From the IMG/VR virus record IMGVR_UViG_3300034150_000068, positions 1-30,677 of that record: DNA of 30,677 nt. One strand, written 5' to 3'. The notes beneath the pieces are model-generated. The model saw only the letters and a program-made list of their open reading frames with translations. It was not told the origin of the DNA and searched no databases. A program made the position numbers and the translations under genes. The stretch is from a virus (lineage: Duplodnaviria; Caudoviricetes). Within the stretch, counting starts at the first letter, position 1. Each line of letters starts with the position of its first letter. This document shows, piece by piece, positions 1 to 30,677 of this stretch.

Positions 1-1
1 C

Positions 2-541
2 CCCCCCGCTAACTTCTATTTTGACGGCCGATCGACCTTGGCTGTTACTTTCGCCCAAGTGTGGTCAGCGGAGGTTAATGTCGTCGATTTCGGCGGGCCG
101 GCGACTAAGCGGCCAGTGTCGCAGGATGAGTTTTTGATTGATGCCGAAACCGGCGAGAAGCGGCTCAAGCGCTGCGATGAGCATTACTCCAAATTTGTTA
201 CGGAGCTCTGGTTTACGATTTATTACCTGATGATCGGCAAACAGCTTCGCAACCTCCCTAAAGAGTGCGCGACGGAGTTGCGGCGGAGGATCTGGCGCTT
301 TGTGACCAAGAGCCGGATCGAGGTTGAGACTAAAAAGGAAATGAAGGAGCGCCTTACCGAGAGCCCGGATCTTGCAGACTCCCTGGTGACGGCCGTTGAA
401 GGAGCGAGACGCCAGGGGTTCCTCATCGCGATTCTGAAAGATATCGCTGTGCCAGAGGAGGACGATGAGGATTGGCTCGATCGCGAGCTTGCCAAACACC
501 GGAAATTTATGCAAAAGAACGAACTCAAGTCGCGCACATGA
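2..541 (+). CDS. terL: Terminase large subunit, C-terminal nuclease part (5'-truncated by the window edge)
   Basis: Frame is open from position 2. Contains IEVETKKEMKERLTESPDLADSL, matching the K..MK.R...SPD.AD motif typical of the TerL C-terminus. Lies upstream of portal, scaffold and capsid. Confidence 0.85.
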   Translation, partial: PPANFYFDGRSTLAVTFAQVWSAEVNVVDFGGPATKRPVSQDEFLIDAETGEKRLKRCDEHYSKFVTELWFTIYYLMIGKQLRNLPKECATELRRRIWRFVTKSRIEVETKKEMKERLTESPDLADSLVTAVEGARRQGFLIAILKDIAVPEEDDEDWLDRELAKHRKFMQKNELKSRT

Positions 542-726
542 AACCGCTCCCGCTCCCCAACTCAGTCCTCCCGGCAAAGCTTTACGTGATTTTGAACGGC
601 GTCGGCAAAGTGATCGATGAGGTTACGGCGGGCAATTCCTCTCAGGCGATGAGGGTAGCGGAGGAGCGTGCCAAACAGCCCAAGCAATGCAGGGTCGCAA
701 TTCTCAAAACCCATCGTCACGTATGA
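538..726 (+). CDS. Small hypothetical protein (62 aa)
   Basis: ATG at 538 overlaps the terL stop (ATGA), and its own stop overlaps the next ATG at 723, consistent with translational coupling. Confidence 0.6.
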   Translation: MKPLPLPNSVLPAKLYVILNGVGKVIDEVTAGNSSQAMRVAEERAKQPKQCRVAILKTHRHV

Positions 727-1028
727 ACGAATCTTTTTCACGCACAGTTTTCCCCTCTGGCGGCTGGCAATACTTTCAGCCTCAAACGATGTGGAGTGCT
801 CCCAATCCGATCGCCAACACTTTCAGCCAGCAAGTTGTTAATATCATCAAGCATCGGGTGAAGAATCCCGCGATCGTCGCTCAGCACGGTCTGTCTCTGG
901 ATCCCATTACGGTCGGCGATGAGCTCGAGGCTTTCAATCGCCAGCGCCTGGGATTGCAACCTACGATTTCAGCGCCTTCAGCCGGTCAAGCTGTCGTCCC
1001 TCTCGCAACCTCCTGCTGCGGTCATTAA
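723..1028 (+). CDS. Hypothetical protein, paralog of the N-terminal domain of 1035..1721
   Basis: FSRTVFPSGGWQYFQPQTMWSAPNP...GDELEAFNRQRLG aligns without gaps to the next ORF. ATGA overlap at 723. Confidence 0.8.
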   Translation: MNESFSRTVFPSGGWQYFQPQTMWSAPNPIANTFSQQVVNIIKHRVKNPAIVAQHGLSLDPITVGDELEAFNRQRLGLQPTISAPSAGQAVVPLATSCCGH

Positions 1029-1034
1029 GAATTT

Positions 1035-1721
1035 ATGAGCAACTTTTCTCGAACCGCCTTCCCCAACGGAGGTTGGCAATACTACCACAGCCAAAGCAAA
1101 TGGAGTGCGCCCAATCCCAAAGGCAACACGTTCGATCAGCAAGTAAACGAGATCATTAAGCATCGCCGTCTAAACCCCGCGATGTTGATCCAGCACAAGC
1201 TCTCAATCGATCCGGTTATCGTGGGCAACGAGCTCGAGGCGTATAACCGTGCGCGCCTGGGTATCCCGGCAATCCTGCCAGCGGCGCGCCATGATGTTCC
1301 TCCTCCGGAAAGCTCGCCGCTCCTTTCGGTACCGGTAAGGGACGCGATCTCCGCCGTGAAGAAGATTGCGGCCGGAGCTGCGCTCCTCATGGAATGGGAA
1401 GAGAGCGGATTGCCTCCGGAGCCTGCGGCCGTCTCTGAAGCCAGGGCAGTAATCTGCGCTACCTGCCCAAAAAATGAGAAAGGCAAAAGCCTCACTGAGA
1501 TTTTCACCGTGCCGGCATCAAACCGGATTTTGGACAAACTCAAACGCTTGCATGATCTGAATCTGAAAACCTCGAAGGACGCAGATCTCGCTGTCTGCCA
1601 AGCGTGCCTCTGCCCCCTCAAACTCAAAGTTCATACGCCAATGAGCTTGATCCAAAAACGGACCAAGCCGGAGCAACGCGCTGAGCTCCATCCCCAATGC
1701 TGGATCCTGGCCGCTCCGTGA
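1035..1721 (+). CDS. Hypothetical protein with a C-terminal Cys-rich, likely Zn-binding domain
   Basis: N-terminal domain is duplicated in 723..1028. C-terminus has the pattern CATCPKN...CQACLCPLKLKV...CW. Confidence 0.8.
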   Translation: MSNFSRTAFPNGGWQYYHSQSKWSAPNPKGNTFDQQVNEIIKHRRLNPAMLIQHKLSIDPVIVGNELEAYNRARLGIPAILPAARHDVPPPESSPLLSVPVRDAISAVKKIAAGAALLMEWEESGLPPEPAAVSEARAVICATCPKNEKGKSLTEIFTVPASNRILDKLKRLHDLNLKTSKDADLAVCQACLCPLKLKVHTPMSLIQKRTKPEQRAELHPQCWILAAP

Positions 1722-2422
1722 TCCATGTTGTTTATATCGCGGTTTCGGGCGGGCCCTTGACCCATGAATACTGCGCTCGCTTCGTTGGTAGTTACCTTGC
1801 CAATCCTCCCGGCGCGACTAACCGCGTAATTGTCGTCTGCAACGGCGGCGCGCTCCCGATCGAGACTCAGATGCTCTTTCTCCCGCTCAACGCCACCTTT
1901 CTATTGAGGGCTAACGATCCCTCCTGGGATATCGGCGGGTATATGGACGCGGCGAGCCAGTTTCAGGGGAAGTTTCTCTTTTGCTGCGGAGAGACGGTTT
2001 ATTTTCATCGCGAGGGATGGCTTGCCAGGATGGCTGATGCTTGGGAGAAATACGGAAACGGCATGTATGGCTCTTTCTCGAGCAACCTTGTCCGAACGCA
2101 CTTAAACACCACGGCTTTCGCCTGCGATGCAGCTTCACTCCTGAGCTACCCACGTCCAATGAACCGCGGCCAGCGCTACAATTTCGAGCACGGCTCAGAC
2201 TCGCTTTGGCGGCGGCTACACCAGCACGGCAAGCCGGTCAAGCTGGTGACGTGGAACGGGTGCTGGGATCCGGTCCATTGGCGTCTCCCGATGGATATCC
2301 TTTGGCGCGGGGATCAGACTAACTGCCTGAGCTTCTGTTCGCATACCGATCGCTATCGAGCGTCCGCGCCAAAAATTAAACGCCAGTGGGCAGCCTGGGC
2401 CGATGGTCCTTACCGCTTATGA
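1718..2422 (+). CDS. Glycosyltransferase-like protein (GT-A-like), paralog of 2419..3102
   Basis: GTGA overlap start. N-terminal beta strand IHVVYIAV; motifs NDPSWDIGGY, GWLARMADA, HLNTTAF and FEHG are shared with the next gene. Confidence 0.6.
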   Translation: MIHVVYIAVSGGPLTHEYCARFVGSYLANPPGATNRVIVVCNGGALPIETQMLFLPLNATFLLRANDPSWDIGGYMDAASQFQGKFLFCCGETVYFHREGWLARMADAWEKYGNGMYGSFSSNLVRTHLNTTAFACDAASLLSYPRPMNRGQRYNFEHGSDSLWRRLHQHGKPVKLVTWNGCWDPVHWRLPMDILWRGDQTNCLSFCSHTDRYRASAPKIKRQWAAWADGPYRL

Positions 2423-3102
2423 GAATCGCAGTTGTTTACATATTCCCTGTTTTCGAAGGCGCGTTTTTTGATAACGCGTGCCGATTCATCGCCACGTACA
2501 ACGAGAATCCGCCAGGGATGGAGCATCAGCTTATTTTTGTCTCCAATGGCGGCAAGCCAACGCTCGAAATGCGTGCCTTGGCGGAGTCCTGCAACCATCC
2601 GGTAGAATGGTTTGAGCACGACAACTCAGGCTATGACATGGGAGGCTTTCAAGCGGCCGCTCGCTCTATCCCTTGCGAGATGATGCTCTTCCTTGGGAGC
2701 AGCGCGTATCTACGCCGTCCGCAATGGCTCTCGCGGATGGCTGAGGCTTTCGTGAAGCACGGCAATGCCGCGATCTACGGCAGTACCGCCAACTGCGGCG
2801 ATGCCCGGGTAAATGTGTTCCCGCATATCCGGACCACAGGCTTTTGGATGGCGCCGATGATCATGAACATGTATCCGTTCAAAGTATCGCGGCCTGAGCA
2901 TCGATATCCGGCTGAGCACGGTGCCAACTGCCTTACAGAGTGGGCGAAGGCCCAAGGGTACCCCGCATTCATGGTCACCTGGGATGCTGAGGCGGAATGG
3001 CCAAATTGGGACTCGGTACCGGAATCGTTTCACCAAGGCCACCAAAACGGATTATTAGTTGGGGATCGTTTAACTTCTCCCCCTTACTACCCTTATCCAT
3101 GA
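2419..3102 (+). CDS. Glycosyltransferase-like protein (GT-A-like)
   Basis: ATGA overlap start. Motifs DNSGYDMGGF (N.G.D.G as in RgpF/rhamnan-synthesis-like GTs), WLSRMAEA, HIRTTGF, AEHG. Confidence 0.6.
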   Translation: MRIAVVYIFPVFEGAFFDNACRFIATYNENPPGMEHQLIFVSNGGKPTLEMRALAESCNHPVEWFEHDNSGYDMGGFQAAARSIPCEMMLFLGSSAYLRRPQWLSRMAEAFVKHGNAAIYGSTANCGDARVNVFPHIRTTGFWMAPMIMNMYPFKVSRPEHRYPAEHGANCLTEWAKAQGYPAFMVTWDAEAEWPNWDSVPESFHQGHQNGLLVGDRLTSPPYYPYP

Positions 3103-3785
3103 AAATTGCAATTTTTTACCATACCCTTTTCTACCTGGGCAGCCCTCCGGACCTGAGGCCGATGGCTGTCGATATCGTGAGCGAGCAGATTACGCAGATG
3201 GAAAAAGCGGGACTCATTTGTGCGGCCGGCGAAATGATCGTAGGCGTCAACGGCGGCGAGGAGAGCGAGGACATTGCTCGAGTGCTCTTGCCACCCAAAG
3301 CCAAGTTGGTTTTTCACGGCCTGCAATCGCGTGCGGAGAATCCAACGATCGTTCTGCTCGAGAATTGGGCTAAGACTCATCCCGGCTGGGCGATCCTTTA
3401 CCTGCACAGTAAAGGCGCGAGCCATGAGCACGGGAGTCCCTACGGCCAGAACGTCTCTGGTCCCTGGCGCCATGCCATGATGGCTGATCTTGTCGACAAC
3501 TGGCGCGCCTGCGTAGCCGACCTGTCAGCCGGCGCCGAAATGGTTTGCTCACACTTCATGAGGAACATGGCAGACGGGTCACAGCATATCCCTGCCGGTA
3601 ATTTTCTGTGGACTACTTCAAACTTTGTTCGCACTCTGCCGTCCATATTCATGCGTGAACGGATCAAAGTCTCCGGTATTGCCGCACTCGAGAGCCGATA
3701 TGAGGCAGAGGTGTACTGGGGCAACGGTCCAAGGTTGCCCATGGTGAAGGAGTGGCGCCCCACTGGCGGGGGCGGCTGTCCGTAA
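3099..3785 (+). CDS. Glycosyltransferase-like protein
   Basis: ATGA overlap start. Motifs ILYLHSKG, W.HAM, GNFLW and R..AE.YWG resemble the YLHTKG / GNFWW family of phage GT-like proteins. Confidence 0.6.
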   Translation: MKIAIFYHTLFYLGSPPDLRPMAVDIVSEQITQMEKAGLICAAGEMIVGVNGGEESEDIARVLLPPKAKLVFHGLQSRAENPTIVLLENWAKTHPGWAILYLHSKGASHEHGSPYGQNVSGPWRHAMMADLVDNWRACVADLSAGAEMVCSHFMRNMADGSQHIPAGNFLWTTSNFVRTLPSIFMRERIKVSGIAALESRYEAEVYWGNGPRLPMVKEWRPTGGGGCP

Positions 3786-4879
3786 TGAGTCCGGAGCTTG
3801 AGGCGGAATACGCGGACGCGGCGCGCCCTTTCTACGAGGGCGGTGGCGCCATCACGGAGGAAGTTACCAAACTAAAAGGCTGGCGTTTCTTTTTAGAGAT
3901 CAATTCAGTCTGCAATCTCCGTTGCCCGACGTGCACCAAGGGCAATCAGGCTGCCGTCGACGGTTTGAAGTATGACCACCAAACCGGCATCATGGATGAG
4001 TCTCTGATGGAGCGAATCCTAGACAAAATCCAATCCGAAAACCCTAAGGCATTGATCTTCCTTTACGGCAATTCTGAGGGTTTCATTCATCCCCGTTTGC
4101 CCGAGTGCATCGCCTCAGTAAAGCGCCGCGGGCTGTCTCCTCAGTTATCCAGTAACCTTAACTATATTCAGCGTGTACCTGAGACGTTGGAAGCTGGGCC
4201 GGACCTGATAATCATCAGCCTCTCGGGCTGGACTCAGGAAGTTTACGAGAAAGGGCACGTTGGCGGTAACATCGAAAAGGTTAAGGCCAACATGCGGATT
4301 CTGGCGGAAGCCAACAACCAGCGCCCCGCCGAAAAACGGATCGATATCAGAGTCAATTTCCATGTTTACATGGATAACACTCACGAGATTGAGCCGATGA
4401 AGGAGTACGCCACTAACTTGGGGCTTGGCTTCTTCACGTCGCTCGCTCGGGCCATTTCAATGGAAAGCACGATTCAGTACGAGCGCCACTTGGACCCCGA
4501 TGCCACGCCATTCGAGATACAAGAAGGGCAACCAGATTGGAACCAGCTTCTACCTCCGGTGTCTCAGACTTATATCGACAGCATGAAGCGTCTTAAAATC
4601 CAGCCAACTCAGGCGCGGGAGATGTACCAGCATTATCCAGTTCGAGAGGCTTGCCCTGTTGGCGCAGGAATGCTTTTCACTTTTATTAGGCATGACGGAT
4701 TAGTGCAGATGTGCGCATGCACAGCGGATCGGAGGATTACGCTCGGAAACTATTTGGATCTGACTCCAGACCAAATGATCGAGAAAAGGCACGGACATTC
4801 GATTTGCAAGCAGTGCCTAAAATACCGGAATAACCTTTACTACAATCTCGTTGATCGAGACAAATGGGAATCGCCATGA
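3785..4879 (+). CDS. Radical SAM protein with SPASM/twitch-like C-terminal domain
   Basis: CNLRCPTC (CxxxCxxC) motif. C-terminal CPV...IRHDGLVQMCACT...LGN...CKQC. Confidence 0.92.
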   Translation: MSPELEAEYADAARPFYEGGGAITEEVTKLKGWRFFLEINSVCNLRCPTCTKGNQAAVDGLKYDHQTGIMDESLMERILDKIQSENPKALIFLYGNSEGFIHPRLPECIASVKRRGLSPQLSSNLNYIQRVPETLEAGPDLIIISLSGWTQEVYEKGHVGGNIEKVKANMRILAEANNQRPAEKRIDIRVNFHVYMDNTHEIEPMKEYATNLGLGFFTSLARAISMESTIQYERHLDPDATPFEIQEGQPDWNQLLPPVSQTYIDSMKRLKIQPTQAREMYQHYPVREACPVGAGMLFTFIRHDGLVQMCACTADRRITLGNYLDLTPDQMIEKRHGHSICKQCLKYRNNLYYNLVDRDKWESP

Positions 4880-5070
4880 AAGACTTGACCGGAGAAGTAT
4901 TCGGAAAACTGACAGTGATTGCGCTACACGGAACCCGTCCATACCCAGGCGGAGGGGACGGCGTAACAATGGCCGCAAAGCAATGGGCGAATAAATCGGG
5001 CATCCCGTACACCACCCTGCTACATCGCTTAAATCAGGGATGGCTAGACGAAAGGGCGGTTCAGCCTTGA
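4876..5070 (+). pseudogene. Internally deleted HNH homing-endonuclease remnant (ORF still open, 64 aa)
   Basis: N-terminal MKDLTGEVFGKLTVI and C-terminal QWANKSGIPYTTLLHRLNQGW match the two ends of phage HNH homing endonucleases. No HNH core lies between them. Confidence 0.7.
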
Positions 5071-5693
5071 AAACCCTTGATGAGACTGGGATCGAGAACG
5101 GCACAGACAAAGCCAGCGTTTTTACAAGGACCTACGCCAAGCCTCATGATTACCTGAGGCACATGGAGCGGTTCTTTGCGACTCTCAAGGACAAGCCGAT
5201 CAAACTTGTTGAGATTGGAGTCGGCGGCGGAGAGTCGATCCGCACTTGGCTCGATTACTTCGCTTTCGCCTGGGTCCTTGGAATAGACAACGTGCACGAT
5301 ACAAACAGGTGGAACACTCCAAAAAAGTGGAATACCTGCGACGCGGAGTCGGACGGTTACGATCGATACGCTTTCATGGCCGCGGATCAAACCGATCCAA
5401 CTTTTTGGGCGTGCTTTGCGGCGGACGTTGGGCGAGCTGTCGATATCGCCATCGACGATGGCTCCCATGAACCTAAGGGGGTGCAAATGTCCTTTGCTGG
5501 CTTGTGGCCGCTCATTAAGCCAGGGGGATTTTACGTGATCGAGGATTTAGGCTGTGGCTTTACCACCCCGGGCCTCCCCACACACTGGGAATTTATGGCG
5601 GCTTACCTCGCTCCGCTCATGATTGGCGGGCTTGAAGATCTCGATTCGATTTACATTGCCCGCGAATTGGCAATAATCCGAAAGAAAGGCTAA
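5067..5693 (+). CDS. Class I SAM-dependent methyltransferase (sugar O-methyltransferase-like)
   Basis: Motifs LVEIGVGGGES, IAIDDGSH, LIKPGGFYVIEDL. TTG start at 5067 overlaps the previous stop. Confidence 0.9.
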   Translation: MKTLDETGIENGTDKASVFTRTYAKPHDYLRHMERFFATLKDKPIKLVEIGVGGGESIRTWLDYFAFAWVLGIDNVHDTNRWNTPKKWNTCDAESDGYDRYAFMAADQTDPTFWACFAADVGRAVDIAIDDGSHEPKGVQMSFAGLWPLIKPGGFYVIEDLGCGFTTPGLPTHWEFMAAYLAPLMIGGLEDLDSIYIARELAIIRKKG

Positions 5694-5695
5694 CC

Positions 5696-7003
5696 GTGTA
5701 CACCATTCACAACCGCTGCCGTGCCTGCAACTTTGGCCCTCCCATTCTCCCCGGCGGAACAAAAGCGGGAGCCAACTCCGATCGCCTGCTCCCTGCGTTC
5801 AGCCTGGGGGTTCAGCCGCTCGCTAACGATTTCTGCGCAGACGGCGAGGAGCGAGCCGGTTTTGCGCCGCTCGAGATTCTCCTCTGCCCTCAATGCGGTT
5901 TGGCGCAGTTGAGCGTAGTTGTTGACCCTGGGATCCTTTACGCCAAAGATTATCCCTACGTAACCAGCAAGAGTGACACCATGCGGCAACATTTTGAGCT
6001 TCTCTGGAAGGATTGTAGCTCGCTGGCCACTTCGAAAACTGTCATCGAGGTTGGCAGCAACGATGGGGATTTCCTCAATTACTGCCGGCAGCACGGCGCA
6101 GAAGCTGTGATCGGTATCGAGCCGGCTGCCAATCTGGCGACGGCGGCCGAAAAGCAGGGCATCCGGACGATCCGCGATTTCTTCAACCCCGCCTCAGCCG
6201 CGATGGCTAGCCAAGCCATGCCCAAAGTGGGGATGATCTTTGCCCGTCACGTCTTTTGCCACGTACCGGACTGGCAAGCCTTCATGGCTAACCTGCAACT
6301 CTTGGCTGGGCCCGAGACTCTGATTTGTATCGAGGTGCCTTACGTGATGGATCAACTCAAGGCGATCAGCTTTGACCAGATTTACCATGAGCATTGCAGC
6401 TATCTCTCCATCCGTGCGATCAAAGCCCTGCTCAACGGCGGCCCGTTCTGTCTCAAAGATCTCAAGCATTACATGATTCACGGCGGCGCGATTCTGCTCA
6501 TGATTCAGCGCCGTAGCCCTGAGGTAAAGGCCAGTCAAACGGTCCTCGAGTACCTCGACGCGGAGAACGCGACGTATGAAAGCTGGCAGGAGTTTGCCAT
6601 GAAGAGCACGGACGCGATCGAGAAACTCAAAGGCTTGATCAAGCAGCTTCGGAGGGATGGTAAAAGGGTTGTGGGTTTCGGCGCCTCCGCCAAAAGCACG
6701 GTATGGATCAACGCGATGGGGCTAACTCGCGCTGATCTGTCCTGCGTCTACGATTGCACTCCTTCAAAGTGGTATCGGTACATTCCAGGCACGGATATCC
6801 CGATCGTTAACCAGGGCGGGTTTTACGTCGACGATCCGGAGTATGCAGTGCTTTTCAGTTGGAACTACGAGATCGAAATTATGGACAAGAACCGGAAATG
6901 GATGGAAGGCGGTGGGTCGTTCATTGTCCCCATTCCGGAGGCGAAAATCTATCGCGCTGAGACGTCTTTCAAGCCTTACGATGCGCCAGTTGCTGCCGGT
7001 TAA
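5696..7003 (+). CDS. NDP-hexose C3-methyltransferase family (C-methyltransferase)
   Basis: N-terminal Zn site CRAC...CPQCGLAQL, then LGVQPLANDF, VIEVGSNDG, FDQIYHEH, IHGG, GFGASAKS, YIPGTDIPI and SWNY. Confidence 0.93.
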   Translation: MYTIHNRCRACNFGPPILPGGTKAGANSDRLLPAFSLGVQPLANDFCADGEERAGFAPLEILLCPQCGLAQLSVVVDPGILYAKDYPYVTSKSDTMRQHFELLWKDCSSLATSKTVIEVGSNDGDFLNYCRQHGAEAVIGIEPAANLATAAEKQGIRTIRDFFNPASAAMASQAMPKVGMIFARHVFCHVPDWQAFMANLQLLAGPETLICIEVPYVMDQLKAISFDQIYHEHCSYLSIRAIKALLNGGPFCLKDLKHYMIHGGAILLMIQRRSPEVKASQTVLEYLDAENATYESWQEFAMKSTDAIEKLKGLIKQLRRDGKRVVGFGASAKSTVWINAMGLTRADLSCVYDCTPSKWYRYIPGTDIPIVNQGGFYVDDPEYAVLFSWNYEIEIMDKNRKWMEGGGSFIVPIPEAKIYRAETSFKPYDAPVAAG

Positions 7004-7005
7004 TG

Positions 7006-7035
7006 CTTGCAGTGCTCACTGCAAGGGTTTATTGC
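7006..7035 (+). promoter_or_regulatory. 20-bp palindrome overlapping a putative promoter upstream of the portal gene
   Basis: CTTGCAGTG-CT-CACTGCAAG (7006-7025) is a perfect 9-bp inverted repeat. TTGCAG(7007)-17 nt-TATTGC(7030). Confidence 0.5.
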
Positions 7036-7044
7036 CCACGGTGA

Positions 7045-9360
7045 ATGAGCACCGCGAAAGAAGTAACGGATCGTTGGGATAACGCCTCCCTCGTAAATCA
7101 GCAAGTTTGGGATTGGCGCTTAGCCGATCTGCCTCGCGGAGAAAATCGCACCATTCTAGATCGCCTTTACAACGGCGATCCGCCCTTCGATGAAGCCTTG
7201 GCGGAAGAAAACCAGATCGAGATCAACCGCAATAACCTCGAGGGCCCTAACCTCCTGGGCAACGCTCGCCGGCAATGGAATGCGGCCATGCTCAAATCTG
7301 GAAATTTCTTCAATATCGCAGTTCACCGCGGCGCAAAGCACATGCGCCGGGAGTATGGGCACACCATCACCAAGAATCTCAATCGCGTGCTTCGTAGAAG
7401 TATGCCCTACAAAGAGCAGCGCAGGCAGACTGGCGCAGGTGTGATGCTTCATGGAATCGGGCCCACAAGCTGGGACACGCGCCGCGGGATGGTTCCTGAT
7501 GTCCTTCCGATATCGAGCATTTTAGTCCCGAGCGAGACGCTTGTATCAGGCGCGAACATTGATCGCTTTGCGCTTTTCCGAGAATACACCCCCGCTCAGC
7601 TCTACTCCCTCACGCACGGTCCCAAAAAGGATCCCGGCTGGCAGATGGATACGGTCATGAGTCAGTGGAACTACGTCCGCCAGATGACTCAGAAACAGCC
7701 AAACGCGACGGCTTACCAGTACATGCCGGAGCGCATCGAGGATCTCGCCAAGCAGGATCTCGGTTTTTGGGGCTCTGATGCCGTTCCTACGATCGATTGC
7801 TGGGACTTTTATTTTCGCGGCGAAAAGGATACGGACGGCTGGTACCGCAGGGTGATTCTTGACTGGGGTGTAACTCAGGAAAACTTCAGCCAGTATCCAG
7901 CCGGAGCCCCTCCGCCAAAGGAGCCCAAGAATGACAACTTTCTCTATACCTCCGGCAGCCGTCGCTACGCCAATTCGCTAAATGAGATCGTGCACTTCAA
8001 TTTCGGAGACTGCTCCGCGGTTGCTCCGTTCAAGTACCATTCCGTGCGTTCCCTGGGGTGGATGCTTTGGGGCGTGTGCGACCTCGAAAACCGATTGCAC
8101 TGCAAATTCAATGAAGCGGTTTTCGAGCAGCTACTCTGGTTCTTCCGCGTCGCCGGCAATTCCGATATGACGCGCATTAAAAAGGCGCTCTTTAGCCATA
8201 TGGGCGTAATCCCGGCAGGCGTAGCGATGGTCAAGAACGATGAGCGTTACAAGCCGGATGCCGCCCTAATGGAGTTGGCGTTTAGCCGCAATCAGTCGGC
8301 CATGCAGCGCTTTTCCTCGAGCTTCACGCAGGACGCGACTCGAGGCGATAAGGAGATGACAGCAACCGAAACCATGGCCCGGGTTAACACCGTCAATCAG
8401 CTTGTGTCCGGAATGATGCAACTCGCTTACGAGTACGAGGAGGCAAAGGATTACGAGATCTGCCGGCGGGCCTGTATCCGGACTCTGCCCGATCGCATGG
8501 CCAGGGAGTTTCAGCGCGCCTGCCTCGAGGAGAATGTTCCGGAAGAGGTTTTGAATGTCGATTGCTGGGAGCTCACTGAGGAACGCACCCTGGGCGCCGG
8601 CAACAAACAAATCGAGATGGCTCAGGTCCAGTTCCTACAGCAACTCCGCCCGAAACTCGGGCCGGATGCTCAGCGCAAGGTGGACCATATTTCGATCGAG
8701 TCTGCGCTTGATGATGCAGCCGTTGCAGAAGATCTGGCGCCGATTGAAGGGCAGAGCAAAATCAGTAACTCGATGCATGACGCAATGTTGGCGACTGATC
8801 GGCTCATGCGGGGGCTCATATTTGTGCCAGGGCCGGATATGGTCTATGAAGATTACGTGAAGGTTTGGTTAGCTGATCTTACGCAGATGGTCGAAGGCGC
8901 CGTCCAATCAGGCGGGATGGCATCCCCGTCCGATATCCTGGGCTGGCAGAACATGGCAAAAACGATCGACGCTTTCCTCAAGATCATGGAGTCGGACGAA
9001 GAGCAGGCTCAAAACGTCCGTGCGTATCGCGAGAAACTCTCAGAGCAAATGAACCATGTTAAAGCCTTCACTCAGCGCCTGCAGCAGCAGATGGAGGCTC
9101 AGCAGAAGAATAACGGCGACGGCCAGCAACAGGCGGAGGCAGCCAAAGCGATGCTCGATATCAAGCTCGAGCAGGCTCGCGGCCAGCTTAAGCTCAAGAA
9201 CGCTGAGGCGAGCCACGCGCAGAAGACGGCACAGCGACAGGTACAATTCGAACTCGATCAACAGCGCGAGGATCGCCGGACCAATGCGGAGATTCGCCGG
9301 AAAACAGCCGATCATGCGCTTGATCTCACCGCTAACCGCATGAAAGCGTTTCAGGAGTAG
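7045..9360 (+). CDS. Portal protein (podovirus/P22-like) with Q-rich C-terminal coiled coil
   Basis: 771 aa, located between terminase and scaffold/capsid. Has the EMTATETMAR motif typical of portals and a long Q/A-rich helical tail. Confidence 0.82.
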   Translation: MSTAKEVTDRWDNASLVNQQVWDWRLADLPRGENRTILDRLYNGDPPFDEALAEENQIEINRNNLEGPNLLGNARRQWNAAMLKSGNFFNIAVHRGAKHMRREYGHTITKNLNRVLRRSMPYKEQRRQTGAGVMLHGIGPTSWDTRRGMVPDVLPISSILVPSETLVSGANIDRFALFREYTPAQLYSLTHGPKKDPGWQMDTVMSQWNYVRQMTQKQPNATAYQYMPERIEDLAKQDLGFWGSDAVPTIDCWDFYFRGEKDTDGWYRRVILDWGVTQENFSQYPAGAPPPKEPKNDNFLYTSGSRRYANSLNEIVHFNFGDCSAVAPFKYHSVRSLGWMLWGVCDLENRLHCKFNEAVFEQLLWFFRVAGNSDMTRIKKALFSHMGVIPAGVAMVKNDERYKPDAALMELAFSRNQSAMQRFSSSFTQDATRGDKEMTATETMARVNTVNQLVSGMMQLAYEYEEAKDYEICRRACIRTLPDRMAREFQRACLEENVPEEVLNVDCWELTEERTLGAGNKQIEMAQVQFLQQLRPKLGPDAQRKVDHISIESALDDAAVAEDLAPIEGQSKISNSMHDAMLATDRLMRGLIFVPGPDMVYEDYVKVWLADLTQMVEGAVQSGGMASPSDILGWQNMAKTIDAFLKIMESDEEQAQNVRAYREKLSEQMNHVKAFTQRLQQQMEAQQKNNGDGQQQAEAAKAMLDIKLEQARGQLKLKNAEASHAQKTAQRQVQFELDQQREDRRTNAEIRRKTADHALDLTANRMKAFQE

Positions 9361-9362
9361 CC

Positions 9363-9443
9363 ATGCCTGAGGGCTGGGCAGATGAGGGAGACGAAGAAGC
9401 GCCCGGGCTGCCGGAGGATCAGGGCTGGAATGATGACGAATGA
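9363..9443 (+). CDS. Acidic micro-peptide MPEGWADEGDEEAPGLPEDQGWNDDE (26 aa)
   Basis: Fills the gap between portal and ATP-grasp genes: ATG 2 nt after the portal stop, and its TGA overlaps the next ATG (ATGA 9440-9443). Below the ORF-track size cut-off. Confidence 0.55.
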   Translation: MPEGWADEGDEEAPGLPEDQGWNDDE

Positions 9444-10735
9444 AAGACACAACGGACATAACCGCGTGCGTGGTCGACCGGGGCACTTTCTGGCCCGTGG
9501 CAGAGCGCCTCGCTCGCGGGTTCAAAAAGGTCTATTACCACAAGCCCAATGGTGAGGACTCCGAAACCTTCGCGCAGGCAATCCGCGGCGACGGGCATCC
9601 CTCCGTTGAATATCTGTCCGATTTCTGGCCGTACAAAAAAGAGATCGATCTGTTTGTGTTTCCTGATTGCGTCGACGGCGGGCTGCAGATTGAGCTCGAA
9701 TCTCAGGGCTTTCCAGTTTGGGGCAGCAAAGGCGCTGGCGGGATTGAGCGGATGCGCGGCCAATGGATGAAGGTATGCCAGGAGTTTGGGTTTCCGATGC
9801 CCAAGACTCACATCGTTAACGGGCTGAGCGCGCTCGAGGTTTTCCTCATGGACAATAAGGGCCCGTTCTTCGTGAAGATCAGCCGGTACCGCGGCGACAT
9901 GGAGACGTGGAAATCAGGGGATCCGGTGAGCACGTCCAACTATCTAGATTTGCTCCGGATCAAGTTTGGTCCGTTCAAAGAAAACATCCGTTTTTATGTC
10001 CAAGAGCCCGTTGATACCGAGATTGAAGCCGGAGCCGATTCGTACTTCTGTGCCGGGCAGTGGCCTTCGAAGATTGTTTTGGGCTATGAGAAAAAGGGCC
10101 AGGGCTACTTTTCGACTTGGCGGGAAAAAGCGAAGATGCCGGAGGAGATCTGGAAACCATCGGAGAAGATCACCTCGCTCCTTGCTGAGGCGGATTATTG
10201 CAACTTTGTTTCGAGCGAGGTAAGAGTCGCCGACGGGAAATCTTACTTTCTGGATCCGTGCTTACGCTTCCCTTCCCCAGCCAGCGAGGAACAGATCGAG
10301 CTCTACGCAAATCTTCCGGATATCATTTGGCGCGGAGCTAACCGGGAATTTGTTGAGCCGCAGATGAGCGCCAAGTTTTGTGGCGGCGCGATCATTTCCT
10401 TTACCGGCCAGCGCGACGCCTGGAAGTCGATCAAGGTGCCGGAGGAGGTAAAGGACAAGGTAAAGCTCTACTCCTGTGGCTACCTCGATGGCTACTGCCA
10501 CCTGCCACCAAAACAGGAGCCGGAGTGCATCGGCTGGGCCATTTCGGCAGCCAACACTCCTTCAGCCGTGCTTGACGGGCTCAACGAAATTCAAGAGGCT
10601 CTAGCCGATGCGCCAGTTGAGCTCCATATCACGCACCTTGCCGATCTCTTTTCTGAAATTGCCTCCGCGGAGGATGAAGGGATCGCTTTTACCGATCAGG
10701 AAATGCCGGAGCCAGCGGCCGTAATTGATACATGA
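9440..10735 (+). CDS. ATP-grasp fold ligase (distantly PurD-like)
   Basis: Motifs GFPVWGS..A..IE..R, FGFPMPKT, PFFVKISRYRG, FYVQEPV..EIE and YFLDPCLRFPSP, following the PurD-like ATP-grasp pattern. Confidence 0.75.
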   Translation: MKDTTDITACVVDRGTFWPVAERLARGFKKVYYHKPNGEDSETFAQAIRGDGHPSVEYLSDFWPYKKEIDLFVFPDCVDGGLQIELESQGFPVWGSKGAGGIERMRGQWMKVCQEFGFPMPKTHIVNGLSALEVFLMDNKGPFFVKISRYRGDMETWKSGDPVSTSNYLDLLRIKFGPFKENIRFYVQEPVDTEIEAGADSYFCAGQWPSKIVLGYEKKGQGYFSTWREKAKMPEEIWKPSEKITSLLAEADYCNFVSSEVRVADGKSYFLDPCLRFPSPASEEQIELYANLPDIIWRGANREFVEPQMSAKFCGGAIISFTGQRDAWKSIKVPEEVKDKVKLYSCGYLDGYCHLPPKQEPECIGWAISAANTPSAVLDGLNEIQEALADAPVELHITHLADLFSEIASAEDEGIAFTDQEMPEPAAVIDT

Positions 10736-10947
10736 ACCCTGAAGGACTTCCCGATCTGCCTCATTATCCGCTCTTAAATCATCCCAGCGTAGAAAGAGAC
10801 GGCGCCTTTTCAAAACCTGGGACTATCGGGAAAGGCGGCAAATGGGCTCCGGCCAAAGGCACCCGATTTCGCAGCACGGCGGAGAAAGCTGGCCCTGGCA
10901 GGCCGCGCAAGAAACTCAGAGATCCGAGAAACGTAAAATTCTACTGA
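10732..10947 (+). CDS. Small basic hypothetical protein
   Basis: ATGA overlap with the previous gene. K/R/G/P-rich, 71 aa. Confidence 0.6.
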   Translation: MNPEGLPDLPHYPLLNHPSVERDGAFSKPGTIGKGGKWAPAKGTRFRSTAEKAGPGRPRKKLRDPRNVKFY

Positions 10948-10948
10948 T

Positions 10949-11224
10949 ATGCCTCGAACCGCTCTTGAAGCTTTCCGAACCGGTCCCCACCGTGAGCCTT
11001 TCCAGAGGATCGCTGAGTCAGCCAGCTTCGATTCTGCTTGTGAATACGCTCTGCTCGCCTTTGTGGAACAGGCGCCGGACGCGACCGGGGATCCCAACAT
11101 GCTTTGGGCAACTCACTCCCAAACTGTAGGTGCTCGCCGCGTGCTCGAAATCCTCCGCACAATTCATTTGCTCGAAGAACCTAAGAAAACGCTTCGCACT
11201 CCAAATCTGAAACCCCCATCGTAA
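10949..11224 (+). CDS. Small hypothetical head-module protein
   Basis: Tightly packed ORF. Its position before the scaffold and the G.R.V...L motif resemble small conserved podovirus genes. Confidence 0.65.
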   Translation: MPRTALEAFRTGPHREPFQRIAESASFDSACEYALLAFVEQAPDATGDPNMLWATHSQTVGARRVLEILRTIHLLEEPKKTLRTPNLKPPS

Positions 11225-11228
11225 AATT

Positions 11229-12575
11229 ATGGCTGTAAACGCTCCCGCGGCTCCGGCCGCTCCCGCTAAAGCTGTAGTCGCTCCCAAAGCGGCTCCAGCG
11301 CCCAAGCCTGCAGCGGCCGCTCCTGCCCCTGCAACTCCAGTTAAACCCGCTCCCAAGCCAGCGCCTAAGCCGGATGCGCCAGGGCGACCGGTAATTCAGC
11401 AAAAGCACGAAGCGGATACCGAGTGGCTTAATACCGTTGGCAAAGAGCTTGAGGACTTGGATGCAGTCGGCAAAGTGGTCCGCCCTGCGCCAAAGCCCAA
11501 GGATAAGCCCAAGCCGGACGCTTCGGACGCTTCGGACGCACCCGACGAAACCGATCCGACCCAAACAGAGACAGCTCCGGCCGCTCCGGATCTAGTCGAT
11601 CCAAAACCTGCCGATGAGCCGGACCTGCGCACCAATGCCGGCTTACGCAAAGCTTTCGATCGCGCTCAACTCCGTATCAAAGACGATCTCGAACCCGAAC
11701 TCACCAAGGCACGCACGCGCATTAAAGAGCTCGAGAGCCGGGAGCCGGAAGAGGTAACGCCGCTCCGAGAAAAGCTCACCGCGATCGAGAAGCGCAATCA
11801 GGCGCTCGAGCAGGAGATTGAGTACGTCAACTTTTCATCGAGCGAGAAATTTCAAAAGGATTACGCTGAGCCCTACCTCAAAGCCTGGAATAAAGCCCTT
11901 AATGACGTCCAGCAGTTGCAGGTTGAAACCGAAAACGGCGAGATGCGTCCAGCCAATGAAGACGATCTGCTCTACATTTCGAGGCTTAATCTAGGCGAGG
12001 CGATCAAGCAGGCCGATGCCATGTTTGGCCGCGGCGCCACGACAATCCTCCGGCATCGCGAGCTCATTCGGGAACTGGCGGAGGCGCAGGATTCCGCACT
12101 CAGGACTGCCAAAGAGAAAGCCTCCGAACGTATCAAGGAACAGCAGACGCAATCACAACAGCAATCGGAGAAAATGCGAAAGCTGTGGGCACAGACAAAC
12201 CAAGCGCTAACCGAGAAGTACAAAAACTGGTTTGCGCCTGAGGAAGGGGATGCAGATGGCAACGATCTGCTCACCAAAGGCCGGCAACTGGCCGATCGGA
12301 TGTTCTCCCCAACGGAAGAGACGCGCCCTAAAACGCCGGAGGAGGCAGTCAGATTGCACGCGCTCATTTACAACAAAGCGGCCAATCACGATCGCCTCGC
12401 GCTCCGGCTCAAGAAAGCCAGCGCTCGAGTTAAAGAACTCGAGGAGTCCTTAAAGCAATACGAGGACAGCGAGCCGCACGGCGGGCGCCCTGGTTCTGGC
12501 CGCGCTGCAGGCGCTCCTGGCATCGGCGATTACGAGTCGGAAATTGACGCGCTCTCCGCCAAAGGTCCGCGGTGA
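11229..12575 (+). CDS. Capsid scaffolding protein (putative)
   Basis: P/A/K-rich then acidic disordered N-terminus, long E/K/Q coiled coils, position between portal and capsid. Confidence 0.7.
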   Translation: MAVNAPAAPAAPAKAVVAPKAAPAPKPAAAAPAPATPVKPAPKPAPKPDAPGRPVIQQKHEADTEWLNTVGKELEDLDAVGKVVRPAPKPKDKPKPDASDASDAPDETDPTQTETAPAAPDLVDPKPADEPDLRTNAGLRKAFDRAQLRIKDDLEPELTKARTRIKELESREPEEVTPLREKLTAIEKRNQALEQEIEYVNFSSSEKFQKDYAEPYLKAWNKALNDVQQLQVETENGEMRPANEDDLLYISRLNLGEAIKQADAMFGRGATTILRHRELIRELAEAQDSALRTAKEKASERIKEQQTQSQQQSEKMRKLWAQTNQALTEKYKNWFAPEEGDADGNDLLTKGRQLADRMFSPTEETRPKTPEEAVRLHALIYNKAANHDRLALRLKKASARVKELEESLKQYEDSEPHGGRPGSGRAAGAPGIGDYESEIDALSAKGPR

Positions 12576-12808
12576 AATACAAAAACCTCTCAGCCGCGCA
12601 GCTTGCCAAGCTGATTAAACGCCGCCCCATGAAAGACGGCAGCGCCGCTCATGTTTGGGCGGAGCGCATCGAATCTGAGAAACAGCGTTGCGCGCTGCCA
12701 AAGAAAACTCAGCGAAAACTAGGCCTACTCCCTCCCGTCAATGGAAACTCAAAGAACCATCCGGCCGCTCCGCGGTCAGTGCCTGTTACTCCTGTTGCCT
12801 CGCATTAA
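12572..12808 (+). CDS. Small basic hypothetical protein
   Basis: GTGA overlap with the scaffold stop. The 3' end overlaps groES by 68 nt. Confidence 0.5.
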   Translation: MKYKNLSAAQLAKLIKRRPMKDGSAAHVWAERIESEKQRCALPKKTQRKLGLLPPVNGNSKNHPAAPRSVPVTPVASH

Positions 12809-13067
12809 AGAAACTCAATCTGGCATTGCGTTACCCGATATTTCCTTCGATAGAGCCAAAGGGGAAAAAGAGCGGCCAGCGACGGCGAGAGTTATCAGTG
12901 TCGGACCATGGAAAAAGGCGAAAAACGGTCTTAGCCTCTTGCCGGAAATTAAGCCAGGGGATGAAGTCTTGATCGGCTTCTACTCAGGACAAAAACTTGA
13001 TTTCGACGTTAGCGGGAAATTGCGACTGGTTAAAACTGATGAAGTGTTGGCGATAGTCCAGAATTGA
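12741..13067 (+). CDS. groES: GroES/Cpn10-like co-chaperonin
   Basis: IRPLRGQCLL...KETQSGIALPD...ARVISVGP...IKPGDEVL...YSG...LVKTDEVLAIV reproduces the GroES pattern, including the mobile loop. Confidence 0.92.
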   Translation: METQRTIRPLRGQCLLLLLPRIKETQSGIALPDISFDRAKGEKERPATARVISVGPWKKAKNGLSLLPEIKPGDEVLIGFYSGQKLDFDVSGKLRLVKTDEVLAIVQN

Positions 13068-13305
13068 TCTGAACTACCGCTAACCTCTGGCACTGCGCAC
13101 CCATCCGTAGACTACCTTTGGCAACCATAGGCTGCCCCGCTCAGCCAAACCGATCCCTTCCATACCATTCCCGATCGGACAAAACCTACACCGGACACAG
13201 CCTGACCGGAACACAGCCCACCATACCAAACCATATCGCACCAGAGCCGAACCCGCCTAACCCTTCCACTCAACTGTCGACGCTACCTTAGCAAACCTTG
13301 CCATG

Positions 13306-13326
13306 CCGGCCTTACGGCCCGTTCCA
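13306..13326 (-). repeat. 21-bp direct repeat with GGCC-GUAA-GGCC hairpin (distal copy)
   Basis: CCGGCCTTACGGCCCGTTCCA is identical to 13472-13492. The minus strand reads TGGAACG-GGCC-GTAA-GGCC-GG. Confidence 0.95.
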
Positions 13327-13471
13327 TACCCGAGAGAACCAAGGCTCAGACCACCGCGCCTCAGCGCACCCCGACCCGATCTCAGCAAGCCTCAATCCGC
13401 ACCCGTCATTACCATACCCGAGCTAACCCGACACTGGAGAGCCGAACCGTGACAAACCGCACCATACCGAA

Positions 13472-13492
13472 CCGGCCTTACGGCCCGTTCCA
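13472..13492 (-). repeat. 21-bp direct repeat with GGCC-GUAA-GGCC hairpin (proximal copy)
   Basis: Identical to 13306-13326, with a period of 166 nt. Confidence 0.95.
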
Positions 13493-13624
13493 CTCCGTGC
13501 CAAACCTTGCCTCACACAAGCTCACCACTGCCGACCATACCTTGCCTAATCTCGCCTCACCTATCACAACCAGACCGTGACCTACCTCGCACAGCCTGCC
13601 CCCTGATCGCCGCACCGAAATAGA

Positions 13625-14257
13625 TCAGTCATCAAGTAGATCAAACTTGATCACGTTGAACCGTCCAAAGCTGGGGCGAAAATCAGCCATTCCGATAATC
13701 CTCCCGCCTTGCTGGATGAGCGCGTTAAGCTTCTGAGGTGCCAAGTACTCAGGCAGGTTCACCATTAAAATAAATCCCGCCTTCCATCCTGGCTTAAGCG
13801 CCGGTCTGGTTCGAGTGATCGCGTTCCTCTGGATCACAACCCTGCGCATATCCAAATAATCCGGCTCGGCCAAACCTGTGTCTGCGAGCTCCGTTAGGCT
13901 CACAAGCGCCGCCTTCATGAGATCCATCATGGACTTGCGAGGCGAGCGGGGATCCTGCTCGTACTTCGCTGCGTGGATCACGGTTTGCCTGAGGTACTCG
14001 CCAGGAATACAGATGTGCCCCTTTTCATTTCTCCAGAGGAAACTCTCGATATCATCGGTTTTCTTCTCCGCGCTGCCTTTTTTGGCTTTAGCTTTTGCGG
14101 CAACAGACTCGTTATTCCAACGATGGAAGAGCAGAGGGCACGTGCCTTCAATTTCGACCAAAACCCGATAGGGCTTTTGCAGTGACAGGATTTCCTCTGC
14201 TCCGTTAGTTGGGGACTCTCCGCCAATTTCCGTGATCTTTTGTGGTGATTTACTCAT
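13625..14257 (-). CDS. Stand-alone RAMP/Cas7-like RNA-binding protein
   Basis: First strand VLVEIEGTCPLLFH; ICIPGEYLRQTV (cf. the RAMP motif IPGSSLKG.L); thumb-like RRVVIQRNAITRTRP; C-terminal Gly-rich loop GGRIIGMADFRPSFGRFNV. Only convincing minus-strand gene in the window. Confidence 0.75.
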   Translation of the reverse strand: MSKSPQKITEIGGESPTNGAEEILSLQKPYRVLVEIEGTCPLLFHRWNNESVAAKAKAKKGSAEKKTDDIESFLWRNEKGHICIPGEYLRQTVIHAAKYEQDPRSPRKSMMDLMKAALVSLTELADTGLAEPDYLDMRRVVIQRNAITRTRPALKPGWKAGFILMVNLPEYLAPQKLNALIQQGGRIIGMADFRPSFGRFNVIKFDLLDD

Positions 14258-14455
14258 TGAACCTTACCGCACCTTAAGTGCAAAGCACCTGCTCACTGTG
14301 TTGTACCGCAGCGCTGGGAGCGCTGCCGACAGCAAACAGGTGCCAAATTTTGAGGTTTCTTTCATCCGGGTACAATCGGATTACGGACGCATGTTTATAT
14401 CCCCACAAACAGAACTGCAAGAAAAATAGCTCTTGACCCCCTCTGAGCTTCGAGA

Positions 14456-14724
14456 GTATTGCTACCCGCGATCAGTGAATTGCGCGGGCCCATATAGCGC
14501 ACGATCGAAGCAGGGGAGATAAAGAGCGGCCGTGCGAAGCGATCGTGATCGCTGTTGGCCCGTGGAAAAAGGCCAAAAATGGTTTTGCCATCCTCCCTGA
14601 TTTCCCTCCTGGCGCCAAAGTTTTGGTGTCCTTCTACGCCGGCACCAAGCTCACCCACTCGATCGGGGAGCGGCTCCGGCTCTGCTCCGTTAGTGACGTC
14701 CTGGCAGTAGTTGAAGAAAAATGA
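14456..14724 (+). pseudogene. groES: Decayed second groES copy (no start codon, probable frameshift near 14490)
   Basis: 14491-14724 translates HIAHDRSRGDKERPCEAIVIAVGPWKKAKNGFAILPDFPPGAKVLVSFYAGTKLTHSIGERLRLCSVSDVLAVVEEK*, which aligns to the 3' two-thirds of 12741..13067. In-frame TGA at 14476. VLLPAISE in another frame (14456-14479) resembles LLLPRIKE of the intact copy. Confidence 0.88.
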
Positions 14725-15209
14725 GCATTGAAACAAAGCACGCGTACCGTTTCGGATATCTTAAATCCGAACAGTGGCAAACCGTAAGGATCGCAGCGCT
14801 GGCGAGGGAAAAGGCAAAGTGCCAAATCTGCGGCCATGAGTCTGTTTTCAACGATGCTCATCACGTCTGGTACCCGCCGAATATATGGAGGACTACTGAA
14901 AAGCATCTTATTGTCCTCTGCCGGGAGTGCCACGACTTTATTCATATTGTCCGGCCGGAGTGCAAAACCAGAAATGAGAAGCAGGGGCTTCAAGAGTGGC
15001 AGGCGTTCAAATTGGCCGTAATTGCGTGGCGATATTCAAAGGGTCAGGTTTTCGAAAAAGCTGAAGGGCTGGGAGGCACCCGAAACATGAGGGAGGCGAT
15101 CGAGATGTACCGAAAGCGCTGCTCAGATCAGGAAAAGGAGATCGAAATCCTAAAGGCAGCGCTCTCAGAATATCGAATTTCTGTTGACACCAAGATTTTG
15201 AGGAGTTAA
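14721..15209 (+). CDS. HNH endonuclease family protein
   Basis: YLKSEQWQTVR..ALAR...CQICG...DAHHVWY...LIVLCRECHDFIH. ATGA-coupled to the stop of the groES remnant. Confidence 0.9.
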   Translation: MSIETKHAYRFGYLKSEQWQTVRIAALAREKAKCQICGHESVFNDAHHVWYPPNIWRTTEKHLIVLCRECHDFIHIVRPECKTRNEKQGLQEWQAFKLAVIAWRYSKGQVFEKAEGLGGTRNMREAIEMYRKRCSDQEKEIEILKAALSEYRISVDTKILRS

Positions 15210-15212
15210 AAG
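15184..15212 (+). promoter_or_regulatory. Putative sigma70-type promoter for the capsid gene
   Basis: TTGACA(15184)-17 nt-TAAAAG(15207), ahead of a 190-nt structured intergenic region. Confidence 0.5.
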
Positions 15213-15398
15213 CCAGCCAAGCACCGGGGCTCTAGGTGCATAAAAAAGTGATGCCAGGATCGACCGATCCAAGTCCGGCGCGACTCAGGACTCTAAAAAC
15301 GCAGCCGCTAAGCTCCCACCGGGAGTCACCCGCCTGATAGGACGGAGAGTTAAGCAAACGTCCGTTAACCTTTAACGTCCGATCAAAATTTTAGTTTT

Positions 15399-16949
15399 AT
15401 GGCACTCAGTTGCAAACAGTTCACGGATTACCTGAGCCGGAAGTCCGAACACCTTGACGATAATATCATTCTTTCCATGCACCCGATCGACACTTGGATT
15501 GGGCATGTTTCAATCGGCCGGTTTGCCGCGGAAGATGGCGTCGAACACACTTTCGATCGTTTCGAGAATGTCTTTCCTGATCTGCGCGGAGCCTGGGAGG
15601 ACGTCACTGCCGCAAGCTGCGTAGGCCAGCCCTGCGATCCCTCGAGCACCAAGATCGGCTTGGGTTTCACCCGGGACAGCTACAAGCTGCAGCGCAAATC
15701 ATACGAAACCGATCTGTTCTGTTTCGATCAGATCCTTTCGGCCGATCGCGCCAAGCAGCAGTTTGCGCACGTCATTCGAGTGAACCGGCGCGCCTCCTCG
15801 CTGATCACCTCGCATCGGTTCCGGACTGAAGCCATTCGGATCGCCAAATACAAATGGGCGACGGCAAACAACACGCTGGTACCGATTACTGCGACCTGGG
15901 ACACCACGATGACGTTCCTTACGATCTCAACGCTGCCGACCAGCAAGATCACCGCTCGCCACCTGCAGCGGCGCGTCCAGCCACAGATCCGCGAGGGCGC
16001 CCTCTCTGAGGACATCAATCGCTCCGTGCAACCCATGCTCGAGTTTGTAACGGACATGGATGAAGTCTGGAACATGGTTGAGGGCAACCCTGAGCTCACT
16101 GACCATTGGCGCTTTACCGACTTTGTTGACGCGGAGAAGTACCATAAGTACGGCTGGGTCGGGAAGCTGGGCAATTACGGCTTGCGAGCCGATTGGACTT
16201 CGCTCCGGTTCAACCTCTACGCGCAGAACGCGGACGGCAGCGCCGTGCTGCAGATCGTTTATCCGTATACCAACGTGGCGGCGACTGAGGGCATTAAAGA
16301 AGTGGTCAATAGCGACTACGATAACGCCTACATACAGGCGGATTTCATCTGGCACCGCAAGGCGATGACTTCGATGGTTCGCGATACCACCGCGATTAAT
16401 CCGGAGATGCCTTTCGCGATGCGCGACTTTGCCGGCAAGTGGCAATTCGTGATGGATAACCTCACTTGCGGCACGGACGTAAACGGAAACCCCATCGCCG
16501 TTGACAACGCCCGACGCAACAAGGGTAAATTCATCGCTGACTGGTCCTTTGCGACTCAGGCGGAATACCCCGAACTGGCGGAAGTGTTCTTCCACCTGCG
16601 CGAGCCTGCTTGCGTTGTGGACGTGCCGAACTGCGCCAGCAACCCGGGCTATCCGGCTCAGAGCTACTCGAGCGCCAACGCTCCGTGCCCTTCGAGCAAT
16701 ACCACGCTCACGTTTACCCCGGCTTTGAGCGGCTCTGGTGACTACGACATTCCGCAGGACTCGATCCTGTGTAACGGGTTGAACATCTTCAATCCGCGCA
16801 TTAGCGGCGTCACAACTCTTGCAACCCTGGTTGCTTCGCTGAATACGAATCTCTCAGCGATGGGCACCTGGGCCGTTGCCACCGCGACCACGATCACCCT
16901 CACCGGCGCGGTTTGTACCAGCGTGAACATCCCCTGGACGATCGACTAA
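15399..16949 (+). CDS. Major capsid protein with S/T-rich C-terminal extension
   Basis: 516 aa, downstream of scaffold and groES, preceded by its own putative promoter and leader, followed by strong hairpins. Identification rests mostly on synteny. Confidence 0.75.
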   Translation: MALSCKQFTDYLSRKSEHLDDNIILSMHPIDTWIGHVSIGRFAAEDGVEHTFDRFENVFPDLRGAWEDVTAASCVGQPCDPSSTKIGLGFTRDSYKLQRKSYETDLFCFDQILSADRAKQQFAHVIRVNRRASSLITSHRFRTEAIRIAKYKWATANNTLVPITATWDTTMTFLTISTLPTSKITARHLQRRVQPQIREGALSEDINRSVQPMLEFVTDMDEVWNMVEGNPELTDHWRFTDFVDAEKYHKYGWVGKLGNYGLRADWTSLRFNLYAQNADGSAVLQIVYPYTNVAATEGIKEVVNSDYDNAYIQADFIWHRKAMTSMVRDTTAINPEMPFAMRDFAGKWQFVMDNLTCGTDVNGNPIAVDNARRNKGKFIADWSFATQAEYPELAEVFFHLREPACVVDVPNCASNPGYPAQSYSSANAPCPSSNTTLTFTPALSGSGDYDIPQDSILCNGLNIFNPRISGVTTLATLVASLNTNLSAMGTWAVATATTITLTGAVCTSVNIPWTID

Positions 16950-16952
16950 ACG

Positions 16953-17046
16953 CTTTCCCCCTGGTGGCGATAAGAGCGCGCCTCTCAGGGGGGAAATTCG
17001 GGTTGGAGTGGTGCGGCTCCCCTTACTCGGGAAGTGGGGGAGCCGC
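16953..17046 (+). other. Two GC-rich stem-loops after the capsid gene
   Basis: TTTCCCCCTG...CAGGGGGGAAA (16953-16996) and GCGGCTCCCC...GGGGAGCCGC (17013-17046). No U-tract. Confidence 0.7.
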
Positions 17047-17068
17047 CTCCTCTGAAAGATAAATCGAT

Positions 17069-17413
17069 ATGCCAAAAGAAATGATGCCGGATGAGGGGGA
17101 CATGGACTCGCTGTATGGCGAGGACGCTGCCTCCGGAGGCAAAGGCAAGAGCCCCGAAACCATCGACGAAAAGGAGCAGGAAGAGAATGCCGACACGGAT
17201 ATTCTCAAAACCAAAGTGCTTCAATCCGGACCGGAGGACAAAGTAGCGCCTGGGGATGAGCGCGTTGTGAAAGTCCTCGAGGTTTACGGCGAAACCTGCA
17301 AGGTGATGTACGCCCCCAAAGAGGAGGAGTCGCCCAAAGAAGAGCATTCTCCGGATGAAGAGATCGATCAAATGAGCGCGGCGCACGATTCGGCAGGCGG
17401 CGCGCAGTACTGA
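17069..17413 (+). CDS. Acidic hypothetical protein
   Basis: 114-aa D/E-rich ORF in operon context. Confidence 0.7.
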   Translation: MPKEMMPDEGDMDSLYGEDAASGGKGKSPETIDEKEQEENADTDILKTKVLQSGPEDKVAPGDERVVKVLEVYGETCKVMYAPKEEESPKEEHSPDEEIDQMSAAHDSAGGAQY

Positions 17414-17440
17414 GTTAATCCGAAAAACCCAAGAACAAAT

Positions 17441-17818
17441 ATGAGTCTTGCAAACTGTTACCTGAGCACACTCCAGACGGCCGCAAAGTGCTACGACTGT
17501 CTGAGCGCCACTGAAAAGCAGGCGTTAAAAGTGAGGTTCATGGCGGAACTGTATAAAAAGGTCACTGGCACAGACCTGACAAACATCAATGTCCTCAAGC
17601 GTACCGTTGCCTGCCTGGGCTGTGAGCCTGATTTCACCCTGGGATCAATGGAGGTGGCTCTTTGGAAGAATGCGGCCGAAGTGGCAGGAGCTTCCATCCC
17701 GGCGACTATCCAGGGGCAGCGCGCTTTGATCTCCTGCGTCCCTTGCGGAGAACAGAAATGGGCTCGAGCGGCAGAGGTGTATCTGCTCTGCCAACTCAGC
17801 CGGCGCACCATCAGCTAA
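17441..17818 (+). CDS. Cys-rich helical-repeat protein (putative virion protein)
   Basis: Three CxxC repeats (CYDCL, CLGCE, CVPCG) like those at the N-terminus of the next gene. Confidence 0.75.
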   Translation: MSLANCYLSTLQTAAKCYDCLSATEKQALKVRFMAELYKKVTGTDLTNINVLKRTVACLGCEPDFTLGSMEVALWKNAAEVAGASIPATIQGQRALISCVPCGEQKWARAAEVYLLCQLSRRTIS

Positions 17819-17827
17819 GGTTAGCCC

Positions 17828-20308
17828 ATGGCTACCTGCTCGCCTCAGGCTTTGCCTCGAGAGTCGACGTGCTTCCATTGCATCCCTCCGGATGCGAAGG
17901 GCGCACTCAATCTCTACCTGTTAAACACCCTGGGCGGCTCTTTCACGGCGCGGCAACTCTCTGAAGGTGCCGCGCTTTTTCGTCCCCTCAATAAAAAGCA
18001 GGCGCTGGCTGCCAAGGTCTTTCTTTTGGCGAGCATAAACTCCCTGGCGACCAATCCGGCCGCGCTGCAGGCTCTAGCTGCTTGCTGGCAGTGCATCCCC
18101 CCAAGCACGCGATTGGATGTTGAAACATTCCTTTACGCGACTGCAGCCGGCCAAACCAATCCCCAGTTAGCCACACGCCAGATCGGGCCTTACAAATCGC
18201 TGTGTCCGATTCGCGATGAAGTAGAAATCTTCCTGCTTAACAATATCCAGGGAGGGCTCTCGCTTAACGCGATCACCTCCGGATCCGCCTGTTTGATGTG
18301 CCTGGGAATGGGCCGACTCGAGGAGATTTACCTTTACCTGCTCTGCCGGGGCACGGCTGGCAGGCTCACCCCTCCGGGCGTTTCGTGCGGCACCCCCACT
18401 TTCTATATTTCAGTGTTAGGCGCCGGGGACAATGAGGCAAATGGGGGGTATTCGAGTGTCAACGGGATCACCTACACAAACAACGCGGGTAACGGGTACA
18501 TCCTCAAGGTTAACGGGGGCATGAATGCCCAAATCCTTCATAACGGAGTAGTCCTGTATCAAGTTACCGCCCCCGATTTTGTTCCATGTGGAACATGGAC
18601 CGTAGTTAACGGCACCGGTCCGGCGCCAGCGGTAGGTTATACGACTCAAGGCGGAGTCATCGCTGCAACCTGGGCTCAGCGCGTAGTGCACAACGGCGGA
18701 GCGGTCCCTGGCACTCCGGTCATTGTGGCCAATCAGGTTTTCGTCGACGCCCTGATCTCGGCAAACATTTGGTCCAAGATGCTTTGCATCAATACGATTG
18801 CCCCCAGCAACCTAATTGCTTCCAAGACACCCCTCTTTGTTGGGCCTGGATTGGATCCCTGGGTGGATGTCGGCGCATCCAATTTCGTAGCGGCGGATCT
18901 CTCCCTTGGGGGACTCAAGTGTGACGGCACCAAAGCGCTCAACACTGGTATTGTTGGAACGGTTTTCGGTTTCGCAAATGCCGGCCTGACCATCGTTGCG
19001 ACGATGATCAACCCGAATAACGGGTTGCGGTATGACATGGGCTACCTCAATTCGGGAGATCAAAGCTACATGTTTATTGCCGCGGCTCAGACGCAGGTGG
19101 GCTCAGTTGGTCACTCGGCCGGATCCTCCTTTTCTACCGGACTTGTGACAAATACCGGTGCCGCATACCTTTACGCTGGGTATCTAAGCTGGAACCGGAC
19201 GTCCGCGACGCTGGCAAACCTCTATTACGCGAACAATGATGTCCCTCACGCGTCGATCGGCACGAACACCAATAATCAGGTTTTAGGCATCCGCGCAGCA
19301 CCCCTCTATTTTGGCGCCGTTGCTGATTCTCTTGGTGGCGCTATCCCTTACTACAGCAAGAACGGGCTGAGTTTTGCGGCGATGCACGACTCTCTCACAG
19401 CGGCAGAGTCACAGGCATTTTTCAACGCGATCAACACACTGCGAACCTCCTACGGAGGCGGGTACGGAGACATCGGCGCTTCCTACGCAGACGATTGGAG
19501 TAGGCGGGTAGTCGCGGCAGGCGGAGCCGCCCCTGGCACGGCCAGCAAGCTCGCGCTGCATAATCTTGCCACAAGTCTTTGGAGCGCCGGACTCCTGCCT
19601 CAGATCGTGGCCTTGGTAGGATTGCCAAATGACAGCCTGATTGCAGCGATTACGCCGATCATCTATCAAGGCGCTGGTAACGCCTCATGGACCAATAACA
19701 ACTTTGTCCTGGCGGATTTGACCGTGAACGGGTTGCTGGGCGCGGCGACTAAATACCTCGCTACCGGGATCATACCCTCAGCCGCTGGAATGGTCGGCGA
19801 TTCGCCAGCCATGACCAGCAACAGCGCGGGCCTGTTCATCTATTCGCACACTGACAGTTCTGCAGGTGTCCAGCATGACATTGCGGTTTATGGGGGTGCC
19901 TTCCATTCGTTCTTTGGCCTGCTGAGCCACTACAATGCCACGCTGTGCGATGGCGGTATCTGGCGCTACGACGGCAACGATTACCTGACCCCCGCGACAC
20001 CGATCCCCGCGCCTGGGTTCTATTCTTTGCAGCGCACGGCTGCCAACGCGATTGCTTTGTATTTCGCCAACTCGAGCACGGCTCACGCCGCAATTGCCAG
20101 CAACGCCGGAGCCATGGCCGGAGCCATCGAACCGACGCAAGCCGTATTCGCGTTTGGAGCCAATAACAACGGCGGAGGGATGGTCCAGCCGACGTTAAAG
20201 CGGCTCTCCATCGTTGGGCTTAGTACCGGCTTAAGCGCCGCAGATGATGCCGCACTCTACGCCGCGCTGCAGGCTTACCGGACAGCCTTAGGGGGCGGAT
20301 TTATCTGA
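17828..20308 (+). CDS. Putative fibre/adhesin with CxxC repeats and two tandem beta-rich (LamG/lectin-like) domains
   Basis: Internal duplication: AATWAQRVVHNGGAVPGT...INTLRTSYGGGY versus ADDWSRRVVAAGGAAPGT...LQAYRTALGGGF. G/A/T/N-rich composition. Confidence 0.7.
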   Translation: MATCSPQALPRESTCFHCIPPDAKGALNLYLLNTLGGSFTARQLSEGAALFRPLNKKQALAAKVFLLASINSLATNPAALQALAACWQCIPPSTRLDVETFLYATAAGQTNPQLATRQIGPYKSLCPIRDEVEIFLLNNIQGGLSLNAITSGSACLMCLGMGRLEEIYLYLLCRGTAGRLTPPGVSCGTPTFYISVLGAGDNEANGGYSSVNGITYTNNAGNGYILKVNGGMNAQILHNGVVLYQVTAPDFVPCGTWTVVNGTGPAPAVGYTTQGGVIAATWAQRVVHNGGAVPGTPVIVANQVFVDALISANIWSKMLCINTIAPSNLIASKTPLFVGPGLDPWVDVGASNFVAADLSLGGLKCDGTKALNTGIVGTVFGFANAGLTIVATMINPNNGLRYDMGYLNSGDQSYMFIAAAQTQVGSVGHSAGSSFSTGLVTNTGAAYLYAGYLSWNRTSATLANLYYANNDVPHASIGTNTNNQVLGIRAAPLYFGAVADSLGGAIPYYSKNGLSFAAMHDSLTAAESQAFFNAINTLRTSYGGGYGDIGASYADDWSRRVVAAGGAAPGTASKLALHNLATSLWSAGLLPQIVALVGLPNDSLIAAITPIIYQGAGNASWTNNNFVLADLTVNGLLGAATKYLATGIIPSAAGMVGDSPAMTSNSAGLFIYSHTDSSAGVQHDIAVYGGAFHSFFGLLSHYNATLCDGGIWRYDGNDYLTPATPIPAPGFYSLQRTAANAIALYFANSSTAHAAIASNAGAMAGAIEPTQAVFAFGANNNGGGMVQPTLKRLSIVGLSTGLSAADDAALYAALQAYRTALGGGFI

Positions 20309-20400
20309 AATCATTTGCCGTGAATTTTAGCGCCGTCTACGGATTTGTATAAGGTCAATACCCGATAGGGACAAAATCAGAATGAGGGCGACAGTTACAA

Positions 20401-20493
20401 ATGAACCAGTGGCGCAACGAAATGAGGGCGCTGACCTTCTGGCTCCGTTTGGGAGCCATCGGGCTCGCCTTTTTATTCATGCTATTGCCTTAA
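20401..20493 (+). CDS. Small hydrophobic peptide (30 aa)
   Basis: MNQWRNEMRALTFWLRLGAIGLAFLFMLLP, one TM-like segment at the start of the membrane-gene cluster. Confidence 0.4.
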   Translation: MNQWRNEMRALTFWLRLGAIGLAFLFMLLP

Positions 20494-20514
20494 GCCTCCC
20501 TTACTCTCGCGCCC

Positions 20515-20811
20515 ATGATTACTGAGCGCACAAGGGAGGCACGGGAATGGGCAACATTCTTTCTGTCATTGCTGACACTGGTCGGCTTTCCTTGCGGATA
20601 TCTCGTTCTTCAAAACCAACGGCTGGAAACTCGAGATGAGATGCGCCGCGGGTACGTTTCGATAGACGTCTATCATAATGACCTTGCGCGCCGGGATGCG
20701 GAAATTGCTCGCCGGGACGCAGATAACGCGGTAATCAGCGCCAAGATCGATCGCCTAACTATTTCTGTTGCCCGTTTAACAGACGCAGTGAAGTTGAAGG
20801 ATCCGCCATGA
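20515..20811 (+). CDS. Membrane protein (one TM segment plus coiled coil), holin/anti-holin-like
   Basis: Hydrophobic segment WATFFLSLLTLVGFPCGYLVL followed by a heptad-like C-terminus. Confidence 0.6.
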   Translation: MITERTREAREWATFFLSLLTLVGFPCGYLVLQNQRLETRDEMRRGYVSIDVYHNDLARRDAEIARRDADNAVISAKIDRLTISVARLTDAVKLKDPP

Positions 20812-20892
20812 GCCCAGCAGCAGCCGCGCTCCTGATAGGTGCGGTTGCCCTATGGCTGATCGATATGGGGATCGCTGCATGGAAAACCGTGA

Positions 20893-21231
20893 ATGAAAGA
20901 CTTGATGAGAGCAACCTCAGCGGGGATCATCGCTTACCGGATCGCGATACTTTACGGCTGCCTTTTCTCCGCCAACTCCCTCCTCGATGCGTTCATAATC
21001 GGGTTTCTGAATGTGAGTTGGGGGCAATTGGACACTACGAGCAAGGCGCTTTTGATAGCAGCGATTGCCAAAAATTGGACAAGCACGATGCTGGCTTACT
21101 GCTCCAAAGCAGTCGCTAACGCGGCTCGCGGGAGGCTCCCGATGGCTTTGGACACTGGCGACACCCGGGAATTTTCCTTGCGGCAAACGACAATCACGGC
21201 GCAGACTCCGGCAGAAACGAAAAAACCATGA
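20893..21231 (+). CDS. Membrane protein, holin-like
   Basis: Two hydrophobic segments. Its stop overlaps the next ATG (ATGA 21228). Confidence 0.55.
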   Translation: MKDLMRATSAGIIAYRIAILYGCLFSANSLLDAFIIGFLNVSWGQLDTTSKALLIAAIAKNWTSTMLAYCSKAVANAARGRLPMALDTGDTREFSLRQTTITAQTPAETKKP

Positions 21232-21674
21232 GAACACTCAAAAATGCAAGTTACGCGATCGCGCTCCTGGCAATCGTTGCCATTCTCGCCACCCCTTTGA
21301 TCCCTGGCTGCGCCACGCTCGATCCCAATGCTGATCCCTTTGTTGTGCGGACTGAGCAGGTTCAAAAGCAGGCTGATGCTACCTTTGATTTCCTCCTGGG
21401 AGTGGATAACGCCGATCGCGGTTTCTGGCGCACCAACGCACCCGCCTTTCACAATTTCTGCGAGTACCTCCGCACACCGATCCCGGTATCTCCAACGCAC
21501 AACTCCCCTCGAATCCTGGCGATTGAGCGCAACGTGCAAGATCTCAAGGTTCAGTACAAAGACAACCGGAGCGCCGGCAACTCCAACCTGCTCTATCAGA
21601 TAAGCTCTGAACTGAGGCTCTTGGTACTGCAGGGCAACTCATGGTCTAACATCGTTTCAACTCCTAACCGCTAA
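21228..21674 (+). CDS. Predicted lipoprotein
   Basis: Basic N-terminus, hydrophobic core, lipobox-like LIPG-C. Confidence 0.7.
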   Translation: MRTLKNASYAIALLAIVAILATPLIPGCATLDPNADPFVVRTEQVQKQADATFDFLLGVDNADRGFWRTNAPAFHNFCEYLRTPIPVSPTHNSPRILAIERNVQDLKVQYKDNRSAGNSNLLYQISSELRLLVLQGNSWSNIVSTPNR

Positions 21675-21680
21675 TTGTTT

Positions 21681-21896
21681 ATGGAAGCTGCAGGCTTAAT
21701 CCAAATTGGACTCCAAGTGCTCCCGTTGGTGACAACCGGAGTCACTGAGTTTATTGCATGGCTCGAGGCTCTACGCACCAACCTGAGACAATCAGGGGAA
21801 TGGACTCCGGAGCAGGATGCCGCTTTTACTGCAGCGCTGGCGGCAAAAGAAAACGATCCCCGTTACCAGCAAGATCCGCCGCCTCCTGCCGCCTAA
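21681..21896 (+). CDS. Small hypothetical protein
   Basis: ATG 6 nt after the previous stop. Amphipathic helical sequence. Confidence 0.65.
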   Translation: MEAAGLIQIGLQVLPLVTTGVTEFIAWLEALRTNLRQSGEWTPEQDAAFTAALAAKENDPRYQQDPPPPAA

Positions 21897-21922
21897 TTGC
21901 TTCCCGGCAACCATAATGACGC

Positions 21923-23722
21923 ATGGCAAAAACTACCGTCCTTACGGATGGTTCATTTGATTTCAGCGCCGGAGTTGACTCGAGCCTCGTTACCACGATT
22001 CGATCAGAGGTGATCCCTCACGGGTTGCGGCGCGATCAACTCGCTTGGCTGATCAATGGCAGCGTGCGGGACGGCACAATCCTGCAGCGGACCGGGATAG
22101 TTCAAGCTGTCCAGCGAGTGACGGCGACGGGGCTTTATCAGGGCGGTTGGATGTATGATCCGATCAATCAAAACCCATGGCTAATCCTGCTCATCTCCGG
22201 ACGGGTTTACAAAGTCCTCCTGGAGGCACCGTTCACCGTTACAGATCTCTCAGCCACTTACGGTCAAGTGCACCCCGCGACCGTCGATCAAGCCTTCTTC
22301 TGCCAAGGTGAGCAGTTCCTCGTAATCCAAGCTGGGGATGGTGTAACCCTCCCGATTTTCTACGATGGCGTCGGGCTGCGGCGGAGCAATGGCATCATTG
22401 CCGCAGGCAACCCAAACAACGAGCTTCCGGCCGCGTTCATGATGGTTTATTACGCGCAACGGATCTGGTACGCGCAAGGCAGGGTTTACGCAGCCGGGGA
22501 TATCGTCGACGGGCCCTCAGGCACGCCGGCTTACAATCGTCTCGATTCGATTTTGCACGTTACAGAGAACCCCTTGGCCAGCGGGGGTGACGGCTTTCGG
22601 GTGCCGACTACGGCCGGGACTATTCGCGCTCTGGCCTATTCGGCGAACCTCGATACCACTTTAGGCCAGGGCCCCCTCTTCGTCTTCACGCGCAAGCAGG
22701 TTTATGCGCTCTCTGTGCCTACCACTCGAGCGGACTGGATCGCCGCGACGTCCGCAAATCAGCCCCTGCAGACAGTTGCGCAGTATAACAACGGCGCCGT
22801 GAGCGATCGCGGGATCACACACGTTAACGGGGACTTGTTTTATCAGTCACTCGATCCGGCGATCCGCTCGTTCTTCCTGGCGATCCGCTACTTTAAGCAG
22901 TGGGGAAACAAGAGCACCTCCAACAATATCCAGAGGGCATTGCAGGCGACCAATCGAGCGCTCATGCGGTTTTCCAGTGGCATCTATTTCGATAACCGGA
23001 TGCTGCAGCTAATCCTCCCTGAGCAAAGCCCTCGAGGTGTGGTCCATAAGTGCATTGCTGCCCTGGATTACGACATAATCTCTTCACTTCAGGCCAATGA
23101 GAACGATCAGCCGGCCTGGGATGGAGTTTGGGACGGGCTTGATCACCTTCAGATATTCGCTGGCGATTTCGGCGGGCTTGAGCGCGGGTTTTCCGTGAAC
23201 GTTTCGAGGGTTGATCAGTCCATCCAAGTTTGGGAGCTCACTACCTCTTCCCGCACTGATTTTACTCCTGTAATCGGCAACGATGCGCATCGGGTTTCGT
23301 GGGTTGTGGAAACGCCAGCGTTTACCTGGGGTAAGGAATTTGAGCTCAAAGAGCTCTGCGGCGGAGAGATCTGGTATGACAAGATTTTTGGCACGGTCCA
23401 GATCACGATCGATTACCGGCCGGATGCTGATCCGTGCTGGCATCCTTGGTTCATTACTACGCTTTGCGCGGCGCGAAATTGTGAGGAAGATGCGAGCAAC
23501 CCGAATTGCTATCCACCTCCAAACTACCGGGAGGGTTACAAGTGGACAGTGGAACTGCCCAAGCCAGCGCCCGTCTGCGCTCCCGGCCAGAATCGCCCGA
23601 CGACGATCGCGTATCAGCATCAAATGAGGCTCACCATCAAAGGCTGGTGCCGAATCCGCGGGTTTGTGCTGTATGCAGAGCCGAAAGAGAAAGCGCTCTA
23701 CAACGGGTTAAATTGCCCGTAA
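21923..23722 (+). CDS. Tail nozzle / DNA-stabilisation protein (P22 gp10 / T7 gp12-like)
   Basis: 599-aa beta-rich protein. N-terminal DFSAGVDS...LINGSVRDGTILQRTG and C-terminal WVVETPAF...QMRLTIKG patterns are typical of podovirus nozzle proteins; synteny agrees. Confidence 0.72.
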   Translation: MAKTTVLTDGSFDFSAGVDSSLVTTIRSEVIPHGLRRDQLAWLINGSVRDGTILQRTGIVQAVQRVTATGLYQGGWMYDPINQNPWLILLISGRVYKVLLEAPFTVTDLSATYGQVHPATVDQAFFCQGEQFLVIQAGDGVTLPIFYDGVGLRRSNGIIAAGNPNNELPAAFMMVYYAQRIWYAQGRVYAAGDIVDGPSGTPAYNRLDSILHVTENPLASGGDGFRVPTTAGTIRALAYSANLDTTLGQGPLFVFTRKQVYALSVPTTRADWIAATSANQPLQTVAQYNNGAVSDRGITHVNGDLFYQSLDPAIRSFFLAIRYFKQWGNKSTSNNIQRALQATNRALMRFSSGIYFDNRMLQLILPEQSPRGVVHKCIAALDYDIISSLQANENDQPAWDGVWDGLDHLQIFAGDFGGLERGFSVNVSRVDQSIQVWELTTSSRTDFTPVIGNDAHRVSWVVETPAFTWGKEFELKELCGGEIWYDKIFGTVQITIDYRPDADPCWHPWFITTLCAARNCEEDASNPNCYPPPNYREGYKWTVELPKPAPVCAPGQNRPTTIAYQHQMRLTIKGWCRIRGFVLYAEPKEKALYNGLNCP

Positions 23723-23726
23723 CGCT

Positions 23727-25712
23727 ATGCCGATCATCTCTTGCACCAACCGGATCACCTGCGAAGGAATAGACACCCCATTTTCAAATTTCTCATCTGA
23801 AGCTCCGGACCTATTTGATTTCCGCGCCTTTGCCTGGGTTATCTGGAATCCAAACTTCCCCCTGCCACCGGACCTTGGCGGACGCGATACCGGCGATCTG
23901 CCGATTTATTGGGCGGAAGGATGCGAATCGATTTGCGTTTCGCTGTCCTCACAGGCGGAGGCGAACACCTGCGCGCAGCGGCAAGCTTACCTCTGCGGCC
24001 GCAGCAACGAGGGCGGGGATGGAGTAGTCCCGGCGCTGTTTTCGAACGCGGCGCAGACCTGCTCAGCGGTATGCGCCGATGGTTCCCCTTTCAGCTTCAC
24101 GGTTCCGGCCGGATGGTTCACGACCACTTCTCAAAGCCTCTCCGACCAGGTCGCGAGGGCCTACGCGTGCGCCCTGGCAAACTCGCAGATGATCTGCCTT
24201 TCGAACCTTTCGCAAGGCTGCCTCAACGTCGCGTATGCGGAGCTCATCGCGGTTACTCGAGGCACAGGCCCGTTTGTTTTCTCGCTGATCGGCGGCACGC
24301 TTCCGCCTGGGCTTGCCCTGACACAATTCGATTCAACGAGCGCCCTGCTCTCCGGAACGCCGACTGCGGCAGGCAATTACACTTTTCGGGTGAGAGCGCG
24401 CAACGCTTCCGGAGCGCAGACAGCCAGGACTTACACGGTGGCGATCCTGGGAATTACCAATTTCGGATCGGCGACCAATCCCAAAAAGGGGACGGCTTAC
24501 AGTTTCCAGCTTGCCGCCAGTGGCGGGACCCCTCCGTATGTGTTCAGCGTGGCAGCCGGAGCGTTGCCTGCAGGACTGACTTTGAGCGCGACTGGCCTTA
24601 TTTCGGGCACTCCGACAACGGCGGGTACCAGCAGCTTTGTTTTGGAGATTCACGATGCGACTACAGGCGGCGCACGTTGCCAGTTAGTGGCGTCGCTGGT
24701 GACTGACAATAACGCAGTCTGCCCCACGCAACTTCTGCAGGTGAACCTTGGCGCAAATAATTCCGGAATGGCTGCCTATTGCGGACTGACTGGGATGATC
24801 GCGCACCCTAACAAGGTCTATGTGAAAGTTGGCGCTCCGTTTGACGAATTTCGCGTTTACGATGCCGACACTCAGACTCAGTACGCCAGTTTCAGCCTGC
24901 CCAATCCTGGCTTTACGGCCATCGGGAGCTCAGCCTATGCCGCGGGTACAGATAAGCTCTTTGTCGAAATCGATGATTTCTTCACCGGCACGCGCTATCT
25001 TCAGATTATTAACACCGCCGCGGATGCTTTGGGCACAACGATCAGCGATGGTCCGCTTGGCGATGTTCACGGTTATTACGCGCTCAGATATAGTCCGAAT
25101 CTGGATCGGGTGATCATGCTTGGCGACAACGCCGGAGGCACAAACGCTTTTACTGATGCCTTGATCCTCAATCCGCACACCAACCTCTTTACGCGGTTCA
25201 TTTGCACCGTTGTCCCTGGCGCTGGCAATGAGGTAGCCAATGACATTGAGTATTGCCCTGACAACAATCGGTTGTATGTGGGCTGCCAAACTAACGGAGG
25301 AGCAGGCACGATCCGCGGGTATGACGCCACCACGCACGCGCTAACCTCATCGGTTTCGCTTGGGAATTATCTCCCTGGCGCACTCGTTTGGAATCCAGAC
25401 AAGAGCCGCCTGTATATTTACACCCGAGACTCTTTCACCGGAGATTGTGCAATTTACGTTTACGATCCGGCGACTGACACGGTTGAAACGAGCGTTAGCC
25501 TTGGAAACTTGAGCACAATTTCACGCCGGATCGCCTATTGGACAAACAAAGCCCTGATCGCCGCTCCGACCGCCAACCGCATTTATTTCTTTGACCCTGA
25601 CACCAATACACTCCTCTGCTCGCTGGCGGTCACTACAGGATTTGATCCCTTGGGAGTTGGCGGAGATCGTTTATTCGTCTCCTTTGGAGCTTTCCTCACT
25701 GTGTATAACTGA
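23727..25712 (+). CDS. Virion adhesin: Cys-rich N-domain, two putative Ig (He_PIG) domains, YVTN-like beta-propeller
   Basis: GTLPPGLAL...LSGTPTAAGNYTFRVRA and GALPAGLTLSATGLISGTPTTAGTSSF; repeats such as YCPDNNRLYV and WNPDKSRLYI. Confidence 0.8.
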   Translation: MPIISCTNRITCEGIDTPFSNFSSEAPDLFDFRAFAWVIWNPNFPLPPDLGGRDTGDLPIYWAEGCESICVSLSSQAEANTCAQRQAYLCGRSNEGGDGVVPALFSNAAQTCSAVCADGSPFSFTVPAGWFTTTSQSLSDQVARAYACALANSQMICLSNLSQGCLNVAYAELIAVTRGTGPFVFSLIGGTLPPGLALTQFDSTSALLSGTPTAAGNYTFRVRARNASGAQTARTYTVAILGITNFGSATNPKKGTAYSFQLAASGGTPPYVFSVAAGALPAGLTLSATGLISGTPTTAGTSSFVLEIHDATTGGARCQLVASLVTDNNAVCPTQLLQVNLGANNSGMAAYCGLTGMIAHPNKVYVKVGAPFDEFRVYDADTQTQYASFSLPNPGFTAIGSSAYAAGTDKLFVEIDDFFTGTRYLQIINTAADALGTTISDGPLGDVHGYYALRYSPNLDRVIMLGDNAGGTNAFTDALILNPHTNLFTRFICTVVPGAGNEVANDIEYCPDNNRLYVGCQTNGGAGTIRGYDATTHALTSSVSLGNYLPGALVWNPDKSRLYIYTRDSFTGDCAIYVYDPATDTVETSVSLGNLSTISRRIAYWTNKALIAAPTANRIYFFDPDTNTLLCSLAVTTGFDPLGVGGDRLFVSFGAFLTVYN

Positions 25713-25756
25713 GTTTTAGTTGCCAAAACCATTGAAACGGGAGTAATACAACCAAT

Positions 25757-26806
25757 ATGCCGACCCGCCCAACCGCAGGACTCGCCAGGAATAGTTCCCT
25801 TCCTGGCATCATCGGGCTCTGTGCGGCGGACGTCTCCCGGGTGTTCGCTTACGTCAATGAGGCTCAAGAAAAGCTGATCATGGATCCCTTGACGCCGGAT
25901 GAAGGATGGTGGGGAGGCTCAGCGGTTATGTCCTTTACCGTGATCCCGTCCAATGGCGCCGCCTACATCATCACGCCTCGAGAAGTGGCGCGGCCAGTAG
26001 CCTTTGACATTTGCAATCGCCCGATCGCGATGCGTAACCAGCTTTGGGAGTACCTCGAGTTTGGTACCGGCTTGCATCCTCGAGGGTGCGGAGCCCATTG
26101 TCACATCGGCTGCCTGGGGAGTACTCAAGCTTTCGAGCGGGATCCGGTTCCCTGCCTCAACCCCCTACCATCCGTGCCCCGAGTGATCCGGCTTTACTTC
26201 ACCAATGCGGCCGATGCTGGGCGGAGGGTGGTCATCGGAGGCACTGATCAAAACGGGATGCCGATTTACGGGGTGGACCCACTCACCCAAACGTCCACCC
26301 CTGGCGAGACAGTCTATTTAGCTGGTCCATTTGCTGACTCCTTGAACCTGATCACCCCAACGTCCTTTACGAAGGAGGTAACGCTGGGCGAGGTGCAATT
26401 CTTTACCGTCGACTCGAGCGGCAATCAAACGCTGCTGAGCACGATGCAGCCGGGAGAGACGACAGCCAGTTATCGCCGGTACCTATTGGATGGTTTGCCG
26501 CAGAGTTGCTGCAACACTCCGGCCGGAGCGGTACAGGTTTCCGCCTTTTGCCGGCTTGATTTCGCCCCGGTCCAAAACGATCAGGATCCCCTTTTGATTC
26601 AGAGCATCCCGGCTCTGATCGAAGAATGCCAGAGCATCCGTTATTCTCGGATGGATGCCAGCCAAGCTCCGGCCCTCGAGAAGAAACACCACGATAAAGC
26701 GCTCTCGATTCTTAACGGCCAACTCGATCACTACCAAGGGAAGATAACGCCTGCCGTGCGAATCTCCCTCTTTGGAAGCGATAGACTGCGGCCGCAACCA
26801 ATCTAA
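25757..26806 (+). CDS. Tail adaptor / head-tail connector (putative)
   Basis: Helical ends (YVNEAQEKL; IPALIEE...ALSILN.QL) enclosing beta domains, typical of podovirus adaptor proteins; synteny. Confidence 0.6.
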   Translation: MPTRPTAGLARNSSLPGIIGLCAADVSRVFAYVNEAQEKLIMDPLTPDEGWWGGSAVMSFTVIPSNGAAYIITPREVARPVAFDICNRPIAMRNQLWEYLEFGTGLHPRGCGAHCHIGCLGSTQAFERDPVPCLNPLPSVPRVIRLYFTNAADAGRRVVIGGTDQNGMPIYGVDPLTQTSTPGETVYLAGPFADSLNLITPTSFTKEVTLGEVQFFTVDSSGNQTLLSTMQPGETTASYRRYLLDGLPQSCCNTPAGAVQVSAFCRLDFAPVQNDQDPLLIQSIPALIEECQSIRYSRMDASQAPALEKKHHDKALSILNGQLDHYQGKITPAVRISLFGSDRLRPQPI

Positions 26807-26812
26807 AGCGCC

Positions 26813-27766
26813 ATGCCAATAGGTTTCCAAAGTTCTGATTTCGGCGGGGGTGGATATTCATCCCCGAACGTAAATTACAGCGTTCCCAGGTCCGCCTTCG
26901 ATGTGTCGACTCCAGCCGGAGTGAGCGCTGTAACACAGTACGTCAACCAGCTTAATCGCCAGGGCCAGCAACAGGCGTTGCGTGCCAGGATCCCCGGGGC
27001 TCAAGGGCTCGAGACTCAGAGCTCGCAGAACATCGGACAGGAACTGCGCGGCCAAGTGCCGGCTGATGTGATCCGCCTGTTAGGCCAGCAAGCCGCGGAG
27101 CGCGGAGCCTCAACCGGCCAAGGCCCGGGAGGGCCTAACACCATGGCGGCTTACCTGCAGGCTTTGGGGTTAACGAGCTTGGGGATGCAGCGCCAAGGGC
27201 AAACCGATTTGACGTCCGCCTATGGACGAAACCCCGCCGCGCCACTATTCGACCCGACTACTCAGCTAATGACGCCCTACCAGCAAGGAAACTTGCGCTT
27301 GCAGGCGCAGGAAGCGGAGGATCGAACGCGGTTAGAGCAACAGCGGATTGCCCTTGAGCGCGCAAGAATCGCGACAGCCGCCGACGCTGCAGCCTCGAGG
27401 TACGCCGGAGCTTCCGGCCCCGGATCGCGTCCAACGAGCACAAGCTTTCATCCGTCAATGGAAGGCTTTGGGGGTGAGTATGTGGCTTACTCTCCCAACG
27501 CTAACACCCAACTCGGCCTCACGATTCCAACTGAGCCTTACGGGATTAATTCTTGGTGGCAGCCTGGATATGCCAACCAGACCGGCTCCGGCACTGGCAC
27601 TTATTACGCCGGGACCGCGCAAGGGTACCAGCCGGATCTAGAAGGCGATTTTTTTGCACCGTCCGATACTGCTACCGGCGACGGTTACGGCAGTCTCCCT
27701 GGCAACGATTTTGTTTCCGGTGGGTTCATTGGCAGCGATGCGCCCCCCGTCGATATCGGAGGCTAA
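26813..27766 (+). CDS. Putative internal virion (ejection) protein
   Basis: Q/G/A-rich, Cys-free, located after the tail genes. Confidence 0.55.
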   Translation: MPIGFQSSDFGGGGYSSPNVNYSVPRSAFDVSTPAGVSAVTQYVNQLNRQGQQQALRARIPGAQGLETQSSQNIGQELRGQVPADVIRLLGQQAAERGASTGQGPGGPNTMAAYLQALGLTSLGMQRQGQTDLTSAYGRNPAAPLFDPTTQLMTPYQQGNLRLQAQEAEDRTRLEQQRIALERARIATAADAAASRYAGASGPGSRPTSTSFHPSMEGFGGEYVAYSPNANTQLGLTIPTEPYGINSWWQPGYANQTGSGTGTYYAGTAQGYQPDLEGDFFAPSDTATGDGYGSLPGNDFVSGGFIGSDAPPVDIGG

Positions 27767-27769
27767 ACC

Positions 27770-28597
27770 ATGGAGGAAACTGAAATGGATTTGCCGGATT
27801 ATTCTCCGGAGGAGGGTCAAGATGAGAGAGAGCCTTCGACGGTAATGCCGCCGCCGGTTCCTGTGCCTGCGGCCGCAAATCCCCCCGCGCCCGTCATAGC
27901 GCGAGCGGCTACCCCTTCTCCTATTGCCCCGGGCAGCGCTGGTCCTGTCTATTCCCCCGATCAGCAGGCCAGCGCCGATTTTTGGCGCAAGATGAACTAT
28001 GAGCTCCAGGGGCAACCCTTGGCTGATGCAGAACAGGCGCTTTCAGCCGCGCTCAAGTTTCAGGCGATCCGCGGGTATCAAAAGGATCTCGAGGGTGGCA
28101 AGGGCGCCAGCGAGGCGCTCTCACGCTGGGCGCCGATGATGTTTACCGCGCCAAAATCTTCCAACCTGGGGAATGCGGCTGCCATGGTTCGCGCTACCCG
28201 CCAGCCTGCGCCCATGGTTCGCAGTGCCGGGGGGCAGCTTTACCAAGTCCCGCCAGGAGGCGGATCGGCTGCGGCTTTGACTCCAGCGCCGGTACGCCCT
28301 CCGCGCACAGACCCTTTTGCGCTCAAAGCTTTTGAGTTGAAGCTCAAACAGATTGAAAAGCTTGAGGGCGATCTTGAGCTCGAGCCAGCCGGAAAAGGGC
28401 GTGCGGAGATCCAGAAACGGATCGAGGCAGCGCAGCGCGAGGCAGACGCTATGCGCCCGAATACTACGGCGCCAACTGCTCCGGCCGCGACTCCTGTAGG
28501 CGGAGGAAATGAGGTTGTTCGCTTGACGAAGAGCGGCCGAAAGGCTGTCTTTGACTCTGCAACAAAGCAATTCCTGCGCTATGTCGATACAAGATGA
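27770..28597 (+). CDS. Putative internal virion (ejection) protein
   Basis: P/A-rich with a coiled coil. Ends in GRKAVFDSATKQFLRY, a short beta-hairpin of the kind seen in such proteins. Confidence 0.55.
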   Translation: MEETEMDLPDYSPEEGQDEREPSTVMPPPVPVPAAANPPAPVIARAATPSPIAPGSAGPVYSPDQQASADFWRKMNYELQGQPLADAEQALSAALKFQAIRGYQKDLEGGKGASEALSRWAPMMFTAPKSSNLGNAAAMVRATRQPAPMVRSAGGQLYQVPPGGGSAAALTPAPVRPPRTDPFALKAFELKLKQIEKLEGDLELEPAGKGRAEIQKRIEAAQREADAMRPNTTAPTAPAATPVGGGNEVVRLTKSGRKAVFDSATKQFLRYVDTR

Positions 28598-30677
28598 AGC
28601 TCTTCCGACCTGGGAAAATTCTCAAGAGATCGCTGCTGATAATGATACTCCGTCATGGGGTGACACCACGCATTACGTAGAATCCCCTGCACCGCTGCGT
28701 CCCCAACGGGTACGCGCTGGCATAAACCAGACCATTCAAGCCGTTTACCGGCCGCTCGATATCCTGACCAATCCCGCCGTAGTCGCCGGATCGGAGATGG
28801 GCCAGGAACGCGCCAAGCGAGCGAGGGAAGCTCAGATGGGTGTGGTTGCTCCCGGTTCTTTCTTCCCTGTGCCTCAACCGTTAGCGGAGCCCACTGCGGA
28901 AGATAAGGCGGCAGGCTCTGAGCTTGTTCGCTCGATTACCTCCGTGCCCGGGCGATTCCTGGCAGCCGCAGGGCGCACGGTGCGAGACGTGCTCAATCCG
29001 GAGACGTACCTGCCTGAGAACATGAAACAGCCGCCCCCGTTTGTTATCGGCGGGAATGAGATCCGGCAAATGACCAGAGCGGAGGAGGCAGCGCGGGATC
29101 CCCTGCAGGGCCCGCGAGGGCTAATCCCAATTCGCGGCACGCAACTGCAGCCGGAAGGGAGCGAAGGCGCGCAACTGCTCTCAGGGCTCAGCAGTCCGGA
29201 TAATATCGGGATCCTTGCCACCGGTGGCGCGAGCAAGCTCGCTGGCATGGCGCTGCTCTTCAGCATGGCCCCTGGCATTTACGAGGATGTGAAGAAAATC
29301 GCATCGAGCGAGGTGCCCCTCGATCAGAAGCGCCAATCGATAAACAATTTGCTGATCCCGATCGTGCTTGGAGCCAAGGCAGGGTATGAGCGACCGGTGC
29401 TGGAGGCTCCGCGGATTGTGGGCCCTCCGGCGATGGGCTCCATGTTGCAAATTCCAGAGGGAGTGCGCCCTCCAATGGCGAGAGCCGCCGAACTGGTAGG
29501 GCCTCCTATACCTGGGCATGCTAAGTTCTTGCGGCCGGAGGTTCCTGGCACGGCCGCGGAGCCGTATGAGACGGCACTTGCGACCATTCGAAAGGCCAAT
29601 GCCAGGACTCGAAAGCAGATTCAAGCGCTATTCCCTGAGCGGCGCTTGAAAAACGAGGAGGCTGCAGATCTCCGTGATGCTGCTTGGGGTGCACAACCTC
29701 AGCCAGAGCCTCCGGCTGCTCCTCCAAAATGGGAGCAAACAGAGCCCGTCACGCGCACGCCGGAAGATCGCGCCGCGATGGAGCACGCGCAGGAAATTGA
29801 CGCGGCTGCCGAAAGGCAAGCTGGCCCCACTCAAGAGCCTCTGCCATCGGCTGAACCGCCTGCACAAACTGTGCCCAAGCCTGCGCCGCCCCCCGCGCCG
29901 GCTGGCGAGGGCGCTGTAAAAACTGTGCCCACGCCGACCAGCACGGAGCAGGTTCCAACGCAGTTACCCGCGACCATGGAGACGGCGCGTAAGATCGCCG
30001 GCATGAGTGGGACTGAGTTTTTCCGCCAAGGCGCAGCGTTCAATAAGATCAACTTTGAGATCGGCAGGAATGCCACACCGGCAGAAGCCGCAGAACTGAG
30101 AAAGCTCGCCGCGGAGGCGGTTAAGGCAGGCGAGGCAGCGCGAGACGAAGCGATCGATACCAAGGATCCAGCTAAGATGAATGAAGCTGGCCCGCTCATG
30201 GTCAGGGCTCAGTTCTTCTCTGAAGCTGTCCGGCACTATGACGCCAAGGTTGCGGAACAGTCTGCCACACTCGATCCCAAGCCTGGAATGACGCGCCTGT
30301 ACCACGGGGAAGGCGCGACGGAAGGCGCTGGCGCTGGCGGGGGCTGGTTCACGGAGAATCCCGAATACGCCGCGCAGTTTGGGAAAGTTACTTACGTCGA
30401 TGTGCCTCAGGACGTTGCCAACAAGGCGCGAGGCGCCGCTCGCGCAACTGGTACCGGTGGTCCCCATTTTATCCTCCCTGATGAATACGTAAAGCAGGCT
30501 CAGCCGATGGCAACGCAACCAGGGGCAAAGGTGTATGACGTGACTGAAGAGCCGGCTGAAGAGCCGGAAAAGATAACCGCGGCCGCGTACCAGCCGCAAC
30601 CAGGGCAAACCGAAACCGGGGCAAATCATCCTGAGATCCTCAGTCGCCTGGGAGTTAAAGGCTTTGAAAGTCCAGAA
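28581..30677 (+). CDS. Large polyvalent/ejection protein (runs off the window) with an ADP-ribosyltransferase-like segment
   Basis: ATG 28581 (MSIQDEALPTWENSQEI...). No stop seen in the portions translated, and it is absent from the track, as expected for an ORF open to the window end. In-frame MTRLYHGEG...WFTENPEYAAQFG from 30288. Confidence 0.75.
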   Translation, partial: MSIQDEALPTWENSQEIAADNDTPSWGDTTHYVESPAPLRPQRVRAGINQTIQAVYRPLDILTNPAVVAGSEMGQERAKRAREAQMGVVAPGSFFPVPQPLAEPTAEDKAAGSELVRSITSVPGRFLAAAGRTVRDVLNPETYLPENMKQPPPFVIGGNEIRQMTRAEEAARDPLQGPRGLIPIRGTQLQPEGSEGAQLLSGLSSPDNIGILATGGASKLAGMALLFSMAPGIYEDVKKIASSEVPLDQKRQSINNLLIPIVLGAKAGYERPVLEAPRIVGPPAMGSMLQIPEGVRPPMARAAELVGPPIPGHAKFLRPEVPGTAAEPYETALATIRKANARTRKQIQALFPERRLKNEEAADLRDAAWGAQPQPEPPAAPPKWEQTEPVTRTPEDRAAMEHAQEIDAAAERQAGPTQEPLPSAEPPAQTVPKPAPPPAPAGEGAVKTVPTPTSTEQVPTQLPATMETARKIAGMSGTEFFRQGAAFNKINFEIGRNATPAEAAELRKLAAEAVKAGEAARDEAIDTKDPAKMNEAGPLMVRAQFFSEAVRHYDAKVAEQSATLDPKPGMTRLYHGEGATEGAGAGGGWFTENPEYAAQFGKVTYVDVPQDVANKARGAARATGTGGPHFILPDEYVKQAQPMATQPGAKVYDVTEEPAEEPEKITAAAYQPQPGQTETGANHPEILSRLGVKGFESPE

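Follow-up and report, generated by a model that had tools for sequence, protein, structure and literature searches.

The stretch of DNA analysed here (the window; 30,677 nucleotides) is a linear virus contig that is 57% complete. Its minus strand carries a VIPR locus, VIPR being a CRISPR-like system that silences DNA under the guidance of RNA and was described in 2026 (bioRxiv 10.64898/2026.04.26.720920), and the protein encoded there is a Vipr homologue. A profile built from 52 relatives of the gene product matched SUSP1 Vipr (PDB 36pp, E 2.2e-11), and in the profile alignment its thumb Arg and G-loop D-F-R were aligned with R138 and D177-W178-R179 of SUSP1 Vipr, residues whose roles are given in bioRxiv 10.64898/2026.04.26.720927. 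The structure model of the product had a pLDDT of 84.9, and the closest folds were Cas7/Csm3 chains. A homologue search returned 3,873 proteins. The product had no match in Pfam, no cas families were found among the window's 30 ORFs using Pfam, and no CRISPR-like repeats were found in the window. No known domain was recognized in the same-strand neighbours of vipr; on the opposite strand, 460 bases away, is an HNH gene.

Two further observations were made around the gene. Two to three GGY/NN units abut the vipr start codon (14258-14280, minus strand); in several related Vipr loci, long arrays occupy the upstream side of vipr instead. Also upstream of vipr, a partial second GroES-like frame (about 14470-14725, plus strand) resembles the intact Cpn10 gene at 12741-13067, and the VIPR cassette is located between the two copies.

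The array occupies a 530-base non-coding tract (13618-13089, minus strand) directly behind vipr. The lag-5 GG signal was the strongest of the window at the array and was present on the minus strand only. Comparison of the array to Rfam yielded nothing above chance, and no hammerhead was found. The features discussed below are collected in Table 1.

Table 1. Features of the VIPR locus, listed in the direction of the minus strand.
Feature	Position	Strand	Basis
vipr gene, 210-aa RAMP/Cas7-like protein	13625..14257	-	profile and structure model
GGY/NN repeat array (predicted vrRNA array), ca. 100 pentamers, five main registers	13089..13618	-	periodicity, parsing
Proximal copy of the GGCC-GUAA-GGCC hairpin, directly before block C	13474..13485	-	sequence, folding
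Block C, 17 units, reverse-complementary to the coding strand of the family matched by block Y	13391..13475	-	profile
Self-pairing segment before the distal hairpin	13330..13393	-	folding, comparison with L001
Distal GGCC-GUAA-GGCC hairpin	13308..13319	-	sequence, folding
Block Y, 11 units, sense of the excisionase-like coding strand	13255..13309	-	profile, shuffles
13 further units in the register of block Y, common to L001	13190..13254	-	parsing, comparison

The repeated hairpin module stands ahead of both decodable blocks (Y and C), and no tail follows block Y. A 4-bp stem was predicted for the distal copy, yet its 40-nt fold was not above shuffles (z -0.6); the fold of the proximal copy had a z of -2.3 compared to shuffles. 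The module could end an upstream RNA as its tail or mark a site of 5' processing, and the self-pairing segment is possibly a tail or processing element. The register of block Y runs on for 13 units past the end of the block with no visible boundary. No target was found for these 13 units, a 9-unit pattern giving 0 matches in viral contigs.

Reading the minus strand from 13309 to 13255 in the five-base register and taking the first two bases of each of the 11 pentamers gives CC AT AA TT AA AG CG GT GT AG TA, which decodes to P-[IM]-[KN]-[FL]-[KN]-[RS]-R-V-V-[RS]-[Y*]. Both the letters and the decoding of the original prediction were thus confirmed, and block Y starts within the 3' arm of the distal hairpin stem (GGCC-GTAA-GGCC as DNA). 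The last two bases of this hairpin double as the first NN of the block, so that its first unit (CC) is hairpin stem as well; CC trails both hairpin copies. Two other studies yielded contigs (X3 and X6) in which the block is letter for letter the same. Its linkers are GGY in 6 of 11 cases and GG in 7 of 11, and CGT, ACA, and TGA are consecutive; as 5/11 are non-GGY and these three non-GG linkers adjoin, the guide may be decaying. The read units skip codon position 3 of the target family described below. Unit 4 allows F or L, and the family prefers F (97% F). As for self-targets, the best match of block Y in the window was 14/22 (null, 14-17), and self-targeting across the window and 15 Vipr loci was at the null level.

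Each 11-unit window of the array was scored in both orientations against profiles of codon positions 1 and 2 of the target family that were built for this study. The first profile comprised 114 of 120 listed homologues (the 6 seeds were removed), and it was accompanied by 5,000 shuffles of all units outside block C. The second comprised 121 of 140 newly listed representatives, from which 12 proteins of over 150 aa and 7 that fit the retrieval motif (see below) had been dropped. Block Y scored 25.4 bits in the sense orientation against the first profile, a value attained by a single array among 5,000 with shuffled units when all registers and both orientations were considered. Against the second profile, whose consensus at block Y is P-I-R-F-N-S-R-L-V-R-Y, it scored 28.9 bits in the sense orientation; 0 of 10,000 shuffles reached that score (shuffle maximum, 22.9). 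Block C scored 27.3 and 30.2 bits, respectively, in the antisense orientation. The comparison with shuffled arrays that had been proposed along with the original prediction was therefore clear, the real block far outscoring the shuffles against both profiles. The score collapsed at unit 12, which is likely the end of the block Y guide. When 260 family proteins were compared to block Y residue by residue, none agreed at 11/11 residues, one agreed at 10, and seven agreed at 9; shuffled blocks reached at most 8 (4/200). Some circularity remains in these tests because the motif that first retrieved the family allows the letters of block Y.

Direct searches for the target were carried out in viral, genome, and metagenome contigs. 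The original prediction had offered a gapped regular expression for block Y; no exact natural match to it was found, with 0 in viral contigs (20 read bases), 0 in genome contigs, and 0 in metagenome contigs (22 read bases each). Several shorter or looser patterns were tried and their hits rejected. A 16-base core of block Y occurred at 13 viral loci, none of them in a family gene. An exact 18-base core of block C occurred at 3 viral loci, one of which read in frame within a more distant HTH gene and could not be extended (22/34), and at 13 genome loci that were all chance occurrences (19-24/34). Of the family motifs applied to viral contigs, one gave a single chance match, another gave 0, and another gave 17 candidates, none of which was confirmed.

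The family itself was retrieved from metagenomes with the degenerate motif N-x-R-x-[IV]-R-Y-R-L-x-D-[IV], in which the four codons before N were left free. Twelve loci were obtained, of which 10 fell within 7 distinct small HTH genes; the other two (L047 and L056) were one 40-residue non-HTH frame and were excluded from the family. The free codons of the retrieved genes mostly encode P-[IL]-[RK]-[FL] and match block Y at 39/56 bases (8/8 in L054/L055). The best DNA match of block Y was 19/22, on L048 (A-I-R-L-N-S-R-V-V-R-Y), which has an integrase gene alongside; 9 of these bases are set by the retrieval motif, and 10 of the 13 others match. For block C, the best DNA match was 28/34, on L049 and L053. 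The target bar in the VIPR paper is 80% of read bases (bioRxiv 10.64898/2026.04.26.720920). The anticipated natural gapped match was hence found in part: no exact match exists in the collections searched, and a 19/22 match above that bar is located in an excisionase-like gene. L048, L049, and L053 are probably not the true alleles, and the criterion of at least 80% is partly circular for them. With a skip of one base, the matches were 19/22 (block Y) and 28/34 (block C), compared to 14-15 and 19-20 with skips of 0, 2, or 3, at loci that had been picked with a skip-1 motif. Among the 7 natural genes, the third codon position is the least conserved over the block Y codons (0.38 vs. 0.58 and 0.88), and the identity at the skipped third positions is 0.38 for block Y and 0.34 for block C. 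Units of the head block (13549-13598, minus strand) matched at 17/20 downstream of the L048 HTH gene; this match was absent in L001 and the other loci and is probably due to chance.

All seven retrieved proteins matched HTH_17 (PF12728), two of them above the curated cut-off, and the three tested all matched phrog_66 (excisionase and transcriptional regulator). The wing region of excisionase-like genes, named as the target in the original prediction, is thus that of an HTH_17/phrog_66 family. Its members resemble HTH_17, phrog_66, and AlpA-like regulators in their winged-HTH size and wing motif and, in some loci, in their proximity to integrase, repressor, and primase genes. They form a subfamily that mostly falls below the Pfam cut-off (5/7 seeds), and their excisionase role is an annotation. 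The family is large: one search returned 2,071 proteins, and another returned 530 cluster representatives at E 1e-10 or better.

Partial integrative-element modules were observed in 4 of the 7 distinct loci (L048, L049, L053, and L054/L055), all on short contigs in which no element boundaries were seen. An integrase gene lies upstream of the HTH gene in L048 and L049, a primase gene lies downstream of it in L053, and a tRNA-Thr, a repressor-like gene, and a rep gene stand beside it in L054/L055. The HTH gene of L051 adjoins an AAA ATPase gene, no integrase being visible there, and L046, L051, and L057 showed no context of the integrase, tRNA, or primase type. No virion genes were recognized among the neighbours scanned on these short target contigs. 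The combination of integrase, regulator, excisionase-like gene, and primase or rep gene is one that we take to recall satellites and integrative elements. The loci from L046 to L057, with their integrase, HTH, and primase or rep modules and their large family, gave no true viral match with the motifs tried, and these modules are possibly undescribed satellite-like elements.

Regarding the host, a neighbour of the HTH gene in L049 is similar to Toprim primase clusters (Atlas) with mainly Verrucomicrobiota members, and 2 of the 120 listed target-family proteins bear Verrucomicrobiales names. Family matches in a sample of 101 genomes of Planctomycetota, the phylum of L035, were all weak (best E 1.8e-8). 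Named homologues of the phage's own proteins provided no organism names. The host is probably a Verrucomicrobiota bacterium; the evidence for this is thin, and the Toprim resemblance is a lead only.

One reading of block C is N-A-R-L-I-R-Y-R-L-E-D-V-K-A-I-E-G, and its linkers are GGY in 10 of 17 cases. The original prediction had noted a parallel between block Y and the ARLIRY of this other block and had regarded the two as guides against the wing region of excisionase-like genes on opposite strands. The profile scores bear out both points, block C fitting overlapping codons in the antisense orientation at the 30.2 bits given above. Over the seven shared codons, the two blocks differ at 5/14 read bases, and they therefore likely target different alleles or elements. 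Because inversion of block C would also invert its GGY scaffold, block Y was not derived from block C by inversion. Together, the strand polarity of the scaffold and the read-base differences support the independent origin that had been suggested for the two guides. Block Y is in the mRNA sense, and both blocks are on one strand; consequently, block Y would pair with the template strand and not with mRNA. The earlier argument for a dsDNA rather than an mRNA target is sound for block Y, as its coding sense makes pairing to the mRNA impossible. Targeting of dsDNA from either strand is not new: for VIPR, natural targets have already been reported on both strands, along with binding to dsDNA and repression irrespective of the strand targeted (bioRxiv 10.64898/2026.04.26.720920).

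A sister phage, L001, has a Vipr that is 100% identical to that of the window and a DNA identity of 81-92% (window 13060-13630 vs. L001 3630-4124), and its array is rearranged. It has one hairpin module compared to two in the window (loop GCAA, z -4.5), and its self-pairing segment is located before block C, whereas that of the window is located after it. The segment is 86% identical to L001 3700-3792 but has moved, and its folds differ: a single long stem in L001, another stem in the window. The first 15 units of block C are kept in L001 (1/30 NN and 4/45 linker differences), with one unit fewer at the end of the block. The last three units of block Y are also kept, and the units between block C and those three are missing; the first eight units of block Y have been lost or replaced, and the score at the block Y register is -4.5. 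In the shared distal units, 0/32 NN differ compared to 4/48 linker bases, both small counts. Since the three shared units also fit the family (p 7.5e-4 for these units alone in the fixed register), L001 is probably a cut remnant and the window not a chance chimera, the order of events being deduced from this comparison.

Taken with the locus and the target family, these results make it likely that block Y is a guide segment directing Vipr to the template strand of an excisionase-like gene in an integrated element, and the interpretation of two guides against an excisionase wing is supported at the level of sequence. According to the VIPR preprints, Vipr coats RNA with one subunit per pentamer, and the pairing rule is that NN pairs antiparallel with every third base of the target skipped (bioRxiv 10.64898/2026.04.26.720920). 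Under this rule, Vipr would coat the guide RNA, and the NN bases of block Y would pair antiparallel with the template strand of the excisionase-like gene. Binding would repress transcription of this gene from either strand. The acquisition of the two guides was presumably separate, each against a different allele or element. With the excisionase-like gene silenced, and probably also the replication genes downstream of it, a satellite-like element would be held in its integrated state while the phage infects the cell.

The locus resembles described VIPR systems in its phage-encoded Vipr homologue and same-strand GGY/NN array, in guides that skip one base at the wobble position and are directed at both sense and antisense strands, and in predicted targets that lie in other mobile elements (bioRxiv 10.64898/2026.04.26.720920). 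The accessory vap genes of VIPR types II-VII were not seen beside vipr in the window, among same-strand neighbours that had no known domain. In the window, a single long array shifts register and contains two hairpins with GNRA loops, in place of the repeated tails of the SUSP1 type. The preprint bioRxiv 10.64898/2026.10.15.759431 describes how SUSP1 VIPR blocks the excision of F5 satellites by silencing their recombinase; there, as here, the guides lie on conserved codons of an excision gene with a wobble-aligned footprint. The SUSP1 target, the satellite recombinase at its catalytic serine, was shown experimentally in E. coli. The window differs in its predicted target, an excisionase-like HTH gene of 60-70 aa, in its two opposite-strand guides, and in its probable Verrucomicrobiota setting.

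Alternatives to this reading were weighed as follows. Block Y could be a decayed relic of a guide against the same family, with only block C still working. The three consecutive non-GG linkers and the 5/11 non-GGY units would be expected of a relic, no exact target of block Y was found in any collection, L001 has dropped eight of its units, and perturbation of GGY abolishes VIPR silencing (bioRxiv 10.64898/2026.04.26.720920). However, the read bases of block Y fit the family at nearly every unit though its linkers have drifted, and the same tendency in the units shared with L001 (read bases held, linkers drifting; small counts) suggests selection on NN. Block C itself is only 10/17 GGY, and VIPR arrays are often degenerate internally (bioRxiv 10.64898/2026.04.26.720920), so we regard a relic as rather unlikely. 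That the fit of block Y arose by chance, through the choice of orientation, register, and residues, or through the joining of unrelated old and new units, is very improbable and largely refuted. Such a fit would be eased by the two-way residue ambiguity, by the first unit doubling as hairpin stem, and by a family seeded with a motif that permits the block's letters; further, the last three units are common to L001 and stand there behind unrelated upstream units. Against this, the shuffles span all registers and both orientations, and the second profile is free of every protein that fits the retrieval motif. In the fixed register, the first four units, which lie outside the motif, gave a p of 2.8e-4 alone, and units 2-8 (the seven missing from L001) gave a p of 5e-6. 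No block other than Y and C scored above 5.0 bits with the second profile.

A different question is whose gene is silenced: the guides could be directed against rival temperate phages in which this HTH gene occurs rather than against satellites or other non-viral integrated elements. The VIPR of P. fulva targets prophage regulators (bioRxiv 10.64898/2026.04.26.720920), and the AAA ATPase gene of L051, with no integrase seen, would suit a phage target. Phage G003, which has a related VIPR (74% Vipr identity), carries, roughly 1 kb away from vipr, a gene for a family member (L073, 1444-1644, minus strand) that ends L-N-S-R-M-V-R-Y, and rival phages are thus also possible targets. But the G003 gene matches block Y at only 13/22 and block C at the background level, and the family motif had 0 true matches in viral contigs compared to 7 genes in metagenomes. 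The best-matching genes are situated by integrase or primase genes, with no virion gene recognized nearby on these short stretches. Temperate phages as the intended targets are accordingly considered improbable, and a satellite-like or other integrated element is the preferred destination of the guides.

The mechanism is known; what is new is the target family, its doubled coverage from opposite strands, and the rearrangement of the array. Searching the literature for VIPR, excisionase, guide RNA, and phage together returned no paper. Excisionase is not mentioned in the main text of bioRxiv 10.64898/2026.04.26.720920, whose data tables S1-S4 may list such targets, and AlpA and Verrucomicrobia are absent from its supplementary PDF and from the accessible part of bioRxiv 10.64898/2026.10.15.759431. 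The locus provides a statistically clean natural case in which VIPR guides were decoded to a target with no perfect database match. It would extend the anti-excision strategy of SUSP1 to another step, acting on an excisionase-like factor instead of a recombinase, and probably to another phylum. With two guides on overlapping codons, presumably gained separately, and a rearranged array in L001 beside an identical Vipr, it also constitutes a small test bed for the gain and loss of vrRNA guides, for which no explanation was found in the accessible text of the VIPR preprints. More speculatively, and with a low probability in our estimation, guide turnover may be in progress here, the hairpin having been duplicated and a second, opposite-strand guide placed behind it on the same seven wing codons. 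The phage would then hold two independent, wobble-proof guides against the excisionase of a large, as yet undescribed group of satellite-like elements in Verrucomicrobiota, and L001 would later have cut the second guide by recombination. If so, acquisition would have a biased or selected hotspot, and the hairpin would mark the starts of guides.

Two minor observations concern related loci and the remainder of the window. A short ORF that by eye is HTH-regulator-like interrupts or trails the array behind vipr in L010 (3579-3950) and L008 (2903-3330); it is a candidate accessory gene and is absent in the window. At 3752-7003 (plus strand), the window has a radical SAM gene and two methyltransferase genes, one of the sugar C-methyltransferase type, which are possibly a DNA or surface modification cluster.

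Follow-up and report, generated by a model that had tools for sequence, protein, structure and literature searches.

The question raised by this locus was whether a block of 16 pentamers in a viral genome encodes a guide RNA and, if so, what kind of gene the guide is aimed at. The window, meaning the whole stretch of DNA that was analysed, is a virus record of 30,677 bases with a major-capsid-like gene at 15399-16949. A preliminary description of the window had listed 16 pentamers at 13396-13475, and exactly those 16 are present. It had proposed that their variable dinucleotides specify a gapped target, with two bases read and one skipped, and that this target encodes an excisionase/HTH-like motif.

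The Vipr gene and its surroundings

The gene beside the pentamers (13625..14257, minus strand) encodes P0001, a Cas7-like RAMP protein of 210 aa. It was identified as vipr from phrog_4652, a match to SUSP1 Vipr (36PP) and a fold model. When P0001 was searched against PDB sequences up to E 10, SUSP1 Vipr was the one match (E 1.8e-4). A profile of 54 sequences matched SUSP1 Vipr at E 1.6e-11, and the other 4/5 rows had E values of 0.24 or worse. Homologues of P0001 numbered 3,873 among 4,216 candidates. The P0001 model (pLDDT 83.6) had Csm3, Cmr and Cas7 as its top folds (Z 11.5, rmsd 4.2, 159 residues aligned); SUSP1 Vipr was absent from the fold-search matches because of the date of the library (to April 2026).

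P0001 is a RAMP homologue with an RRM core, a thumb and a G-loop. R151, D192 and F193 are invariant in the 54 sequences. In the alignment, SUSP1 R138 corresponds to R151 and SUSP1 D177-W178-R179 to D192-F193-R194, and these positions are invariant or nearly so. In the available part of the structural report, the same SUSP1 residues contact the GGY bases (10.64898/2026.04.26.720927). Tracts of 9-16 GGY/NN units adjoin the gene, where GGY is the scaffold triplet and NN the variable dinucleotide. The locus at 13087-14257 is a VIPR locus, composed of a Vipr gene and an array.

No cas family was found among the 29 ORFs scanned, and no spacer-repeat array was found at 12500-14800. As for a vap gene, no co-oriented neighbour of vipr had a family match; a nearby HNH gene is on the opposite strand. 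In a search for the host, the capsid protein was absent from 201+201 genomes of two phyla.

Several other features of the genome were recorded. A second groES-like copy, truncated at its N terminus (14479-14715) and sharing 52% identity with the groES gene at 12741-13067, is followed by the HNH endonuclease gene (14721-15209). The VIPR module is therefore flanked by two groES-like copies. Both lie in a stretch of approximately 755 bases (14461-15216) that is missing from the sister phage L001. A stem-loop lies just upstream of vipr (14280-14345, minus strand) and also occurs in the related loci L002 (~4335-4403) and L003 (~4820-4890). Two-sided changes were seen in 6/23 predicted pairs across the three sequences. 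The stem-loop at 14280-14345 had no Rfam match, and is possibly a leader RNA. Ahead of the head genes, 1697-7003 contains a radical SAM gene, two methyltransferase genes and three unassigned enzyme-like genes, possibly a cluster for sugar or surface modification. In GenBank phage DSL-LC04, a Vipr homologue with 53% identity (OR003939.1:22435-23046) is named as a helix-turn-helix transcriptional regulator.

Array layout and the sister phage

The array begins 8 bases past the vipr stop and runs on the minus strand from 13616 down to ~13087. It opens with 25 in-phase units (13492..13616) that form the first guide tract or tracts. These units are ended by an 18-nt element consisting of a 4-bp GC hairpin and a tetraloop (copy 1, 13474..13491), a predicted tail or separator whose folding is not significant alone (z -1.67). 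The 16-unit tract follows at 13394..13473, with 10/16 exact GGY triplets, and is a predicted vrRNA guide. The hairpin precedes this tract, and none lies directly after it. Past a phase shift comes a tract of 4+9 units (13326..13391), homologous to one in the first unit of L001. It is succeeded by copy 2 of the 18-nt hairpin element (13308..13325, z -0.12), by 24 in-phase units in one or more tracts (13188..13307) and, after a 1-nt phase shift, by a last guide tract of 20 units with 8 exact GGY (13087..13186).

A stable hairpin at approximately 13050..13086 closes the array on the minus strand and overlaps the end of the convergent groES gene. When 13040-13110 was folded, z was -4.27 and 0/200 shuffles were as stable. 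This hairpin is a possible 3' end of the array; the terminator scan made no call there. The promoter and terminator scan gave none on the minus strand. Rfam returned only two weak eukaryotic matches, far under the cut-offs, and no hammerhead. Tandem Repeats Finder did not detect the array, and among the sediment and soil runs listed with this phage (X1-X12) there was no RNA run.

The density of exact GGY triplets distinguishes the region from the rest of the window. The best real 16-unit frame has 11, and frames outside 13000-13700 have at most 5. The maximum was 7 in 100 Markov shuffles of the whole window and 9 in 2,000 shuffles of the array region.

The block at 13473-13394 is almost certainly one VIPR guide RNA. 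The proposal of a guide with a 1-nt-skip code was borne out, as the neighbouring gene is a Vipr gene and the rule is published for VIPR. The limits of the block needed a small correction. The last GG (13474-13475) belongs to the 3' arm of the 18-nt hairpin, and the final G residue of the proposed peptide drops out, while the rest of the decoding arithmetic was right. The AA that the preliminary description placed before the block (13394-13395) is the 16th NN and adds [KN] as suggested.

Fifteen related viral loci were found, and 42 in-phase tracts were called in them. L001 encodes an identical Vipr protein, and its flanks are ~81-82% alike; the Vipr proteins of the relatives L002 and L003 are 74-77% identical. 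Hairpins resembling the 18-nt element occur at the same place in all three. Short GC hairpins were also seen in the downstream arrays of L002 (~5231) and L003 (~5830), and may be a clade-specific separator.

The 16-unit tract was compared with its copy at L001:5791. Over the first 14 units, 1/28 NN bases and 3/42 scaffold bases have changed, and units 15 and 16 differ. In a 17-unit tract (13272-13188, minus strand), the last of the 24 in-phase units, 34/34 NN bases are kept in L001 despite 5/51 scaffold changes. A third tract has 2/36 NN and 2/54 scaffold changes. The first 12-13 units of the first tract (13492..13616) are common to L001 with their NN changed, 6/24 NN bases being different. 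From these alignments, in which the counts are small, the pattern suggests that NN bases are under selection. The tract at 13272-13188 is likely a second working guide.

The order of the tracts also differs. L001:5700-5792 matches 13393-13306 at 86%, and one tract is placed differently in the two arrays. The window array (13616-13087) has two hairpin elements and extra tracts, while L001:5642-6075 has one hairpin element. A contig from run X7 has the L001 layout, and a contig from run X4 covers 13370-13526 with zero differences from the window. Some tracts are thus kept, some altered and some relocated between the window and L001, and the guides therefore behave as modules, an observation relevant to how vrRNAs come to be acquired.

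Such a tract might also be a decayed or stale guide that has no current target, or part of an array that is silent. That 6/16 of the scaffold triplets are not GGY, and that no target was found, would fit such decay. The conservation in L001 argues otherwise: the NN bases are kept while the scaffold changes (1/28 against 3/42 in one tract and 0/34 against 5/51 in the other, small counts), vipr is intact, and the L001 protein is identical. Degenerate scaffolds have, moreover, been described for vrRNAs (10.64898/2026.04.26.720920). We regard a stale guide or a silent array as improbable.

Decoding of the guide and searches for its target

The 16 NN decode to [KN]-A-R-[FL]-[IM]-R-[Y*]-R-L-[DE]-[DE]-V-[KN]-A-[IM]-[DE], in which the TA position may be a stop. 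The opposite pairing of the same block decodes to S-[IM]-A-[FL]-T-S-S... Because any dinucleotide string decodes to some peptide, resemblance to a protein family needed a test. A search profile was built from six HTH proteins that the seed had found, using their N-terminal 39-42 residues and leaving the motif out. It matches 8,852 proteins. From 150 listed, 90 that were single-domain and ended at the last profile position were taken. Of these, one was too short, one was a near copy of the metagenome locus L199 and two lacked the tyrosine anchor, leaving 86. The consensus of their next residues is G-R-V-R-Y-R-L-E-D-V-E-A-Y-E.

On this HTH_17 wing-helix profile the decoded block scored 19.0 bits. 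That score was reached by 5/100,000 order shuffles, counting both pairings and all offsets, a figure that holds for one family, picked after the fact. The L001 copy scored 15.6 bits, 41 other natural tracts scored at most 5.2, and the five other window tracts scored -6.7 to -13.2. With the window codon background the block reached 21.6 bits. Real members have a median of 26.5, and 31% of them score lower than the block; across 298,622 six-frame windows of phage DNA no score exceeded 11.3.

All of this score came from the eight seed columns, which contributed 22.1 bits, and the six others sum to -0.6. Outside the seed, A (+7) and E/D (+9) fit, and [FL] at -3, [KN] at +6 and [IM] at +8 are rare in the 86 members. 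Since it was the seed that led to this family, only the non-seed columns test the fit independently, and they are neutral. The excisionase/HTH motif noticed earlier therefore holds in one respect: the string agrees with the consensus of the C-terminal wing-helix in an HTH_17 subfamily (Pfam HTH_17, PF12728; TIGR01764), whose V-R-Y-R-L-E-D-V-E-A-Y-E accommodates the decoded [IM]-R-Y-R-L-[DE]-[DE]-V as well as A at +7 and E/D at +9. It gains no net support from the non-seed positions. HTH_17 includes regulators that are not excisionases, and a target is not an excisionase by membership alone. Reading the target as an excisionase is plausible but unproven.

Gapped sites were then sought. In the window the best 1-gap site matched 19/32 and none came within 3 mismatches, in agreement with the earlier remark that no such gene was seen in the window; the guide has no self target. 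The 0-gap and 3-gap models were applied to the window. The viral, metagenome and GTDB collections were scanned with exact seeds. The 30-base regular expression of the preliminary description had 0 exact matches in viral contigs and, with 3 mismatches allowed, 0 in the window. Neither metagenomes nor GTDB contained a match to a 22-base core. No HTH_17 gene turned up in the fragmentary records of L001-L003.

The central 16-base 1-gap seed was found at 36 viral loci in 13 groups. Five of the 13 groups (7/36 loci) are HTH_17-like, each with the match on the coding strand and in frame. Pfam was scanned for 14 loci from 12 groups; 6/14 matched HTH_17 at E≤0.01, three of them exceeding the cut-off; L016, closely related to two of the six, is the seventh HTH_17-like locus. 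The seed group of L017 was considered as an HTH gene and was ruled out even with TAG read through. The other 29/36 loci, in 8/13 groups, are not HTH. The best full match among the HTH_17-like viral loci was 24/32, a value that two non-HTH loci also reached.

With 2-base gaps the central seed gave three viral loci, and one order-shuffled seed gave ten, of which 0/7 scanned had a Pfam family. The excess of 1-gap hits that had been put forward as a check was thus seen for the seed (36 against 3 and 10), and the full-length pattern went unmatched. The contrast between 2-gap and 1-gap seeds is expected of any coding-like string, because codon periodicity is lost when two bases are skipped.

In metagenomes a shifted seed gave 48 loci, 45/48 of them not HTH-looking. 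The top match (L219 and L203, the same site) agreed at 26/32 and lies in frame in a 67-aa HTH_17 gene (E 3.7e-10; under the cut-off against TIGR01764). The gene beside it is one that we take to be RecT-like. When 40 residues of the L219 protein were used to search for homologues, one match was obtained. A second metagenome locus, L199, agreed at 24/32 and is also HTH_17. With a 3' seed, the best match among 120 of ~160 loci was again 26/32, at L291 in a closed frame, and no HTH-looking gene was found among those 120.

The GTDB 18-base seed gave 13 loci, the best at 24/32 and none HTH-looking. A 24-base pattern with 3 mismatches was run on 396 genomes in each of four phyla, and 5, 1, 0 and 1 genomes matched; the reversed-pattern control gave one match. 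The 7/1,584 genomes matched at 23-24/32 overall. In five, the match lies in a single host gene family, Tex, and none of the matches in the 1,584 genomes was HTH-looking. A seed from the tract at 13272-13188 gave 18 loci with a best match of 23/34 and no target; 2/18 fall on the same conserved enzyme-like motif, presumably that of thymidylate synthase. No site in these searches rose above the chance ceiling, since the best (26/32, 81%), in an HTH_17 gene, was equalled by the closed-frame L291. A target was in this sense not demonstrated.

With a 5' seed, no HTH-looking locus was found among 120 of ~140, and the best match was 23/32. Two of the 120 loci, L140 and L096, are distant vipr genes matched in frame at the thumb strand, which corresponds to the opening half of the decoded string. 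The guide might then be aimed at the vipr gene of a rival, and vrRNAs that target vipr are described in the accessible text of one report (10.64898/2026.10.15.759431). The two sites match at just 18/32 and 17/32, and the match stops at a conserved Vipr proline. The L001 copy differs in precisely that half and keeps the other. A vipr target is on these grounds highly improbable.

A weightier possibility, although still an unlikely one, is that a working guide addresses another gene or site of an unsampled rival, the HTH look being an eight-residue coincidence. The net -0.6 bits of the non-seed columns agree with coincidence, as do the 8/13 viral groups, 45/48 metagenome loci and 13/13 GTDB loci that are not HTH-looking. 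The same core also fits a GH3-family stretch (L189), and the seed of the control tract at 13272-13188 likewise met a family motif. On the other side, no family except the HTH_17-like genes was reached by five unrelated viral groups. Such a gene also gives the top metagenome match, and the core is the consensus of the HTH_17 family and not a rare variant. We consider an HTH_17-type gene the probable target because of these 5/13 seed groups and because published VIPR targets appear biased towards regulators and excision genes.

Comparison with published VIPR systems

In the published systems, vrRNAs have 9-16 units and skip one base, mostly on the wobble position, and their targets lie on both strands, require no PAM, are silenced, and include satellites and prophage lysis-lysogeny regulators (10.64898/2026.04.26.720920). 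According to the VIPR papers, one Vipr per unit holds GGY in a filament on the RNA, the NN bases pair with the target in antiparallel orientation and pass over each third base of it, and repression occurs without cutting (10.64898/2026.04.26.720920; 10.64898/2026.04.26.720927). The accessible text of a later report describes a guide that acts on the excision recombinase of a satellite and thereby immobilises it, and makes the argument about wobble escape (10.64898/2026.10.15.759431). The alignment to wobble positions and the role against rival elements, both proposed in the preliminary description, agree with these accounts (10.64898/2026.04.26.720920; 10.64898/2026.10.15.759431, as far as available). 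The read-2-skip-1 code, the wobble alignment and the anti-rival role are the published VIPR mechanism and are not new.

Applied to the window, this mechanism would run as follows. The array would be transcribed with vipr, and its transcript may be cut at the hairpin and the phase shift. The 16-unit guide would load into a Vipr filament and direct it to a gapped DNA site, where it would pair with the coding strand and the skipped base would fall on codon position 3. The site would be the wing-helix coding stretch of an HTH_17 gene in a rival phage, prophage or satellite. Blocked transcription would silence this small HTH gene and leave the rival without a factor for excision or early regulation. 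We favour this account, a VIPR guide aimed at the wing-helix coding stretch of a rival's HTH_17 (excisionase-like) gene and blocking its transcription, as the probable one. In its broadest form, the guide would silence the excisionase-family HTH gene of co-resident prophages or satellites through the family's most conserved codons, lock a broad range of rivals in the chromosome, and pass as a swappable module between sister phages. We put that broad form at even chances.

The feature is real, the VIPR system is known and the window locus is a further example of it, with a plausible prediction of the target family. If the target reading is correct, the targets of VIPR would come to include a small excisionase-family gene, for a Vipr clade distant from SUSP1. 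The target family of a guide could then be guessed from its dinucleotides read as codons, even where the target genome is unsampled. The word excisionase is absent from the accessible text of 10.64898/2026.10.15.759431 and from the supplement PDF of 10.64898/2026.04.26.720920, and none of the VIPR texts searched names excisionase-family HTH genes as a target class; the Data S3 target tables may hold such targets. In the literature from 2026, no paper was found that pairs vipr with an excisionase. The available part of one catalogue counts 99 VIPR-like array clusters (10.64898/2026.10.21.760802).

The window locus resembles VIPR of SUSP1 (36PP) in its phage-borne, stand-alone RAMP of ~200 aa with thumb and G-loop residues, and in its co-oriented GGY/NN pentamer array with a 16-unit tract and no self target. 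The phase shifts between window tracts resemble the 'staggered' VIPR arrays. P0001 is distant from SUSP1 Vipr by pairwise comparison (E 1.8e-4), and no vap gene was recognised in the window operon. Its predicted separator is an 18-nt hairpin element, whereas that of VIPR is a pseudoknot tail of ~40 nt, and its scaffold, with 10/16 GGY, is more degenerate than in known VIPR. A close parallel to the guide is SUSP1 vrRNA4, which acts against the excision recombinase of the F5 satellite (10.64898/2026.10.15.759431). The vrRNA4 target is a recombinase and was tested, while that of the window guide is a predicted small HTH_17 DNA-binding gene for which no site was found. Both guides skip wobble positions, and the window guide is likewise predicted to stop a rival at excision or regulation.
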